Origin: Promethearchaeia archaeon
Lineage (GTDB): Archaea > Asgardarchaeota > Lokiarchaeia > Sigyniarchaeales > SOKP01
Length of the DNA stretch: 64,000 bases
Reading direction: 5' to 3'
Assembly: GCA_029856155.1 (NCBI GenBank)
Contig: JAHQWL010000040.1
Coordinates: 96,001 to 160,000 of the forward strand
Part shown: one piece after another, positions 1 to 64,000 of the stretch
Layout of the letters: each line of letters starts with the position of its first letter
Position numbering within the stretch: position 1 is the first letter of the stretch
Position numbers and translations under genes: made by a program
The notes under the pieces: model-generated
What the model was told of the DNA's origin: nothing
The model's input: only the letters and a program-made list of their open reading frames with translations
Databases searched by the model: none

Positions 1-291
1 TGCTTGTTTTGGATCTAAAAGAATAATACATTTCTTAAGATTTGGAGAATATAATTTTGCACCTTTTATATGACAAGATAATTCTTCATTTTTTGGATGG
101 TTAATCTTTAAGAAATCAAAAATTTCATTTCCTACAGCATCACCGCATATTTTATCTCCAATATCTCCTCTTTGTTTTCTATCTATTAAACATACATTTA
201 AACCCTTCTTTGCGGTAAATCTTGCGGCGCTGGTTCCGCCTGTACCAGCTCCGACTATTATAACATCAAAGGATTTTTCTATGTTTTCCAT
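1..291 (-). CDS. Geranylgeranyl reductase-family FAD-dependent oxidoreductase, N-terminal part (runs off window start)
   Basis: Manual translation MENIEKSFDVIIVGAGTGGTSAARFTAKKGLNVCLIDRK...DKICGDAVG; GxGxxG FAD motif and KxCGD motif typical of the GGR family. Confidence 0.8.
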   Translation of the reverse strand, partial: MENIEKSFDVIIVGAGTGGTSAARFTAKKGLNVCLIDRKQRGDIGDKICGDAVGNEIFDFLKINHPKNEELSCHIKGAKLYSPNLKKCIILLDPKQA

Positions 292-349
292 AATAAAGGA
301 TCTTATATTGTTAATTAATTTTTGAGTTAAAATAAAAGATTTTTTGATG

Positions 350-1099
350 TTAGAGTAAAGTTAAAAGGTATATGATTAAAGTGCTACCTATGGGAACTGT
401 TAAATCATCATATGTACTCGGAGAAATTAGTTCGATTATGGTTGCAATTGCACTGGTAATTAATGAATATACTAGTATAGTAGGTAAATTCAAAGGGTCT
501 TGAAAAGTAGGGATTAGCAAGCCAAATAGGTAAAACGAGAGAAAACATAACAGATATGCAGTCCCAAAGAAAGTTAAACTTCCTTCTAAGGTTCTTTTTG
601 AATTAGTATATTTAAGACACAAACTTATCTTTCCCCAACGTTTTCCTATTATTGAAGCTAAAGTATCAGCAACTATCATTATCAATACTCCTGCGATTGG
701 AAAATAAAATTGATCTGAAGCGAAAATTCCAAAAATAAATACTAATAATGTAATAGAAATACAATAAAAAAAGGGACCTTGAAGAAAAGCTCTCTTTAAA
801 CCATTTTCTTGTTCTTCAGAAATTGCATCATATAAATCTTTTAGTTGTTTTACTTTTGATTCTTTTGAGCTAAAATATACTAATATAGTTAAAATACCGG
901 CTATAATGGTTGACCAAAACGGCCAAAAATAAAACGGTGAGCTTAATATTGCTAAACCAGCAAACATATGGACGGACTTACGTGCTGAGAATTTTGAGAT
1001 TTTTTCCTTTTTGTATAATATCAGAGGTATAAAAATCGCTAAAATCACATAAAAGAAGGTAATTCCAACAATTCCAAGATCAGTGAGAATCCAATTCAT
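350..1099 (-). CDS. Phytol/dolichol kinase-like polyprenol kinase (CTP-dependent) membrane protein
   Basis: RKSVHM, DTLASIIGKRWGK, KRTLEGS and DDLTVP motifs; multiple TM segments. Confidence 0.8.
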   Translation of the reverse strand: MNWILTDLGIVGITFFYVILAIFIPLILYKKEKISKFSARKSVHMFAGLAILSSPFYFWPFWSTIIAGILTILVYFSSKESKVKQLKDLYDAISEEQENGLKRAFLQGPFFYCISITLLVFIFGIFASDQFYFPIAGVLIMIVADTLASIIGKRWGKISLCLKYTNSKRTLEGSLTFFGTAYLLCFLSFYLFGLLIPTFQDPLNLPTILVYSLITSAIATIIELISPSTYDDLTVPIGSTLIIYLLTLL

Positions 1100-1254
1100 T
1101 TTAGTATCATTTTGTTTAATTAATAAACCAAAAAAGTATTCTTACTTTAAAGACTTTTTTACCACGTAAGATTTTATTACAAATAAGAATATGAAAGTTC
1201 TTATATTGAAGGGAATTTATTATAAATCAATAATTACTATTATATCTTCTAAAA

Positions 1255-3921
1255 ATGTCGAAGAAATCATTTGGTTCTGGTTATTTTGGTCAATGGTTTT
1301 ATGATGATTTTGGATTACCAGCATACCGATATACTTGCGATCAAATCAATGACCATAAAGCGATCACACCGATGAATGAAGTGTGGCATGCTAAAACTGA
1401 TCATTGGCACCAAGTAGGGAACGATCGATTAGTTGCCGTGGCATCTAATTATGGTCATCTTCAGGTCAGACAAGATGAGGGAGGTCCTAAGTTTCTCAAT
1501 GTTTATGATCCTGAATATAGACATTATGCGGGAGGATTTGGGTACTTAACAGATGGAAATAATGTTATTTCTACTTTTTATTCTAAGCGGTATTCATTGT
1601 TTGAACGAATATTTGGAATAGGATACTACCAAAAAATAGTCGAGGATAAAGGATATAAAGCAGATCAAGTGATTTTTGCTCCATTTGGGAATGATCCAAT
1701 ACTAATTTCACAAATTACAATAACTAACAAACGTGAAATAGCTGTGGATTTGGAATGGATTGAATATTGGGGTTGTTTCATGTATCAATTTTCATTATTA
1801 TCTTTTGGTAGAGGTTTGCAAGTAAAAGATCAATCGTTCACGAGGAAACTCCGAAGAGATTTTAATAAAAAATTTAAAAATAAATTTCAAATTGTAGAGA
1901 ATAATATAGGATTGTTGGTAACTAGATACACCGACTCTGGAGTTAATAAAACGGATTATAAAACTAAAACTAAAAAGCCTACGTTCGATGATAATCACCC
2001 ACCTTCAACCTTTCTAATTTCCCTTGATGCGGTTGCAGATGGTTTAAGCACGAATGAATCCTTATTTTTTGGGAATAATAACATAGAATCCCCCAATGGT
2101 ATTTTTTCAACATTTAAATCCAAATTATCTATCCTAGATAATGAAAATGCAATGTTTATTAAACGAAAAATTCACTTAGAACCTTCAGAGAGTCAAACAT
2201 TGTATTTTGCATACGGTTATCTTCCAGACGACTTCGACCTAAATTTACTTTTGAATAAATATAAAACAGATATTTTTCATTTATGGAGAAAATCTAGCGA
2301 AGCTTGGAAAGAAAAACGTATGCAATTAAATGTTCCGGAAGATCCTTGGATAATTAGAGAAATTATATGGCATAATTATTATTTACGAAGTGCAATGACT
2401 TACGATAGTTTCTTTCAAGAACACATCCTTTCACAAGGATTAATATATCAGTATATTATGGGTTTTCAAGGTGCTGTTCGTGATCCGCTCCAGCATGCTA
2501 AACCATTTCTATTCATTGAACCAAATATTGTAAAAGAAATTCTTAGATATACGATGAAGGAAGTAAAGGAGGATGGAGAATTACCTTATAGTATAACTGG
2601 TTTTGGTATGGCATTTGATCCAATCAAATCAAGTGATTTTGAATTATGGCTTTTATTGTTAGCTAGTGAATACATTCTTGTGACTCGAGATGTAAATTTT
2701 CTTAATGAGGAAATACCAACATACCCTCTTTATGGTAGAAAAGCTGGAAGGTCAACAGTGCGAGAATTATTATATAGATGTTATAAACATTTTACAGAAA
2801 TTACTGGAACTGGTCCACATGGAATTCAACGATTATCAGTTGGAGATTGGAATGATACGATTTTGTTAGGTTTAGTACCTAATGAAAAATTAGATGAAGT
2901 TCGAAAAAATGGAGAGAGTATTTTAAATTCAGCTATGGCTACTTATACTCTTAGACGATATGCTGAAATATTGAATTTAAGTGGTGAAAGTGATACAGCA
3001 GAACAAATTCTAAAATATGTTAAAAAACAGATAGAAGCCGTTCGTGCTCAATGGACTGGTAAGTGGTTTAAACGAGCTTGGTTAACAGAAGATATCGGAT
3101 GGTTTGGAGAAGATCAGATATGGTTAGAGCCCCAACCTTGGACAATTTTAGGAGAAATTACAGATCAAGAACAAGCAGAAATTTTAATTAAATCTATAAA
3201 TCAACTCTTAAGAGAATCATCACCAATTGGTGCTATGCTCCATAATAGGGGTTTTAAAGGTAAAATCATAGGTATGGGAGCAAATGCAGGGATCTGGTAT
3301 TCTATAAATGGTACATTGATATGGGCTTTGTCTAAAGTAGATGGAGATATGGCTTGGGAGGAGTGGAAAAAAAATACTCTAGCTTATCATGCTGACAGTT
3401 ATCCAGATATATGGTATGGGATATGGAGTGGACCAGATACATATAATTCTATATTATCTAAATACCCAGGTCACGTTGTGTTTAACCCATTTTACCTCAC
3501 AGGAGATATTAAAGATGAATCAGAAATTCTTACATCAACGGGTTTAAATTTCACAGATTTTCCAATTATGAACCTCCATAGTCATGCATGGCCATTATAT
3601 AATACAATACATTTAATTGGTGCTGTATTCAATGTTGAAGGTATAGAGTTTACACCTATTATACCTAAAGAAGAATATGAATTTTCATCTCCGTTATTAG
3701 GATTTAAAAAATCACGTGATGGATATTCTGGTTGGTACGCACCCTTAGTTGAAGGGAATTGGAAAATTTCCCTGATAGTAGATAAAGATGAATTAAAAGA
3801 ATTTAGAAATATTGAAATTAACGGTAAAGAAGTAGAATTACTTATTGAGAATGATAAATTAGTATTATTTGGTAGAACTGCTCCAAATAATCCATTAAAT
3901 TGGATAATTAACAAATATTAA
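1255..3921 (+). CDS. GH94-like glycoside phosphorylase/hydrolase (cellobiose phosphorylase-related)
   Basis: 888 aa; RDPLQH, GPHG...GDWND and WLEPQPW motifs resembling the GH94 catalytic domain. Confidence 0.65.
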   Translation: MSKKSFGSGYFGQWFYDDFGLPAYRYTCDQINDHKAITPMNEVWHAKTDHWHQVGNDRLVAVASNYGHLQVRQDEGGPKFLNVYDPEYRHYAGGFGYLTDGNNVISTFYSKRYSLFERIFGIGYYQKIVEDKGYKADQVIFAPFGNDPILISQITITNKREIAVDLEWIEYWGCFMYQFSLLSFGRGLQVKDQSFTRKLRRDFNKKFKNKFQIVENNIGLLVTRYTDSGVNKTDYKTKTKKPTFDDNHPPSTFLISLDAVADGLSTNESLFFGNNNIESPNGIFSTFKSKLSILDNENAMFIKRKIHLEPSESQTLYFAYGYLPDDFDLNLLLNKYKTDIFHLWRKSSEAWKEKRMQLNVPEDPWIIREIIWHNYYLRSAMTYDSFFQEHILSQGLIYQYIMGFQGAVRDPLQHAKPFLFIEPNIVKEILRYTMKEVKEDGELPYSITGFGMAFDPIKSSDFELWLLLLASEYILVTRDVNFLNEEIPTYPLYGRKAGRSTVRELLYRCYKHFTEITGTGPHGIQRLSVGDWNDTILLGLVPNEKLDEVRKNGESILNSAMATYTLRRYAEILNLSGESDTAEQILKYVKKQIEAVRAQWTGKWFKRAWLTEDIGWFGEDQIWLEPQPWTILGEITDQEQAEILIKSINQLLRESSPIGAMLHNRGFKGKIIGMGANAGIWYSINGTLIWALSKVDGDMAWEEWKKNTLAYHADSYPDIWYGIWSGPDTYNSILSKYPGHVVFNPFYLTGDIKDESEILTSTGLNFTDFPIMNLHSHAWPLYNTIHLIGAVFNVEGIEFTPIIPKEEYEFSSPLLGFKKSRDGYSGWYAPLVEGNWKISLIVDKDELKEFRNIEINGKEVELLIENDKLVLFGRTAPNNPLNWIINKY

Positions 3922-3925
3922 ATTG

Positions 3926-5149
3926 TTATCTCAAACAACAATTTTTATATTTTTTTCCACTCCCACAAGGACATGGTGAATTACGACCAATTTTTTTTAA
4001 ATTAACTTGGATATTTGAATTAATTTTATTCCTTCTTTTTATTTTATCAGCAATTATTTTAAATCGCGGTAAAGTATACGTATAGAATCTTTTCCATCCT
4101 TTACATAAGTTACTTAAAGGATTTGAATCCATAGAGCTTCCAATACGGAATTTCTGGCAATCACCATGGCATAAACTAATGAAAGGACAAGAATTACAAT
4201 TTTCATGCCAGTTAGCTTTTTCTCGTCCGAATTTATGATAAATTGGAGATTTTAAAATATCTTCCCATTTATCATGAAGAACATTTCCTAATAATAGATC
4301 CTCACGAACAAAAAAATCACATGGATAAACACTTCCATCGTACTCAATTACAAAATATTGGGAACAATTTTTACCCATATAACATACGTTATAGCGTCCA
4401 TACACTAAATATTCCAATATTGAATCAAAAAGTCGAATAGAAATTTTATTTATATCTTCTTTTATCCATTGATCAAATAGATCACAAAGAAAATTTCCCC
4501 ATTCTTCTCCTGTTACTGAAAAGGATTCCGGAATATTTCTTTCATTATATTCAACACATGGGATATATTGATGATAATAAAAACCTTGTTCTTTTAGATA
4601 ATGATAAATTTCATTCGCTTTTTTTACATTTTCATTGTTCACAAGAATTAAAATGTTGAATTCTACCTTATTCTCTCTCAAATACTCAATACCACGTATA
4701 ACTAAGTGATGAGTGGGATTTTTACCTATAGTTTTTCTATAGTAATCATGTATATAAGCAGGTCCGTCAAGACTTACTCCAATTAGAAATTTATATTCTC
4801 CAAGAAATCGCGAAAAATCATCAGTAATAAGAGTACCATTTGTCTGTAGCCCATTACTTATGACAGCTCCAGAAGGAGCATAAAGTTTTTGAAATTCTAC
4901 CGCTTTTTGAAAGAATTTTAGCCCCATTATCATCGGTTCCCCTCCTTGCCACCCAAAAGCATAATTATTATTTTGATTTGTCTTCATATAGCTTGCAATC
5001 ATTTTTTCTAATACCTCATTTGACATTCGAGGTGTGCCGTTAATCTTTTCAAGGTGATCTATATAGAAACAGTACTTACATCTTAGATTACAATCGGCTG
5101 AGGCTGGTTTTATCAATAATGAAAAAGTCTTCATTTTCTTATAAATCAA
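3926..5149 (-). CDS. Anaerobic sulfatase maturase (radical SAM/SPASM) with C-terminal SEC-C motif
   Basis: KPASADCNLRCKYCFY, WQGGEP, YPCDFFV, SPASM cysteines, GRNSPCPCGSGKKYKNCC. Confidence 0.92.
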   Translation of the reverse strand: MIYKKMKTFSLLIKPASADCNLRCKYCFYIDHLEKINGTPRMSNEVLEKMIASYMKTNQNNNYAFGWQGGEPMIMGLKFFQKAVEFQKLYAPSGAVISNGLQTNGTLITDDFSRFLGEYKFLIGVSLDGPAYIHDYYRKTIGKNPTHHLVIRGIEYLRENKVEFNILILVNNENVKKANEIYHYLKEQGFYYHQYIPCVEYNERNIPESFSVTGEEWGNFLCDLFDQWIKEDINKISIRLFDSILEYLVYGRYNVCYMGKNCSQYFVIEYDGSVYPCDFFVREDLLLGNVLHDKWEDILKSPIYHKFGREKANWHENCNSCPFISLCHGDCQKFRIGSSMDSNPLSNLCKGWKRFYTYTLPRFKIIADKIKRRNKINSNIQVNLKKIGRNSPCPCGSGKKYKNCCLR

Positions 5150-5300
5150 TTTTTTTATTTTTTTGTCTAAAACATATCAAAATAGCTTTTATCTGCAATT
5201 AATTTCTAATTTTAATACTCAAAGCAAATTAAGGATAATTCTTATAATTATTTTACATGATTAAACATTAATAGATTTATCAAATAGATATCGTATTATC

Positions 5301-6728
5301 ATGAAAATTTTTTTAATAATATTTGATACATTGAGGAAAGATCATACTGGAAGGACTTATGGAAATGAATGGATAAAAACCCCAAATTTTGATGAATTTG
5401 CTAAAGATTGCATTATATTTGATAAAGCTTATCCTGAATCATTACCAACAATACCTGTACGTAGAGCTATTCATACTGGAATTCGTACTTTCCCGTTTAA
5501 CCATCAGAGACCAAAACTTCGAACTGATGATATAGTTAAGGCTCCAGGATGGCATCCAATCCCTCCTCAACAGAAACATCTTTCTGAGTACTTAAATAGT
5601 TTCGGATACAAAACGGCATTTATAACAAGCGCATATCATCAATTTAAACCTAATATGAATTTTCATCTAGGGTATGATCAATGGAATTGGATTAGAGGTC
5701 ATGAAAACGATAAATTTAGGGCAATTTTAAGGAAAGGTAAATCTGAACTTAATCAGATGATGAAAGAACATACTGTTAGTGGAGACCTTGCTGGTAGAGG
5801 GTATCAAAAACTTATATTAAATAGATATTTTCCAAATATTCAAAATAGAAAAACAGAAGAAAATTATTTTCCAGCTAAAACTTTTAAGAAGGCTATTGAA
5901 TTTATAAAAGACACTCAGGCAATTAATAAAACTTTTTGCTTAATTGATGAATTTGATCCACATGAACCTTGGGATCCTCCTCAAAAATACCTTGATCTTT
6001 ATGTGGATAAGAGTTACACTGGTAGAAAAGTAATTACGCCTGCTTATCGCCATGATATCGATTATCTTACTGAAGGAGAGTTAAAATATATGAGAGCTTG
6101 TTATGCGGGAGAAGTTTCGTTATGTGATGCGTGGTTTGGATATTTTATAAATGAATTAAAAAGTATGGAATTATATGAAGATTCTTTAATAATTTTTATC
6201 AGTGATCATGGACATTCCATCGGAGAACATAACGCAACAGGAAAGATCCCTTATTATTTGTATCCGGAATTGGTTGATATTCCTTTTATGATTAAACCAC
6301 CTCATGAGATTAATAAACCTAAAAGAATAAAAGAGCCATATGTTTATGATTTTGATATTTTACCTACAATCTTCGGTTTTTTAAATAAAGATAAACCCGA
6401 TATATTTGATGGAATAGATCTTTCAATATTTATTGAGGAAGATGATCAAGTTGTTGAAGATCGTAATTACATTACATGTGGTTTTCATGCTTGTACGTTA
6501 TATAAAGACGATAAATTTTCTTTTATTACTTCTAATAATAGATTATATCAACGACTCTTTGATTTATCAAAGGATCCGGAGTGGAATGTAAATATTGCTG
6601 AAGATAATCCTGAAATTTGCGAGAGAATATTTGATATAATCAAAAAAGATGCAAAGGGAGAGCTTCTCATAGAAGATAATACACAATTATTTGAAATGAA
6701 AGATTGGTACGAAATGAAGGAAGGATAA
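5301..6728 (+). CDS. Sulfatase-like alkaline phosphatase superfamily hydrolase
   Basis: DTLRKDH, TPNFD, PTIPVRRAIHTG, DPHEPWDPP, SDHG motifs; divergent from the maturase gene. Confidence 0.85.
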   Translation: MKIFLIIFDTLRKDHTGRTYGNEWIKTPNFDEFAKDCIIFDKAYPESLPTIPVRRAIHTGIRTFPFNHQRPKLRTDDIVKAPGWHPIPPQQKHLSEYLNSFGYKTAFITSAYHQFKPNMNFHLGYDQWNWIRGHENDKFRAILRKGKSELNQMMKEHTVSGDLAGRGYQKLILNRYFPNIQNRKTEENYFPAKTFKKAIEFIKDTQAINKTFCLIDEFDPHEPWDPPQKYLDLYVDKSYTGRKVITPAYRHDIDYLTEGELKYMRACYAGEVSLCDAWFGYFINELKSMELYEDSLIIFISDHGHSIGEHNATGKIPYYLYPELVDIPFMIKPPHEINKPKRIKEPYVYDFDILPTIFGFLNKDKPDIFDGIDLSIFIEEDDQVVEDRNYITCGFHACTLYKDDKFSFITSNNRLYQRLFDLSKDPEWNVNIAEDNPEICERIFDIIKKDAKGELLIEDNTQLFEMKDWYEMKEG

Positions 6729-6796
6729 AATAAAACAATTTCCTTTTATAGATGAATCTAATATATAATTAAATACAATTTGGAAATTTTGAGAAT

Positions 6797-8062
6797 ATGT
6801 TAAGGGTCGGAATAATTGGATGTGGCGATATCGCCAATTTGAATGTGTTAGGTTATCTTCATTCCCACGATACAGAAATTGTTGCCGTTTCTGATACTGA
6901 TATTAAGAAAGCTAGAAATAAATTAGAACAATGGAGCTTAAGAACGATAAAGATATATCCAGACTATCGAGAGATGGTTAACCAGGAAGATTTAGACATC
7001 GTAGAAATTTTAACTCCACATCATCTTCATGGAACTATGACAGAATATTGTGCGAAAGCAGGAATTAAAGGAATTTCAGTTCAAAAACCAATGGCTCATA
7101 CAATAACAGATTGTGAAAACATGGTAAGGGTCTGTGAAGAAGAGAGGGTGAAATTAAAGGTATATGAAAATTTTCGATTCTATCCAGTGTATTTAAGAGC
7201 AAAGGAATTGTTAAATAATGGAATTATTGGAGAATTGTTAAATTTTAGAATCAATTCAATTAATGCAGGAGGCCCTAGTATGCCAAGAGATCTTAAATCA
7301 ACTGGATGGCGTCAAAATTTTGAGATTTGTGGTGGAGGTCCATGGGTTTACGATGATGGTATTCATAAATTTTCAATGGCACTATGGTTAATGGGTCAAG
7401 AAAGAGTTGAAAAAGTTTATAGTTGGATTGATTATTTTGCAGCAGTTTTTGATGGACCTAGTTATATACTTTGGAGATATCCAAAAGGAAATGTTGATGA
7501 ACCTCCCAAATTTGGCATTTTTGAGATTACTATAGCTCCAAATCTATATTATCCTACCAACTATTATGTATGCGATGAATTTATTGAAATCTCTGGTACA
7601 AAAGGTTTAATGTGGATAAATCAATGTACTTGTGGAGGGAATTATGTTTCAAAAAGTCTCCAATTCCCTCCTATTATAGTATATACTAATGGAGAAGCAA
7701 AAACATATGGGAATGACCTTCCAAGAGATTGGAGATATTCTTTTATAAATTCAACTGAACATTTTATTGAAGTAATGAAGAGTGGAGGAAAACCAATTTA
7801 CAATGGAGAACAAGGAAAAAACCTATCAATTTTTGCTAAAATGGCACACCTCTCAGATCAGCAAAAAAGAGCTGTTTTTTGGGAAGAAATGACTTCTGAA
7901 AATGAGAAAGACCGTTCCTGCTTAGTTGAGGCACCTAAAGATATTAATGGAGCGGGATTACATAAATATTTTATGAGGATTAGAAAGGATTTCAAAAAAG
8001 GCATAAAAGAAGGTTTAATTCATAAGGAATTGAAATATGATAAGGATTTATTATTAGAATAA
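6797..8062 (+). CDS. Gfo/Idh/MocA family oxidoreductase
   Basis: GIIGCG Rossmann start, TPHHLH, QKPMA, DDGIH. Confidence 0.9.
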   Translation: MLRVGIIGCGDIANLNVLGYLHSHDTEIVAVSDTDIKKARNKLEQWSLRTIKIYPDYREMVNQEDLDIVEILTPHHLHGTMTEYCAKAGIKGISVQKPMAHTITDCENMVRVCEEERVKLKVYENFRFYPVYLRAKELLNNGIIGELLNFRINSINAGGPSMPRDLKSTGWRQNFEICGGGPWVYDDGIHKFSMALWLMGQERVEKVYSWIDYFAAVFDGPSYILWRYPKGNVDEPPKFGIFEITIAPNLYYPTNYYVCDEFIEISGTKGLMWINQCTCGGNYVSKSLQFPPIIVYTNGEAKTYGNDLPRDWRYSFINSTEHFIEVMKSGGKPIYNGEQGKNLSIFAKMAHLSDQQKRAVFWEEMTSENEKDRSCLVEAPKDINGAGLHKYFMRIRKDFKKGIKEGLIHKELKYDKDLLLE

Positions 8063-8066
8063 TTTT

Positions 8067-9167
8067 TTAATCAAGATATATCTCTTTCCCTTGCTCAACG
8101 GACTTAATAGCAGCTAGATTAAATTTTAATATAGATCTTGCTTGTTCACCAGAAAGTATTGGTTCTTTATTATTTTTTACTACATCTATAAAATAATTCG
8201 TTGCGTTAATAAAACTATGTTTCCAGTCTTTTTTGAAGTCCCTATAAGTTTCTACCTTACCATCTCTTATAACTACGATAGGAGGAAAGATTTCAGAATC
8301 TGACATCTTATTTCCTATTGAGGTACCTTGGTTTATCTTCAATATTCCACGACTAGCTATAATTTCAATAAATTCATCAACAGGATAGTATTTTGAACCC
8401 GAAAAATTCATCTCAGGCATTAACGCAAATTCCATATTACCATATTGAGGAACTACATGTTCTTTACTTTGCTTATATTTAAACATTACATAAGCGGGAG
8501 CATCTATACCTTGATAATTACCTGTCCATGCAAAAACTTTTTCAATTTCTTCTTCAAAAAACCACCATGCTAAAGAAAAAGCATGCCATCCATTATCGAA
8601 GAGAATTGGAGAACCATCAAGCCCTCCACCAATTTTTTTAGGGTCTTTTCTCCATATTTCTGCACCTTCTGGGATTTTCCAACCATCTTTAGCGCCTATT
8701 GCGGTCTTAATCCGAATTGATGAGGGATCACCAATGTAATCGTTATCTAATAATTCTTTTGCTTTCATTATATGAGGGGCAAAAACGAAATTCTCATAAA
8801 TCGAGAGAATTGATCCTGATTTTTTACATGCATTAATCATCTTATCAGCTTCTTCTAAAGTTAAAGCCATTGGTTTTTGAACAGAAATTCCTTTTATTCC
8901 TTTCTGAGCAGCATGAATAGTAGCATCAGCGTGGAGATAATGAGGCAAAAGTATTTCTATAATATCTAAATCCTCATCATCTATCATTTTCTTATAATCA
9001 GAATATATGGAAATATTAGAATCTAAATTGAATTTTTCTCTTTTTTGTTTAGCTTTTTCAATAGTCCTATTGCATAAACAAGTAATTTTTATATCCTCTC
9101 GATTTAAATATCCTAAAATATTTAGGTCAAAAATAACACCCGTTCCAATTAACCCAACTTTCAACAT
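8067..9167 (-). CDS. Gfo/Idh/MocA family oxidoreductase (paralog, convergent with the previous gene)
   Basis: GLIGTG, LPHYLH, QKPMA, DNGWH; visibly similar to 6797..8062. Confidence 0.9.
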   Translation of the reverse strand: MLKVGLIGTGVIFDLNILGYLNREDIKITCLCNRTIEKAKQKREKFNLDSNISIYSDYKKMIDDEDLDIIEILLPHYLHADATIHAAQKGIKGISVQKPMALTLEEADKMINACKKSGSILSIYENFVFAPHIMKAKELLDNDYIGDPSSIRIKTAIGAKDGWKIPEGAEIWRKDPKKIGGGLDGSPILFDNGWHAFSLAWWFFEEEIEKVFAWTGNYQGIDAPAYVMFKYKQSKEHVVPQYGNMEFALMPEMNFSGSKYYPVDEFIEIIASRGILKINQGTSIGNKMSDSEIFPPIVVIRDGKVETYRDFKKDWKHSFINATNYFIDVVKNNKEPILSGEQARSILKFNLAAIKSVEQGKEIYLD

Positions 9168-9257
9168 GAAATATTCAAAAGTAGAATAATTAATTAAATT
9201 TATAAAATTACTTTTAGTAAATATAGTTATCTAAAGCAGATTAAGAGGAAAACAATA

Positions 9258-10160
9258 TTGATAGAGGATTTATATGATTATCTCAATTTGTTTTTTGAAA
9301 CAAGTGAGCTCAATCGCCTTCATGAGAATTATGGAGGTGGAAAAATTTTCAATAATCCTTTAATAGGGATAGCTAAGGGAGACGATCCAATTTTTCAAAA
9401 ATTTAAAGAGGTTGTTGGACCTGAACACTTAACTCCTCTTGAGTTATGGTTAGCAGATGATCTAGAAATGATAGATGCTTCAAAGCTTCGAATTGTTTCG
9501 ATTGTTTTTCCTTATGTTGATAGAATCCGCAATGAAAGTAAAAATATAAAAAAGTTATCAAGAATATTACTTCCCGCTGAAATTTATTCTGTAGGAAGGA
9601 ACTATGCTAATTCTTTTAAACAAGAAACTTGTAGACAAATTATTGGATTTTTTAAAGAAAAAGGCTATAATGCTATAGCTGGGATGCTGAGTAAGTCATT
9701 TTCTATAATAGTAAAGGGAAATTTTTACTCAACGTGGTCAGAACGGCATATAGCATTTGCTGCAGGTTTAGGAACTTTTAGTTTACATGAAGGGTTAATT
9801 ACTGATGTTGGTTGCAACATCAGATTAGCTTCTGTTGTTACTGACACTCCACTCAAAATTACTCCAAGAAGGAGTGATAATCCTTACGGAAATTGTTTAT
9901 ATTATTCAAAAGGGATTTGTAGAGAATGTGAAGAGAGATGTCCCGCTAATGCTATCGATGAAAATGGGCATGACAAAATAAAATGTTATGAATATGGGCA
10001 AAAAGTAGCAAGAAAAATGATAGCAAAAATGGGGCAAATATTGAAACCACATATCCGTTGTGTGAATAGGAAATTAAGACCTCCTTCCTATCCAGTTGGA
10101 TGTGCATTTTGTCAATTTGGAGTTCCTTGTATGGATAAAAATCCAACAGCAGAAATGTGA
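9258..10160 (+). CDS. Epoxyqueuosine reductase/reductive dehalogenase-like cobalamin Fe-S protein
   Basis: WSERHIAFAAGLGTF, CxxCxxxCP and GCAFCQFGVPC motifs. Confidence 0.75.
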   Translation: MIEDLYDYLNLFFETSELNRLHENYGGGKIFNNPLIGIAKGDDPIFQKFKEVVGPEHLTPLELWLADDLEMIDASKLRIVSIVFPYVDRIRNESKNIKKLSRILLPAEIYSVGRNYANSFKQETCRQIIGFFKEKGYNAIAGMLSKSFSIIVKGNFYSTWSERHIAFAAGLGTFSLHEGLITDVGCNIRLASVVTDTPLKITPRRSDNPYGNCLYYSKGICRECEERCPANAIDENGHDKIKCYEYGQKVARKMIAKMGQILKPHIRCVNRKLRPPSYPVGCAFCQFGVPCMDKNPTAEM

Positions 10161-10197
10161 GTTATTCGATTTAAATTATAAATTTTTTAAATATATT

Positions 10198-10959
10198 ATG
10201 TTTAAACACGCAATTGTGAGAAAACCGGGGAAGAATTTTAAAGAGGGTATTACTTCTTCTAAATTAGGGAAACCAGACCTTGATTTGGCAATTCTTCAAC
10301 ATTCAAACTATATAAAAGCATTGAAGAAGTGTGGTTTGACTATTATTGAAATGGATGCTGACGAAAAATTTCCTGATTCCACTTTTGTCGAAGATACTGC
10401 TATTGTCAATACTGATGTCGCAGTAAGCACAAATTTAGGCGTATTAAGTAGAAAAGGTGAAGAATTAGAAATAAGAAGAATTTTAGAGAGATTTCATGAA
10501 AATATTGAGTGCATTAAAAATCCTGGAACACTTGAAGGTGGAGATATTTTAAAAGTAGGTAATCAATATTATATTGGCCTATCAAATCGAACAAATAAAG
10601 AAGGAGCGAGGCAATTAACAAAAATCTTGAAAAAACATGGATATTCATGCTTAACTGTGCAATTAGCCAAACTTCTTCATTTAAAATCTGGAATAGCTTA
10701 TATAGGAGATAATAATTTAATTGTATCAGGAGAACTTATTGACAATCCAATTTTCAAGGATTTCAATATTATTGAAGTCGATAAGGATGAGAGTTATGCA
10801 GCAAATTGTATAAGAGTGAATAACTATATTCTAATTGCTAAAGGCTTTCAGAAGTTAAAAAATTCAATATTAAATTTGCGATATAAAATAATTGAAATTA
10901 ATTTGTCAGAATTTAGAAAGATGGATGGAGGTCTTTCTTGTTTATCTATAAGATTTTAA
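10198..10959 (+). CDS. Dimethylarginine dimethylaminohydrolase (amidinotransferase family)
   Basis: FPDSTFVEDTA, LEGGD, HLKSG, EFRKMDGGLSCLS; start moved to ATG at 10198 (MFKHAIVR). Confidence 0.9.
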   Translation: MFKHAIVRKPGKNFKEGITSSKLGKPDLDLAILQHSNYIKALKKCGLTIIEMDADEKFPDSTFVEDTAIVNTDVAVSTNLGVLSRKGEELEIRRILERFHENIECIKNPGTLEGGDILKVGNQYYIGLSNRTNKEGARQLTKILKKHGYSCLTVQLAKLLHLKSGIAYIGDNNLIVSGELIDNPIFKDFNIIEVDKDESYAANCIRVNNYILIAKGFQKLKNSILNLRYKIIEINLSEFRKMDGGLSCLSIRF

Positions 10960-11042
10960 GAATATTTAATTAAGAGAAAATTACGTTTTCCAATTTTTAT
11001 CAATTAATTTTATATAATTTCTATTTGTAAGATAAATTAAAC

Positions 11043-12710
11043 ATGTCAATTAAGAAAGAAGAATTAGATCCAAGAAGAGCTTATGAAAGAGCATTATATT
11101 TAGGATGTGGTTATTCTTATAATGATTTAAAAAAACCTAAAGTTGCTATAGTGAATTCTTGGAATGCTATAAATCCCGGTCACGTACATTTACTTAAATT
11201 GGCTGAATTTGTTAAGGATAGCGTAAAGGAGTCTGGTGGTACTCCCATGGAATTTAATACCATTGCAATTTGTGACGGAATTGCTAATTCAGGAAATTTT
11301 TCTAAATATGTTTTACCTTCTCGAGAGATTATTGCTGCTTCTGTTGAATGTACAATAAAAGCTTACAATTTTGATGGGATGGTAATGTTATGCTCTTGTG
11401 ATAAGATAATACCTGGGATGCTTTTAGCAGCAGCCAGATGCAATATTCCAACTATTTTTTTAACTGGAGGAATTATGCTTCCTAAAACATTTCAAGATGG
11501 ACCTCTTAAAGGTAAAACCTTTGTAACATCTGATATTAAAGAGGCGATTGGAAAGTATAATGCAGGGTTAATATCAAAGGAAGATTTTTTTCTCATTGAA
11601 TCAGAAACATGTTGTTCTCCTGGAGCTTGTAATATGATGGGTACTGCCAATACTATGGCTTGTATCGTCGAAACTATGGGACTTTCTTTACCAGGTTGTG
11701 CAACAATGAGTGCAGTTAGTGAGGAACGAATAGAATTATGCAGAGACACAGGAAAGTCGATAATGAACTTAATTGAAAAAAGAATAAGGGCTTTAGATAT
11801 AATCACTCATGATTCAATTGAAAATGCAATTAAGGTTGCACTATCATTTGGTGGTTCTACTAATATGGTACTACATTTATGTGCGTTATCACATGAATTA
11901 GGTGGTAATCTAAACCATTTTGATTTTGATAGAATTAGCAAAACAGTTCCTCTACTAGCCAAATTCAAACCCGCATCAGAATATAATCTCTCAGAGTTTC
12001 ATGAAGCTGGTGGTGTAAAAGTTTTAATGAAAAAATTATCAAAACTTTTAAATTTATCAACAAAAACAGTTCTGGGTTTAACTCTTAAAGATTATCTTAA
12101 AAATATAGAATTTGAAGATTTCCAGATTATAAGGAACTTAGAAGATCCTATCTCAAGTGAAGGAGCGATTGCAGTATTAAAAGGAAATTTAGCACCTGAA
12201 GGTGCTATAATAAAACAAAGTGCTGTTGATCCCAAAATGAGATATCATAAGGGTCCTGCTAAAGTCTTTGAATGTGAAGAAGACTTGAAAGATGCTTTAA
12301 TATCAAATATTATTGAAAAAGGGGATGTATTAGTGATACGTTATGAAGGACCTAAGGGTTCTCCAGGGATGAGAGAATTGTCAATTCCGGCAGCAATTTT
12401 AATTGGTATGGGTTTGGGTGATTCAGTAGCAATGATAACGGATGGAAGATACTCTGGAGCTACGAGAGGTCCTTGTATAGGGCATGTTTGTCCTGAAGCA
12501 ATTGAGGGTGGCCCAATTGCAATTGTTCAAAATGGTGATATAATAGAAATTGATCTTGATAATCGAAAATTAGACTTATTAATCCCTCAAGCAGAAATAG
12601 AGACCCGTTTAAACATGTGGGAAAAACCTGAAGTAAAGTTTAAAACGGGTTATTTAGGCATTTATAGAAAAATCGTAAGCTCAGCAAAGTATGGAGCATA
12701 TCTACAATAA
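11043..12710 (+). CDS. ilvD: Dihydroxy-acid dehydratase (IlvD/Edd family)
   Basis: [43 protein letters not shown]. Confidence 0.93.
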
Positions 12711-12721
12711 ATTGTTAAATT

Positions 12722-13882
12722 ATGATTGATGAAACGCGTATATTAAAAAATTTAAAAGAATTTTCTTTTCCAAGGTTATCTGGAACTGACTTTGAGAAGA
12801 AATCGTTCATAATTGCTAAAAAGAAGATAGAAGATCTAAGTTTTTCACCAATAGTTCAACAATTTTCTTTTAGTATTTTTTATTCAAGAATTTATCCTAA
12901 AGTTGCTTTAACATTACTAAGTTGGCTTCTTATGGTTTTAGTTTTGAATTTTAATTTAGTTTTCAATGTAGTTAATCTATTTTTGATATTCATTTTAATT
13001 TTGATTCTAATTATATATACTCGGAATCCAGAGACAATTAAAGTACAGCATGAATATCATTCTCAGAATTTATTTGTGAAACTATCATCTCAGGCTAAGA
13101 ATGGAAGCTCAGATTATAATATTTTCCTACTTTCACATTTAGATTCAAAAGGACAGACATTCTCGATAAAAATTCGCATCCAGTTGTATTATATATGGAT
13201 TATTACTTTTTTCTTAGGTCTTTTAATTACAATCCTAAATTCTATTTTCTTAACTGAAGATTTCTTATTAATAGATATATTCGCAATTTTGATCATAAGT
13301 ATTAATTTTGGAGCTACTGTTGTAATTTGGATAAATACAACTAATAATAAATCTAAAGGAGCTATAGATAATGCTTCTGGAATATCATGTGTTTTAGAAC
13401 TGCTACATTATTATTCAAATCCAAAAAATATGCTCAATAATTATGATTTGTGGTTTGTGTTTACCGGCGCAGAAGAATCTGGGACTATGGGTGTAAGAAA
13501 TTTTTATAATAATATTAAAGATTTTGATAGAGATAAGACTTTCATAATCAACTTTGACTCTATCGCTAAAAAAGTAAATCTATGGGATCATGGTCTACTT
13601 AATAATAAAAATTATAAATCTTTTAATTATATTTTAGAAAATAAAGATATAATGAGTTTAGAGAAGAAAACACATAGGTTTTACATTGGTACATATAGTG
13701 ATGGATTATTTCTATTAAATAAGAGATTCAAAGGACTTGGTAATGGAGACAAAAGCACTTATAATTATGTTCATTCTGAAAACGATGATCTGGATAAAAT
13801 TGATATAAATGTATTGAAGAAACTCTGCCAATTTTATACAGTCCTATTAAATGAAGTTGATATTAATTTAAATAAACAATAA
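12722..13882 (+). CDS. Membrane-embedded M28 family metallopeptidase
   Basis: SHLDSK, GAIDNASG, AEESG, YVHSENDD; internal TM hairpins. Confidence 0.85.
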   Translation: MIDETRILKNLKEFSFPRLSGTDFEKKSFIIAKKKIEDLSFSPIVQQFSFSIFYSRIYPKVALTLLSWLLMVLVLNFNLVFNVVNLFLIFILILILIIYTRNPETIKVQHEYHSQNLFVKLSSQAKNGSSDYNIFLLSHLDSKGQTFSIKIRIQLYYIWIITFFLGLLITILNSIFLTEDFLLIDIFAILIISINFGATVVIWINTTNNKSKGAIDNASGISCVLELLHYYSNPKNMLNNYDLWFVFTGAEESGTMGVRNFYNNIKDFDRDKTFIINFDSIAKKVNLWDHGLLNNKNYKSFNYILENKDIMSLEKKTHRFYIGTYSDGLFLLNKRFKGLGNGDKSTYNYVHSENDDLDKIDINVLKKLCQFYTVLLNEVDINLNKQ

Positions 13883-13899
13883 TAGAGTGCTGATTAGTT

Positions 13900-15438
13900 A
13901 TCCAGTATAATAATAAGGATTTAGGAATAGTTATTACTCCTCCTAATACTGTAGAATATATTATATCAAGATTAGGAAGAATTCAAGAAGATCACAAAAT
14001 TATGGACCCGTGTGCAGGACCTGGCATTTTTATAAAGAAGTTACTAGAATCTGGAATTAATAAAAATCAAATATTTGCTTATGATATAAATTCAAACTTT
14101 AAAAGCGAAATAGAAAAATTAGGTCTTTTCTTTAAGGAGCAAGATACACTTCTAGCTTTATATCCTGACTCATATAATGAATTTGATTTTATTGTGGGCA
14201 ATCCACCATATTTAAACAAGGCAAGTAAATATGTTCGTAAAAACAAAGCAAAACTACGAAAAATATATGGGAAAATAAATGCTCATGAAACATATGCAAT
14301 GTTTATTGTTAATAGTATTTGGAGATTAAAAGATGGAGGAAAACTTGGTTTTATCACCAGCGATTCGTTCTTAACTCTAAGTACCCATAAAAAGCTAAGA
14401 AGATTTATCCTTAATACCTGTAAAATTAACGAGATTCTTTTAGCACCAAAAAATTTGTTTTCTAATCAAAATGTAAGTACAAGCCCTGCAATTATAATTT
14501 TAACAAAATGTTCTGGTCAGAAAAATAAAGTTAACAGAGATAATAATTTAATGAGGATAATTCCTCGAATAAATAATGAGGAAGACTACCAATCTCCTCC
14601 AAATGTTAATCAAATAAAGCAATTCAAGTATAATTTTTTACCATTTAACATTTTTTATACCGATGTTGATGAAAAAGTTATTGAATTATTTGAAAAAGCT
14701 CCTAAATTAGAAGAATACTTAAAGGGTTTTATAGGAATGCACACACATAATAATAGAAAATACATTGCTGCTATTGAGGGCACAGAACTAGCTGAGTTGT
14801 TTAATAATAGAAACATGAAGATTAATGATTCGCAAAATAAATTCAAAATTATTAAGAGATCGGGTTTAGAAAACATTAAATGGAAACCTTATTTAAAACG
14901 AGGTGGCGCCGACCAGTATTATCGACCAATCATGGAAGCCTTAGATTGGAGTGAGGAAGCTATAAAAATTTATGATATTCCAAAAAATGTACCGTTTGAA
15001 GAAGAAGGGATAATAATAAGCGGAGTAAGTTCAAGATTAGCAGCACGTTATATGCCAAGGGGATGCTATTGGGATTCTAATAAAGCAATTGGATTTATAA
15101 TTAAAAGTAAATTTGTTTCAATTGGCTATATGTTAGGTTTGCTTAATAGCTCGTTATATAATTACCTTGCCAAGGGAATTATCAATAATACTAGTAGTAT
15201 CCAAATTACTGGAATCCATGCCATCCCTTTTATAGAACCCGAAAAGGAAATTAAAGAAACAGTAGAAAAATTAGTGGAAACAATTATTAAATGTAAAGAA
15301 AAAAACTCTAAGTATGATTATAATAAAGAGCAGAAAGTAATTGATGATACTATTTTTGATTTTTATGCTAGAAAATTTAACCTTCCTAACAATTTAAAGA
15401 AAGTTTTAGATGATAAATATTCAATTTATCAGAATTAG
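13900..15438 (+). CDS. N6-adenine DNA methyltransferase (Eco57I/TaqI-like), no adjacent endonuclease
   Basis: DPCAGPG motif I and GNPPY motif IV; the frame stays open upstream of ATG 14002 through motif X (LGIVITPP) to a TGA at 13891, so the start is uncertain (ATC at 13900 proposed). Confidence 0.85.
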   Translation: MQYNNKDLGIVITPPNTVEYIISRLGRIQEDHKIMDPCAGPGIFIKKLLESGINKNQIFAYDINSNFKSEIEKLGLFFKEQDTLLALYPDSYNEFDFIVGNPPYLNKASKYVRKNKAKLRKIYGKINAHETYAMFIVNSIWRLKDGGKLGFITSDSFLTLSTHKKLRRFILNTCKINEILLAPKNLFSNQNVSTSPAIIILTKCSGQKNKVNRDNNLMRIIPRINNEEDYQSPPNVNQIKQFKYNFLPFNIFYTDVDEKVIELFEKAPKLEEYLKGFIGMHTHNNRKYIAAIEGTELAELFNNRNMKINDSQNKFKIIKRSGLENIKWKPYLKRGGADQYYRPIMEALDWSEEAIKIYDIPKNVPFEEEGIIISGVSSRLAARYMPRGCYWDSNKAIGFIIKSKFVSIGYMLGLLNSSLYNYLAKGIINNTSSIQITGIHAIPFIEPEKEIKETVEKLVETIIKCKEKNSKYDYNKEQKVIDDTIFDFYARKFNLPNNLKKVLDDKYSIYQN

Positions 15439-17264
15439 AGCTTTTCTCCTTTACTTTCTTGCTCATATTTCTTTCTTCGGTCTTCTATATACTCTGGTAT
15501 TGGAACATCCCACCAACCCACAGCGGGAGATCCTGTATAGGGATATTCCCTTTGAACTTCAATTTCTATTACTGCTGGTTTTCCTGATTTAGCAGCTCTT
15601 TCAAGTGTAGGAATAATCTCTTTTTTGCCAGAAATTTTTTCAGAATAACACCCAAATGCTTCACCGATTTTAGCAAAATCAGGAGAATATGTTTTTCCCT
15701 TAATATCTTGAAAAGCTGTACCATAAGCCCTATCCTCTCCAAACGCAGCTTGTTGTAAGTCCTTAATTGCAATCCAACCATGATTATTAAGAACAATAAA
15801 GAAGATATTATCTAATCCGAGTTGGACTGCCATAGATAATTCTGATATAGTCATCATAAAATCTCCATCTCCAACAAGCGCAACAACTTGTCTATTAGGT
15901 TTTCCAATATCAATTGACCCCAATTTAGCTCCAATTGCTGCAGGAACACAATATCCCATTGTTGAGAATCCTCCAGCGGTAAGACATGTGTTAGGTTCAT
16001 AAAACACTAATTCTTGAAGCATCTGAGCTTGCACATTTCCAGAACTAGTTACTATTACAGCATCTCTGTCAAAAAAGTTTCTTACTTCTCTTAAAACTGT
16101 AGATATCATAACAGGTATTTTTGAATCATCTCGATTCTCATCAAGAAATTTGAACCATCTATGTTTCTCTTGTTGAATTTCTTTATAGTATTCTGTATTC
16201 TTATAATCTCTTGAATAATTTCCTAATTCTTCCAAAATTTGGGTCAGACAAGCTTTAGCGTCACCAACTATTCCTACAGAAACAGGATAATTCTTACCTA
16301 TTTCATGTGGATCGATATCAATTTGAATTAGTTTTGTTGGTGGAATGGAAAAGCTTACGCCATCTTTATATGAACTCGCAGTTTGATCAGCAAATCTACA
16401 ACCAATTGCGAGAATAACATCTGCATTTGAAGTCATTTTTAGTCCAACTGTCGTACCTTTGGAACCCGCTGACCAGCAATAAAGTGGATGAGAATTATCA
16501 ATAATATCTTTTCCCATCATGGTAACCACTATTGCTGCACCTATTCTTTCTGCTATACTTTTAACTTCTTCACTTGTATTTGAAGAAATTGCTCCTCCGC
16601 CTATGAATAAAACAGGTCTTCTTGAGTCTTTAATTAACTGTACAGCTTTTTTTATAATTTCAGGATCACCCCTCATACGTCCAACTGATCTCCTCTCTAG
16701 AGGCTCTGGAATTTCTACATCAATAGAATTCGCTTGTACATCCATAGGAAGATCAATATGAACAGGTCCTCTTCTTCCTGTTAACATAATATTAAAAGCT
16801 CTCTGCATTATCGTTGCTAGTTGCCCTACAGTATCAACCTCGAAACTGCGTTTTACAATAGGTTCTAAAATTTTAGGCATATTAGAATTTTTTTTTCTTT
16901 CAATTTCTTGGAGTACACCTTTACCTCTCATATGAACATGAGTATCTCCAGTAATAATAAGGCAAGGAAAAGAATCAACAAAAGCATCGGCAACTCCAAT
17001 AGCAGTGTTAATTGCTCCAGGTCCAATTGAAGTAAAAACACATAAGGGTAGTCCTGTAACTCTATAATATCCTACTGCGAGATGAACTCCTGCCATTTCC
17101 TGCTTAGGTTGAATCAACTGGATTTTCTCCTTATTTTTGAAGAAAGCATCTACAAGAGGAAGATTTCCATGACCAGGAATCCCGACAATATATTTTACTC
17201 CCTCTTTTATCAGATATTTGGTGATAATCTCTCCACCAGTGTATTTAGACATTTTTAATTCCAT
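15435..17264 (-). CDS. Thiamine-diphosphate-dependent enzyme, acetolactate synthase large subunit family
   Basis: GIPGHG, SIGPG, GDGDFMM...NN ThDP motif. Confidence 0.9.
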   Translation of the reverse strand: MELKMSKYTGGEIITKYLIKEGVKYIVGIPGHGNLPLVDAFFKNKEKIQLIQPKQEMAGVHLAVGYYRVTGLPLCVFTSIGPGAINTAIGVADAFVDSFPCLIITGDTHVHMRGKGVLQEIERKKNSNMPKILEPIVKRSFEVDTVGQLATIMQRAFNIMLTGRRGPVHIDLPMDVQANSIDVEIPEPLERRSVGRMRGDPEIIKKAVQLIKDSRRPVLFIGGGAISSNTSEEVKSIAERIGAAIVVTMMGKDIIDNSHPLYCWSAGSKGTTVGLKMTSNADVILAIGCRFADQTASSYKDGVSFSIPPTKLIQIDIDPHEIGKNYPVSVGIVGDAKACLTQILEELGNYSRDYKNTEYYKEIQQEKHRWFKFLDENRDDSKIPVMISTVLREVRNFFDRDAVIVTSSGNVQAQMLQELVFYEPNTCLTAGGFSTMGYCVPAAIGAKLGSIDIGKPNRQVVALVGDGDFMMTISELSMAVQLGLDNIFFIVLNNHGWIAIKDLQQAAFGEDRAYGTAFQDIKGKTYSPDFAKIGEAFGCYSEKISGKKEIIPTLERAAKSGKPAVIEIEVQREYPYTGSPAVGWWDVPIPEYIEDRRKKYEQESKGEKL

Positions 17265-17437
17265 TTAGTTTATTGGTTTTTATTAAATATAATTTGCTAA
17301 TATAAAAATAGATTTTAGTTTGTTTATCATTCATGGATAGCTAAATTAATTTAAAATTTCGAGAAAAATCGATAATATGTACATATTATTCTTATTTAAA
17401 TTATCTCATAATTTGAGATCTTTCTTGGAATATAATA

Positions 17438-17716
17438 ATGCAAACAATAACTCATGTAAGCAATAGATTAAACCTCTTGCAAACAAAACGAGAAAAATTA
17501 AGAAAGTTGCTTCTGAATTATATAAATTTTCTAATTAAATGTCTTAATAGTACAGAATCAAAAAACGAAGCAAAACGGGTCCTAGCGTCACTAAAGGCAC
17601 TTGAAAACAAAATGTGGATTCAAAACCATTCTGATGAAGATTTATCCCATAATTCTTATTTAAGTGAAGAGAGAAAAATCTATCAAGCAATAGAAAATTT
17701 ATACTTACCTTATTGA
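17438..17716 (+). CDS. Hypothetical protein
   Basis: 92-aa ORF with ATG start; no recognisable motif. Confidence 0.5.
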   Translation: MQTITHVSNRLNLLQTKREKLRKLLLNYINFLIKCLNSTESKNEAKRVLASLKALENKMWIQNHSDEDLSHNSYLSEERKIYQAIENLYLPY

Positions 17717-17771
17717 AAAAGATGATTGTTATTTCTTCCTATTTTGATTAGTGGTAATTTTAAAAATATAT

Positions 17772-17824
17772 TCTACTATTTCTCTACTACAAACATTTAA
17801 ATATTATAGTAGATATTATAGTAG
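17772..17824. promoter_or_regulatory. Putative operator: two TCTACTA boxes and a perfect 12-bp tandem ATATTATAGTAG x2 flanking a TATA-like TTTAAATA
   Basis: TCTACTA at 17772 and 17783; ATATTATAGTAG at 17801 and 17813 (core is the inverse of the upstream boxes); directly upstream of a DNA-binding-like gene. Confidence 0.5.
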
Positions 17825-17838
17825 TAAGTGAGAATATT

Positions 17839-18264
17839 ATGCCAAAAAAAATTGATAAAGAGAAATATGTACGTATTCTTGAAAGACTTGAAAAAGGAGA
17901 AAAACAATCCTCTATTGTTATTGATGAAAAGTGTTCATATGGCACAATCTCAGCAGCTAAACAATGGGATAAAGAAGGAAGACCTTCTACTATTATATCT
18001 TCTACTAAATCAGTAGCAAATACAACAAGAATAATTTTTTCAATTCCAACTTTCTGGCTCGATCTTTTAAATGAAAATATTGAAGCAGGGATTTGGATGG
18101 ATTATTCTGATGCAATCGTAGACATAATTCGTACGCATTTTCGAATAAGAATGGATTCACATAAACCTGCTCATGGGGATATCCCTACTTTTGCTGATAA
18201 AGGTGAAAATTTTGGAAAAATAAGGAAAAGTATTCTTAAAGACTTAAAAAATAACAAGAAATGA
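17839..18264 (+). CDS. Putative DNA-binding protein (N-terminal HTH-like, C-terminal ribbon-helix-helix-like)
   Basis: ILERLEKGEKQSSIVIDEKCSYGTIS (HTH-like) and IIFSIPTFWLDLLNENIEAGIWMDYSDAIVDIIR (CopG/RHH-like). Confidence 0.55.
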   Translation: MPKKIDKEKYVRILERLEKGEKQSSIVIDEKCSYGTISAAKQWDKEGRPSTIISSTKSVANTTRIIFSIPTFWLDLLNENIEAGIWMDYSDAIVDIIRTHFRIRMDSHKPAHGDIPTFADKGENFGKIRKSILKDLKNNKK

Positions 18265-18381
18265 AGTAATATTTTTGTAAACTAAAATTTTATTGAAAAT
18301 TCAATATCCCCTCTCTTTTTATAAGGAAAATTTCAAGATTTAAACATATACCACATAAAGGTATGATATTCTAGTTAGTGG

Positions 18382-19680
18382 ATGGGTAAAGTGCCTTCTG
18401 TTTTAGAAAAGATTCGTATCTTAGGAGAAAATTCAAAATATGATATTTGTGCAAGTACCGCTTCCAGTCGTACCGATAAATATCCAAAGCTTTTTGGAGA
18501 TTCAAAAGAATGGATTGGAGCTACGGCAAGTGCAGGCATTTGCCATTCTTATACCCCTGATGGACGATGTATGAGTCTTTTTAAAACACTTTATACGAAC
18601 AAATGTATTTATAATTGTAAGTATTGTTTTTCTCATAGTGCAAAGCGGAAGATGAGTTTTACTCCAGAAGAGTATGCTCGAACATTCATGAAGCTCTATT
18701 CGATGAATGTTGTGGAAGGAGTATTTATTTCATCAGGAGTATGTGGTAGTGCTGATAAGACAACCGAAGAAATGTTAGAAGCAATTCGACTTCTCAGATT
18801 CAAATATAAATTTCGAGGGTATGTTCATTTTAAATGTTTACCAGGTGTGAATCAATATTTATTGAAGGAAGCAATAACTCTGTCTGATCGCATATCAATT
18901 AACTCTGAGGCTTCCACTAAAGACCATCTAGCTGAAATCGCTGACCAGAAAGACTTCAACAATGACATTATAACACGCCAACGTTGGTTAAAACAAATTC
19001 GAATTAAGCATAATGATGAAGCGCTTAAAGCTATGCGAGATTTTAAGCAAGATAATCAATTGAAATTCCAAGAAAGAATGATTAAGGATCGACGAGAAGA
19101 TGGATATAAAAAATTTAGATGGGATGGAGCACCAATTCTTAACAGCGGGCAAACAACACAATTTGTAGTAGGTGCTGCCGAAAATGAGACTGATTATGAG
19201 CTTCTTAAAAGGATTGATTGGGGATATAAAGGAATTGATTTAAGGCGAGCATATTTTTCTTCATTTATTCCTATAGAAGGAACACCCTTAGCTGGAAAAC
19301 AAGCAGCGCCATTAGCAAGGGAGCACAGGCTATATCAAAGTGATTGGTTATTACGGATCTATCATTATAAACTAAAAGATTTAAAAGAAATACTAACTGA
19401 AGAGGATAATTTACCTAAAGGTGATCCTAAAATGCACTTAGCAAGAAAGCATTTTAAAGATCATGGCCTTGTAGATCCCAATCAAGCCTCTTACCAAGAA
19501 TTAATTCGAGTTCCTGGAATTGGTCCGATTTCTGCTAAAAGAATAATTAACCTGCAAACTAGAAAATTTGAATTTAGGCATAGGAAAGATCTAAAATCGG
19601 TTGGTGTAGTTTTAAAGAGAGCTGATCCATACCTTTTGATAAATAAAGGAAGTCAAACAACTCTGAACAATTTTATTTAG
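18382..19680 (+). CDS. Putative DNA modification/repair radical SAM protein with C-terminal HhH (TIGR03916-like)
   Basis: SKYDICAS, GICHSYTPDGRC, CIYNCKYC, REHRLYQSDWLLR, RVPGIGPISAKRI. Confidence 0.9.
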   Translation: MGKVPSVLEKIRILGENSKYDICASTASSRTDKYPKLFGDSKEWIGATASAGICHSYTPDGRCMSLFKTLYTNKCIYNCKYCFSHSAKRKMSFTPEEYARTFMKLYSMNVVEGVFISSGVCGSADKTTEEMLEAIRLLRFKYKFRGYVHFKCLPGVNQYLLKEAITLSDRISINSEASTKDHLAEIADQKDFNNDIITRQRWLKQIRIKHNDEALKAMRDFKQDNQLKFQERMIKDRREDGYKKFRWDGAPILNSGQTTQFVVGAAENETDYELLKRIDWGYKGIDLRRAYFSSFIPIEGTPLAGKQAAPLAREHRLYQSDWLLRIYHYKLKDLKEILTEEDNLPKGDPKMHLARKHFKDHGLVDPNQASYQELIRVPGIGPISAKRIINLQTRKFEFRHRKDLKSVGVVLKRADPYLLINKGSQTTLNNFI

Positions 19681-19715
19681 TTAAGTGAGAATAAAATTAT
19701 GGGAAGAGAAATCTA

Positions 19716-20378
19716 ATGAAAAAAATAAAAGAAGTTCAAGATCCATTAGAAGTTGTTGGGTGTGCTAAAGGTCACTCATATAATGAATTGATTCAAAATC
19801 TTCCTCGTCATTGCAAATTTTCTCCCATCCTAATCAAACAAATTAAAGAAATTCCAGAAGTCGTTTTACGTAATTTAGGTACCCCATTTGCGAGGAAAAT
19901 CAACCTAATGATGCGAGAAGTGTCTACTGAATCATATCGTGCAAGACAATTTACACGAACGCAGATAAATAATCGCGGTGTTTTATATGGAGTGGTTTTA
20001 TTGAAACATCATGTAATTGATATTATTTTAGAATATTTCCATGAAAGATGGCCGCAATGTATAATTTGTTTATATAATGAATACAATCATAAAACAACGA
20101 TAATAGATGAAAAGGGGAAAATCGAAGCATTTGATTCCCCTTTAAAAAATGTAGTGGAAAAAGTTAGTAAAAATAGGGATGTTATCCCTTATTTCAATGA
20201 TATTCAATTTTCAGGAGAAAGGATTTTCGAGACACTATATAATTCACAATTTATATCTGAACGAGAAAACCAAAGCTATTTCAAGCGAATGGTTCCAGAC
20301 AAATGCTTTGAATTACCTGGGATGAGAAGTGGAGTAGAAAAACGTTTTCGAAATAAAAAGATTAATGATTATCTGTAA
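19716..20378 (+). CDS. DUF4130/TIGR03915-like partner of the radical SAM protein
   Basis: Follows the radical SAM gene; YFHERWPQ and YNSQFISEREN...KRMVP resemble DUF4130. Confidence 0.65.
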   Translation: MKKIKEVQDPLEVVGCAKGHSYNELIQNLPRHCKFSPILIKQIKEIPEVVLRNLGTPFARKINLMMREVSTESYRARQFTRTQINNRGVLYGVVLLKHHVIDIILEYFHERWPQCIICLYNEYNHKTTIIDEKGKIEAFDSPLKNVVEKVSKNRDVIPYFNDIQFSGERIFETLYNSQFISERENQSYFKRMVPDKCFELPGMRSGVEKRFRNKKINDYL

Positions 20379-20382
20379 TTTA

Positions 20383-21162
20383 TTAGACTATTTTCGCAAA
20401 TAATTCTTTACTTGTTATATATGCTTCACTTTCATTTGGCAAGTTTAGGAGATTTTCACCAACTATATTCATTTTACTTATTTCATCGCTATTAGCAATA
20501 AAACCAAGAAGTTTTACGTATTCTTGTTTGATTTTGGCGACTTCCTTTTCTAAAATATCTCTTATATTTTCTGGAAACCGATTCCCAAGTATCCAAATAT
20601 TCTCAAATTTTAGATCGACCTCCTTAGAAACTTCTAATATGCGGTTCATAGTATGAATACCCATTTTGCTTGGATCACTTACTATAACTAAGTCTGTGAC
20701 GTTTCGACCCGTTTTTCGGGCAAAGTATTCCAATCCTGCGGGGGCATCTATTAACGTCACATCATAATTTTTAGAGAGGATGTCAATCACCCGCTTTAAG
20801 GTGTTATTTACACTGCAATAGCACCCTTCACCTTCGCTACGCCCCATTTCTAAGATATCAAAGTTGTCCATTTCGATTAAAGCATCAAAAACCTCAGATT
20901 CAATGATCTGAGCTTTCGACACGTTAAGGGGGATCTGTCGTTTTTGTATCTGGTCTTTCAAAACCGTCATTTTTCCGCCGATAGTTTCTTTAAAATGGAT
21001 TTCTTTTCCGATAATATCTCCGATATTTGCATCGGGATCTGCATCAATTACGAGAATGTTGAGATCTTTAAATTTTTCAAGGAGAAATTTGAGCATTAAG
21101 ACAAGAAGCGTGGATTTTCCAACCCCGCCCTTTCCAGAAAATGAGATAATTTTTTTCATCAC
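20383..21162 (-). CDS. cooC: CooC/AcsF-type nickel-insertion ATPase
   Basis: GKGGVGKS, IDADPDAN, GEGCYC, AGLEYFAR. Confidence 0.88.
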   Translation of the reverse strand: MMKKIISFSGKGGVGKSTLLVLMLKFLLEKFKDLNILVIDADPDANIGDIIGKEIHFKETIGGKMTVLKDQIQKRQIPLNVSKAQIIESEVFDALIEMDNFDILEMGRSEGEGCYCSVNNTLKRVIDILSKNYDVTLIDAPAGLEYFARKTGRNVTDLVIVSDPSKMGIHTMNRILEVSKEVDLKFENIWILGNRFPENIRDILEKEVAKIKQEYVKLLGFIANSDEISKMNIVGENLLNLPNESEAYITSKELFAKIV

Positions 21163-21429
21163 TAAAACACTTAAAATAAGTAATATTTCTCTATGTAAAG
21201 GTAATTGATTTAAAATTAAAAACTTATTATAAATAATTCAAAAGAATAGGACTTGTTAAAATAAGAATTATAAGTGGAAGTAATATGGATATTAATAATT
21301 AATAACTTATCTTCTTTTTTACTTTAATTTTAAAAAAAGGAAAAAATTCCTTTTGTGTGAATGAGTTTTTATACAAAAATGTATTAAAGTAAATTACCTA
21401 CTTACACATTATAATAGAGGTCGAATGAT

Positions 21430-21726
21430 ATGATTTATATGGTAACAGTGTGGTATCCGTGCGATCAGGCAAAAAATGTAATAGAGGCAACTAAAAAAGC
21501 CCCTAAATTGCCTGATTATATTAAAAAGTGGCTACTTTATGGCACACCTGATGGAAATAATGGTTATAAGGTTTACAATCTTATTTATGTTAAGGAAGGG
21601 ATTTCAGATGAAGCCGTTATTTTTATTGGGAAAATGCAGCAATATTTTATTGAAAATATCAATGGATATCATTGGAAGGCGGAACTGGTTTTAGGAATGA
21701 AAGATAGCATGAAATTATTTTTATAA
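21430..21726 (+). CDS. Hypothetical protein
   Basis: 98-aa ORF preceded by SD-like GAGGT. Confidence 0.6.
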   Translation: MIYMVTVWYPCDQAKNVIEATKKAPKLPDYIKKWLLYGTPDGNNGYKVYNLIYVKEGISDEAVIFIGKMQQYFIENINGYHWKAELVLGMKDSMKLFL

Positions 21727-21881
21727 TTTACAAATCTTCATTTTTTTTTTTAATTTCTTTTTTTCTAATTAAAGAGCAAATACTCTTTGATACGTCAAAA
21801 AAACCTAAATAAGACTTATTCAACAAAATTAGGGAGTTGCTAGTAAGAAATATAAAATTGGTAAACGCAGATATTAATATT

Positions 21882-22751
21882 TTATAAATTATCTTCTTGT
21901 TGACTTCTTGTCTGACTTCTTGTCTGACTTCTTGTCTGACTTTGCTGTTCTTGACGGTACACAGGAACAATTTTTGAAGTAAAATCGTCTAGTGAGTATC
22001 GAAACTCATCTTCACTTGATATTTTACCTAACTCTAACAAAATTTGTCGTGCTAAAAGCCAGAATGCTAACCCTAATGCTTTTTTACCGCGATTATTAGC
22101 TGGGATCGCAAGATCTATGCCTGTAAGAGTGTCATCGGTATCAAATAGAGATACTACAGGAATTCGAGCTAATTTAGCTTCTCGTAAAACTACTTTATCT
22201 GCATGAGGATCTACAATCACTACAACACTTGCGTCTTTAATATAGGTATCAATGATAGGATTAGTAAGTGAGCCTGGAATAAACCTTGTAGTTATTGCTC
22301 TACATCCTAAGACTTCACAAAATTTTTTTACTGGTTCTTTCCCATATCGTCGAACTGAAGTAACAATGACTCTATCGCTTCCTTCTTCAACATATTTGCT
22401 TAAATATTTAGCAGCAATTTTAAGTCGTTCGTCGGTTTGAGTTAAATCAATAACATATAATCCATAATTAGTCTGCCTATAGATGAATCTTCGAGCATCT
22501 CCAGTTAACAATTTAGTTCCAATATGTATCCCACAACTTAAATAAAGCTGTTTTCTCTCCTCGTCTTTATCAATTAATTCTTCTTTTATCTCAATTCCTG
22601 CTTCTATATCGTTAGCGTCTAATAAATCAAGTTCCTCTTCTAAATCTAAATCTTCTTCAAAATCAATATCGAATTCTTCGCTAAAATCTTCTAGATCGTC
22701 GTTTTTTTTCGTACTTTCTGGTTCTTCAGTTTTCTTTTTCTTTCGAGCCAA
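21882..22751 (-). CDS. rps2: 30S ribosomal protein uS2 with acidic N-terminal extension and repeat tail
   Basis: YLSCGIHIGTK, RFIPGSLTNP, DLAIPANNRGKKAL. Confidence 0.95.
   Translation of the reverse strand: MARKKKKTEEPESTKKNDDLEDFSEEFDIDFEEDLDLEEELDLLDANDIEAGIEIKEELIDKDEERKQLYLSCGIHIGTKLLTGDARRFIYRQTNYGLYVIDLTQTDERLKIAAKYLSKYVEEGSDRVIVTSVRRYGKEPVKKFCEVLGCRAITTRFIPGSLTNPIIDTYIKDASVVVIVDPHADKVVLREAKLARIPVVSLFDTDDTLTGIDLAIPANNRGKKALGLAFWLLARQILLELGKISSEDEFRYSLDDFTSKIVPVYRQEQQSQTRSQTRSQTRSQQEDNL
21901..21942. repeat. 12-bp tandem repeat TGACTTCTTGTC x3.5 encoding (SQTR)n in the uS2 C-terminal tail
   Basis: Directly visible perfect repeat. Confidence 0.95.
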
Positions 22752-22981
22752 ATTAGTAGCCTTACTTTTTTTTTCTGACGTTAATTAAATTAAAATATAT
22801 TTATGTCTAACGAATTTATGAATATATTATTGAATACATAATAACTTTAATATTTTATTGAGCAGATTTTTCTAAACCCTTAAGAACTAAAGTTTTAATA
22901 TAGCAAAATGATTTTAATTATTAATATAACTTATTGAATATAACTATAATATATTCATTTAGATCGGTTTTGGTTTTAGTC

Positions 22982-23467
22982 ATGACTTCCTATCGATTAA
23001 TTATTGGCATCATTGTTGGTATAGTATTTAGCTTCTTTACTGTTTTTTTCTTTAACATGACGGTTATTTTAAACCAAATTCAATTATATGCAAAAACTGA
23101 CATAATAAGGATAGCTTCTTTATTAGCTGGAGCAAATTTTAATTTTAATATGATTTCATATATTACAGGAACACCAACTATCCTAGGTTTTTTTGCACCT
23201 GAAATTTTAGCATGGATTTTCATTGGTTATATCACAGGCTCAATAGCAAAAGGTTTAAGAAGAGGGACAATAGCCAGTTCATTAGTTGTTGTAATAGTAT
23301 TGTTGATTTGGATCATACTAAGCATCTTTTCTCAGGTGGATTTAATGGCTTTATTCCAAGGAACTCAATTAACTGAAACGCTAGGGGGAATAATTAGTGC
23401 ATTTTTAGGAGTCTTAATAGGAGGAGTAGCTGGTGGATTAATTAGTGGTCCTTATGAGGAGTTCTAA
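22982..23467 (+). CDS. Hypothetical multi-pass membrane protein
   Basis: About four hydrophobic Gly-rich helices; likely start at ATG 22982. Confidence 0.7.
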   Translation: MTSYRLIIGIIVGIVFSFFTVFFFNMTVILNQIQLYAKTDIIRIASLLAGANFNFNMISYITGTPTILGFFAPEILAWIFIGYITGSIAKGLRRGTIASSLVVVIVLLIWIILSIFSQVDLMALFQGTQLTETLGGIISAFLGVLIGGVAGGLISGPYEEF

Positions 23468-23639
23468 TAAAAATCTATTAGCAACCACATCTTTTCTTAC
23501 AAATTAGAAACTATATTCTATTATTAATGATCTATATATATTTATATTTTAAAGATTGCAGATATCTTGGTTAGAGTAATTATTTACGGATTTTTATAAT
23601 AACTCAAACTTAAAGTAAATTGGTTAATTATAAAAAATA

Positions 23640-24176
23640 ATGGTGAATAAAGAAGATATTTTGCCCGATCGAGAGTTTGCATTAGATCTATTAAGAAGAT
23701 TGAAAACCCCACTCTCAGTTAGACGCCATTCTGAAAAAGTTGCTGATAAAGCCATAGAAATAGCAAATAAAATAAAAAAAGCAAAATTAGATTTAAATTT
23801 GATTGAAATCGGGGCTTTATTGCATGATATTGGGAGATCTAAAACCCATGGTTTTGACCATGCATTAATAGGGGGTAAAATCTTAAGACAGAAAGGTTTT
23901 TCAGATAAACTCGCGAGAATCTGTGAAACTCATATTTTAGGTGGTTTAGATGAACAAGATGCTAAAAAAGTAGGATTACCTGAAAAAGATTATTTACCTA
24001 TTACTTTAGAAGAAAAAATAATATGTTTAGCAGATAAACATATGGCTGGTACGAGAGAAGTTTCAATCCAAGCCAGATTTAATAGATGGTTTCAAAAATA
24101 TGGAAGAAGTAAGATCTTGTTAAAATCAAAAAAAAGAATCGAAACTATTCAAAAAGAAATTGAAGAATTAATGTAG
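23640..24176 (+). CDS. HD/HDIG domain phosphohydrolase (archaeal TIGR00295-like)
   Basis: RRHS, ALLHDIGR, HALIGG, EEKIICLADK. Confidence 0.88.
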   Translation: MVNKEDILPDREFALDLLRRLKTPLSVRRHSEKVADKAIEIANKIKKAKLDLNLIEIGALLHDIGRSKTHGFDHALIGGKILRQKGFSDKLARICETHILGGLDEQDAKKVGLPEKDYLPITLEEKIICLADKHMAGTREVSIQARFNRWFQKYGRSKILLKSKKRIETIQKEIEELM

Positions 24177-24208
24177 CGAGTTATTTTAATGACTTGTTCT
24201 ATGGTTAA

Positions 24209-25519
24209 TTAACTAATATCGCAAAATAATTCTTGGTTTTTACATAAAAGCTCATAATCTTTATCTAATGAAAAGATTACATTTCGGATTATTAAACATG
24301 CATCCAATAATACTTGAGGGTCCACTTTCTCAGGTGTATCTACTTTATTATGAGTATATTTACCTCCCGCTCTTGTAACAATATCAACAGAATCATATCC
24401 CCTTAAATGAAATGGAACAGAATCAGTATGTGCTCCAGTAGACAGATGGAATCCTTTAATCTTCACGTTTTCTTCCATTGCTGCCTTATCTAGGTATTTA
24501 CTAAGTAAAGGAGCTATTTTTTTCCTAGGTAAAACCCCATACGATTTTAAATATTCTACCTGATTTTTTTGTTCATGAGCACAAGAAATCATATCTAAGT
24601 TAATTTGAAATACTCTACCCTTTATAAATTCGTCTTGATGGTCATTTACAAAAATCCTAGACCCCATTGTTCCTAGTTCTTCAGCAGAGAATTGACAGAA
24701 CCAAATATTGAAGTTATCAAGTGTGTTTTCTTTAAAAAACTCACTTAATTCAAACACTACTGCCATTCCTGAAGCATTATCTAAAGCTCCGGGTGAATTA
24801 TTAGAAGTATTTAAAAACATTAAAAATACATTTGAAATTGAGATTAGTATGGTAAAACTCCAGATACCACTCCCTATCACCAAGAGGTTTATATCAATTA
24901 TCGTATATGCATGAATAAATAAAATAATAAAAAAACCTCCAAGAAAAATTCCACCATATAACCACACTCTATATAAAAAGACTCTCCAATAAGTTTTGAA
25001 TGATTGAGATTTAGAATCTAAGTGAGCAGAAATAATAATATTACCCGCAGTATCTGCTGGCAAATTTTTTGCTGGCAATTTTATAACGACATTTGTTGCT
25101 GAAATAGTCTTTCCATAATATTCTCCCCAAAATCCCGGATGTTCAGGATGTTGTAAACCTTTAATAATTAAAAAAAATACGATTATCATAATTACGCATA
25201 TGATAATTGTAAAAAGTAAATTTATATAAGTAAACATTAAGATAAAAAGAGAAAATGTTAGGTTAATTACCATTATTAATTTTATAAGTGTAGTCGAGTA
25301 GAAATCAGAAAATTTAAAAGTTTTTTTTTGGATTTGTTGTTCATTAAATCCAATATTTTTAAAAGTCTTCTCTGTTAATTTAACAGCTTTTATTTCTCCG
25401 CTTGTTCCAGCTAGGCGTGGAAAACTGAAACTCTTAACATAATTAAATAAACGATCGACTTTAAACGAAAGATCTTTAATAGAATTCCCAGTTTTCAACT
25501 TTTTTAATAAAACTATCAA
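24209..25519 (-). CDS. Membrane-embedded M28 family metallopeptidase (paralog of 12722..13882)
   Basis: FSFPRLAGT, AHLDSKSQ, GALDNASG, AEELG, HTDSVPF. Confidence 0.85.
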   Translation of the reverse strand: MIVLLKKLKTGNSIKDLSFKVDRLFNYVKSFSFPRLAGTSGEIKAVKLTEKTFKNIGFNEQQIQKKTFKFSDFYSTTLIKLIMVINLTFSLFILMFTYINLLFTIIICVIMIIVFFLIIKGLQHPEHPGFWGEYYGKTISATNVVIKLPAKNLPADTAGNIIISAHLDSKSQSFKTYWRVFLYRVWLYGGIFLGGFFIILFIHAYTIIDINLLVIGSGIWSFTILISISNVFLMFLNTSNNSPGALDNASGMAVVFELSEFFKENTLDNFNIWFCQFSAEELGTMGSRIFVNDHQDEFIKGRVFQINLDMISCAHEQKNQVEYLKSYGVLPRKKIAPLLSKYLDKAAMEENVKIKGFHLSTGAHTDSVPFHLRGYDSVDIVTRAGGKYTHNKVDTPEKVDPQVLLDACLIIRNVIFSLDKDYELLCKNQELFCDIS

Positions 25520-25588
25520 TTATGATTTGAAATTTTCAATTTACATTATAGTATTGAAAATAAATGTTTTGTTACTTTTTTTTATAAT

Positions 25589-26194
25589 TTAGCTCAAATC
25601 TTTTAGTTTATCAAATATAATTTTCTGAATCTTTTCTTGAACAAATTCTATAATATCATCAGAATTAACAATAGAATAGCCTTCTTGTTTAGCACGGCTG
25701 AGATAAAGATTTCTTACTTTATCTAAGAACGAGTTATCCTCAAATTTTTCCAAAACATCTTCTTCTTTCCTTGCTAATGCCGTTTTTGGATCGATATCTA
25801 AAATAATTGTTATATCGGGTAATTCTACAAATTTATTAATTTCTATAACCCATTCAACAGAGATTTTATCTGATTGTAACGATTGATATACTATAGAAGA
25901 TTCCAAATAACGATCGGATATAACGATATACCCTTCTTCTAGTTTTTTCTTGATTTCGTTATGATAATGCAAGTTTCTATCAGTAGCAAATAATAACGCA
26001 TCAGTAGCAGGTGGGACATTTTTATCTTTTAAATATTTCCTGACTAATTTCCCAATATCGCTTTCAGACGGTTCCATCGTTAAATAAACTTTAAACCCCT
26101 TGCTTTCTAAAAAACCTTTAAGAAGGTGACTATGAGTGCTTGTGCCTGATCCATCAATCCCTTCTAATGCGATAAATAAAGATTTTTGCTTCAA
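25589..26194 (-). CDS. tmk: Thymidylate kinase
   Basis: FIALEGIDGSGTST, LLFATDR, ISDRYLESSIVYQ. Confidence 0.93.
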   Translation of the reverse strand: MKQKSLFIALEGIDGSGTSTHSHLLKGFLESKGFKVYLTMEPSESDIGKLVRKYLKDKNVPPATDALLFATDRNLHYHNEIKKKLEEGYIVISDRYLESSIVYQSLQSDKISVEWVIEINKFVELPDITIILDIDPKTALARKEEDVLEKFEDNSFLDKVRNLYLSRAKQEGYSIVNSDDIIEFVQEKIQKIIFDKLKDLS

Positions 26195-26395
26195 ATTAAA
26201 TCAAAAAATAAATTATATTTTAGCTATAATTCAACTAAGATTTTGTAAATTATTATCAATAAGAACTTATTTGTTTTATTTTTAATTAACTCATTTTATT
26301 AAATTTTTAACAAATTAAAGCACAAGGGAATATTATAATAAATTCTTATAGAATCCTACCACAAAAATTAAAATAATTAAATATTCTTATTTAAA

Positions 26396-26785
26396 ATGAG
26401 AGCAATGCGTAAACATAATAAATTCGCATATTGCAAGAATTGTGAGAAAGAAATTTTAAGACCTAAAAGAAAATCCATAGAGAATATGTACATTAATATC
26501 TGGATTCTAGCATTTATTTCTTCATTAGGTTTTGCAATAGTTCCCTTTCTCATTTATCGTTATGTAATTTTAAAAAGAAATATTTGCCCAAATTGCCAAA
26601 ATCAACTAAGTATTTATAATTCTCATGAAGAGATTCCAGATCCAAAAGCCCAAATTAGCCGAATACTTCAAAAAATTGAAGATGAAAAAAAAGAATATGA
26701 CAAGGTTTACTGTCCATATTGTAAGCAAGAAATATTAAAAGAATTAAAAAACTGTCCAAGTTGTGGTGCACACCTAATAGAATAA
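26396..26785 (+). CDS. LITAF-like zinc-ribbon membrane protein with C-terminal double zinc ribbon
   Basis: CKNC-hydrophobic hairpin-CPNC, then CPYC/CPSC. Confidence 0.65.
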   Translation: MRAMRKHNKFAYCKNCEKEILRPKRKSIENMYINIWILAFISSLGFAIVPFLIYRYVILKRNICPNCQNQLSIYNSHEEIPDPKAQISRILQKIEDEKKEYDKVYCPYCKQEILKELKNCPSCGAHLIE

Positions 26786-26861
26786 AAATTTAAATTAATA
26801 TTTATATTCATAATCTTAAAGCCTAAAGGAATAAAATAAAAATCAAATATAATTACGTAAA

Positions 26862-27239
26862 ATGACAACTACAAATCCTACAGGATATTGCAGCCGCTGT
26901 AACCAAGAAGTTTTGTTGAAACGTGAAGAGATTGATACTTGTCTCGCAATAGTATTGTTGATTTTTACAGCGGGAATTGGTTTACTAATTTACCTCGCAA
27001 TCTATTACAGTAAACCTGAAGATAGATGCGTTCATTGTGGAACAAAAATTACTGTTTTTCAAACTCCAAGCCCCTATACTTATCAACCTCAACCTCAACA
27101 ACCATCATATTCAGCACCTTTAAATATATCCGAAGAAATAACAGGCTCTAGACCTAATTTTTGTTCTCTTTGTGGAGAAAAATTAGACTCAGGTATAAGT
27201 TATTGTCCGAACTGCGGGAGTAAAATTTCTGAAAATTAG
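26862..27239 (+). CDS. LITAF-like zinc-ribbon membrane protein with C-terminal double zinc ribbon
   Basis: CSRC-hydrophobic-CVHC, Pro/Gln linker, CSLC/CPNC. Confidence 0.7.
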   Translation: MTTTNPTGYCSRCNQEVLLKREEIDTCLAIVLLIFTAGIGLLIYLAIYYSKPEDRCVHCGTKITVFQTPSPYTYQPQPQQPSYSAPLNISEEITGSRPNFCSLCGEKLDSGISYCPNCGSKISEN

Positions 27240-27371
27240 TTTTTTTATGATTTTTTACTTAGTACAGACGTTTTTGCATACTAATTTTAAAAATTGGACT
27301 CCCATTTTTTTTAATTCAATTAAAATCTTCTTCTAATTAAATAAAAATAAAAAAATTTGGGATGATAAAAA

Positions 27372-27737
27372 ATGTATTGTCCAAAATGTAATATGAATGT
27401 TTATACAAAAAAGAATGAATTTAATATTGGCTTGGCGATTATTTTAGCTATTTTCACAGGGGGTATTGGCCTATTGATTTATGTTGCGATCTATTTAGAT
27501 AAGGAACATAAACCTCGTTGCATTCATTGTGATTCAGTATGTTATGATCAAAAAGAAACTGACCAACAAAGTTCAAATTATCAAGTAATAAACGTTTCTC
27601 ATCAACCAGAGAGTCCAAAAGTTAGTGGAAAATCGCAAAAAATTGAAGAGAAATCATTCTTTTGTTATAATTGTGGAACTGAATTAGACAAAAGTGAGAA
27701 TGCTAAATTCTGTGCACTTTGTGGAAGTTCAATATAA
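27372..27737 (+). CDS. LITAF-like zinc-ribbon membrane protein with C-terminal double zinc ribbon
   Basis: CPKC-LAIILAIFTGGIGLLIY-CIHC, CYNC/CALC; paralog of the previous gene. Confidence 0.7.
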   Translation: MYCPKCNMNVYTKKNEFNIGLAIILAIFTGGIGLLIYVAIYLDKEHKPRCIHCDSVCYDQKETDQQSSNYQVINVSHQPESPKVSGKSQKIEEKSFFCYNCGTELDKSENAKFCALCGSSI

Positions 27738-27821
27738 TAATTTTTTTAATTTTTTTTTCTTTTAAAATCTTTTTAAATTTATCAATTTTATTGCTATAAT
27801 TAATCAAAATTTTAACCTTTA

Positions 27822-28691
27822 TTAGCTCTCCCCAAGAAATTCAATTACTTTTTTTCTCATTAAACTAGTATTAGGTTTTTTGTTTGTCCACCATTCAAAT
27901 GCTAAAGCTCCCTGATTAACTAACATATCTAAGCCTCCTAGTGTTTTGCATCCTTTCTGAGCAGCATCAGTTATTAATTTAGTTTTTAATGGGTTGTACA
28001 CTACATCATAGACAATTAAATCTTCATGCAAAAATTCTTCAGGTATTGGTGATATATTTACATTTGGATACATACCAACTGGAGTTGCATTAATAATAAT
28101 ATCGGCTTTTTTAGATTCATCTTTTAAAACATTATTACTCATTTGCTTCGCTTCAACATTTATCCCACTATATTTTTTAATTTGATTAGAAAGTTTCAAT
28201 GCTCGTTTTTCAGTTCTATTTACTATAACTAATTTGTTAACTTGTTCTGCCATTATATAGCTTAAAGCTCTTGCTGCTCCACCAGCTCCTAATAATAAGA
28301 CATTTTTTCCTGAAATTTTGTACCCTGCATTTAATAGTGCTCTCATAGCTCCTTCCGCATCTGTATTTTTCCCAGTTAAGTACCCCTTATCATTTTTTAT
28401 TGCATTTACGGCTCCAATTTTCTTTGTAATAGGATCAATTTCATCTAAATATTTCATTATTTTTTGCTTAAAAGGAATTGTCACATTAATTCCGATGATA
28501 TTAAATGTTTTAATTCCCTTCACAGCAAGCTTCAAATTAGAAGGAAAAATATTGAATGCTAAATAAATATAATCAAGGTGTAATTCACGTATCGCAGTAT
28601 TATGCATAATTGGACTCATAGAATGTTCAATTGGATACCCAATAATACATAGAACTTTTGTATGAGCAGTAACAAAATCCTTGTCGATCAT
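27822..28691 (-). CDS. aroE: Shikimate dehydrogenase
   Basis: HSMSP, NVTIPFK, NTDAEG, GAGGAARA, MLVNQGA. Confidence 0.95.
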   Translation of the reverse strand: MIDKDFVTAHTKVLCIIGYPIEHSMSPIMHNTAIRELHLDYIYLAFNIFPSNLKLAVKGIKTFNIIGINVTIPFKQKIMKYLDEIDPITKKIGAVNAIKNDKGYLTGKNTDAEGAMRALLNAGYKISGKNVLLLGAGGAARALSYIMAEQVNKLVIVNRTEKRALKLSNQIKKYSGINVEAKQMSNNVLKDESKKADIIINATPVGMYPNVNISPIPEEFLHEDLIVYDVVYNPLKTKLITDAAQKGCKTLGGLDMLVNQGALAFEWWTNKKPNTSLMRKKVIEFLGES

Positions 28692-28716
28692 ATTAATTAT
28701 TTAAGATATATTTGCC

Positions 28717-29337
28717 TTAATCTATTATCTCATCATCAAAATGGCTCTCAAATTCTTTTGAGCGAACCATCGTAACTTGTCTATATCTTTCAAAGCGATT
28801 CTCCCATTTTGCATCAGCATTAAACGCAATCTTAGCAAATTCAATTGATTTTATTGCTTTAATCAATCCTTCTTTCTCTTTAGGACTATAAATTCTAATA
28901 GGATCTCCAATAGCTATGTTATTTGGAGGAATAAAAGAATTTGCGGGAACAACTGTATTTGCATGAACAAAAGCCCCAACGGCTATTGCGGCACCAGATT
29001 GAACAATAGCACCTTGTAAAACAGTGGCCCCCGTTGCTACATATGAATTAGACTCAACCTCACAACCAATAAGAGTTGATTGTGGTGAGACAAAAACATG
29101 AGCCCCAATTATTACTGGATGCTCGCGATTTCCCGATGCTGTAGCTCTAAGAACAGCATTTTCACATATTATTGAGCATTCACCAATTTCGATCTTAGAA
29201 CCTTCTGAATCAAGGACAGAACCGTACATTATCCTTGAATCTTTTCCAATCAAAATATTACCTATAACTGCTGCTGTGGGTGCTATAAATACAGAGGAAT
29301 CAAATTTAGGTTCGAAACCCCGATGTTTTATTATAAT
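28717..29337 (-). CDS. Gamma-carbonic anhydrase/hexapeptide-repeat protein, probable ATT start
   Basis: Frame extends 28 codons upstream of the ORF-track start (IIIKHRGFEPKFDSSVFIAPTAAVIGNI, the typical N-terminus) up to a TGA; GGTGA SD 6 nt before ATT at 29337. Confidence 0.8.
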   Translation of the reverse strand: MIIKHRGFEPKFDSSVFIAPTAAVIGNILIGKDSRIMYGSVLDSEGSKIEIGECSIICENAVLRATASGNREHPVIIGAHVFVSPQSTLIGCEVESNSYVATGATVLQGAIVQSGAAIAVGAFVHANTVVPANSFIPPNNIAIGDPIRIYSPKEKEGLIKAIKSIEFAKIAFNADAKWENRFERYRQVTMVRSKEFESHFDDEIID

Positions 29338-29497
29338 TCTCTTTCACCTTATATTATTTTCAACGGATTTTGATTACTTACTAATTTTTTATTATTTAAG
29401 AGTTTTATAGGAAAATTTGATAATATTCAAATTAAAACTATTTAATAAGTTAAAAATTAAAATAATTAATAATTCAAACTAATAAAATGATATTAGA

Positions 29498-30061
29498 ATG
29501 AAAAAAGTAGACTTAAGTCCAAAAATCTCAACTTTTCCTATGCCCGTGGCAGTTATTTCTGTAGGAACAGGCGAAGACGCTAATTTAATAACATTAGCAT
29601 ATGTAGGAAAAGTTTGCTTTGAACCTCCTATTATTGCTATTTCTATACAACCTAAGCGACATTCTTTTCATTTAATTGAAAAACACAGTGAATTTGTTAT
29701 TAATTATCCGACCCTAGACCAATTAAGAGAAACTGATTATTGTGGAACACGTTCTGGAAGAGAAGTTAATAAATGGAAAAAATTAAATCTAACAAAGCAA
29801 GATGCTTCTGTTGTAAAAATTCCAATGGTAAAAGAGTTTCCATGGAACATGGAATGTAAAGTTATTAAAAGAATAGAACTTGGTTCACATATATGTTATT
29901 TTGGTAAAGTTGTTGCTACACATTCTGATCCTATCTATGTAAAAAATGAAGCTTTGGATCCAGGAAAATTTAACTTTCCCGCATATATATCAGGTAACTA
30001 CCTTGAATTAAAAAAAGGTGTTTTAGAAAAACATGGATTTACATTAGAATCATCATTCTAA
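29498..30061 (+). CDS. Flavin reductase-like (flavoredoxin) protein
   Basis: PMPVAVIS, EFVINYP, YCGTRSGR, MECKV, GSH. Confidence 0.88.
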   Translation: MKKVDLSPKISTFPMPVAVISVGTGEDANLITLAYVGKVCFEPPIIAISIQPKRHSFHLIEKHSEFVINYPTLDQLRETDYCGTRSGREVNKWKKLNLTKQDASVVKIPMVKEFPWNMECKVIKRIELGSHICYFGKVVATHSDPIYVKNEALDPGKFNFPAYISGNYLELKKGVLEKHGFTLESSF

Positions 30062-30107
30062 AAAGACATGTATAAAGCACTCAATAAAATAATGAATGTA
30101 ATTTAAT

Positions 30108-30638
30108 ATGCTTAAAGATTCCATTGCTCTTATTGGTTTTATGGCTACTGGAAAAACAACCGTAGGCAAAGCGTTAACTAAATATCTTGGTGATGATTAT
30201 CAATTTATTGAAACAGATCAGCTTATAATTCAAAAAATTGGTAAAACAATTCCACAAATATTTGATGAAGATGGAGAAAGCAAATTTAGAGAATATGAAA
30301 GTTCTGTGTGTGAGAAAGTTTCTGAATTACACAAAGTAGTGATTTCATGTGGGGGTGGCGTAGTTTTGAATAAGAGTAATATTGACAATTTAAAGAAAAA
30401 CAGTTATATTGTCTTATTAAAAGCTAATTTAGAGGAAATTTATAAGAGATCAAAAAAAAACGGAGTAGAAATAAGGCCAATCATTAATAAAGAAGATTTT
30501 AAAAGAGAAATAAAAAAAATTCAAAATATTCGAAAATCCAATTATGAAGAAGCGGCAGAAATTGTTATTGATACAACTAAAAAAAAAGTGAAGCAAATTG
30601 TAAGAGAGATTGTTATAAAAACCCACTTAAAAACCTAA
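30108..30638 (+). CDS. aroK: Shikimate kinase (bacterial-type AroK)
   Basis: LIGFMATGKTTVG, GESKFREYE, SCGGG. Confidence 0.92.
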   Translation: MLKDSIALIGFMATGKTTVGKALTKYLGDDYQFIETDQLIIQKIGKTIPQIFDEDGESKFREYESSVCEKVSELHKVVISCGGGVVLNKSNIDNLKKNSYIVLLKANLEEIYKRSKKNGVEIRPIINKEDFKREIKKIQNIRKSNYEEAAEIVIDTTKKKVKQIVREIVIKTHLKT

Positions 30639-30696
30639 ATTTATATAAATATAATCTACAAATTATGTAAAATAATTTAAATAGAGTTAGGCTAAT

Positions 30697-30896
30697 ATGG
30701 CTGATTATAAAAGAGTAAAATGTCCTAAATGCGGAAATGATAATCCACGGATGCTTCATGAAGAACCGGATAAGAGTATTGTACTTTACTATAGTATAAG
30801 TATCGCTTTTTCAGCATACTGCTAACGCAGGGTACTCCGGTTTATGCAAAAAACATGAAGTGTGGAGGATGCGGAAATCTTTTTAAAAAGGAGTAA
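30697..30896 (+). CDS. 56-aa zinc-ribbon protein split by a 29-nt BHB intron (exons 30697-30797, 30827-30896)
   Basis: Spliced product MADYKRVKCPKCGNDNPRMLHEEPDKSIVLYYSMQGTPVYAKNMKCGGCGNLFKKE joins CxxC and CxxC; the unspliced frame stops at TAA 30823. Confidence 0.85.
30798..30826 (+). other. BHB-type mRNA intron, 29 nt
   Basis: Central helix TAGT(30792-95)/GCTA(30821-24); bulges AT^A and AC^G; inner helix AGTAT/ATACT; excision restores the frame. Confidence 0.85.
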
Positions 30897-30986
30897 TTCA
30901 TCAAAGAAAAATATCTATTTTTCAATTTTCTTATTTTTTAATTTTCATTTCTTAGAATTAAAAATAGAATAAGGGGGATTAAAATA

Positions 30987-31125
30987 TTGAAACCTATTTT
31001 GATTGTTGAAGATAACGAGGAAAATATGTATTTTTTGAATTATTTTTAGAAAAACATAAATATAGAGAATTTCAAGCTTGGATTGGTTATAATGGCTTAA
31101 AGACTACCCTAAAAGATAGATTCTG
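30987..31125 (+). pseudogene. Degenerate response-regulator receiver fragment
   Basis: LKPILIVEDNEENMYFLNYF*, continuing after a frameshift as LEKHKYREFQAWIGYNGL; truncated before the GH57 stop. Confidence 0.6.
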
Positions 31126-31129
31126 TTCT

Positions 31130-32335
31130 TTACATTAAAGATAAAACAATCTTGTTCTGTGCTTTTAGCATATCTTTCATTATGAGTTCCATAGCCTCTT
31201 TAATATCTGGATTATCTTCAGGAATACTACGCTTTGCATTCACACTTGCCATTAAGACTTCATTTAATCCGCGTAAAATCATATCAGGGCTGTACCAGGG
31301 GCGTTTCGATGCCCACCATTGCTGACAGCTGTGAATTCCACGATCCAACAAGTTTCTTGCATTATCAAATATTCTTTTCTTCTCTTCATTCATACCATCG
31401 CGATATTTTGCTGCTAAATGAATTAATGTAAGGGCGTACATGAAAAATCTATGTTGTTCTATATGAATTTCATTATTTGGGTCGAGCCATAAAGGGAACG
31501 GGATGTCACTAGCAATATCGTAGGGCATTGTGGACCAACTAGAATCTCGTGGAACCTGAGTAAACCCTTTAGGAAATTTATCCACTATTTCCGAAACGGT
31601 ACATAATTTCACATCGTCTCTATGCGGTAGAGCTTGAAAAAGAGGTATGAGGAAGTCCTTTATTGCGTGTTTTACGTGATGCCCAAAAGTTTCACCGTCC
31701 ATCGCAAGGAGACTATATGTGTCCTCAGGACTATTCGTATATTTTAACCTATTGGTAAAAGCATCTATATTGTTAATCTTATCAAAAGCGCAGTCAATTG
31801 ATGTATAATCATCTCTAAACAGCACTCTTAATCCATTTGGATGCACGGATATATGGTTTGTAGGGAATTCTGGCAATGTATTAGCAATACCGCTCATGAT
31901 CATCCAATCAAAACCCTCCTTCTTGACGGTTTTAAACACCTCTTCTGAAACAGCCATTTCGGGTGGAAAAAAACCACGAGGTTTAAAAAGCTTCCCGAAA
32001 AATTGTTCGTTAGTTTCATTATTGAGTTGTATCTGACGCCTTATTTCGGGCTCGGGAATAAGGGGGAGTAAAGGGTGAAATTTACCCGAACCTGTAAATT
32101 CAATTTGCCCTCTAGATGCCAATGTAGTAATTGATCCTATTAGATCATCATAACCATAATCATGTAATTGCTCAGTCAATGTTCCATTTATGTTTAACGT
32201 AATCTTAGCTTCTGGATGATCTCGTAAAGCCTCAATTATCGGCTTGTACGATTCTTTCACGATTTGTTTTATTACCAAAGGAATTTGCACAGGTGGTTGG
32301 TAAATATGAAATAAAAAAGCGAAATAAACTACCAT
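31130..32335 (-). CDS. Glycoside hydrolase family 57 (alpha-amylase/amylopullulanase-like)
   Basis: HIYQP, HPLLPLI, GFFPPEMA, AMDGETFGHH, SCQQWWAS. Confidence 0.92.
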   Translation of the reverse strand: MVVYFAFLFHIYQPPVQIPLVIKQIVKESYKPIIEALRDHPEAKITLNINGTLTEQLHDYGYDDLIGSITTLASRGQIEFTGSGKFHPLLPLIPEPEIRRQIQLNNETNEQFFGKLFKPRGFFPPEMAVSEEVFKTVKKEGFDWMIMSGIANTLPEFPTNHISVHPNGLRVLFRDDYTSIDCAFDKINNIDAFTNRLKYTNSPEDTYSLLAMDGETFGHHVKHAIKDFLIPLFQALPHRDDVKLCTVSEIVDKFPKGFTQVPRDSSWSTMPYDIASDIPFPLWLDPNNEIHIEQHRFFMYALTLIHLAAKYRDGMNEEKKRIFDNARNLLDRGIHSCQQWWASKRPWYSPDMILRGLNEVLMASVNAKRSIPEDNPDIKEAMELIMKDMLKAQNKIVLSLM

Positions 32336-32441
32336 ATAATAATCTAAAACTCCTACTTTTTTTAATCTTTTTAGGTTTATTCTTAAAAATTTTAGTAAAT
32401 ATTAATGATTTTAAAGGGTGAGTATATAATATTAGTTGAGT

Positions 32442-33608
32442 TTATATAGTAACATGAATAAATGGAAAAATTAGGTAAAATATATACAAAATGATAATTA
32501 TTAAAATATAGATAAGAACTAGAATAATATATCGTAATTTTTTATTTTTAAAGATAGAGAGAGACTCTATAAACTTTATTGAAATAACTTTTGGAAGGAA
32601 AAATCCTGTATTTAAGTAATAATTCTGAAATTCATCAGGATATTTCTTGTTTAATCTAAGATCCCCAAAATCAGAGTAGAGAATCATAAGAAAGACGAAT
32701 TGTATCCAAGTTACAATGTTTCCTATTCTGACACCATACAAAATAAAAAACGGAAAGGTCATAATTATTATTGCTAAATTTTGCGGATGCCGAATATATT
32801 TATAAACACCTTGTTGAACTAGACTTTTTTCCTTTTTAAGCCAATAGACTAATTGGGCTATTGAAATTGTAAATAGAATTAATCCGGTAAGAAATATAAT
32901 CATTTTAATTATTAAAAATGCTTCAGAGTAAATAAACGAGCAATGTAAATAAGTATTCAACCAGATTGTACTTATATTTAAAACATATGAAGACATGAAA
33001 AGGCTTAAAAAGAGGGTAGGGTCAGCAAAATACCAAGAGATATCATAAAAATAGAAAATAACACATTCTATCCCTATAAAAAACAGCATTGGAGATACTA
33101 TAACAGCAAATACCGAACTAAATAGCACAAAGGAATTAAAAAATTTCAAATATAATTTGTAATACTTTATACTAATTATTATTATGTCGACAAAAATAAT
33201 AATTAACACAAAACCACCAAATCTTACGACTTCTAATTCGAAATCTAAAATACCATAACCTATCAAAATGGAAAGTAAAAACATAATTAAAAACAAAAAA
33301 AGACTTCCGAAAAGTAAATCTATCCCAATTTGAGAGTAAAAATTGGTACCTTTAATCGTCTCCTGTCTAGAGATAAATGTGAATTCTGGATTTTTTTTAT
33401 TTTTATAGAATGTTGGATAGAAAAAAATAAGAAATAAAAATAAAATGCAGATTATGGGAATTATGATAGGATTTAACCTAAAAATTAAAGTGTTTTCTAT
33501 TTTAAATATTATAAAACTTAGCGAAATTGCCCCAATTATTAATTCAAAACAAAATAATATGATTGAAGTATACCATATAATTTTGAATTCAATATGAAAA
33601 ATCTTCAT
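32442..33608 (-). CDS. Multi-pass membrane protein with ICMT/PEMT-like methyltransferase domain
   Basis: LVQQGVYKYIRHPQN and KKYPDEFQNYYLNTGFFLP. Confidence 0.7.
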   Translation of the reverse strand: MKIFHIEFKIIWYTSIILFCFELIIGAISLSFIIFKIENTLIFRLNPIIIPIICILFLFLIFFYPTFYKNKKNPEFTFISRQETIKGTNFYSQIGIDLLFGSLFLFLIMFLLSILIGYGILDFELEVVRFGGFVLIIIFVDIIIISIKYYKLYLKFFNSFVLFSSVFAVIVSPMLFFIGIECVIFYFYDISWYFADPTLFLSLFMSSYVLNISTIWLNTYLHCSFIYSEAFLIIKMIIFLTGLILFTISIAQLVYWLKKEKSLVQQGVYKYIRHPQNLAIIIMTFPFFILYGVRIGNIVTWIQFVFLMILYSDFGDLRLNKKYPDEFQNYYLNTGFFLPKVISIKFIESLSIFKNKKLRYIILVLIYILIIIILYIFYLIFPFIHVTI

Positions 33609-33724
33609 ATTCCTCTTTACATAATTATAAACAAACTAAATAAAAAAAATTTTACTTTGTTTAACATCAAGATATTTAGAAGATAAGAGTTAATTAATAA
33701 AGATTATTATAGAGTTGTGAATAG

Positions 33725-33955
33725 ATGATTAAGAAATTTTATTATGTAGGAGCCGTTATCGGGTTAATTATTGGAATAATATTAGGAGTAGAGGCGGGTA
33801 AATGGATCGGTGGATGTGGGAGTATCCCAGGAGGTACTGGATGTAATTACGCCGCCAATTTTCTTTTAACAGGTATGGTCGTAGGAGCCTTGTTAGGTTC
33901 ATTAGGAGGGATATTAATAAGGAATATTATTTATAAAATAAGATTAAGGTATTAA
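33725..33955 (+). CDS. Small two-TM Gly-rich membrane protein
   Basis: Two hydrophobic GxxxG helices with a Cys-flanked loop. Confidence 0.55.
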   Translation: MIKKFYYVGAVIGLIIGIILGVEAGKWIGGCGSIPGGTGCNYAANFLLTGMVVGALLGSLGGILIRNIIYKIRLRY

Positions 33956-34031
33956 AACACAATTTACTTATAGATAATGAACTCATAATAGGAAAAAGGA
34001 ATTATTTATATACCTTAATAATTAGAAAATT

Positions 34032-34784
34032 TTAATGATTATTTGGAAACAAATCATAGATTTCTCTCATTTTATCGATAGTTATTTGTCCGGGAGCTGT
34101 CTTTTCTTCCAAGGACGCGTAGGTTAAAAATGAACCAAGAGAGACGCACATAATACGAGAAAAAATCCCCATGGGGCCCATACAAAACGAGATAAGTTTT
34201 TGTGAAGAATTTGAGAATTGTTTACATAATCTTAAAGGGATTATATTGTCTTCAAAAGTGTGTGCAGTAAATATAACTTTATAGATATAATTTTGATATC
34301 TTTCTGGATCTTGAGCAAACTTCTGAATTACTGTATCATTGAACTTGTGGATAAGGGTGATTGCTTCCTCATATGTTAATGTTCTTTCTAAATTATGGTT
34401 GGAAAAGATAATATTGACCCCTTTTTGGGAAGCTAACTTGATAATTTCGTTTAAAAAACTATAATCGGTATTCATTTCAATGTCAATATAATCTGGTTTA
34501 GGCTCTATAAGCATTTTCAAGATTTTCAAGCGTTCTTTTTGATGGATTTTGAGTTGACCACCTTCAGATGAGTCTCTTAAAGTGAATATAACAGCAGCAT
34601 GAGGATGAATAATATTTAGTAAATCTCTTACGAAATCCACTGAAAAAGTTTTAATATTAGAAATATAATCAAATCTTAATTCAATTAGGTTAGGTTTTGA
34701 TTTTACTGCTTTCTCAATTAATGGCCTAACTTCTTTAATACTTGTATATTTAATAGGTATCGAGATACAAAGATTATATTTCAT
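34032..34784 (-). CDS. aroD: Type I 3-dehydroquinate dehydratase
   Basis: IELRFD, IFTLRDSSEGG, SNHN, FCMG...SRI, TAPGQI. Confidence 0.92.
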   Translation of the reverse strand: MKYNLCISIPIKYTSIKEVRPLIEKAVKSKPNLIELRFDYISNIKTFSVDFVRDLLNIIHPHAAVIFTLRDSSEGGQLKIHQKERLKILKMLIEPKPDYIDIEMNTDYSFLNEIIKLASQKGVNIIFSNHNLERTLTYEEAITLIHKFNDTVIQKFAQDPERYQNYIYKVIFTAHTFEDNIIPLRLCKQFSNSSQKLISFCMGPMGIFSRIMCVSLGSFLTYASLEEKTAPGQITIDKMREIYDLFPNNH

Positions 34785-34812
34785 GATTTAGTTCGAATTC
34801 GAAAGAAAAATT

Positions 34813-35466
34813 TTATATTTCTATAATTTTCTTTATATCATCTTCAGTGAAACTCAAAGTATCTGTAGCATCAACTTTTTTTAATTTTCCCCTTTTCTTA
34901 TAATATTTAATTAACGGCTTTGCATTTTTTTCATAAGCGTCTAATCTATTTTTCAATGTCTCTTCATTATCATCAGCTCTTTGCTCAAACTTTATTTCAG
35001 CACCACATTTATCGCAAAAACCTTCTACTTTTGGTGGGAGTGTATATTTATTGTATATTTCCCCACATTTATTACAACCATACCTGCCCAATATTCGCTT
35101 AAATATAATATCTCGGGAAACTTGTAGTAAAAGAAGTAAATCTATTTCAGTTATATCTGTTAATGCTTCTGCTTGAGGTACTGTTCGTGGAAATCCATCA
35201 AGAATAAAACCATTTTTTTTAACATCCTCTCTATTTAACCTTTCCCTAACCATTTCAATAGTAACATTGTCGGGTACTAATTCTCCCTTATCCATATAGC
35301 TTTTTGCTTTTAATCCTAGAGATGTTTCGTTTTTTAGATTTTCCCGAAATATATCTCCAGTACTTATATGAACAATTTCAGGAGCCACTTTTTTAATCTG
35401 TCCTGAAAAGGTGCCTTTTCCCGCTCCAGGTGGTCCAAATAATATTAATTTTTTCATCTTAATCAA
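34813..35466 (-). CDS. adk: Adenylate kinase, bacterial/eukaryotic type with zinc LID
   Basis: GPPGAGKGT, HISTGDIFR, GFILDGFPRT, CNKC...CDKC, QRADD. Confidence 0.95.
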   Translation of the reverse strand: MIKMKKLILFGPPGAGKGTFSGQIKKVAPEIVHISTGDIFRENLKNETSLGLKAKSYMDKGELVPDNVTIEMVRERLNREDVKKNGFILDGFPRTVPQAEALTDITEIDLLLLLQVSRDIIFKRILGRYGCNKCGEIYNKYTLPPKVEGFCDKCGAEIKFEQRADDNEETLKNRLDAYEKNAKPLIKYYKKRGKLKKVDATDTLSFTEDDIKKIIEI

Positions 35467-35545
35467 TTAGTTTTATTTATAATCTGTAGATTATTTAATT
35501 GGACATTAATTAAAATTATTTTGCCTAAATATGTTTTAGCAAAAT

Positions 35546-36133
35546 TTATCCAGTAAAATAAGAATTTTCTATTTTTTTTACCAAATATTCAACCAATCTT
35601 TTTTCTCTTGAGCTAAATAGGGTGGTAAAATCTGTTTTTATAGAAGAACCATAATAAGAGTTCCCAAAAAACGTATTTGCTTTTTGTATTGAGTCTATTA
35701 GTAATTTTTTATTTCCTACATGAAGATAAATAGATATATCATTAACAATTAATATTGATGTTGGATTATCATTAAATGATTTTAAAATTTTAAAAGTCTT
35801 TTTATAATTTTTACACGCGTTTTCATAAAGATCTTTAATATTTCTAGCATTAAGGCGTGGTGGGATAATTTCGCCTTTAAAATGAAGGTTATTACATTTA
35901 ACACTATTCTTGTAGAAGTCTTTGATTTTACCTCCAATTTTAATATTGTTAATAATACTATGAGGGGGAGCAAAATCTAATATACTTATATCTTTTAGAT
36001 CAAAATATTTTGATTCTATGAGAAACTGAATAAATTTTGCTGTACAATAAGTCTTTTTAGTGTTAGTTTCTCCGTAAAGTAGAGTATGATGTCCAATACA
36101 TTCTTTATAACTTAAAGATGATTTAAATTTCAT
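35546..36133 (-). CDS. Hypothetical protein with degenerate P-loop
   Basis: HTLLYGETNTKKT, ILDFAP, LIVNDISIYLH. Confidence 0.6.
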   Translation of the reverse strand: MKFKSSLSYKECIGHHTLLYGETNTKKTYCTAKFIQFLIESKYFDLKDISILDFAPPHSIINNIKIGGKIKDFYKNSVKCNNLHFKGEIIPPRLNARNIKDLYENACKNYKKTFKILKSFNDNPTSILIVNDISIYLHVGNKKLLIDSIQKANTFFGNSYYGSSIKTDFTTLFSSREKRLVEYLVKKIENSYFTG

Positions 36134-36161
36134 AAAAATTGTTTAATTTTGTATTTATTTT

Positions 36162-36743
36162 TTAAAAAAAATCCTCCCAGGTGATTTTTGCTTGTTTCAA
36201 GACAATTAGAATTATAAATCCCATTATAGATCCCGGGATACAACTTAATGCAAATAAACTCCAATATGTAAATAAACTCTCAATCGCAAAAATACTTCCA
36301 ATAGGTGCAATTAAATGTCCAATAGTTCCACCTAAAAAGATAGTTCCCAATGGTTCTGTAAAAGCGGCTAATTCAACATATTTAGGATATTTTTTACGTA
36401 AAAGGGAAGAAAAAATTCCAACTATAAATGCTCCAGTTATACCCCCATGAAACGCATGAATAGTCCCAATTCCAATCGAAAAACGAAGGATCGCAATACC
36501 TAATGCTACTATACATGAAAAAGTCAGACCAACCAAAACTCCTGTTATAGCATTAATAAAGTGAGCAAATGGGTTAATCTTTATACCGAAAATATAAAAA
36601 TATCCAAATGGATTTAGGTAACTTAAAACCAATCCAACTGCTATAAAAATTCCTGAAGCTGCGACTTTTCTATTTATACTGGTGTTAAAAAATCGTTTCT
36701 CTTCATTTATTCCTTCTATATTGTTAGGAACTTTCTCACTCAT
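36162..36743 (-). CDS. thiW: ECF transporter S-component, ThiW-like
   Basis: PFAHFINAITGVLVG, GTIHAFHGG, EPLGT. Confidence 0.8.
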   Translation of the reverse strand: MSEKVPNNIEGINEEKRFFNTSINRKVAASGIFIAVGLVLSYLNPFGYFYIFGIKINPFAHFINAITGVLVGLTFSCIVALGIAILRFSIGIGTIHAFHGGITGAFIVGIFSSLLRKKYPKYVELAAFTEPLGTIFLGGTIGHLIAPIGSIFAIESLFTYWSLFALSCIPGSIMGFIILIVLKQAKITWEDFF

Positions 36744-36871
36744 TTTTAGATCAGCAGTTTAAATTTATATCTCTTATTAAGTTTCAATAATCTACAAAGT
36801 TCTTTAAAATTTAATCATTTTTTAAATTAATAAATATTTTATCATAATTTTTATCAATAAGCAACTAAATT

Positions 36872-37546
36872 ATGAATCTTGGAGAGCATATAATAAATCC
36901 TACTAAGATTATTTGTGTTGGTACAAATTATATGGATCATATTAAAGAAACCAAATTAGATATCCCAAAAGAACCAGTTCTGTTTCCAAAAACATTAAAT
37001 TGCCTGGTTTCAAATAATAAGCCAATAATATATCCTAAATTTTTGTTTGATAATCGAAAATATAATAGAGTAGATTATGAAGTAGAGTTGGCTTTCATTA
37101 TAAAAGATAAATGTAAAAGTGTTCCAAAAGAAGAAGCATACAATTATATACTAGGTTATACAGTATTTAATGACATTACTGCGCGAAAAATGCAAGCGAA
37201 AGATATTGTTTCTAAATTGCCATGGTTTCGTTCTAAATCATTCGATACTTTTGGGCCAATTGGTCCAAGAATAGTTGATACTAATGAAATCAAAGATCCC
37301 CATACCTTAAATATCGAATTGAGGCTAAATGGAGAGATTAAACAATTTTCTAACACTAAGCATCTATTATTTAAAATTCCCAAACTTATAGAGTATATTT
37401 CAACATTTTTTACCCTTGAGCCTGGAGACATTGTAGCTACAGGAACACCAAGTGGAATTGGGCCTGTACAACCAGGCGATCTTATTGAAGCAACAATAGA
37501 AAAGATAGGAACTCTTACTAATAAAGTAGTTATGGAAGGTGAGTAA
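36872..37546 (+). CDS. Fumarylacetoacetate hydrolase family protein
   Basis: KIICVGTNYMDH, DYEVEL, NDITAR, KSFDTFGPIGP, TGTPSG. Confidence 0.92.
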   Translation: MNLGEHIINPTKIICVGTNYMDHIKETKLDIPKEPVLFPKTLNCLVSNNKPIIYPKFLFDNRKYNRVDYEVELAFIIKDKCKSVPKEEAYNYILGYTVFNDITARKMQAKDIVSKLPWFRSKSFDTFGPIGPRIVDTNEIKDPHTLNIELRLNGEIKQFSNTKHLLFKIPKLIEYISTFFTLEPGDIVATGTPSGIGPVQPGDLIEATIEKIGTLTNKVVMEGE

Positions 37547-37549
37547 AAA

Positions 37550-38227
37550 ATTAATATCAAAATTGGAGAAAAAGAGATAAGTCCTACAAAAATAATTTGT
37601 TTGGGACGTAATTATGTAGATCATGCAAAGGAGATGAAAGCAGAAATACCAGAGAATCCAGTGTTCTTCGGAAAAACGATTAATACATTGGTGACTGATG
37701 GGAATCCAATTATCTATCCTAAAATACTGTATGAAACTCAAGAATTTAATCAAGTGGATCATGAAGTAGAATTAGCATTTATAATTTCTCAGAAATGTAA
37801 GAATATTCAAACTGAGTATGCTCATGAATATATTGAAGGTTACTCCATTTTTCTAGATATAACCGCTAGGAAAATGCAGATAAGTGATAGAAATATTAAT
37901 TTGCCATGGTATAGAAGCAAAAATTTCGATACGTTTGGGGTCATTGGCCCGAGAATCGTACCTTTTGGTGAGATTGAAGATCCTCATAATTTAAATATTG
38001 AATTAAAAGTTAATGGAGAAGTTCGTCAACAATCAAATACTAAATATATGATTTTTAAAATTCCAGAAATTTTAGCGTATCTTTCCAAATTTGTCACTTT
38101 AGTCCCAGGAGATATTGTTGCAACAGGTACACCTAGTGGAGTAAGCCCAATCCAACCCGGAGATGTTATTAAAGCCTCAATTGATCAAATTGGAACGATC
38201 ACACATAAAGTTATTTTGGGTGAATAA
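37550..38227 (+). CDS. Fumarylacetoacetate hydrolase family protein (tandem paralog), probable ATT start
   Basis: Frame extends to INIKIGEKEISPTKIICLGRNY, homologous to the paralog N-terminus and bounded by TAA 37544; GGTGA SD 7 nt before ATT 37550. Confidence 0.88.
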   Translation: MNIKIGEKEISPTKIICLGRNYVDHAKEMKAEIPENPVFFGKTINTLVTDGNPIIYPKILYETQEFNQVDHEVELAFIISQKCKNIQTEYAHEYIEGYSIFLDITARKMQISDRNINLPWYRSKNFDTFGVIGPRIVPFGEIEDPHNLNIELKVNGEVRQQSNTKYMIFKIPEILAYLSKFVTLVPGDIVATGTPSGVSPIQPGDVIKASIDQIGTITHKVILGE

Positions 38228-38338
38228 AGTTAAGGGATAATTATTCAGGCTAAAAAGAATTAAAACTTATTTTTTTTTATCAGAATTTATTTAAACAAGT
38301 ATTTTTATTATTTTCAGTAGTAGAATATTAGATATAGA

Positions 38339-39481
38339 ATGCCGAAAAAAGTATTAATAGCTTCTGAATCAGCTTATCGTAGGAATTTATTATCTGAAAT
38401 GCTTTCTTCACATGATAAAATAATTATAGCTGGTATTGCGCGAAATGGACAAGAAGTATTCAATATCATTAGAACGATAGAACTTGATGTGTTAATTCTC
38501 GATATTGAGTATGAAAATAAAGAATGGTTATAATCATTTAATCTTTTAATAGACCAATTCAATATTCCTACTATTGTGTTGACAGATACAAATCCGAAAA
38601 ACGTAAGTTCCTTTGAAATACCAATAATCCAAAAATCTTATGATTATATTGTTAAACCTAGTGGTATATGGAAAAATGTACTCCCAACTATCAAAGAAAA
38701 TCTAATTTCTAAAATTCGAATGATAGATCTCTCTAAAATACAGAAAATTGGCAGTAAATCGAGATTATTAAATAAGGATTCTGTAATTCAGCAAAGTCAG
38801 AAATTGAGAATAAGGAGTGAAATTCAATTAAATAAGATTTTAGAATCATCTTTAGAGGATAGAGCTGAAGAGTTCTTTTTAGAGATATCATCTATTACGA
38901 TAACAAGATTACCTACGCCAATTATTGTTATTGGTGCGAGTGTAGGTAGTCCTAGAACATTAAGAACAATTCTAAGTGAAATTCCTCCCAATTTTCCTGC
39001 ACCAATTTTAGTCGTCCAACATTTAAATCATCTTTTCATGCGTCAATTTGTGATGTCACTTAAGGATATTTGTAAAGTAAATGTAAAAATAGGTATAAAT
39101 TACGAAGAAATAAATCCCGGTACTATTTACTTTTCTCCAGGAGATAAACATATGCAGGTTACGGTTAAAAATGATAAACCTTTCATAAGAACTTTTGAAG
39201 GGGAACCAGTAAACTTCTGTAGACCTTCTGTAGATGTGTTATTTTATTCAACAGCACGTGTATATAAAGAAAAATCCCTTGGTATTTTGTTAACTGGAAT
39301 GGGAAGAGATGGAGTGGCGGGATTAAGAGCGATTAAAGAGGAGGGTGGAAAGACTATAGCAGAATCCAAAGAAACAAGTGTATTATATGGAATGCCTAAA
39401 GTAGCTGCTGAAACTGGAGTAGCAGATTTAATAATACCTAATTACCAGATAGTTAACGAAATGATCAGATTTATTAGTTAA
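38339..39481 (+). pseudogene. cheB: CheB-like receiver + methylesterase interrupted by an in-frame TAA at 38531
   Basis: Both ORF pieces share one frame and are collinear with CheB (LILDIE...IPTIVL; GASVGSP, QHL, RPSVDVLF, LTGMGRDG, YGMPK). Confidence 0.8.
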
Positions 39482-39513
39482 AATTTATTAAGGAAAACCA
39501 ACATTTTATCATA

Positions 39514-39699
39514 ATGAGCTCAGAAATTAGTGAAGAAGTTAAGAAAGAAATTTTTGACTTAATTTCGACTCCTGGAATTGAGATTGAAGATATTAGCGAA
39601 AAGGTAAACTTAGATTGTGATACAATTATGAATATTTTATCTGAAGAATACTTAAAACATGATTTGAATCATGGTCGTAGGCTATGTTGTAGATTTTAA
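39514..39699 (+). CDS. Small hypothetical protein, HTH-like
   Basis: 61 aa; IEIEDISEKVNLDCDTIMNILS. Confidence 0.5.
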   Translation: MSSEISEEVKKEIFDLISTPGIEIEDISEKVNLDCDTIMNILSEEYLKHDLNHGRRLCCRF

Positions 39700-39903
39700 T
39701 TTAATTCTGGAAAAATTTTTTAATGTTGTTTTATTCTAAAACTTACTAAGTTTAAAAAAATATTATTCTAAGAAACTTAGGACGCAAATTTGTGCGGTTT
39801 CAATATAATAAAAATATTGAAATGGAAATAAATTGTAATTTCGCGTTCCTACCTTTTAGAATATTTTTTAAACCCAGATTTATTAAAAAAACGGTGAGAG
39901 TAT

Positions 39904-40471
39904 ATGAGTGAAAAAGGAAAAATTGTTGTAAAGGCTCTTGTGACTGGTGGGAGTGCTTATATTTAATAATCATTTCGATTAAACCCCAAATGCATCAGGA
40001 GGGCCGCCTATTGCATAAAGCGTATCGCTTTTGTCAAATTAAGGTAAAGGTCCCTCCGTAGGCCCCACGGGCATAAATATAAAAGACGTGGTCGACGAAA
40101 TCAACAAGCAGACACAGGTATTTAGGGGGTTAACGGTACCCGTTAGAATTGAATGCGATCCAGAGACAAAGCAATTTGAAATCTTCATTGAAACGCCTTC
40201 TACAGCATCATTATTACTGAAAGAAGTTGGTGTTGAAAAAGGGAGTTCTAGTTGTTCAGAAACAAAAATAGGAAATTTGACACTTGATCAAGTTCAAAAC
40301 GTAGTGAAGGCTAAAACAGATAAATTTTTGGATAAAACAATTAAAGCAGGTATAAAAACAGTGTTAGGTACAGCATTATCAGTGGGGTTAACGGTAGAAG
40401 GGCAAGATCCAAGAGCAATCCAAAAAAAAATAGATAATGGGGAATTTGATGATATCATAAGAGGTGATTAA
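39904..40471 (+). CDS. rpl11: 50S ribosomal protein uL11 split by two BHB introns (exons 39904-39953, 39991-40011, 40048-40471; 164 aa)
   Basis: Spliced N-terminus [46 protein letters not shown] matches the conserved uL11 proline-switch motif; first gene of the L11-L1-L10-L12 cluster. Confidence 0.93.
39954..39990 (+). other. BHB-type mRNA intron 1 of rpl11, 37 nt
   Basis: Helix TGGG(39948-51)/CCCA(39985-88); bulges AG^T and AA^T; internal TTTAAT/ATTAAA stem; contains an in-frame TAA and shifts the frame. Confidence 0.88.
40012..40047 (+). other. BHB-type mRNA intron 2 of rpl11, 36 nt
   Basis: Helix GCCT(40006-09)/AGGT(40042-45); bulges AT^T and AA^A; outer stem GGAGGGCC/GGTCCCTCC; internal AAAGCG/CGCTTT hairpin; in-frame TAA at 40016 and 40040. 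Confidence 0.9.
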
Positions 40472-40477
40472 GAAAAT

Positions 40478-41206
40478 TTGAAAGTCGATGATAAATTATT
40501 AAAGAAATCGTTAAACGCTGCTATTAATTTTTCTATAATGAAGAAAGAAGGATTTAAAGAAAAAGTTAGGAAATTCGACGAGTCTATTGATCTCATAATT
40601 AATATTAAAGATATTAACTTAAACGATCCAAAAAACAGAATTGATAAAGAAATTATCTTATCAAATGAAGTAGTTTCAAATGATAAGCCTAGTATTTGTG
40701 TAATTGCGTCAGATGAGATTTTACTAGAGGCGAAAAAACTTGGGATAGACACTCTAGATTCCAGCGGTTTGATTAATTTGAATAATGAAGAGAAAAAATA
40801 TAAGAAAAAATTTGCCAAAAAATATGAATATTTTGTTGTAGAAGATAAAATGATGAGAGATGTTGCTCGATACTTAGCAAGATTTCTTGGTCCAGTTGGT
40901 AAAATGCCAAAACCTTTCCCTACAGGATATGGGATCATTTCCAGCCCAGAAGATTTAAACGTCGCTTATGAGCGATATAAAAAAATAATTAGGATTCAAA
41001 TGAAAAAGCAACCAATTATTTTCGCTAAAATCGGTAAAAAATCTCTGGACAGGGAGAAGTTATATGAAAATATTAAGGTTGTAGTGAATTTTATTGCTGA
41101 TCAAATGCCACATAAATTTAACAACTTTAAATCTATGTATCTTAAATCTACAATGGGAAAACCCGTGAAAGTGACAGAAGAGTTCCTAAAAAGTATTGAG
41201 GTGTGA
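40478..41206 (+). CDS. rpl1: 50S ribosomal protein uL1
   Basis: RKFDESIDLIINIKD, LGPVGKMP, KSTMGKPVK. Confidence 0.95.
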   Translation: MKVDDKLLKKSLNAAINFSIMKKEGFKEKVRKFDESIDLIINIKDINLNDPKNRIDKEIILSNEVVSNDKPSICVIASDEILLEAKKLGIDTLDSSGLINLNNEEKKYKKKFAKKYEYFVVEDKMMRDVARYLARFLGPVGKMPKPFPTGYGIISSPEDLNVAYERYKKIIRIQMKKQPIIFAKIGKKSLDREKLYENIKVVVNFIADQMPHKFNNFKSMYLKSTMGKPVKVTEEFLKSIEV

Positions 41207-41210
41207 AATA

Positions 41211-42104
41211 ATGATTAAAAAAAAACATATACCACAATGGAAGATAGATGAAATTAATCATTTAATTGATTTATTTAAAAATTATAAGAACATCGCTGTA
41301 ATCGATGTTGCTCATATAAACGATATGCAATTTCAAACAATGAGGAAAATTTTGAGAGAAAAAGCAATATTTAGGATGTCTAAAAAATCACTTCAATTAC
41401 GAGCAATAGAAGGGTTTAAAAGTGAAGCTAAAAAGAAAAACTTAGATGAATTTGCAAATCATATTCCTGGACAATCTAGTCTTGTATTTACAAATATTGA
41501 TCTTTTTGAATTAAAAAAGATATTTCTTGAAAATGAGTGGATGGTACCAGCAAAACCCAATGAAGTTACTCCCGTAGATATATGGGTTCCAGCGGGTGAT
41601 ACTGGTTTGCCCACAGGACAAGTAATTAGTGAATTGAATATGACATTGCGATTACCAACGAGAATTATGAATGATACGATACACGTTCGTGAAGATACAA
41701 GAACCCATAAAGCTGGTGATGTAGTTAATGTTAAGCAAGCAGCAGTTTTAAAAAAGTTGGGAATTACACCAATAGAATCATTGATAAGAATTCACTTTGC
41801 GTGGAGCGACGGTGAAATAATCCCTGAAGAAATCTTATATATGGATATGGTAAAATTCAGACATGATGTTGCGAGAGCTTATAGAGAGGCACTAGGAATT
41901 CTTTTTGACATGCCATTCTATTCAGAGGAAATGACGGATGAATATATTCGGAAAGCTGTATCTGAATGTAATACAATAGAAGCAATGATCTTTGGAGAGG
42001 GGATCAAGTTATCAGCTGAACCAGAATCTAAAGTTGAAGAAAAAGAGGCTGAAGAGGAACCCGAGGAGGAAGAAGAAGTTGGTATTGGAGGTCTTTTTGG
42101 ATAA
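41211..42104 (+). CDS. rpl10: 50S ribosomal protein uL10 (P0)
   Basis: IPQWKIDE, VPAGDTGLPTG, LKKLGITP, acidic tail ending GIGGLFG; start at ATG 41211. Confidence 0.95.
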   Translation: MIKKKHIPQWKIDEINHLIDLFKNYKNIAVIDVAHINDMQFQTMRKILREKAIFRMSKKSLQLRAIEGFKSEAKKKNLDEFANHIPGQSSLVFTNIDLFELKKIFLENEWMVPAKPNEVTPVDIWVPAGDTGLPTGQVISELNMTLRLPTRIMNDTIHVREDTRTHKAGDVVNVKQAAVLKKLGITPIESLIRIHFAWSDGEIIPEEILYMDMVKFRHDVARAYREALGILFDMPFYSEEMTDEYIRKAVSECNTIEAMIFGEGIKLSAEPESKVEEKEAEEEPEEEEEVGIGGLFG

Positions 42105-42179
42105 AAAATTAAGATTTTTTGAAATTTTACTTAAAATTACTAATATTAAGATAAAAAAATAAAAAAGAGGTTAAATTTT

Positions 42180-42470
42180 ATGGAAAGTATTTACGCTGCC
42201 TTATTATTACATAAAGCTGGAGGAAAAATTAACGAAGCGAATGTACAAAAGGTATTAACTGCCGCAGGTGCGAAAGTTGATAAAGATCAAATCGTTAAAT
42301 TAATTGCTGGATTAAAGGAAGCAGATATTGATGAAATTATAAAATCTGCTGGGTCTATGCCGGTAATTGCAGCTCCTGCTGGAGGAAAAACTGAAAAAAA
42401 GCAGGAAAAAAAGCAGGAAAAAGAAGAAGAAGTCGAAGAAGAGCCTACGGGGATTGGATCCCTTTTTTAA
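42180..42470 (+). CDS. rpl12: 50S ribosomal protein P1/L12
   Basis: MESIYAALLLHKAG...EEEEVEEEPTGIGSLF. Confidence 0.95.
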   Translation: MESIYAALLLHKAGGKINEANVQKVLTAAGAKVDKDQIVKLIAGLKEADIDEIIKSAGSMPVIAAPAGGKTEKKQEKKQEKEEEVEEEPTGIGSLF

Positions 42471-42842
42471 GCACACTAAGAAACAATTCCTTAACTGAGA
42501 AAGCAATTTGGCAAATAAAATAATAAATATTAATAAAAAAATAACAGAAAAGGAAGATTTATATAAACCGATTTTAATTTTAAATTAAATCGTTAGAATT
42601 TTATTTAATTAATTTTGGTTTTTATAACATAAACGACAGATATTTTTTTATTTACTTTTTTTGTATTTTATAATTTTACTGTAAATAAGTAAATCATTAT
42701 CATATTAGATACATCATTAAATCGCAAACTTTTTTTAAAATTCTATTTTTTTAAAATTACACTTCAAATTTAAGAATTTGATATTAATAACATAGTGCAA
42801 TTATCACCAAATATTCAAAAAAACTTACGTTGCTGATTAAAT

Positions 42843-44330
42843 ATGGCTGGAAAGTTCCTTAAATTCTTCACACCATTCGTAAAAGCAATGCCGGAAATCA
42901 AACAGCCGCAGCGTGAGGTTAGTTTTAAAGAAAAATTCATTTGGACAGCGGTTGTACTTATTATTTATTTAATATTAAGTAATATTCCTCTATACGGTGT
43001 AAACCTTGCAGAATCAACTGATTATTTCTATTGGTTAAGAGTTATTCTTGCTAGTCAGAGAGGAACATTGACGGAATTAGGTATAGGTCCGATAGTCACA
43101 GCGGGTCTTATTATGCAATTGCTTCTAGGGTCTAAAATAATCAATGTAAATATGGCTGATCCATATGATAGAGCTATGTTTAGTGGAGCTCAAAAAGTGA
43201 TGGCAGTGTTTTTAACCATTTTCAATGCTATAGCATATATTGCGGGAGGAGCATTTGGAAAATTAGGAGGCGCTGATGGAATAGGTATACAGGGAGCATT
43301 TTTTATTTTCTTTCAATTACTATTTGCGGGAATAATTATAATATTATTAGATGAATTGCTTCAAAAGGGATGGGGTCTTGGCAGCGGAGTTTCCTTATTT
43401 ATAGCAGCAGGGGTTGCAGGTCAAATATTTTGGAATTGTTTCAGCTGGGTTCCAGCTCAAGATAATCTTCCTAGAGGGGTTGTTATCGCTTTCTTTACCG
43501 TGTTATTTGATGGAAAATCTAGCACAAATCTAGGGCAGATTTTATTAAGAGGTCCCTTTCCCTCGTTAGTTGGTATAATTACCACCGTCACTATCTTTCT
43601 TTTAGTGATTTGGTTTGAATCTACACGCATTGAAATCCCACTTGCATATCGAGGCTATCGAGGTTTTAAAGGGAAATATCCGATGAAATTGCTTTATGTT
43701 TCAAATATTCCTGTAATTTTGGTTAATGCATTATATGCCAACGTTTTATTCTTTGGGCAATTGTTCGCGGGTCCGTATTCAGGAATACGAGCTAGTAATG
43801 GTGGATTGATTGATGATTTTTGGGTTAATTTAATAGGTATATTCAAAATTGAAGAAGGGACCGGTACTGTGGGAGGAAACCAACTTATACCTACATCTGG
43901 GTTGATATATTTACTTACTCCGCCATTGGGAATTGATCAAGTGGCATCAGATCCATTCCGTGCAATCTTTTATCTGGTAGTATTTATTTTTCTTTGCATA
44001 TTGCTCGGCCGAGTTTGGGTTGAAGTTTCGGGTCTTTCGCCCAGAGATATCGCAGATCAAATAATAGATTCAAAGATGCAGGTTCCCGGGTTCAGGAGCT
44101 CAGCGAAAATAATCGAGCGAATTTTAAAAAGGTACATCCCGACTTTGGTGATTTTAAACGGAATCATTATCGCGGTGTTAAGTTTTACTGCAGATACGTT
44201 AAGGGCTCTAACTTCAGGCACGGGATTACTAATTGCTATAGGAATTATCCATAATTATGCCGAGACAATCAGTAAAGAGCTAGCTGCGAGTCAGTATCCA
44301 GGCATGCGTGCAATGCTTGGAATGGATTAA
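42843..44330 (+). CDS. secY: Preprotein translocase SecY/Sec61alpha
   Basis: GTLTELGIGPIVTAGLIMQLL, KGWGLGSGVSLFI, YPMKLLYVSNIP, RYIP, SGTGLLIA. Confidence 0.97.
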   Translation: MAGKFLKFFTPFVKAMPEIKQPQREVSFKEKFIWTAVVLIIYLILSNIPLYGVNLAESTDYFYWLRVILASQRGTLTELGIGPIVTAGLIMQLLLGSKIINVNMADPYDRAMFSGAQKVMAVFLTIFNAIAYIAGGAFGKLGGADGIGIQGAFFIFFQLLFAGIIIILLDELLQKGWGLGSGVSLFIAAGVAGQIFWNCFSWVPAQDNLPRGVVIAFFTVLFDGKSSTNLGQILLRGPFPSLVGIITTVTIFLLVIWFESTRIEIPLAYRGYRGFKGKYPMKLLYVSNIPVILVNALYANVLFFGQLFAGPYSGIRASNGGLIDDFWVNLIGIFKIEEGTGTVGGNQLIPTSGLIYLLTPPLGIDQVASDPFRAIFYLVVFIFLCILLGRVWVEVSGLSPRDIADQIIDSKMQVPGFRSSAKIIERILKRYIPTLVILNGIIIAVLSFTADTLRALTSGTGLLIAIGIIHNYAETISKELAASQYPGMRAMLGMD

Positions 44331-44538
44331 ATCCATAGTTAAATAGAAAATCACTGATGAAGATTACAGGCAAGAAATAATACTTTAATTCAGATAAAGA
44401 TTATCTTATCGTCTCAAATTATTTGTGCTACATTTTAAACATTTATTTTAGAGATTCATTCCTCTATAAAGAGAAAAAATTTCAAAAGAACAAGACAACA
44501 ACAATTATATTAAAAAAAAAGCCCTAAATATTCTTAAC

Positions 44539-45114
44539 CTAATAAATTAGGAATTTATTATAGACACACATAGTCATAAAGTCGTCAACATCTTGCTGTG
44601 TATCTCCAAAAATTTTCACTGTGTGTCCAGAATCAGTTTTTTGAATGTCAACCCGAAATCCAGATTGAAGTGCAATACGTTCAATCATCATAGATTCAAT
44701 TTTTGAATTATGTCCTTCTAGATGATGCTCTGCAAAATGATCTCCTTTAGCTAATGTACGACAATGTCCTACTTGGCATGATTTCTCCTCTCCCCTTTGA
44801 TTTCTATAAGTGCAATGTCCCATATCGGACTCTGGTTTTTCCAACAAGGTTACAACTCCACTACCTGCTGTCTCGATAAAACAAAATATCAAATCACCAA
44901 TTTCAGCATTTTTTATTAAGTCGAGCGCAAGTTGTTTATGTAATTTGGATAAAAACTTACTATATTTCATTTCCTCTTGAATTGGAGGGCACGCTTGACT
45001 GAGTAGGGACTTTGCGGTCTCTTTATCTTGATTTACCCAACTAGCCAAAACCCACAATATTTGATGATTCAATTTAAAGTTCTTGGCATTGATAAGTCTC
45101 CTGAACCTGATCAA
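44539..45114 (-). CDS. Hypothetical protein (start uncertain)
   Basis: 191-aa ORF with His/Cys-rich centre; 5' end overlaps an opposite-strand ORF. Confidence 0.5.
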   Translation of the reverse strand: MIRFRRLINAKNFKLNHQILWVLASWVNQDKETAKSLLSQACPPIQEEMKYSKFLSKLHKQLALDLIKNAEIGDLIFCFIETAGSGVVTLLEKPESDMGHCTYRNQRGEEKSCQVGHCRTLAKGDHFAEHHLEGHNSKIESMMIERIALQSGFRVDIQKTDSGHTVKIFGDTQQDVDDFMTMCVYNKFLIY

Positions 45115-45399
45115 ACAGTTTCTGTTGAGACCCTAGTTATTTGGTTATTTTTTATAACAGGTTCTCTTGCATCGTTTTATTTGCTTTATATTTCAGCTAA
45201 GATATTAAAGCAGAAGCTACGAGATAAACGAAATCTTATCAATTTTTTAAATAATATTGAAGGATTAAAACTGTTTAAGAAGGAATTAGTTAAACGATTT
45301 AGGAATGTTGAAAACCTTAGAAAAGCATCAAAAGAAGAGATTGCTCAAATTGTTGGAAAAAAATTAGCTAATAAAATCTATTTATCTTTAGTTAGCTAG
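45064..45399 (+). CDS. Possible gene fragment: one TM helix plus UvrC-like helix-hairpin-helix
   Basis: KKELVKRFRNVENLRKASKEEIAQIVGKKLANKIY resembles the UvrC/ERCC4 HhH2 C-terminus. Confidence 0.45.
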   Translation: MIQFKVLGIDKSPEPDQTVSVETLVIWLFFITGSLASFYLLYISAKILKQKLRDKRNLINFLNNIEGLKLFKKELVKRFRNVENLRKASKEEIAQIVGKKLANKIYLSLVS

Positions 45400-45566
45400 A
45401 TTAGATTTAGACTAATAGTAAAATAAGTCGAAGAAAGCGTTATTTGTATTAAAAAAATCTTATATTTTCTCAATTAATTAGAATATTTTAAAATTTTAGA
45501 TAGGTTTTTCTGAAAAGAACCTCATCTGAAAAGTTTATTACAATTTTAATATAATTAAATATTGAT

Positions 45567-46169
45567 ATGTTGTTTTCAATCTTTCAAAATGCATTTTTGG
45601 ATTTGATTACCACTCCTCCTGGATCAATGATATTTGTTCTATTGTTAGCTTTAACAACAGCATTAATAAGTGCTCTTTTGACAAAATGGTTGGTAGATAC
45701 AAAAGAAATAAACCGGAAACAAACACAAACCAAAGCTCATGAAGAAGAAAAACAAAAGATCATCGATTTGGCTGAAGTAGACCCAGAACGTTATAGAAAA
45801 GCTCGAAAAAGATGGGAACGGAAAGATGCTATGGTAAAAAAGTCTCAACAAAAAATGTCACTTCAAAGGATGAAACCAACGTGTATAACCTTTGTTCCAA
45901 TGATTATTATTTTTGGTATTGTGAATACGTTGTTTAGAGGAGCTCCAGTTGCTCTTAGTCCTATGAATGCTAATGATGTTCCTTTAATAGGAAATTTTAT
46001 CAGTTCTGGCTCAGTTTGGATCAATTTTACAGCTTGGTATTTCCTATGTTCATTAGGAATTAATACATTAACACAAAGATTGCTGAAACTTCAGTCACAA
46101 GCTTCTGGTGGTATGGGGGGAATGTTTGCAGGGCAAAAAGCAAAAGCCTTAGAATTTCCTGATGTTTAA
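45567..46169 (+). CDS. DUF106/EMC3-TMCO1 (Oxa1 superfamily) membrane insertase
   Basis: TM-coiled coil-MKPTCITFVPMIIIF-WYFLCS; usual position after secY. Confidence 0.88.
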   Translation: MLFSIFQNAFLDLITTPPGSMIFVLLLALTTALISALLTKWLVDTKEINRKQTQTKAHEEEKQKIIDLAEVDPERYRKARKRWERKDAMVKKSQQKMSLQRMKPTCITFVPMIIIFGIVNTLFRGAPVALSPMNANDVPLIGNFISSGSVWINFTAWYFLCSLGINTLTQRLLKLQSQASGGMGGMFAGQKAKALEFPDV

Positions 46170-46194
46170 TTTAACATATCTATAGAGAGAAATA

Positions 46195-46327
46195 CGCAAC
46201 GGGAGGGATTTATTCCTATAAGAAGAGCTTTCTTATATTTTGAACCCCCGAGTGCATTCACACACTGGCTTTCTGGGTGAGACTTACCACTCCAAGCCAG
46301 CGCCGTACCGGGCTAGGCAACCGTTGC
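46195..46327 (-). tRNA. tRNA-Ser(GGA) with two BHB introns (37/38: 46271-46289, 19 nt; 58/59: 46210-46239, 30 nt)
   Basis: Acceptor GCAACGG/CCGTTGC+G, anticodon stem CTGGC/GCCAG, long variable arm, T-loop TTCAAAT after splicing; BHB helices TTGG/CCAG and GTTC/GAAT. Confidence 0.92.
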
Positions 46328-46375
46328 ATTTAAAAAATAAAAATAAAATGTTTATTATGTTACTCTTTATTCTGA

Positions 46376-46663
46376 CTATTTTATTGGGATAGAGATAACT
46401 TCCTTCATTTTCTTTTCTAATTTAGCTTTTTTGATTGCAGTTTCTACCTGTTCATGTGATGCTCCTTTTTTAATTTCTATTGTTTCTGTGATTGGTTCGA
46501 TATGTCTATAATTTACTCTTCTTCTTCGGACTTTTAATCCGTCAATCAGCAAGTAATTTTTATCAATAATATCAACAATTACACAACGATATCCTGCCTC
46601 TCTTCCCATAGTTTTAACACATAGTCTACCAATATCATATACGCTCATATAATTTGTCACCAA
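46376..46663 (-). CDS. rpl14e: 50S ribosomal protein eL14
   Basis: IGRLCVKTMGREAG...VRRRRVNYRHIEP. Confidence 0.95.
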   Translation of the reverse strand: MVTNYMSVYDIGRLCVKTMGREAGYRCVIVDIIDKNYLLIDGLKVRRRRVNYRHIEPITETIEIKKGASHEQVETAIKKAKLEKKMKEVISIPIK

Positions 46664-46788
46664 ATTATTTTTAGATAATTCTTAATTACTGGCTATTTTT
46701 AATATCCAGTAAACGTAATTAATTTATAGTATTATTATAAATCAATATTAAAATAAAATTTTTATGTTTTTTAAAACTTAAAAGATAA

Positions 46789-47322
46789 TTACAATTTTTT
46801 TAATTTTGTAAGAATTTTTTCTACGATATCTTCGATTGTGAGGTTTTCTGTGTTTATTATAAGATCATATATTCTTTTTAAAGTCTCTTGATCACTCAAA
46901 TCAATGTCATAGAGACTTTTAAATCGTTCCAATTCTGATTTTTCTCTTAATTTAGTTTCTTTTAATTTTTTTTCATAATCTGTATTGTCTCTTTCAGCCA
47001 TCCGTTTAACTCTGATTTCTAAAGGACATAATAATATTATTTTAAAATCCGCTATAGTTTTCAGAATGTGCCCACTTAATTGACTATCAATAATTATATT
47101 CCTTTTTTGAGCAATTTTTTCAATTTTCTCATCTAGTCTTTCATCAATTTTAGGATTTTTTTCTACATATTTAGTAAATTCTTCTAAAGTCATATTCATT
47201 TCTTGCGCTAGATCTCTGAAAGCTTGTCCAGTACTATAATATTGGATTCCGAGCTTTTCTGCTATCAATTTTCCTATTGTAGATTTTCCAGTTCCATGAA
47301 GCCCTGAAATGGTTATTATCAT
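46789..47322 (-). CDS. cmk: Cytidylate kinase (archaeal)
   Basis: ITISGLHGTGKST, STGQAFR, RFKSLYDID; lies between eL34 and eL14. Confidence 0.93.
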   Translation of the reverse strand: MIITISGLHGTGKSTIGKLIAEKLGIQYYSTGQAFRDLAQEMNMTLEEFTKYVEKNPKIDERLDEKIEKIAQKRNIIIDSQLSGHILKTIADFKIILLCPLEIRVKRMAERDNTDYEKKLKETKLREKSELERFKSLYDIDLSDQETLKRIYDLIINTENLTIEDIVEKILTKLKKL

Positions 47323-47425
47323 TGTTTTTAGTTATTTTAAATTTAAATATTAATTCAATTAAGAAGAATAATATTTATGATTTTTACGATTACAGGAATA
47401 GAATCTAAAAAAAATCAGAGAACTA

Positions 47426-47695
47426 TTATTGAGTCCAAACAGTCTGTTTTATTAAAGTTTGAAGACAATTTGCACAATACCTTCCACTTTCCACTCTATT
47501 TGCTCTTCTTGAGGTCATTTGGGTTTTAACCATTTTAGCAGGTCGTAATCTTGGAACAGACTGAAGAGGTCTTTTACAAATCGCACAATTTGCTCTTTTG
47601 GGTTTTTTTCTCCAATAATGAGTGACATTTCGGTTCCCAGGTGTGCTTAGTTTTTTTCTTGCTTGAGCTTTAGATCGTAAGCCTGGACGTGGAAT
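47426..47695 (-). CDS. rpl34e: 50S ribosomal protein eL34, ATT start (missed by the ORF track)
   Basis: (M)PRPGLRSKAQARKKLSTPGNRNVTHYWRKKPKRANCAICKRPLQSVPR...SRRANRVESGRYCANCLQTLIK; no ATG/GTG/TTG in frame before the upstream TAA. Confidence 0.92.
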   Translation of the reverse strand: MPRPGLRSKAQARKKLSTPGNRNVTHYWRKKPKRANCAICKRPLQSVPRLRPAKMVKTQMTSRRANRVESGRYCANCLQTLIKQTVWTQ

Positions 47696-47781
47696 AATAA
47701 TTACCTTATATTTTTTTTCAAGATGATAATTAAATTATATGATTTTAAATAACAGAGAAAATATTAATTTTATTGTTTTGT

Positions 47782-48405
47782 TTAAGGTTTAAGATTTAAT
47801 TTATTTTGAAATTCTTTAAATAATTGATATAAATCATCTATTAATTTTTCTTTTAAATTCATGTCAGATGGAAGATGATCAATTTGTTTTACAGCATTTT
47901 GTTGTACTAACTCAACTTTATAAAGAATATCATCTAATCCAGGAAATTTAGCCAGTTTATGATTCAATTCATTAAATAAATTAAAAATAAATTCTTTTTT
48001 TGTTATACCGTCTAATGTTAAAGCATCCATTAGTGTTATAAAAGAAGAAGTTATTTCTGAAGTAATGCTTGGCAATTCTAAAAAGGTATGATGTTTAGAG
48101 GGGGTGATATTATCAGACAAATTTAGAGTAGAAACCTTATTAATGAGATCTAATACAGAGTCATATTCTTGAGATAAGTTCATTGTTTTTAGGAGATCTG
48201 GGAGGGAAAAGTGGTTTTCTTTTATAGAGATACTTAACTTTAAAAAATTATTCATTGCGCTTTTTAACGCCTTTCTGAAAAAATTATCATTAACTATGCC
48301 TTTTTGATATTTATTATTTAAATTTGTTAGAGATTTAACTAACGCAAATAGTTCAGATTCAATTTTAAATTGCATATCTGAATTGTTATTATTCTTTTCT
48401 ACCAT
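47782..48405 (-). CDS. Vps28-like ESCRT-I subunit (eukaryotic signature protein)
   Basis: ELFALVKSLTNLNNKYQKGIVNDNFF and ITSEITSSFITLMDALTL resemble the Vps28 N- and C-terminal motifs. Confidence 0.75.
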   Translation of the reverse strand: MVEKNNNNSDMQFKIESELFALVKSLTNLNNKYQKGIVNDNFFRKALKSAMNNFLKLSISIKENHFSLPDLLKTMNLSQEYDSVLDLINKVSTLNLSDNITPSKHHTFLELPSITSEITSSFITLMDALTLDGITKKEFIFNLFNELNHKLAKFPGLDDILYKVELVQQNAVKQIDHLPSDMNLKEKLIDDLYQLFKEFQNKLNLKP

Positions 48406-48470
48406 AGTACAAATAAATATTTAAAATAATCAAAATTTTTATATAACGTTTGGATTAAAAGTTAATAAAT

Positions 48471-49397
48471 TTAACCAAATAGGGTTGGTCGTAAAAAATA
48501 GAAGAATATAGCAACCACAACTCCAATAATAAATGAAGGGATTAAGACTCGAGTAGTAGAAGAATTACTTAATTCTCTTATAGCTAAGGTCATTAATATA
48601 GGTACCCATACAGCTATAGTTAAAGCATCAATTATATCTAAGACTGCCCAAGTTTTAGAATTGAACAAGTCATCAAGTACTGCTTGATTAAAAGATGTTA
48701 AATTTGTGAGACTAACTGGTGGAAAACCGGCAAGTACAATCAAAATTTTAATAGCATTCATTAATAAGAACGGTGCAAACGCACATAACATCATTTTGAA
48801 TTTATATGAACCCTCTATTTGAAGCATTGTCCCACCTTTATAAATACTAAACGGACTTACTTCTGTTTGTTCATACTTTTCTCTTTGTTCTTTTATTCCT
48901 CCAAAGCGCTTTTCTAACTTATCTGTGAATCCTACAGCGTAATTAGCACCCTTACTAAATAGCCATATTAAAATTCCATAGAATATTACTTGAAAACAAA
49001 ATCCAAACATGAAAAAAGCACCAAAAAAACTTAAATTAATGGCGGCCATGATTGGATCGAAAATATCAACACCACTAAAAGTAAAATGTGATAAAAATGC
49101 CAAACCCATTAAACCATTTAATAATGAAGAGAATAACAGAATCAGCCATCCAGGAGCTTTACTTCTTTTATGATTAATATCAAAAAAAGCTTTTGGAGGA
49201 CTCACGAAAAGATAGAGAATTTTGAAATACCATGGATATGGTGCAGACCATTCTGCTTCATATCGTCTAAAGAACCTAATATTCTCAATTCTTTCGGTTT
49301 TTAATCTAATACCACAGAAATTGCATGCAAAACTATCCGCAGTATTCTCATTTCCACATCTTGGACAACGCTGGAATGCTGCAACTGTCTTGGACAT
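48471..49397 (-). CDS. Zinc-ribbon + Yip1-like membrane protein
   Basis: CPRC...CNFC N-terminus, LFVSPPKAFFDI, about five TM helices. Confidence 0.6.
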   Translation of the reverse strand: MSKTVAAFQRCPRCGNENTADSFACNFCGIRLKTERIENIRFFRRYEAEWSAPYPWYFKILYLFVSPPKAFFDINHKRSKAPGWLILLFSSLLNGLMGLAFLSHFTFSGVDIFDPIMAAINLSFFGAFFMFGFCFQVIFYGILIWLFSKGANYAVGFTDKLEKRFGGIKEQREKYEQTEVSPFSIYKGGTMLQIEGSYKFKMMLCAFAPFLLMNAIKILIVLAGFPPVSLTNLTSFNQAVLDDLFNSKTWAVLDIIDALTIAVWVPILMTLAIRELSNSSTTRVLIPSFIIGVVVAIFFYFLRPTLFG

Positions 49398-49506
49398 TCT
49401 TATAAGTAAGTGTTATTAATTTTTATAATAATCATATAATAAAATAATCTTATAAAAATTTCTTCAAATTTTTTAACCGAACCATAATTATAACTTTCTT
49501 TATATA

Positions 49507-50583
49507 TTAATTTTTATCTAATTCTTGAAGTTCTATTATAAAATTATTATTATCATGTAAAATTCTATAATTCCTTTTTAAAAACAATTTCATTAGTTCT
49601 AAGTTAGTTTTAGTGTGGCTAGTAATCTCAAGTACTTTTATTCTCGATGATTCCTTAATGAAACCCATAAAAGGTATTAATTGATCGCTTAGATAATTAT
49701 CCACAGGAATCTCTCTTTTAACATATTTAATAAATTCATTAACAGTCCGTTTAGCAAGATTTTCAGAAGTAATATTACGTTCACCAAGTATAGTTCCGGA
49801 AGAAATAAAAGCTCCTGTATCAGAACTTGCCCATAAATATAGCCCCACTCCAGGGCTCAATGAATTTACATATTTGGAACTAATTTCAATATCCATTTTG
49901 AGTTCTTTCTTTAATTGTTGTTGAGCGGTTTTTTTTATTCTTTCACTGACTTCATTTCTTTTTAATTGATTGGCAGTAACTATTTCGCCTTGAATTAATT
50001 CAATATTCCCTAATTCAGTTAAAGATATTGGTCTCAATTTACTTTTAGAAGGATATAGAGTACATTTTACTAAAGCGCCTCCTTTAGGGTAAAAACCATG
50101 CTTTTGAATATCAACATCAATTTTAAAGCCATGATTTCTAAAAATCTTATAAGTCACTTCATTAAGGTAATTAAGACCAGGAGCCCATTTACCAAATGTA
50201 CCTCCACCGTTCACAATAATTTCAATTTTTTCTGGTGTATTGAATCCCAGACAAGCAATTTGAATCGGTTGGAGTAATAATCCTATACTTCCAGCTGTTC
50301 CAATTTCAACCCGTACATTATCTTTTATAGATTGCCTGGGATTTAAAGTGATTTCTTTAGTTCCAACCGTGCAATTAGATAAATTACTATTTGTTAATTC
50401 GGATAAGGTTTTTAATCCAATCAAATGCTGCAATCTTAGACCTGGTTTAGGTCTATTAGCTCTTATATTTTTTATTCGAATTGGGCGTTTGAATAATATT
50501 GAAAATCCCGCTCCTATTCGAAGTATCGCACCTCCACCTTCTCCGAAAGAACCATCAATTTCTAAGAATTTAGTTGTTGTCAT
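49507..50583 (-). CDS. rtcA: RNA 3'-terminal phosphate cyclase
   Basis: IDGSFGEGGGAILR, RANRPKPGLRLQHL, GFYPKGG, DQLIPF, TSHTKTN. Confidence 0.93.
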   Translation of the reverse strand: MTTTKFLEIDGSFGEGGGAILRIGAGFSILFKRPIRIKNIRANRPKPGLRLQHLIGLKTLSELTNSNLSNCTVGTKEITLNPRQSIKDNVRVEIGTAGSIGLLLQPIQIACLGFNTPEKIEIIVNGGGTFGKWAPGLNYLNEVTYKIFRNHGFKIDVDIQKHGFYPKGGALVKCTLYPSKSKLRPISLTELGNIELIQGEIVTANQLKRNEVSERIKKTAQQQLKKELKMDIEISSKYVNSLSPGVGLYLWASSDTGAFISSGTILGERNITSENLAKRTVNEFIKYVKREIPVDNYLSDQLIPFMGFIKESSRIKVLEITSHTKTNLELMKLFLKRNYRILHDNNNFIIELQELDKN

Positions 50584-51713
50584 GGAGTATCATTTTTTCC
50601 ATATAATGATTTAATTCGATTGATACCATTAAATTTTTCAATTAGCTGAACTACTTCTTTTGGTACTAGTGTTTTCCACTTTTTATCATTCTTGTTGATT
50701 AAATTTCTAATATTATTAGCATTGAAATGCTTTTTAAATATAATGATTTTTTTTTCAACTTTAATTCCCTTATCAAAAAACAATTCTCTTACCCAATCAC
50801 TATTAGTATAAATTGAATCAAAGTCCCCTACAATAGAGATAACATGATCAACCCATTTTTTAGCATTAAAAATATCCTGAATATAATATATTGTATACCG
50901 TTGAGAGGAGATACCTCTTTTTTGTAAGGCAGTCTTGATAAACATTTTTCTTTCATCACTTGAAAATGGATCATTTATAGTATGGGATAATTGAGAGCTA
51001 CCTATGCCAATTTTAATTTTTTTTTTAGATTTTAAAATTTGGTTTATAACATAAATATGCCCATGATGTAAAGGTTGAAATCTTCCAATAAAAAGAGCAC
51101 TTCCATTTTTTTTTTCAATAGATTGTTCTATTTTTTTCTCGAAGAGAGATGAAATATTTGCTATTAAGAGTTTTTTCCAAATTTTTTTTGAATAATCTAT
51201 ATATTTTTCATTTTCTAACAGTTTTTCAAGTTCAGTTTTAGTATAGAATCTACTAAATCTAACATCTAACTCGTTCTGATCCGGGCGTAAAGTAACATTC
51301 CAATCAACAATCCCTAAAAAAATGTATGCTATTTCATCACTTTCAGTATTTAAATCATAAAATATTACCTTCTGTACTTCTCTTGGAGGAATTCCAAATT
51401 CTTCTTCAAGTTCTCTTAACGCATTTTTCTTAATTTTATTTAGATCTAAATTTATCACCCAATTTATATGTCCAGAAGATGAATCAGTAAAATAGTTTGG
51501 GAATGCTCTTTTATTTTTTCCGCGTTTTTGTACTAAATATGATATCGTACCATTTGGTGCTATTGATAAAATAAAAAATCTTGTTATTAAATGACTAATA
51601 TTTTTCTTATGAGCCTCCGTTCTTTCCATTGGAAAAACATATTTAGAAATCTGACCCGATTGTAAAAATTTTTTATTTTTTTTTTCAATACAAGCCAATA
51701 TTTCTTTATCCAT
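50580..51713 (-). CDS. NUDIX (IDI-like) + nicotinamide-nucleotide adenylyltransferase fusion
   Basis: N-terminal QKRG...SSSGH...ALRELEEEFGI; C-terminal FIGRFQPLHHGH, IGIGSSQ. Confidence 0.85.
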   Translation of the reverse strand: MDKEILACIEKKNKKFLQSGQISKYVFPMERTEAHKKNISHLITRFFILSIAPNGTISYLVQKRGKNKRAFPNYFTDSSSGHINWVINLDLNKIKKNALRELEEEFGIPPREVQKVIFYDLNTESDEIAYIFLGIVDWNVTLRPDQNELDVRFSRFYTKTELEKLLENEKYIDYSKKIWKKLLIANISSLFEKKIEQSIEKKNGSALFIGRFQPLHHGHIYVINQILKSKKKIKIGIGSSQLSHTINDPFSSDERKMFIKTALQKRGISSQRYTIYYIQDIFNAKKWVDHVISIVGDFDSIYTNSDWVRELFFDKGIKVEKKIIIFKKHFNANNIRNLINKNDKKWKTLVPKEVVQLIEKFNGINRIKSLYGKNDTP

Positions 51714-51729
51714 CTTAATACACTTCTCT

Positions 51730-52560
51730 CTATAATCTTAAAGTTAAAACATCTCCTATTAAAAAACCCAATTTCTTAGATGCGTTTCCTCGATTAATTG
51801 AAAGTTCAAGAAAACCAGTTGATCCGACAATAAATAAAAATGATTCAATGGGAACACTTGAAAAGTGTGAAGTAAAGAATCCTTTATATGATTTCCCCTT
51901 GAATTTAACAAGAATCTCCTGACCTTCATCTAATATAAATCTGCTATCTTTAATTGTATTATTTACTATTGGGATATTAGTTGTTCCATTTCCAAAAGAG
52001 TCAATATATTGAATTGAGCATTGGATAACTTGATTTTTACTATCAATATCATATGTAAGTTTAAATTCTTGTAATTTATTAAGATCAAAAGTAGGACCGA
52101 ATTCTTGCAATGGAATACCAGATAATAAATGTGCACCTATTGGAGCCATAATATCTCTTCCATGAAATGTATTTGAAATTGGTTTATTAAAAAAGATATC
52201 ATTTTGAATTTTTCTACATTCAGCAATGCTATTAGTAAAAATATCGGAGAATATTCCATTGTTAGGTCCGATAAAATAATAGTTTGTTAGTGTTTTTAAT
52301 ACCAAAATTTCTCGAGAACTCCCTACTCCGGGATCAACAACAATTATAAAAACAGTTTCTTCAGGAAAATACTTATAAGTTGTTTTTAATACATAGGAAG
52401 CTTCAATTATTGAATATGGAGCAATATTATGTGAAAGATCTATTATTCTTATATTGGGATTCACACTTAATATAACTGCTTTCATACTAGCGATATAATG
52501 TTGCCCTTTTGAGCCAAAATCAGTTATTAAGCATATTATTTGTTGATTGAAATCTACCAT
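51730..52560 (-). CDS. SAM hydroxide adenosyltransferase/chlorinase-fluorinase family (DUF62)
   Basis: LITDFG, VVDPGVGS, GPNNG, TFHGRDI, YIDSFGN. Confidence 0.93.
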   Translation of the reverse strand: MVDFNQQIICLITDFGSKGQHYIASMKAVILSVNPNIRIIDLSHNIAPYSIIEASYVLKTTYKYFPEETVFIIVVDPGVGSSREILVLKTLTNYYFIGPNNGIFSDIFTNSIAECRKIQNDIFFNKPISNTFHGRDIMAPIGAHLLSGIPLQEFGPTFDLNKLQEFKLTYDIDSKNQVIQCSIQYIDSFGNGTTNIPIVNNTIKDSRFILDEGQEILVKFKGKSYKGFFTSHFSSVPIESFLFIVGSTGFLELSINRGNASKKLGFLIGDVLTLRL

Positions 52561-52619
52561 TTCAATAAGAAAACAAGGTATTTAATAAGCAATATTTATG
52601 AAAAATAAAGAAACTGAAT

Positions 52620-53525
52620 TTATTTATTTTTTCTATATTTTTGATCGATTTTATAAAAATCTTCTAATGCTTTTGATTTTAATCTATATTCCTCCTCTTT
52701 TTCGAATTGGATCAGTTTTTTAGAAATATCAGCTGCTTTTCTATAAGAAGTATAGGCTGAATGTAAGTCTTCATTTCTAAGAGAATTTCTGGCTTCTTGG
52801 ATAATCCTTTCCCTTTCTTTAGATAATTCAGGAATTCGTTGACAGAAATCACTTTTTTCTTTAAGTGAAATAGCTATATCCATTATGTAGAGACTTTCTG
52901 CGATTTCAGCTGCTTTATTAAAAAATTTAGCTGCTTTTTCATAATCTAAAGATTTCATAGATTTTTCAGCTATTTTGTAGTTGTCTGAAATTTTGGTATG
53001 TTCTCCATTTTCAATCTTCTGTACAAGATCTTGAGCGATTTTTCTTTCTTGCTTATCACCACTTAGCATAAATTTAGTGATATTAATAATACTATCTTTT
53101 AACGCTTCAGGTTGAAGTATATCAATTAACGGTTCTAAATGCTCCAAATATACATCCTTTAATATTATTTCAAATTCTTCTCTTGATTTCTTAAGAATAT
53201 CAAGACTTGGAATCTCAAAAGCTTCTGCCGCTTCTTTAAGAGATGAACGAAATTTCTCTGGCTTATCGTGCTCATTTAAAAATAACCCTATTATAATTCC
53301 AGACGCTTTCCGGGTTATTTTTCCTTTAAAATTGTAAATATATGAAAAAATTTGAAGATCCTTTATTTTTAACAAAGTATACTCATTTTTTGAGTGATCA
53401 AGATTTAATCTAAGAAACAAATCATTTGAAATTTCAAAATCTATTTTTCCTTCTTTAAAGTAATACCCCATTATCTTATAATCAGAATCGGTTGGAAGTA
53501 ATATTACAAAACTGCCTGATGGCAT
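52620..53525 (-). CDS. Hypothetical protein: longin/roadblock-like N-terminus plus TPR-like helical repeats
   Basis: Beta-rich N-terminus; DYEKAAKFFNKAAEIA and DLHSAYTSYRKAADIS repeats. Confidence 0.5.
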   Translation of the reverse strand: MPSGSFVILLPTDSDYKIMGYYFKEGKIDFEISNDLFLRLNLDHSKNEYTLLKIKDLQIFSYIYNFKGKITRKASGIIIGLFLNEHDKPEKFRSSLKEAAEAFEIPSLDILKKSREEFEIILKDVYLEHLEPLIDILQPEALKDSIINITKFMLSGDKQERKIAQDLVQKIENGEHTKISDNYKIAEKSMKSLDYEKAAKFFNKAAEIAESLYIMDIAISLKEKSDFCQRIPELSKERERIIQEARNSLRNEDLHSAYTSYRKAADISKKLIQFEKEEEYRLKSKALEDFYKIDQKYRKNK

Positions 53526-53605
53526 AAAAAATTTTACACCTATTTGTCCTATTTGTTTAATTTTATTAAATTAATATAAAACCAAGATAAAAAAATTTTA
53601 TAATT

Positions 53606-54037
53606 TTAAGATCGACTTGCACTAATAATTCTATTTGTTTCTTCTCTAATTGAGGAAATTATGTTTAGTAATTGAGCAAAATATAGATTGTCTGCTACTG
53701 TTTTCGACGCTTGTCTTATAATCTCTATAGCCTTCTTTTCTTCTTCAGTTAAAGCTTCAATAGCCTTTTTATCCCAAAGTTCTTTTATCTGTTGGTTAAA
53801 ATCATCTGAAAGTTCCTGAAGAGTTTTACCAGATTGAACTCGGAATTGTTTTAAGACTTCTACGATTAATCTAATATTCTCTGTCATAGCAACTGTCTGT
53901 TCAGAGAAACTTTGACTCATTTGATTAATTGCTCCCCTCATTTGGCTAATTTGAGCTATTGTTCCATCTAGTGAAGCCATAATTTGATTTATCTTTTGAA
54001 TCATTTCTTCAAGTAGTTGTTCTGCCAATTTTATCAC
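53606..54037 (-). CDS. Coiled-coil hypothetical protein
   Basis: Heptad-rich 143 aa; similar N-terminus to the neighbouring gene. Confidence 0.7.
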   Translation of the reverse strand: MIKLAEQLLEEMIQKINQIMASLDGTIAQISQMRGAINQMSQSFSEQTVAMTENIRLIVEVLKQFRVQSGKTLQELSDDFNQQIKELWDKKAIEALTEEEKKAIEIIRQASKTVADNLYFAQLLNIISSIREETNRIISASRS

Positions 54038-54059
54038 CTTATCTTTAATTTAAGATATT

Positions 54060-54473
54060 TTATTCTACTACCTCTTCTTCTTTAATAGATTCTTTAAGGA
54101 TTTTAACAGAATCGATCGCTTCAGATAATAATAAATTTACAGTTTCTTGATTAAGAACACTTTCAGATAGTTTAGAAAAATCCTCAAGCTTTTTAATTAA
54201 ATTAGTAAGAGCATCTAATCCTAAGCCTTCTTGAATCACTTTTAATTCCCTAGTTGTTCCTTTTCCAATTTCTTTTACTACATCAATATGTTTAGTTTGA
54301 GTAACATTTATCTCACTAGAAAATTCCTCTAATTTCAAGGTTAAATTTGTAATTTTTTCTTCAATATTTTGATTAAGGCCATCGAGAGACGTCTTTAGCT
54401 CTTGTATTGCTGAACCTAGCTGTGCAATCCGTTTATAGATATTTTGAAGAAGATCCGTTAACATCTCAGCCAT
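54060..54473 (-). CDS. Coiled-coil hypothetical protein
   Basis: Heptad-rich 137 aa. Confidence 0.7.
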   Translation of the reverse strand: MAEMLTDLLQNIYKRIAQLGSAIQELKTSLDGLNQNIEEKITNLTLKLEEFSSEINVTQTKHIDVVKEIGKGTTRELKVIQEGLGLDALTNLIKKLEDFSKLSESVLNQETVNLLLSEAIDSVKILKESIKEEEVVE

Positions 54474-54687
54474 AAATTATCAACCTTAAATTTTTTTTAT
54501 TAATATAATAATATCTCTTTTTATCACTTCAATTATAAATATAACAGATTACACCAATAAAAAAATTTTTATCTTTTCGTGGTTTTATTAGATTATATTT
54601 ACTAACTAGATATATAACCATTGAAAAAGGTATTTATATAAAAAATTAGATCGATAACTTATATCTGAGTAAATATATTTCATATAT

Positions 54688-54872
54688 GGGCCATTAGCTC
54701 AGACTGGTTAACAAGGTTTTAGAAAAGCTTGGTCAACAAGCGCAGGTCTTATAAATGACCTACGGACATACAAATGTTTGAAGAAATTGTCCGTATTTTA
54801 GTAAAAACCTGAGATCCGGGGTTCAAAATGGCTTGATTGTCTAAGTCAATCATGAAACTCCCCGATGGCCCA
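54688..54872 (+). tRNA. tRNA-Ile(UAU) with three BHB introns (54711-54737, 54755-54806, 54828-54858)
   Basis: Acceptor GGGCCAT/ATGGCCC+A, anticodon arm CAGGT-CTTATAA-ACCTG, T arm CGGGG-TTCAAAT-CCCCG after splicing; BHB helices TGGT/GTCA, TTAT/GTAA, TTCA/TGAA. Confidence 0.9.
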
Positions 54873-55002
54873 TATAATTATTTTTTTGATCGTGAAATAT
54901 CTATTTTACGTTTTTCTTTATATATCTAAATATTACCTTAAAATGTATTGAAGTTATATTATTCTTAAATGTGGTTTAAAAAAATTCTTAAAGAAAAAGT
55001 AC

Positions 55003-55686
55003 TTATTTATCTAGAAACGAACTAATCAAATCAAGGAGCCACTTCTTTATCTGTGTAAGATTTTTAAGAATACCGGGAACAAGATTATCAGGAAAAGTAT
55101 GTTCTTGTTCTAGTCTTTGAGCTGTTTCCATCCACTTATTTAAAGCTAATTGAACCAAACTGGCACCTTCAGCTTCCATAAATATTGGAACAACAGCTGC
55201 TGATTCTCTAGCATCCCCAATAGTAAAATATATTCTTCGGTTTATTCCTTTTAACAATACTAAATTTGCGCATTCATCGAGTTTTCTCTCAACCAAAATG
55301 CTTTTTAAAATCTGGATTTTCATTTCTGCATCCTTAGAGATATAATTCTCTTTTCGTTTTCTAAGTAGCGGTTGAATGTCTGTTACAACTTTATCACCAG
55401 TAGTTCCTTCGCTAAAATATTTAGTAATTTTTAAAGAATTTTCTAATCCTTCTATTGCAATAAATTTTTTGTCATTCGAATATAAAACTGCTTTAGAACC
55501 ACCTTGTTCTTCGCTTGAAGATTGTTTTATATAAATATTTCTCATAGTCACGGAATTACATGTGTGATATGCGATTTCAAACAATTCTCGAGGGATTAAA
55601 GGACTATATGGCTCTTCTATTTGTTTAGAAAGCCATTGAAAAGTAATAACATTATTAAATTGGTCTAATAGCCTATTTTCCATCAT
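55003..55686 (-). CDS. Hypothetical protein
   Basis: 227-aa ORF with normal composition; no recognised motif. Confidence 0.7.
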   Translation of the reverse strand: MMENRLLDQFNNVITFQWLSKQIEEPYSPLIPRELFEIAYHTCNSVTMRNIYIKQSSSEEQGGSKAVLYSNDKKFIAIEGLENSLKITKYFSEGTTGDKVVTDIQPLLRKRKENYISKDAEMKIQILKSILVERKLDECANLVLLKGINRRIYFTIGDARESAAVVPIFMEAEGASLVQLALNKWMETAQRLEQEHTFPDNLVPGILKNLTQIKKWLLDLISSFLDK

Positions 55687-55809
55687 GAATCTCTTTCTAT
55701 CGATTTTGTATTGTTCGTATAATTTTTATTAAAATATAGAACTTCTAGTTTTTATTTATTTTTATTTCTGTTTAAATAGAACATCAAAATATTTGTTTTC
55801 AATTTACAA

Positions 55810-57180
55810 TTATTTAATTTGGTTATATGCTTTTTCAAATCTCTCGACAGCAGAAATGATATCTTTTTCTGATGCTCCAATTGCAGCATTCATTACAATA
55901 TATGGGGTTGTATAATTGCTACAACATGTTCCAAATGAGTTTTCTTTTGGGTTATATACTCTTGGTCCTGTTACTCTCAAGTTATACAAAGCTCCACCAA
56001 GGGCATACAATTTTTTTTCACTTAGATTTTGTAATGATAATGCTACAGCAACGGGATTATATACATCAAGAATTCTTTCATTAAGTTTTTTAGCAATTTC
56101 CCTTAATTTCTTTTCGAGAATTTCACGATTATGCTGTTGTTCTTTGAGTAGTTTTTGATAACCACTTATTCCTAATGATAACATTGAAATTAAAAAATTC
56201 ACAACAGGTGTAGCTGAGGCACGACCTGCGTATGCTTGGCTAATTTTGGTTATAGTCTCTTTTACCGGTGATGCTATTACAGCTCCACCAACAGGAGTAA
56301 GGAAATTTTTATCTGTTGATTGAATTATTGCATCTACTCTACCTGCATCAAGTGCAGATCGAATTAATTTCATCCATTCTGGGCTTTGCACACCATATGC
56401 GTTTATAACGATATGGACAAGATTATTCTCTTCTGCAAATTTACTAATTTCTTTAATATTATCGTGTTCACGAGGAGGAAAAAAACTTGTAAGTGAGATA
56501 ATAGCAAAACAGGTATTATCAAAATGATTTTTTATATCCTCAATCGGAATTCTAACCGCATCACCAAAAATCTGTCCGGGGATAATTTTTGCTTTAAAAC
56601 CCATTAATTCAATCGCCTTTAAAAGAGATTTATGATCTACTTGAGGAAGTAAGACTGTTCTTTTATAATTCAATTTTTTTTCGCTTATATTAGGTTTTAA
56701 AGCACTTAATGCTAATGATAAAGACATTCCTGTACATAACGGGACAACAATTGCTTCCTTAATGTTTGATAATCCAAAATTTCTTAAAATGTCTCGAGCT
56801 AAGTAGTTGGAAAGTTTATACATTATCGATCCACCGGGAGCCTTAGGCTGAGGTGCTGTTAAAAATCCACTTCTTCCCACACCATGACAGAATCCTGCTG
56901 ATGTTCTTAAATGTAATTTTGAAGCGATTCTTCCTTCTCTTTCACCTACTCTAGCAGCATTAGTATCTTTATCTGTATCCATATTTGAAAGCGTTTGAAG
57001 CAAGAATTCGATTTGTTCATCAATCCAAGGTTTATTAGGTACAGATCTTTGTTCAAATAATATTTTTAGTGGATTTAAGAACTCATTTAGTACTAATTGT
57101 CCTCTATTAAGCATATTTTTTGGAATATTTACACTTTCAAAAAAATCAATAATTTTATTAAAGTCAACCATTGAAAACAC
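55810..57180 (-). CDS. spcS: O-phosphoseryl-tRNA(Sec) selenium transferase (SepSecS)
   Basis: VGEREGR, HGVGRSG...QPKAPG, NAYGVQ, QSTDKNFLTPVGG; directly downstream of tRNA-Sec. Confidence 0.95.
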   Translation of the reverse strand: MFSMVDFNKIIDFFESVNIPKNMLNRGQLVLNEFLNPLKILFEQRSVPNKPWIDEQIEFLLQTLSNMDTDKDTNAARVGEREGRIASKLHLRTSAGFCHGVGRSGFLTAPQPKAPGGSIMYKLSNYLARDILRNFGLSNIKEAIVVPLCTGMSLSLALSALKPNISEKKLNYKRTVLLPQVDHKSLLKAIELMGFKAKIIPGQIFGDAVRIPIEDIKNHFDNTCFAIISLTSFFPPREHDNIKEISKFAEENNLVHIVINAYGVQSPEWMKLIRSALDAGRVDAIIQSTDKNFLTPVGGAVIASPVKETITKISQAYAGRASATPVVNFLISMLSLGISGYQKLLKEQQHNREILEKKLREIAKKLNERILDVYNPVAVALSLQNLSEKKLYALGGALYNLRVTGPRVYNPKENSFGTCCSNYTTPYIVMNAAIGASEKDIISAVERFEKAYNQIK

Positions 57181-57204
57181 AGTATAACTATTTTTATGAT
57201 ATAA

Positions 57205-57297
57205 TGGCGGCCCTCGAGGGGAATCGAACCCCTATCCCTCCGCAGGATAACTGGGTTTGAAGCCCAGTGTCAGAGACCACTCCAACCGTCAAGGGCC
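57205..57297 (-). tRNA. selC: tRNA-Sec (UCA), 9/4 archaeal/eukaryotic fold, encoded CCA, intronless
   Basis: GGCCCTTGA/TCGAGGGCC+GCCA 9-bp acceptor, 7-bp D stem, ACTGGG-CTTCAAA-CCCAGT, long variable arm, 4-bp T stem. Confidence 0.93.
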
Positions 57298-57388
57298 ATA
57301 AATAATAATTATTTCTAATTCAAATTATATATCTTTTAAAAAGAAGTTTTTGGTTATAAACAATGATGTAAATCAATAAGCAAAATTA

Positions 57389-58603
57389 TTAAAAAAAATC
57401 TGACACTTTTTTCCCTTCTTCAAAAATAGCATTAGCTTTCTGCATAATATCAGGAATATCTATTTGTTGTGGACACTTATCAAGGCATTCTCCACATTGA
57501 ATGCATAAAATTGCTGCTCCATCTACTTCATCTCCTTGAGATAATCCTTCTTCTAAAGCTTCTTGCGTTTTTGCCATCCTATCATAAAAGAATGAAATTC
57601 TGGTTTTACGTTCCTCGCCCCAATATCCTAGGTCATTTAATAATCTAAAAACCCATGGAATAGAAACTCCATTTGGACATGGTAAGCAATATCTACAACT
57701 AGTACAAGGCACAAGATCAAATTTATCATACGCATTACGTAATTCAGAAATCGTTTGCAGTTCGTCTTCAGTTAAACTATTATTAACAGAAAGATTTGCC
57801 GATTCGATATTTTCTTTAACTTGTTGCATATTGCTCATTCCACTTAACACAACTGAAACTTCAGGATGGCTCCAGACGAATCTTAGAGCCCGTTCAGCCA
57901 TAGATCTCTTAATTTTTGATTTGCTTAGAATATCTTTAATTTCTGGTTTCTTCCCTAATTTTTTATCTGGAATCGCCAACTTACCACCCCGAATAGGTTC
58001 CATGATTATTAATGCAATTTTCTTACTTCCAGCATATTTAACTCCCTTTGTACCTGCTTGATAATCAACGTCAAGATAATTATATTGAATTTGACAACAA
58101 TCCCAATCATAATAATCGAGTATTTCTTTAAAAACTTCAAAATTATCATGGAAGGAAAACCCTGTATATTTAAATAATCCCTTCTCCCTTGCTTCCTCCA
58201 TTTTTTCAATTAAATTAAAACTTTTAATTTTCTCTAGTCGATTTTTAGTTAAACCGTGGAAAAGATAAATATCGGGTTTAGTTTGTAATCTTTCAATCTG
58301 TTCGTTAAGAAATTTATCAAAATCCTCCCTTTTCTTAACTAACCAGATTGGTAATTTTGTTGTAAGATGGACTCTCTCGCGATACCCATTTTGAAGCGCT
58401 TTTCCCACTATTACTTCACTTTCCCCATTGTGGTAAGGATAGGCAGTATCGATATAATTTACTCCATTATCTATAGCATAACGAAGCATTTTAATAGCTT
58501 CTTCTTCATTCACCGTTGTTTGATCAATCATAGGGAATCGCATTGCGCCAAATCCCAGAACAGATACATCCCAACCAAGGGATCCCATTTTCCTATATTT
58601 CAT
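57389..58603 (-). CDS. Aldo/keto reductase with C-terminal 4Fe-4S dicluster
   Basis: LGFGAMRFP, IDTAYPYH, MEPIRGG, CTSCRYCLPCP, CIQCGECLDKCPQ. Confidence 0.92.
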   Translation of the reverse strand: MKYRKMGSLGWDVSVLGFGAMRFPMIDQTTVNEEEAIKMLRYAIDNGVNYIDTAYPYHNGESEVIVGKALQNGYRERVHLTTKLPIWLVKKREDFDKFLNEQIERLQTKPDIYLFHGLTKNRLEKIKSFNLIEKMEEAREKGLFKYTGFSFHDNFEVFKEILDYYDWDCCQIQYNYLDVDYQAGTKGVKYAGSKKIALIIMEPIRGGKLAIPDKKLGKKPEIKDILSKSKIKRSMAERALRFVWSHPEVSVVLSGMSNMQQVKENIESANLSVNNSLTEDELQTISELRNAYDKFDLVPCTSCRYCLPCPNGVSIPWVFRLLNDLGYWGEERKTRISFFYDRMAKTQEALEEGLSQGDEVDGAAILCIQCGECLDKCPQQIDIPDIMQKANAIFEEGKKVSDFF

Positions 58604-58809
58604 ACTATATTCATAAGTTTTTTATCTTATTTGATATCTATTATTTTTGCAATATCTATTGTGTACATAGTACAGGTTTTTTTAAAGCTCGCTTTTAAAA
58701 TAGCAGTAATTTGAATAACGATTTACTAAATTTTGAGTGTTTTGCTTTTTATAAATTTATAACTGTTATATTTTTTTAAAATAATTTTTTTAGATAAAGG
58801 GAAAATTAT

Positions 58810-58962
58810 ATGAGTATTGATTTGAAATTAACAATTGATGCTGAGTTGATAGAATGCCCATTTCTTTCAATATGTGGACTCCCAAAAATTCAATTTTTAT
58901 GCAAGATTCCCAATTGCAGAAATTGTCCTGATTATACTTCCAAATTAGAAAAAATCAAATAG
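58810..58962 (+). CDS. Small Cys-rich hypothetical protein (50 aa)
   Basis: MSIDLKLTIDAELIECPFLSICGLPKIQFLCKIPNCRNCPDYTSKLEKIK; below the ORF-track cutoff. Confidence 0.55.
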   Translation: MSIDLKLTIDAELIECPFLSICGLPKIQFLCKIPNCRNCPDYTSKLEKIK

Positions 58963-58985
58963 GAAAACTATTGTTTTTTTACAAG

Positions 58986-59696
58986 TTAAAATTTACTTGT
59001 AATTTGGTCTCTATATTTGATATATTCTTTAATGAGTTTTATTTTATCAAGCTTAAATCTTTTTAAATTAAGTTCTGAAAGATTATAACCATACACTCTT
59101 TCAATAAAATTTGAAATCAGGTAACCTGTGGCACCCCACACTGTAAAGATTTTTCCATTTTCTTTTTTTGTATAATTAAAATAAAATATAGGAAATTTAC
59201 TCCCATTAATGTCAACAGCTTGTTCTCTAAAATTGATTTTACTTGTGAAAAAATCAATTGGAATTCTCACGATTTCTTGTACTTCTCTGTCATCTTTTAC
59301 TAATTTTTGATCCTCATCAATAATTCCTACAAAGGGTGTAATTATGTATCTTGTCATTGTTGGAAAATCATCAAGACACCCTATTATTTTAACTTTATCG
59401 GAAGGTACACCTATTTCTTCTTTTGTTTCCCTAAGAGCAGTGTCTCGTAAAGATCCATCTAATTGAGGGTCAAATTTTCCTCCAGGGAAGGACATTTCAC
59501 CTCTATGTCTTATCCCCTTATCTGAACGATGAATTAAAATTAATTCATATGGTTTATCTTTATAGGGAATTATTGAAAAAAGAACAGCTGAACTTGTAAA
59601 AAAATTATCTTTTATAGAAATTCTTAGAGGTGAATCACATTGATATAAAGCTTTTTTTATTATATTTCCATTAAAGATCAAGTTTGCTGAATTCAT
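58986..59696 (-). CDS. CoA pyrophosphatase-type NUDIX hydrolase
   Basis: HRGEMSFPGG, TALRETKEEIG, VWGATG. Confidence 0.9.
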   Translation of the reverse strand: MNSANLIFNGNIIKKALYQCDSPLRISIKDNFFTSSAVLFSIIPYKDKPYELILIHRSDKGIRHRGEMSFPGGKFDPQLDGSLRDTALRETKEEIGVPSDKVKIIGCLDDFPTMTRYIITPFVGIIDEDQKLVKDDREVQEIVRIPIDFFTSKINFREQAVDINGSKFPIFYFNYTKKENGKIFTVWGATGYLISNFIERVYGYNLSELNLKRFKLDKIKLIKEYIKYRDQITSKF

Positions 59697-59782
59697 ATTT
59701 GTTTTAGCAAAAATTTTAAGATAATAATAATTTAAAAAACATAATATTTTATTCTAATAAAGTTTTTAGCAAGTGGTTAACT

Positions 59783-60085
59783 GTGAAATTTCCAAAGGAG
59801 CTTAGAGATAAAAAAGATATAGGTAATTTAGCTAAAAACAAGACATGTTCGATAAAGGATTGTAGTGAAATTGCTATAAGGTCGCTTTCAGAAAACTCAT
59901 GGAAAAAATATGTAGAAAAAGCGGGCTTAAAATATAATGCGAATTCACGGCATAAGATATTTTTATGTAAAATCCATTACCATCAATCCAATAAATTTAG
60001 GAAATCACAAGAAAAGATGTTTCAGAAAAAAGGATTTTTAGACAATTCAAATGCCGTGAAAAAGGGAAAATGGGGAGATGATTAA
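59783..60085 (+). CDS. Hypothetical basic protein, possible Zn-binding
   Basis: CSIKDC...LCKIHY. Confidence 0.6.
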   Translation: MKFPKELRDKKDIGNLAKNKTCSIKDCSEIAIRSLSENSWKKYVEKAGLKYNANSRHKIFLCKIHYHQSNKFRKSQEKMFQKKGFLDNSNAVKKGKWGDD

Positions 60086-60207
60086 GGAATTGCAACCATT
60101 TGCTCATAAATAGAATTTATTAAACTATACTGCCCTTGAATAACTCCAATTGTTATTAGTGATATTCCTATTAATAAAATTATAATGGCAATTAATTTAT
60201 TTCTCAT
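60082..60207 (-). CDS. Small single-TM peptide (41 aa)
   Basis: MRNKLIAIIILLIGISLITIGVIQGQYSLINSIYEQMVAIP. Confidence 0.4.
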   Translation of the reverse strand: MRNKLIAIIILLIGISLITIGVIQGQYSLINSIYEQMVAIP

Positions 60208-60259
60208 GGTTGTTGTAACTTTTAATATTTCTTAATAAAAATAGTTTAACCATAAATTT

Positions 60260-61141
60260 CTATTTTGTTAATTTTTCTAATGTGCTAATTTTAGTATTAA
60301 TTTTTTTCAATTTAAGGTCAAATTCTTTATCTTTTTCCTTGAATTCATCCTCCGTAAGCTCTTTCGCATGGTATCTACCCTTACTAAGTTTTCTCTCTCC
60401 TGATATTTCTGCTTTTTCTAATTTTAAATCTTGAATCCATAATTTCATCCCTTCTATTAACTCTTCTCTATCAGTTTCTAGCTCAATTTTTTCTTGCTTA
60501 TATTTTTCTTTTAATTTTTCAAAAGTTTCTTTATCAACTTTATGTAGTTTATGTTCTCTCGCTAAATTTTCAAGTTGAAATATTTTAGTATCGATATCAT
60601 TTTGGATCCTTTGAACAATGAAAGGCTCTTCTAAGTTCTGCTTAATTACGTTCTCTTTTTGTTTTAATTCACTTATTAAGGTTTTTATTGCCTCTAATTT
60701 TAAGTTTACTTCTTTTTTAAATTCCATATTATAATCATACCTTTCATCTTTCGTTGATTTTGAAATTTCAGTTAATTTGTCAGCAAGAACTTTTTTATTT
60801 AATTGAATATCATTATATTCAATATAATAAACCATTTGTTCTTTAACTTCTTCAGGAAGAGGTTTTATACCTCTTTTTTCTTTATTTTTTTTGGAAATCT
60901 TCTTATCTTTATCTGTTTCTTCCCTATCTAAAATTCCATCCTTCTGTTCCTCATGCTTTTGTTCTTTTTCTTCTATTTTTTCTTCAACTTTAATTTCTTC
61001 TTCCTTTTTTATCTCTTCTTTTCTATCTAATCTTTTTGCTGCTTTTGGGATGTCAGTAAGCATTGGTTTACCGCAGATGATACAGTATTTATCTGTTTCT
61101 TTTACAGGATTACCACAATAGACACAAAACTTTGGGCTCAT
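60260..61141 (-). CDS. Zinc-ribbon + long coiled-coil protein (CdvA-like C-terminal motifs)
   Basis: CVYC/CIIC, charged linker, HKVDKETFEKLKEKY and KELTEDEFKEK. Confidence 0.6.
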   Translation of the reverse strand: MSPKFCVYCGNPVKETDKYCIICGKPMLTDIPKAAKRLDRKEEIKKEEEIKVEEKIEEKEQKHEEQKDGILDREETDKDKKISKKNKEKRGIKPLPEEVKEQMVYYIEYNDIQLNKKVLADKLTEISKSTKDERYDYNMEFKKEVNLKLEAIKTLISELKQKENVIKQNLEEPFIVQRIQNDIDTKIFQLENLAREHKLHKVDKETFEKLKEKYKQEKIELETDREELIEGMKLWIQDLKLEKAEISGERKLSKGRYHAKELTEDEFKEKDKEFDLKLKKINTKISTLEKLTK

Positions 61142-61305
61142 TACTTCACCATAAAAATATAGTTAGTAAATTATATGTTATCTTAAATTAAAATTATAAT
61201 TAAAATTAATTGAGTCCGATTTTTGAAATTCCTTATATTATGTTAAATTTTTAATCAAATTCAATAACAATCTATAAATTTAAGTCATTTTTAATGTAAT
61301 TAGAG

Positions 61306-62724
61306 ATGGATATTGAAAAGAAAATCCCAATACACATTGGATTGTTTGGACATATCGACTCTGGGAAGACGGCTATAGCAAAAGTAATTAGTGAAATAAT
61401 TTCTACAGCTGGTATTGATGCACATCCCCAAAGCAAAGAAAGAGGGATAACAATAGATCTGGGTTTTACAAGTTTTTTATTGGATAAGTATCTAATTACC
61501 TTAGTAGATGGCCCCGGTCATGCAGATCTAATAAAAATCAGTGCATCCTCAGTAGAAATTATTGATTGCGCTTTAATTGTCATAGATATTAATAAAGGCC
61601 CTCAAGTTCAAACGGGAGAGCATCTTGTTATGATCGAATCACTTAAAATCGATAAGATCCTTGTGATTCTCAATAAAATCGATCTTTTTACTGGAAACCT
61701 TGAAATAGAAATCAATAAAACAAGAGAATTTTTTGATTCGACCCCTTTCGGTCATGATGTTCCAATTTTTGCTGTTTCTGCAAAAAAGGAAGATGGGTTT
61801 GAAGAACTAAAAAATGGAATATTAGAGATGATTAATTCATTAAAAATTGAAAGACATAGTGAAGGAGATATTATAATTCCTATTGATCATCATTTCCCTA
61901 TAAAAGGTATGGGAGCAATATTAACAGGTACAATTTTAAATGGAACCCTAAGGTTAAATCAAAATTTAGAGGTATTACCAGTAAATACATCCGGTAGGGT
62001 AAAAAACATTCAAATATTCCACCAGAATGTAGAAATTGCGAAAGCTGGTGACAGAATTGGTGTTAATGTAAAAGGAATAGATTTGAAAAAAGTTTATCGG
62101 GGTTGTTATGCTACAAATAACCCAAGTGATTTTGATTATTGCAATATTATTGAAATAAAGGTAAATAACAATAAACTATTCAAACCCAAGACAAATTTTG
62201 GGACACAAGTTCATATTACGATTGGAATGGTAACAACTACTGGTAAAATTTATCCATATTATGAATTAGATGGAAAAAGAATTCAAACTACAATCAAAAA
62301 TAAAGATCGAGGGTTTAATGCTTTAATTTTATTTAAAGAAAAAGTTCTAATAAGAAAAAAGAGAACAATTATGCTACTTAGTCGATTAGATTTACCTCCT
62401 ACTACTTTAAGGATATTAGGCTCAGCAGAGTTATTGAAGATACATAGGAATCCACCTTTCTTTTATAAATACAAAACCAAAAGAGGGACAATAAAAAATC
62501 CTGAGCATCCACAAGGAATTATATGCATAGGATTGGCGCAAAGCCATATTGGGGCAAAGAAGATTATTGGAAAATTATTAGAATCCCCCTTTACAAAGGT
62601 GCTAAATACTTTTGGCACTAAAGGTGCTGTTATTGTGGGTGTTGAAAATGAAGACAAGAAGGTAAAAAAAGGAGATTCCGTGTTTCTAAAAGAATTAAGA
62701 AGTTATGAACTAAAAAACATTTAA
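61306..62724 (+). CDS. selB: Selenocysteine-specific elongation factor (aSelB/EFSec)
   Basis: GHIDSGKT, QSKERGITIDLGF, DGPGHADL, QTGEHL, IDHHFPIKGMG, FGTKG in the C-terminal domain. Confidence 0.92.
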   Translation: MDIEKKIPIHIGLFGHIDSGKTAIAKVISEIISTAGIDAHPQSKERGITIDLGFTSFLLDKYLITLVDGPGHADLIKISASSVEIIDCALIVIDINKGPQVQTGEHLVMIESLKIDKILVILNKIDLFTGNLEIEINKTREFFDSTPFGHDVPIFAVSAKKEDGFEELKNGILEMINSLKIERHSEGDIIIPIDHHFPIKGMGAILTGTILNGTLRLNQNLEVLPVNTSGRVKNIQIFHQNVEIAKAGDRIGVNVKGIDLKKVYRGCYATNNPSDFDYCNIIEIKVNNNKLFKPKTNFGTQVHITIGMVTTTGKIYPYYELDGKRIQTTIKNKDRGFNALILFKEKVLIRKKRTIMLLSRLDLPPTTLRILGSAELLKIHRNPPFFYKYKTKRGTIKNPEHPQGIICIGLAQSHIGAKKIIGKLLESPFTKVLNTFGTKGAVIVGVENEDKKVKKGDSVFLKELRSYELKNI

Positions 62725-62755
62725 ATTACTAAAAATTAATATTATCTTAACAGAG

Positions 62756-63199
62756 GTGTTAAAATTGGAAAAAGCTAATGATTCTGAAATTGACATCAGC
62801 CAAGATATCTTAGATGAATTAATGCGTGCTTTAGAGAAGTTGGAAGCTTCAACCGATTTGGAAGGAACGGCTGTAGTGTCAAAAACGGGGTTAAGAATTG
62901 CTAGTTCTGAAACTGCTGATGTTGTTTGGGATATTTATAGCGCCAGTCCTGCTACATTAATTTCCTTAGGGGAAAAAATTAGCCAAGGTTTACAACAAGG
63001 TGAATTAAGAGACATTGTTATTAGAGGAACTAAAGGATATACAATTATTTTGGTTGGATCTGCAGAGAATAATTTTATGTTATTTACTAATTGTAAAAAA
63101 GGATACAAGTTAGGGTATTATTTTCACAAGATTAGAAAATCCTTTAGAGAAATGGAACCTGTTTTAAAGAAAATTGAAACAAAAGATATGACTTATTAA
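62756..63199 (+). CDS. Roadblock/LC7 domain protein
   Basis: LEGTAVVSKTGLRIAS...GELRDIVIRGTKGYTII. Confidence 0.85.
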   Translation: MLKLEKANDSEIDISQDILDELMRALEKLEASTDLEGTAVVSKTGLRIASSETADVVWDIYSASPATLISLGEKISQGLQQGELRDIVIRGTKGYTIILVGSAENNFMLFTNCKKGYKLGYYFHKIRKSFREMEPVLKKIETKDMTY

Positions 63200-63292
63200 A
63201 CCAACTTGTTTATTTTTGGATTTTTGATTTATTTAAAAAAGAGAATTGAAGTTAAAATTCAATGTTAATATAATACATCTTTTTAAATAACC

Positions 63293-63685
63293 TTATTCTT
63301 TTATCAGCCATTTTACCTCATCTCCGTCATTTAATGGGTAGTCAGGAGCAGCCATATTTGGCGTATTATTATTAACCATATAAATCCACCCCCCACTAAT
63401 CCCATCTATTTCATTTACAAATATTCCCCAACCAAAATCAACGTATTTAACATCACACCATTTATCTAAAGCATCAAAGGCCGTTGTTTTGCCATTATCT
63501 AAAGTAAAATTTTCTTGAGCTTTAATGGTACCATTTTTGTAATCAACGATTAAAGAAATGTTGTTAACACTTTCTTTAGGTGGAGTAGTAGGATTATAAT
63601 TTAATTTGAAATTAACTATTAAAAGCAATGAAAAACTGGTTATTCCCGCAATTGCTATAAAGAAAAATTTCAATTTTTTATTCAT
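63293..63685 (-). CDS. DUF4430 (transcobalamin-like) secreted/anchored protein
   Basis: N-terminal TM, TAFDAL, GIFVNEIDG, WIYMVNN, LNDGDEVKW. Confidence 0.8.
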   Translation of the reverse strand: MNKKLKFFFIAIAGITSFSLLLIVNFKLNYNPTTPPKESVNNISLIVDYKNGTIKAQENFTLDNGKTTAFDALDKWCDVKYVDFGWGIFVNEIDGISGGWIYMVNNNTPNMAAPDYPLNDGDEVKWLIKE

Positions 63686-63727
63686 AGAATGGGTTCACTA
63701 ATTCAAAAAAAGAAAAATTTTTAATTT

Positions 63728-64000
63728 TTAGTTTGTTTTTATTTTCTTGCCTAAATTAGAAATCATTACTATTAAAGTTATAGCACTTATAGCACCAAGT
63801 AAAAATAAGGGAAACGATGGAATTCCTTGTTCAGTCTTTTGAAAATTTAATTCATAACCACTTAATTGTATCTCGAGATCAGGACCAAAAATACTCTGAA
63901 CTTTACTATAGACAAGAATACCAGTTGTTCTATCATAAATCATCGTACTATTTTGATTCTTATTATCTTGTTTAAAAGTAAATTCAACTATATAATCATA
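63728..64000 (-). CDS. C-terminal end of a secreted/membrane-anchored protein (runs off window end)
   Basis: YDRTTGILV and GIPSFPLFLL...KKIK C-terminal anchor. Confidence 0.6.
   Translation of the reverse strand, partial: YDYIVEFTFKQDNKNQNSTMIYDRTTGILVYSKVQSIFGPDLEIQLSGYELNFQKTEQGIPSFPLFLLGAISAITLIVMISNLGKKIKTN

What the first reader, a model, noticed from the sequence alone, without database searches (positions are those of the whole stretch)
30697..30896. Hidden zinc-ribbon gene that exists only after removal of a 29-nt BHB intron
Seen in sequence: the CPKC half and the CGGC half of a small Zn ribbon are in different frames with a TAA between them. A BHB motif (TAGT/GCTA helix, bulges ATA and ACG, inner stem AGTAT/ATACT, looser outer pairing such as GTACTTT/AGGGTAC and CCGGA/TCCGG) predicts excision of exactly 30798-30826. 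This restores the frame (YYSM^QGTPVY, the ATG being formed at the junction) and gives a 56-aa protein. A second independent locus 9 kb from rpl11 argues for a genome-wide mRNA splicing system rather than a one-off.
Basis: partly seen in the sequence, partly recalled or inferred. Interest (0 to 1): 0.9.

Follow-up and report, generated by a model that had tools for sequence, protein, structure and literature searches.

The report
tRNA-type mini-intron splits Asgard zinc-ribbon gene
A small zinc-binding protein gene of a Loki-type Asgard archaeon is broken by a 29-base insert shaped like a tRNA intron, so it very probably yields its protein only after the tRNA-splicing enzymes cut and rejoin the mRNA, which published work documents inside only one other archaeal coding gene (cbf5).

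Summary
Window 30697-30797 and 30827-30896 carry the two CxxC halves of a zinc ribbon in different frames. Removing exactly 30798-30826 (29 nt) gives a 56-aa protein.

Comparative evidence supports the intron reading:
- 35 of 54 species genomes of the same Promethearchaeota (Lokiarchaeia) genus carry a 29-nt insert at this exact site.
- Intron-less orthologs, in the genus and in other families, read YYSMQG across the predicted junction. The insert splits the invariant Met codon (AT|G).
- The insert folds as a bulge-helix-bulge motif. The central 4-bp helix is 99% paired, all 7 inner-stem pairs show compensatory changes, and the whole structure is 94% paired against 22-51% for slid controls.
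- Exon 2 is under purifying selection in the spliced frame only (dN/dS about 0.07).
- The genome encodes two EndA paralogs and RtcB.

Relatives carry other BHB inserts at several further positions in this tiny gene, so introns were gained repeatedly.

No RNA data could be obtained, so splicing itself is inferred. The protein's function is unknown. Earlier follow-ups in this scan reported the same kind of intron at other loci of this genome (rpl11, elf1, dodecin and others). I partly re-checked rpl11. My own genome-wide scan was uninformative.

The parts
30697..30797 (+). Exon 1 of the zinc-ribbon gene. It runs from the ATG through the first CxxC knuckle (CPKC) to the first two bases (AT) of the invariant Met35 codon.
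   Evidence: Orthologous exon 1 has dN/dS 0.08 across 22 intron-bearing genomes. Public annotation calls only this part plus read-through into the intron, as 42-aa hypothetical proteins.
30798..30826 (+). 29-nt BHB (tRNA-type) intron. Its length is 3n+2, and it carries an in-frame stop (TAA here, TGA in most relatives) overlapping the 3' splice-site bulge.
   Evidence: The same site and length occur in 35 of 54 genus genomes. Removal reproduces the junction sequence of intron-less orthologs. Alignment columns 56-58 read TGA or TAA in frame in all 35 sequences.
30827..30896 (+). Exon 2. It supplies the G that completes the Met codon, then QGTPVY, the second knuckle CGGC, and the stop codon TAA at 30894-30896.
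   Evidence: dN/dS is 0.07 in the spliced frame, and stops appear in the other two frames in some genomes. This frame has no ATG, GTG or TTG upstream of QGTPVY, so it cannot be translated independently.
30792..30795 (+). 5' strand (exonic, TAGT) of the 4-bp central BHB helix. It pairs with 30821-30824.
   Evidence: Columns 25-28 with 54-57 are 99.3% paired in 35 sequences. C-G, U-G and U-A alternate at pair 25/57, and U-G, U-A and C-G at pair 28/54. RNAalifold predicts this helix independently.
30821..30824 (+). 3' strand (intronic, GCTA) of the central BHB helix.
30796..30798 (+). 5' three-nucleotide bulge (ATA). The predicted cut lies after its second base (30797|30798).
   Evidence: The geometry is read from the sequence. 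The cut position is fixed by the junction of intron-less orthologs (AGTAT^GCAGGG).
30825..30827 (+). 3' three-nucleotide bulge (ACG). The predicted cut lies after its second base (30826|30827).
   Evidence: As for the 5' bulge. The position is symmetric with the 5' cut across the 4-bp helix.
30799..30820 (+). Inner hairpin h' of the intron. The stem is 30799-30803 with 30816-30820, plus 30805-06 with 30814-15. There is one bulged base at 30804, and the loop is 30807-30813.
   Evidence: All 7 pairs show changes on both sides in some genome, and 90% of cells are paired. Pair probabilities are 0.68-0.95 in the 55-nt local fold.
30781..30790 (+). Exon-1 strand of the outer helix h. 30781-85 pairs with 30831-35, and 30789-90 pairs with 30829-30. 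An A-C mismatch (30791/30828) lies next to the 3' bulge.
   Evidence: the two helices are 94% and 99% paired. Synonymous third-codon positions covary at pair 16/66 (GC 16, AU 7, GU 4, UA 1, unpaired 7) and at pair 22/63 (CG 26, UG 6, UA 2, unpaired 1).
30829..30835 (+). Exon-2 strand of the outer helix h.

Best explanation
The locus is one live gene for a 56-aa four-cysteine zinc-ribbon protein, interrupted by a 29-nt archaeal bulge-helix-bulge intron.

Inferred mechanism:
1. The pre-mRNA folds locally. Four exon-1 bases (TAGT) pair with the 3' end of the intron (GCTA) to form the 4-bp central helix. This helix is flanked by two 3-nt bulges on opposite strands, an intronic hairpin, and an exon1-exon2 outer helix.
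2. The tRNA-splicing endonuclease cuts after the second base of each bulge. The genome has two EndA paralogs, consistent with the broad-specificity heteromeric type.
3. RtcB joins the exons. This creates the invariant ATG (Met35) codon and puts the second CxxC knuckle in frame.

Unspliced message can give only a 42-aa one-knuckle peptide, because an in-frame stop overlaps the 3' splice site.

What is shown and what is inferred:
- Shown: the anatomy, its conservation, the covariation, selection on exon 2, the ortholog junction, and the presence of the enzymes.
- Inferred: that cleavage and ligation actually occur, and which enzymes carry them out.

The protein's own function is unknown. The same domain also forms the C-terminus of a gelsolin-repeat protein in this genome.
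For: - Frame logic.
- A 29-nt insert lies at the identical site in 24 relatives and in 11 more found with model R1, so 35 of 54 genus genomes carry it.
- 33 of the 35 give a full-length product with both CxxC pairs after one 29-nt deletion. The other two carry an additional insert downstream.
- 13 intron-less orthologs from this genus and other families have invariant M-Q-G at the junction. Some have the identical nucleotide junction AGTATGCAGGG.
- Covariation: 94.3% of cells are paired, 10 pairs have double changes, 0 of 500 shuffles reach the observed values, and slid controls are 22-51% paired.
- RNAalifold independently recovers the central helix, the 5' 3-nt bulge and the inner stem.
- The BHB fold is the MFE of the 55-nt local context, with central-helix pair probabilities of 0.88-0.94.
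- Exon 2 has dN/dS 0.07 at dS about 1.3 in the spliced frame.
- EndA is present twice and RtcB once in the genome.
- The only other copies in this genome are distant paralogs (38-52% identity), not a second intact ortholog.
Against: - There is no RNA evidence. No RNA run was listed, and no spliced transcript was found among public contigs.
- The first outer-helix position next to the 3' bulge is an invariant A-C mismatch, so the motif is slightly relaxed.
- In 81- and 89-nt contexts, the single-sequence MFE of this genome's copy is a different fold (-17.4 against -11.5 kcal/mol for the 89-nt stretch).
- This genome's intron contains a T5 run (30806-30810), which could act as an archaeal termination signal. 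That is my inference and was not tested.
Confidence: 0.88

Rival explanations
1. Regulated or partial splicing. The BHB intron is real, but it works as a switch: unspliced mRNA yields a 42-aa one-knuckle peptide and spliced mRNA yields the 56-aa zinc ribbon, in the manner of HAC1/XBP1-type unconventional splicing. This refines the main reading rather than replacing it.
For: An in-frame TGA or TAA overlaps the 3' splice site in all 35 sequences. The five-base loop plus its closing U-A pair is fairly conserved. Gene callers already annotate the 42-aa ORF.
Against: The intron-encoded residues are not conserved as protein (ISIAFSAYC, IGKAISAYR and IENVI* in different genomes). Some genomes have earlier stops. 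The conserved stop follows from structural constraints: T56 pairs in the central helix and A58 lies in the bulge. Nothing points to a sensor.
Confidence: 0.07
2. Translational recoding. Ribosomes cross the 29 nt by bypassing (hopping) or by a frameshift, without any RNA cutting.
For: The two halves are in different frames on one presumed transcript. Precedents for bypassing exist, such as T4 gene 60 (my own knowledge).
Against: The invariant Met codon exists only if AT and G are physically joined, and intron-less orthologs always have Met there. No matched take-off and landing codons or slippery site is visible. A frameshift would keep 9-10 insert-encoded residues, but the insert evolves as paired RNA and not as protein. 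The cut sites sit exactly at canonical BHB positions.
Confidence: 0.02
3. A decaying pseudogene, or an assembly artefact, whose hairpin-like insert happens to resemble a BHB motif.
For: Two relatives (G016, G017) appear truncated after removal of the first insert alone. Annotation pipelines treat the locus as a 42-aa ORF.
Against: The insert occurs in 35 independently assembled species genomes. Synonymous divergence is near saturation, yet dN/dS is 0.07-0.08 in both exons. Length and site are identical, with compensatory changes. The G016 truncation is explained by a second strict-BHB insert.
Confidence: 0.02

Closest known systems
BHB intron in the cbf5 (pseudouridine synthase) pre-mRNA of Crenarchaeota (Watanabe 2002, cited in PMC7714728; Yokobori 2009, PMC2738675)
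   Same: It is a tRNA-type bulge-helix-bulge intron inside a protein-coding sequence. It occurs in lineages with a hetero-oligomeric splicing endonuclease. Presence is lineage-specific and includes apparent secondary precise loss. It causes gene-prediction errors.
   Different: The phylum (Promethearchaeota/Lokiarchaeia), the gene (a 56-aa zinc ribbon) and the intron sequence all differ. Several independent BHB inserts occur at other positions of the same tiny gene in relatives. Splicing here is inferred from comparison only, whereas the cbf5 papers report splicing of the pre-mRNA in four species.
BHB intron in the 5' UTR of HVO_1309 mRNA of Haloferax volcanii (Schwarz et al. 2020, PMC7714728)
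   Same: It is an mRNA substrate of the archaeal splicing endonuclease.
   Different: That intron lies in the untranslated leader and does not restore a reading frame. It was verified in vivo and in vitro, which this one has not been.
Non-canonical BHB introns of archaeal and Asgard pre-tRNAs (Marck and Grosjean 2003, cited in PMC11291895; bioRxiv 10.64898/2026.10.13.758758)
   Same: The motif geometry is the same: 3-nt bulges, a 4-bp helix, and cuts after the second bulge base. The size class and the presumed enzymes (EndA, RtcB) also match. ARAGORN finds introns in 14 of the 28 tRNA genes it detects in this genome.
   Different: The host RNA is an mRNA. The exon side of the motif is coding sequence, so the structure is maintained partly through synonymous sites.
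IRE1/tRNA-ligase unconventional splicing of HAC1/XBP1 mRNA in eukaryotes (review PMC13149111)
   Same: Both are spliceosome-independent. A protein endonuclease cuts at a small RNA stem-loop motif, an RtcB-type or tRNA ligase joins the ends, and removal of a short intron changes the reading frame.
   Different: The endonuclease (IRE1, not EndA) and the recognition motif differ. Nothing here indicates stress regulation.

Membership tests
Archaeal BHB (tRNA-type) intron, substrate of EndA | [quoted passage not shown] | tested here: met
   The helix is 30792-95 with 30821-24, and the bulges are 30796-98 and 30825-27. The helix is 99.3% paired in 35 genomes, with compensatory changes. RNAalifold places the 3' side differently: a 1-nt bulge plus two extra pairs.
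Archaeal BHB (tRNA-type) intron, substrate of EndA | Flanking helices h (outer) and h' (inner), as in hBHBh' | tested here: met
   For h', all 7 pairs covary. For h, an invariant A-C mismatch is followed by 2 + 5 bp, 94-99% paired, with covariation at synonymous sites. Because of the mismatch, the motif is slightly relaxed.
Archaeal BHB (tRNA-type) intron, substrate of EndA | Cuts after the second base of each bulge give the functional exon junction | tested here: met
   The canonical cut positions give AGTAT^GCAGGG. This is the nucleotide and protein junction of intron-less orthologs, where Met-Gln-Gly is invariant. The test is comparative, not biochemical.
Archaeal BHB (tRNA-type) intron, substrate of EndA | The splicing endonuclease and RNA ligase are encoded by the host | tested here: met
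   PF01974 matches two ORFs of about 205 aa (103.5 and 72.6 bits, both over the cut-off). RtcB PF01139 scores 569.7 bits.
Archaeal BHB (tRNA-type) intron, substrate of EndA | Spliced RNA, or the excised or circular intron, is observed | not testable with these tools
   No RNA run was listed. Public contigs with the junction are multi-gene DNA contigs of intron-less relatives.
Zinc ribbon (four-cysteine, two knuckles) | Two CxxC knuckles on a small beta-sheet fold | tested here: met
   C10, C13, C47 and C50 are invariant in 13 orthologs. The AlphaFold2 model of the G026 ortholog has pLDDT 82.8 and three strands.
Any named Pfam zinc-ribbon family | Score over the family's gathering threshold | tested here: not met
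   The best match is Zn_ribbon_4 at 20.3 bits against a 30.3-bit cut-off. Foldseek against PDB finds only generic zinc ribbons at E of 0.35 or worse.

The most novel reading that the evidence does not exclude
This genus of Lokiarchaeia has an active population of tRNA-type micro-introns (29-37 nt) that repeatedly invade and leave protein-coding genes. This 170-nt gene alone has acquired BHB inserts at several distinct positions in different species, and one of them looks like a copy of its neighbour that landed at a second CAGTAT site. If so, mRNA splicing by EndA and RtcB is a routine and evolving part of gene expression in close prokaryotic relatives of eukaryotes.
Probability: 0.5. Interest if true: 0.9.

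Novelty: new member of a known kind. Interest (0 to 1): 0.78.

Why it matters
The papers I could search document endonuclease-type splicing inside an archaeal coding sequence for a single gene, cbf5. A 2020 paper says this explicitly (PMC7714728). Papers on Asgard archaea report only tRNA introns (PMC11291895; bioRxiv 10.64898/2026.10.13.758758).

This is a well-supported second case, in a different phylum that is close to the eukaryotic stem. Intron gain and loss are visible among 54 congeneric species, which makes three things testable:
- how protein-gene introns arise in prokaryotes;
- how exon sequence is constrained by the splicing motif;
- how far the tRNA-splicing machinery serves mRNA.

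There is also a practical consequence. Public annotation truncates this gene to 42 aa in the intron-bearing genomes, so small genes of these lineages are systematically mis-called.

Tried and rejected
- RNA evidence. The look-up of sequencing runs listed no RNA holder, so read laying could not be used.
- Junction pattern scan. A degenerate spliced-junction pattern scanned over metagenome contigs gave 3 hits: one is the DNA contig below, and the other two (44 kb and 3.3 kb) I did not examine and take to be genomic from their length.
- Full-length 56-aa protein resembling the intron-bearing clade (P0005). It sits on multi-gene DNA contigs (flavin reductase, shikimate kinase, this gene, DHquinase), so it is an intron-less genome and not a transcript.
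- Genome-wide scan of my own. It found 250,755 strict-motif candidates. Counts of ORF pairs bridged in the spliced frame equalled those in a control frame at every threshold and intron length. The test has no power and says nothing either way.
- Covariance model R1 of the intron. In this genome only the locus itself scores (56 bits). The next hit (C23, E 3.7) and an extra hit in G029 (C62) lie inside intact ORFs and are false. The intron is therefore not a multicopy sequence family here.
- Single-sequence MFE of 81- and 89-nt stretches does not give the BHB fold. Only the 55-nt local context and the consensus fold do.
- G017's 33-nt in-frame insert with a stop, and the insert in L160, fit no strict BHB. 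They are left unexplained.
- Intron history. On a tree of the linked genes, intron presence needs 3 changes, but weak branches allow 1. The order of gains and losses is not resolved.
- Function. Pfam and Foldseek give only generic zinc-ribbon similarity.

Full report
**Observation**

The ORF at window 30697-30825 encodes 42 aa with one CxxC knuckle (CPKC) and ends at a TAA. The second knuckle (CGGC) lies in frame +2 and runs to the TAA at 30894-30896. Deleting exactly 30798-30826 (29 nt, 3n+2) joins ...AGTAT to GCAGGG.... This creates an ATG across the junction and gives a 56-aa ORF reading ...VLYYSM^QGTPVY...KCGGCG.... The frame of exon 2 has no ATG, GTG or TTG upstream of QGTPVY, so exon 2 cannot be translated on its own.

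The neighbours are ordinary genes:
- flavin reductase, 29498-30061
- shikimate kinase, 30108-30638
- a GH57 glycoside hydrolase on the minus strand, 31130-32335

The window has 30% G+C. It is G000:C44:96001-160000 of a 4.1-Mb, 97%-complete MAG. Record titles of close relatives name Promethearchaeota/Promethearchaeia, that is Lokiarchaeia-type Asgard archaea.

**Comparative test of the junction**

I searched the spliced 56-aa product against 60 relatives in six frames.
- Seven genomes of the same genus, and genomes of six other families, have one uninterrupted match over residues 1-55.
- About 25 genomes of the genus have two matches (residues 1-35 and 34-56) a few tens of bases apart.

The uninterrupted orthologs read ...LYYSMQG.PVY... 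In a 13-sequence alignment the Met, Gln and Gly are invariant. In G026 the nucleotide junction AGTATGCAGGGTACTCCGG is identical to the predicted spliced junction of the window.

**The insert in relatives**

Twenty-four genomes carry an insert of exactly 29 nt at exactly this position. A covariance model built from them found eleven more in a scan of all 54 species genomes of the genus. That makes 35 of 54, one hit each at the syntenic locus. After one 29-nt deletion, 33 of the 35 give a full-length protein with both knuckles.

**Structure**

With exon 1 ending at alignment column 30 and the intron occupying columns 31-59, the features are as follows.

| Feature | Alignment columns | Window coordinates |
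|---|---|---|
| Central helix | 25-28 with 54-57 | 30792-95 with 30821-24 |
| 5' bulge | 29-31 | 30796-98 |
| 3' bulge | 58-60 | 30825-27 |
| Inner stem | 32-36 and 38-39 with 47-53 | 30799-30803 and 30805-06 with 30814-20 |

The predicted cuts fall after the second base of each bulge. This is the canonical BHB geometry, as described for example in the preprint 10.64898/2026.10.13.758758.

Results on 35 sequences:
- The central helix is 99.3% paired, with C-G, U-G and U-A alternating at one pair and U-G, U-A and C-G at another.
- All seven inner-stem pairs show changes on both sides.
- The whole structure is 93.5-94.3% paired, against 22-51% when the 3' partners are slid by 1-3 columns.
- None of 500 column shuffles reaches the observed covariation.

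The sequences are related and the structure was derived from them, so these controls overstate significance. The number of independent compensatory pair types is nevertheless large.

RNAalifold, given no structure, recovers the central helix, the 5' 3-nt bulge and the inner stem. It draws the 3' side slightly differently. In this genome's own sequence, the BHB fold is the minimum-energy structure of the 55-nt local context, with pair probabilities of 0.88-0.94 in the central helix. A different fold wins in an 89-nt context.

The outer helix begins with an invariant A-C mismatch. It continues with 2 + 5 pairs that covary through synonymous third positions (Val GTN with Gly GGN, and Tyr TAY with Gln CAR).

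**Is the gene alive?**

Across 22 intron-bearing genomes, dN/dS is 0.08 for exon 1 and 0.07 for exon 2 read in the spliced frame, at dS of about 1-1.3. The other two frames of exon 2 contain stops in some genomes. A pseudogene would not behave this way. This genome has no second intact ortholog, only distant paralogs.

The machinery is present: two ORFs of about 205 aa match the endonuclease catalytic domain above threshold, and there is one RtcB. The preprint cited above states that two full-length EndA paralogs are common in Asgard genomes and fit the (alpha-beta)2 type.

**Mechanism and rivals**

The best reading is an EndA/RtcB-spliced pre-mRNA intron.

Translational bypassing or frameshifting is very unlikely, for three reasons. 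The invariant Met codon exists only when AT and G are physically joined. The insert evolves as paired RNA and not as protein. The required deletion falls exactly on canonical BHB cut sites.

An in-frame TGA or TAA overlaps the 3' splice site in all 35 sequences, so unspliced message gives only a truncated peptide. This may be a by-product of the motif (T in the helix, A in the bulge), or it may have a regulatory or fail-safe value. I cannot tell which.

No RNA data could be obtained, so the splicing step remains an inference.

**Evolution**

On a tree of the linked genes (flavin reductase, shikimate kinase, GH57; 32 genomes), the 29-nt intron needs three changes, although well-supported branches alone would allow one. 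The intron-less G002/G019/G004/G026 clade keeps the exon sequence context of intron-bearing genomes (TAC AGT ATG), which fits a precise loss. The G012 clade and G022 use TCA for the serine.

The same gene carries other inserts in relatives:
- G016 has a second, 31-nt strict-BHB insert 17 nt downstream of the first, after another CAGTAT. It resembles the first intron (27.7 bits with model R1). Its sister genome G014 lacks it.
- G030, which lacks intron 1, has a 32-nt strict-BHB insert with an 8-bp inner stem. Its sisters G012 and G032 lack it.
- Three metagenomic homologs carry 31-, 33- and 36-nt strict-BHB inserts in the same VY...KCG linker.

Two further inserts (G017 and L160) fit only a relaxed motif. 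These observations indicate repeated and recent intron gain.

**The wider claim**

In the same window, rpl11 (39904-40471) is split over frames. Removing 39954-39990 (37 nt) and 40012-40047 (36 nt) yields ...VTGGSASGGPPIGPSVGPTGINI..., a typical uL11 N-terminus by my own knowledge of the family. Both deletions have a 4/4 central helix at canonical bulge positions. This is one of several frame-restoring combinations my script listed, chosen by the resulting protein motif, so I count it as partly verified.

Earlier follow-ups of this scan report similar introns in other genes of this genome. I did not test those.

Two genome-wide attempts of my own added nothing:
- My ORF-junction scan was uninformative.
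- The intron is not a multicopy sequence family in this genome.

As context, ARAGORN finds only 28 tRNA genes in this 97%-complete genome, half of them with introns. This fits the heavy tRNA-intron load reported for Asgard archaea (PMC11291895).

**Protein**

The product belongs to a family of 55-58-aa proteins of Promethearchaeota that sources label hypothetical, 'uncharacterized Zn finger protein' or, wrongly I think, S27AE. No Pfam family reaches threshold. The AlphaFold2 model of an intron-less ortholog is a three-stranded zinc ribbon (pLDDT 83), and it matches only generic zinc ribbons in PDB. A paralogous copy of the domain ends a 335-aa protein whose N-terminal part looks to me like gelsolin-type repeats (not checked against Pfam).

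**Comparison with known cases and novelty**

The kind is known: the cbf5 pre-mRNA intron of Crenarchaeota, including lineage-specific loss (PMC2738675), and a 5'-UTR intron in Haloferax (PMC7714728). The latter paper states that cbf5 was then the only other mRNA case.

My six literature searches found no report of BHB introns in protein-coding genes of Asgard archaea. The library is incomplete, so this is not proof that none exists.

I therefore class the finding as a new member of a known kind, in a new phylum and a new gene, with unusually clear comparative support and evidence of repeated gain.

Noticed in passing
L036 (G016), L012 (G030), L157, L158, L159, L027 (G017), L160: orthologs of window 30827-30896: The linker between QGTPVY and the second CxxC is an intron hotspot. 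Relatives carry strict-BHB inserts of 31, 32, 36, 33 and 31 nt at three or four different positions. G016's insert resembles its own first intron and follows a second CAGTAT. Two further inserts (G017: 33 nt, in frame, with a stop; L160) fit only a relaxed motif.
   Followed up: partly
window 39904-40471: rpl11 (uL11) is split over frames. Removing 39954-39990 and 40012-40047, both with a 4/4 central helix at BHB geometry, restores a typical uL11 N-terminus. An earlier follow-up of this scan reported this locus.
   Followed up: partly
G000:C14:11369-12373 (own genome, outside the window): A 335-aa ORF ends in a paralog of this zinc-ribbon domain. Its N-terminal part looks like gelsolin-type repeats, but this was not checked against Pfam. 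Relatives have the same ORF of about 335-338 aa. A 66-aa stand-alone paralog lies at G000:C56:17125-17322.
   Followed up: no
whole genome G000: ARAGORN detects only 28 tRNA genes in a 97%-complete genome, and 14 of them have introns of 9-529 nt. Many tRNA genes are probably hidden by multiple or non-canonical introns.
   Followed up: no
window 57205-57297 (-): A tRNA-Sec gene (Rfam 62 bits; also found by ARAGORN), so the organism probably uses selenocysteine.
   Followed up: no
public protein clusters P0038-P0044: Databases hold 42-43-aa 'hypothetical proteins' that are exon 1 plus read-through into the intron. The gene is therefore systematically mis-annotated in intron-bearing genomes. Some sources name full-length members 'ribosomal protein S27AE', which the Pfam scores do not support (S27e scores 15.7 bits against a 24.5-bit cut-off).
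   Followed up: partly

Follow-up and report, generated by a model that had tools for sequence, protein, structure and literature searches.

A ribosomal protein uL11 gene with two predicted BHB introns and a 21 nt micro-exon in an Asgard archaeal genome

The window analysed here is a stretch of 64,000 nucleotides from a metagenome-assembled genome (MAG) of a Loki-type Asgard archaeon (Promethearchaeota), in 104 contigs (4.1 Mb, approximately 30% GC, 97% complete, 5.7% contamination). It contains a ribosomal-protein cluster in which the gene order downstream of uL11 matches the usual archaeal L11–L1–L10–L12 arrangement. A CheB methylesterase gene (Pfam 5e-56; window positions 38576–39481) lies just 5' of the cluster; spt5/nusG, the usual archaeal neighbour of rpl11, does not adjoin it in this window. 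A single tRNA was called in the window by ARAGORN, a tRNA-SeC (anticodon tca, 93 nt, 57205–57297, minus strand), which could be a true selenocysteine tRNA or a miscalled interrupted tRNA.

The mechanical list of open reading frames starts uL11 at position 40088, as an earlier reading of the letters alone (the sequence-only reading) had stated; the start codon there is GTG and the product has 127 amino acids. Against Pfam Ribosomal_L11_N (58 positions) this frame matches positions 31–58 only and falls below the family cut-off. The same reading had proposed that the conserved N-terminus lies upstream, split by two BHB inserts around a 21 nt micro-exon, and the same coordinates were obtained here (Table 1). 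A scripted splice (50 + 37 + 21 + 36 + 424 nt) joined the three exons into a frame encoding a uL11 of 164 amino acids. Without splicing, exon 1 is read for 20 codons up to a TAA, and stops close the micro-exon's frame on either side. Exon 3 was matched by Pfam PF00298 (3.4e-17) and by part of PF03946, and shares 74–95% identity with its congeners. The joined protein aligns without gaps over 164 residues with the intact orthologs of related genomes (up to 89% identity); an intact ortholog, used as a stand-in for it, carries full PF03946 and PF00298 domains. When the entire genome was searched for the family, a single uL11 copy was returned, and the second intact rpl11 that the sequence-only reading had named as evidence against splicing was not found in this 97%-complete genome.

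Table 1. Features of the uL11 locus, insertion sites among congeners and genes of the splicing machinery. Positions are those of the window unless a contig of the genome (C) or a position in the coding sequence is given; ^ marks a predicted cut.
Feature	Position	Strand	Remarks
uL11 exon 1	39904–39953	+	50 nt; ATG start; codons 1–16 and two bases of codon 17
Intron A (site A)	39954–39990	+	37 nt; HBh'-type BHB intron (predicted); exactly absent in intronless congeners
Micro-exon	39991–40011	+	21 nt; last base of codon 17, codons 18–23, two bases of codon 24; (S)ASGGPP(I)
Intron B (site B)	40012–40047	+	36 nt; hBH or bulge-helix-loop BHB type (predicted); exactly absent in congeners
uL11 exon 3	40048–40471	+	424 nt including TAA stop; remaining N-terminal domain and RNA-binding domain
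uL1, uL10 (P0) and P1 genes	40478–42470	+	uninterrupted; Pfam matches and ORFs; 3' of uL11
Intron A, central helix H, 5' strand UGGG	39948–39951	+	exon 1 side; partner CCCA 39985–39988
Intron A, bulges AG^U and AA^U	39952–39954 and 39989–39991	+	cut after second bulge base
Intron A, inner hairpin UAAUC/GAUUA	39967–39981	+	5 nt loop AUUUC; MFE fold; pairs covary in alignment A1
Intron A, set-back exon–exon helix, 5' strand	39935–39944	+	partner 39992–40001 in micro-exon; tentative
Intron B, outer helix h, GGGCC	40001–40005	+	partner GGUCC 40049–40053; 5 bp
Intron B, central helix H, GCCU	40006–40009	+	partner AGGU 40042–40045; one G:U
Intron B, bulges AU^U and AA^A	40010–40012 and 40046–40048	+	cut after second base
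Intron B, hairpin (h')	40013–40035	+	loop GUAUC closed by C:G; G:C to A:U compensation in four sequences
Insertion site A, congeners	after coding nt 50		inserts 28–38 nt; 16 distinct versions
Insertion site B, congeners	after coding nt 71		inserts 30–36 nt; 13 distinct versions
Insertion site D, congeners	about coding nt 83		inserts 28–30 nt
Insertion site C, congeners	after coding nt 100		inserts 28–29 nt
EndA alpha	C13:3758–4354		Tyr/His/Lys triad kept; best alignment chain B of PDB 3p1z and 3ajv
EndA beta	C52:106867–107475		Ser at catalytic His; best alignment 1a79
RtcB	C83:60896–62203		single copy

Each insert had been described as bounded by a 4 bp helix with 3 nt bulges, and all of the named elements are present, but the description of the two motifs had to be refined. 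Intron A has no outer helix adjacent to the 3' bulge; the helix formed between its two exons is set back by a 3 × 3 internal loop. Its helix h' is paired at four of the first five positions in this genome, and the inner stem is imperfect. Intron B takes the bulge-helix-loop form, its 5' bulge lying opposite a 6 nt spacer between H and the hairpin, and the micro-exon supplies the 5' strands of both its h and its H. Flanking helices h and h' beside the bulges are thus present in introns A and B in a relaxed sense only, relaxed motifs being those that retain one or both of these helices. Fully canonical hBHBh' motifs were found in the uL11 genes of relatives, at site B of the locus L059 and in all copies at site D, and site C of relatives shows a clean HBh' motif with a 7–8 bp stem. 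At sites B and D the exons form a 5 bp stem with a 7 nt loop and the intron follows the sixth loop base, a geometry that would correspond to an anticodon arm with an intron at 37/38. All of the mini-introns at sites A–D, together with one in RNase HII described below, share a hairpin with a 5 nt loop NNNUC closed by C:G (AUUUC, AAUUC, GUAUC or AUCUC). The tRNA introns that this genome has according to ARAGORN lack the hairpin.

Folding of the single sequences gave a z score of +0.62 for intron A, which is not significant, and of −1.85 for intron B, which is modest. The BHB fold has an energy of −4.3 kcal/mol against −8.6 kcal/mol for the local MFE fold of intron A, and of −18.5 against −22.4 kcal/mol for intron B. 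That the motif of intron A is thermodynamically weak and is not the MFE fold counts against a BHB, as do its lack of an adjacent outer helix and, for intron B, the larger loop around the 5' bulge and a fourth H pair that is open in six of 13 versions. Because the single-sequence folds are weak, support beyond chance comes from comparison.

The comparison drew on the uL11 loci of 39 out of 41 related genomes and of 80 named public records, almost all of which are labelled as Asgard (mostly Promethearchaeota) MAGs. Alignment of the related rpl11 genes, which had been suggested as a check on the introns, showed the inserts to be either shared or lacking exactly at the predicted junctions: in many congeners both inserts are missing to the base. 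Approximately 100 uL11 loci of the same genus have insertions at four sites, which span about 50 nt and lie within the first 105 nt or so of coding sequence (Table 1). About half of the distinct uL11 alleles carry no insert, and the other relatives have one, two or three introns. Introns A and B occur together in this genome, L038 and L041, and all of A, B and C in L004, L033 and L034; the combinations A + D, A + C and B + C are also found in congeners. Six aligned loci from other families of the order are uninterrupted, and the uL11 matches from other families are open frames of at least 162 amino acids, save for one partial match. One intronless uL11 from a metagenome (L116; JABAHP010011664.1, positions 1496–1522) has exon junctions identical to those of carriers, GGGAG^TGCATCAGG and CCTAT^AGG; this allele could be a target that no intron has occupied, or what a precise removal of both introns left behind. 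When metagenome contigs were scanned for exact matches to the spliced A junction, two records were returned, one of them L116; both are intronless genomic alleles, as upstream intergenic DNA is present.

The position of the cuts was examined with a register test, in which the deletion was slid from −8 to +8 nt (17 shifts) for 52 distinct intron copies at the four sites. Each register was scored for pairing between four exon bases and four intron bases, both sets ending two bases short of the end of the exon or intron, and the local peptide was recorded. Cutting after the second bulge base, the BHB rule invoked by the sequence-only reading, gave back the conserved peptide in all 52 copies, and the register that restores the peptide had the best total pairing score in 48 of them. 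In the in-frame register the central helix is paired at four of four positions in 45 copies and at three of four in the other seven. By site, H is fully paired in 16 of 16 versions of intron A and at three or four positions in the 13 versions of intron B, six of which have the fourth pair open.

Two alignments, A1 (16 versions of intron A) and A2 (13 versions of intron B), were analysed for pairing and covariation. Sliding by one column lowers the share of paired cells from 90.8% to 66.5 and 60.4% in A1 and from 90.0% to 50.9 and 55.5% in A2. Each alignment contains 14 cells in which both sides have changed, with a covariation of 0.308 in A1 (0.138 shuffled) and 0.215 in A2 (0.137 shuffled); none of 500 shuffles reached the observed values, although the sequences are kin and the significance is therefore overstated. 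The first H pair of intron A shows compensation, being U:A in nine versions, U:G in three and A:U in four. Helix h of intron B is paired in 98.5% of cells, and its middle pair is A:U, G:U or G:C in 12 of 13 versions.

The exons are also adapted to the introns: the choice among synonymous exon bases goes together with whether an intron is present. The exon half of H at site A reads NGGG, which involves the synonymous third position of a Gly codon, in 15 of 15 carrier alleles and in seven of 63 non-carriers. At site B it reads GCCU in ten of 12 carriers and six of 66 non-carriers, and at site C it reads GCAU in 19 of 19 and ten of 62, respectively. The set-back helix of intron A has on average 8.27 of nine possible pairs in carriers and 6.03 in non-carriers; compensatory changes in this helix were not found among the aligned alleles.

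The genome encodes two EndA paralogs of approximately 200 amino acids, each with both EndA domains, and an RtcB (Table 1). Chain B of PDB entries 3p1z and 3ajv is the catalytic subunit of a crenarchaeal EndA heterotetramer, and the paralog with Ser at the catalytic position would fit the role of a structural beta subunit. Kaneta et al. (2018; PMC5829648) described Asgard EndA as an (alpha-beta)2 enzyme with a loop linked to a broad substrate range. The host therefore appears to be equipped with an endonuclease able to take relaxed motifs, the broad specificity being adopted from PMC5829648, and with the RtcB ligase. Across the whole genome ARAGORN recognized only 23 tRNA genes, 11 of them with introns (9–529 nt); many tRNA genes are probably too interrupted for recognition. 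The low count and the share with introns agree with a 2026 preprint reporting that Asgard tRNA genes are heavily interrupted.

The uL11 inserts are real and very probably spliced; that they are mRNA introns removed by EndA and RtcB is the reading that we hold with high confidence on comparative grounds. The four exon bases 5' of each 5' splice site would pair with the four bases ending two nucleotides short of the 3' end of the intron to form helix H, leaving one 3 nt bulge at each junction. A heterotetrameric (alpha-beta)2 EndA would cleave after the second base of every bulge and RtcB would ligate the exons. Production of the only uL11 of the cell would require the loss of both introns and the retention of the micro-exon. 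We infer cleavage and ligation, as well as their order and their timing relative to translation. A further consideration speaks against this scheme: archaeal translation can begin on nascent RNA, and splicing 50 nt past the start codon must consequently outrun the ribosomes.

Other ways of accounting for the inserts were weighed against splicing by EndA and RtcB. The inserts might be excised from RNA by a different nuclease and ligase, or by an unknown hairpin-excision system akin to SOS splicing. Intron A is a poor canonical BHB, and the NNNUC hairpin closed by C:G is common to all of the introns even though the EndA rule does not need it; a hairpin-triggered, RTCB-dependent system that excises transposon ends in animals is described in PMC12779559. 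Against this, the junctions of the 52 copies match the EndA rule exactly at four sites of differing sequence, and what is conserved and covaries is the 4 bp exon–intron helix with its 3 nt bulges, which is the signature of EndA rather than of a mere hairpin. We consider such a system unlikely.

It is very improbable that the RNA stays uncut and the ribosome passes the inserts by programmed bypassing or frameshifting. In this genome, TGC stands at both ends of intron A, which makes the boundary ambiguous and would allow a hop from GCU to GCA to yield the same peptide. The repeat is peculiar to this genome, however, and is missing from the intron A carriers L009, L011 and L036 (AG^AGU...AAG^UGC), which settle the boundary, since Ser-Ala-Ser is obtained only with GGGAG^UGC. 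The codons where a ribosome would take off and land at intron B do not match, insert lengths of 28–38 nt place the exons in differing relative frames, and the frames of exon 1 and the micro-exon both meet stops within intron A. Bypassing would moreover need two or three hops within 100 nt of an essential, highly expressed gene. A bypass of the T4 gene 60 type was rejected on the same grounds, the codon match being confined to intron A of this genome and absent from L009, L011, L036 and intron B.

The gene might instead be decaying, or the 127-residue product from GTG 40088 might alone be made, with exons 1 and 2 as relics. Gene callers do return exactly this truncated protein. It would, however, lack the first 30 of the 58 positions of the N-terminal domain, in a genome where uL11 is single-copy. 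None of about 40 distinct carrier alleles has an exon stop or frameshift. The exon 1 peptide is conserved in carriers and non-carriers alike, with changes mainly at third positions, and the micro-exon, cut by the BHB rule, shows only synonymous differences among carriers, so that the peptide of both is unchanged over many carrier species. Variable sites in codons 7–40 number 10, 9 and 34 at positions 1, 2 and 3 in carriers and 10, 7 and 34 in non-carriers; the interrupted genes are therefore under the same protein-level selection. We give decay very little credence. An assembly or binning artefact, for which the origin of the sequence in a MAG of many contigs with some contamination might speak, has a negligible probability: the contig is long with normal flanking genes, the inserts carry their own substitutions in dozens of independent assemblies from different projects (closed chromosomes included), and the existence of both insert-carrying and insert-free relatives rules out an assembly artefact as well as a private pseudogene.

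Several classes of element were also rejected. At 36–37 nt the inserts are far from the hundreds of nucleotides of a group I or group II ribozyme core. A search of positions 39400–40700 against Rfam gave no credible match, the one hit being a chance-level sRNA (E 0.54) below the cut-off. An intein is excluded by the in-frame stops in both inserts and by a length of 37 nt, which is not a multiple of three. A MITE-like DNA element does not fit: target-site duplications are absent, and the terminal complementarity joins an exon strand to an intron strand (helix H) rather than one end of the intron to the other.

Turnover of the introns was estimated on a tree of exon 3 and uL1 with 86 distinct rows. 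The minimum numbers of state changes were 12 for intron A (15 carriers), 11 for B (12 carriers), 16 for C (18 carriers) and two for D (four carriers). Near-identical sisters differ: L076 has no intron and L080 has B, while L062 has B and L101 has A and C. This scattered presence on the tree points to fast gain and loss. Introns at the same site diverge by 0.24–0.28, about half of the 0.45–0.48 observed at third codon positions of exon 3; the low divergence could reflect either constraint, or a spread or loss that outpaces the divergence of the host gene.

Similar introns were sought elsewhere in the genome. A 30 nt in-frame insert with two stops was found in the gene for RNase HII (G000:C83:92757–92786, outside the window). 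Its hairpin has the loop AAUUC closed by C:G, and its deletion gives back the conserved GIDEAGR^GSVLGPMV, a design like that of the uL11 introns. Within the window, at positions 30697–30896, a small Cys-rich (zinc-ribbon-like) ORF ends with TAA after ...SAYC, and a tail containing CGGC lies downstream in another frame; the intervening stretch has a hairpin with a UAUCG loop that resembles intron B. In a census of the 4.1 Mb genome, both strands were searched for motifs with H paired at 4/4, h' at 6/7 or more and a length of 24–45, and each candidate was assessed for whether its deletion fuses two open frames. The 78,055 candidates fused frames no more often than controls with lengths altered by ±1 or ±2, and counts stayed at control level after restriction by length, perfect stem or loop motif; the method is too noisy for a genome of 30% GC. 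Within the loop-motif subset, RNase HII was the one convincing candidate. A covariance model (R1), for which 18 introns of 28 nt were used, gave weak hits and did not discriminate, with best E values of 0.65 in the genome and 0.077 in the window.

The introns may form a fast-turning-over, possibly mobile, family of 28–38 nt hairpins that would settle where Gly/Pro-rich coding sequence of the form GGNCCN supplies the exon half of the motif. A wider reading, which we regard as evenly poised, is that tRNA-type splicing is a routine part of mRNA maturation in this Asgard genus, with NNNUC mini-introns hopping in and out of coding genes within short evolutionary times, settling where the coding sequence supplies the exon half of a BHB and making core genes multi-exon with micro-exons. 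The anticodon-arm-like GGRCC-N7-GGUCC hairpins of the Gly/Pro motif of uL11 would, on this same evenly poised reading, be an example of a landing site.

The sequence-only reading had also expected annotation pipelines to miss such introns, and this is borne out in the databases. The public uL11 proteins of carriers bear the name L11 although they are truncated, to 118 or 127 amino acids, or have their first codon within an intron (MSSNGK..., MPSASGG...). Four of them from carrier MAGs, annotated at NCBI as '50S ribosomal protein L11' (P0031, P0052, P0066 and P0085), have 118–150 amino acids and start in an intron or past the third intron. Gene callers systematically shorten such genes in Asgard MAGs, which affects marker phylogenies that use uL11 and estimates of completeness. 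For the biology of the host, an essential and universal ribosomal gene would need two splices, or three in a sister species, and would include a micro-exon of seven codons. Through the comparison, splice sites, RNA motif and enzymes all become open to direct testing, and the alleles with and without introns provide a natural series for studying how BHB introns arrive and depart. For the prokaryotes most closely related to eukaryotes, the introns also pose the question of how splicing is fitted to transcription and translation that are coupled. If mRNA splicing is indeed routine there, the lineage nearest to eukaryotes would offer a precedent for intron-rich genes in a prokaryote, and one that does without a spliceosome.

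Full-text literature searches returned no paper that describes BHB introns in protein-coding genes of Asgard archaea, and in the literature searched the only confirmed BHB intron in an archaeal coding sequence is the single one of cbf5. The cbf5 pre-mRNA intron is known from Desulfurococcales and Sulfolobales (Watanabe 2002; Yoshinari 2006; Yokobori 2009, PMC2738675). Like the uL11 inserts, it is a short, frame-breaking BHB intron within coding sequence, its removal is attributed to a hetero-oligomeric EndA, its presence and loss are lineage-specific and it has been annotated as a frameshift. The cbf5 intron, however, is a single one at a single site, belongs to Crenarchaeota and has descended for the most part vertically, with a few losses. 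In uL11, a universal ribosomal gene, of this Asgard genus there are two introns (three in a sister species) around a micro-exon, four sites fall within about 50 nt, and at least 12, 11 and 16 state changes are required for A, B and C on the tree of 86 alleles. In Haloferax volcanii, the HVO_1309 mRNA has a BHB intron in its 5' UTR (Schwarz 2020, PMC7714728). The splicing endonuclease cuts that mRNA both in vivo and in vitro (PMC7714728). It is a single euryarchaeal case with a homodimeric EndA, and the intron lies in an untranslated leader that leaves the coding sequence intact.

Archaeal tRNA genes offer structural parallels: the same hBHBh', HBh' and hBH classes, the same cut rule, very short exons between introns, recurrent gain at sites able to fold into the motif and, at sites B and D, mimicry of an anticodon arm with a 37/38 intron. 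The uL11 introns differ in that the host is an mRNA with no tRNA body to hold the exons together, the frame would have to be restored to the base and splicing would compete with translation. The HAC1/XBP1 mRNA loses a short intron by unconventional splicing in the cytoplasm, independently of the spliceosome, at stem-loop sites and with a change of frame, the ligation being performed by RtcB in animals. There the nuclease is Ire1 and splicing is regulatory and induced by stress, whereas in uL11 the nuclease would be EndA and splicing is presumably constitutive and obligatory. Taken with these systems, the comparative data suggest that uL11 extends the cbf5 type of mRNA BHB intron to a multi-intron core ribosomal gene of an Asgard lineage.
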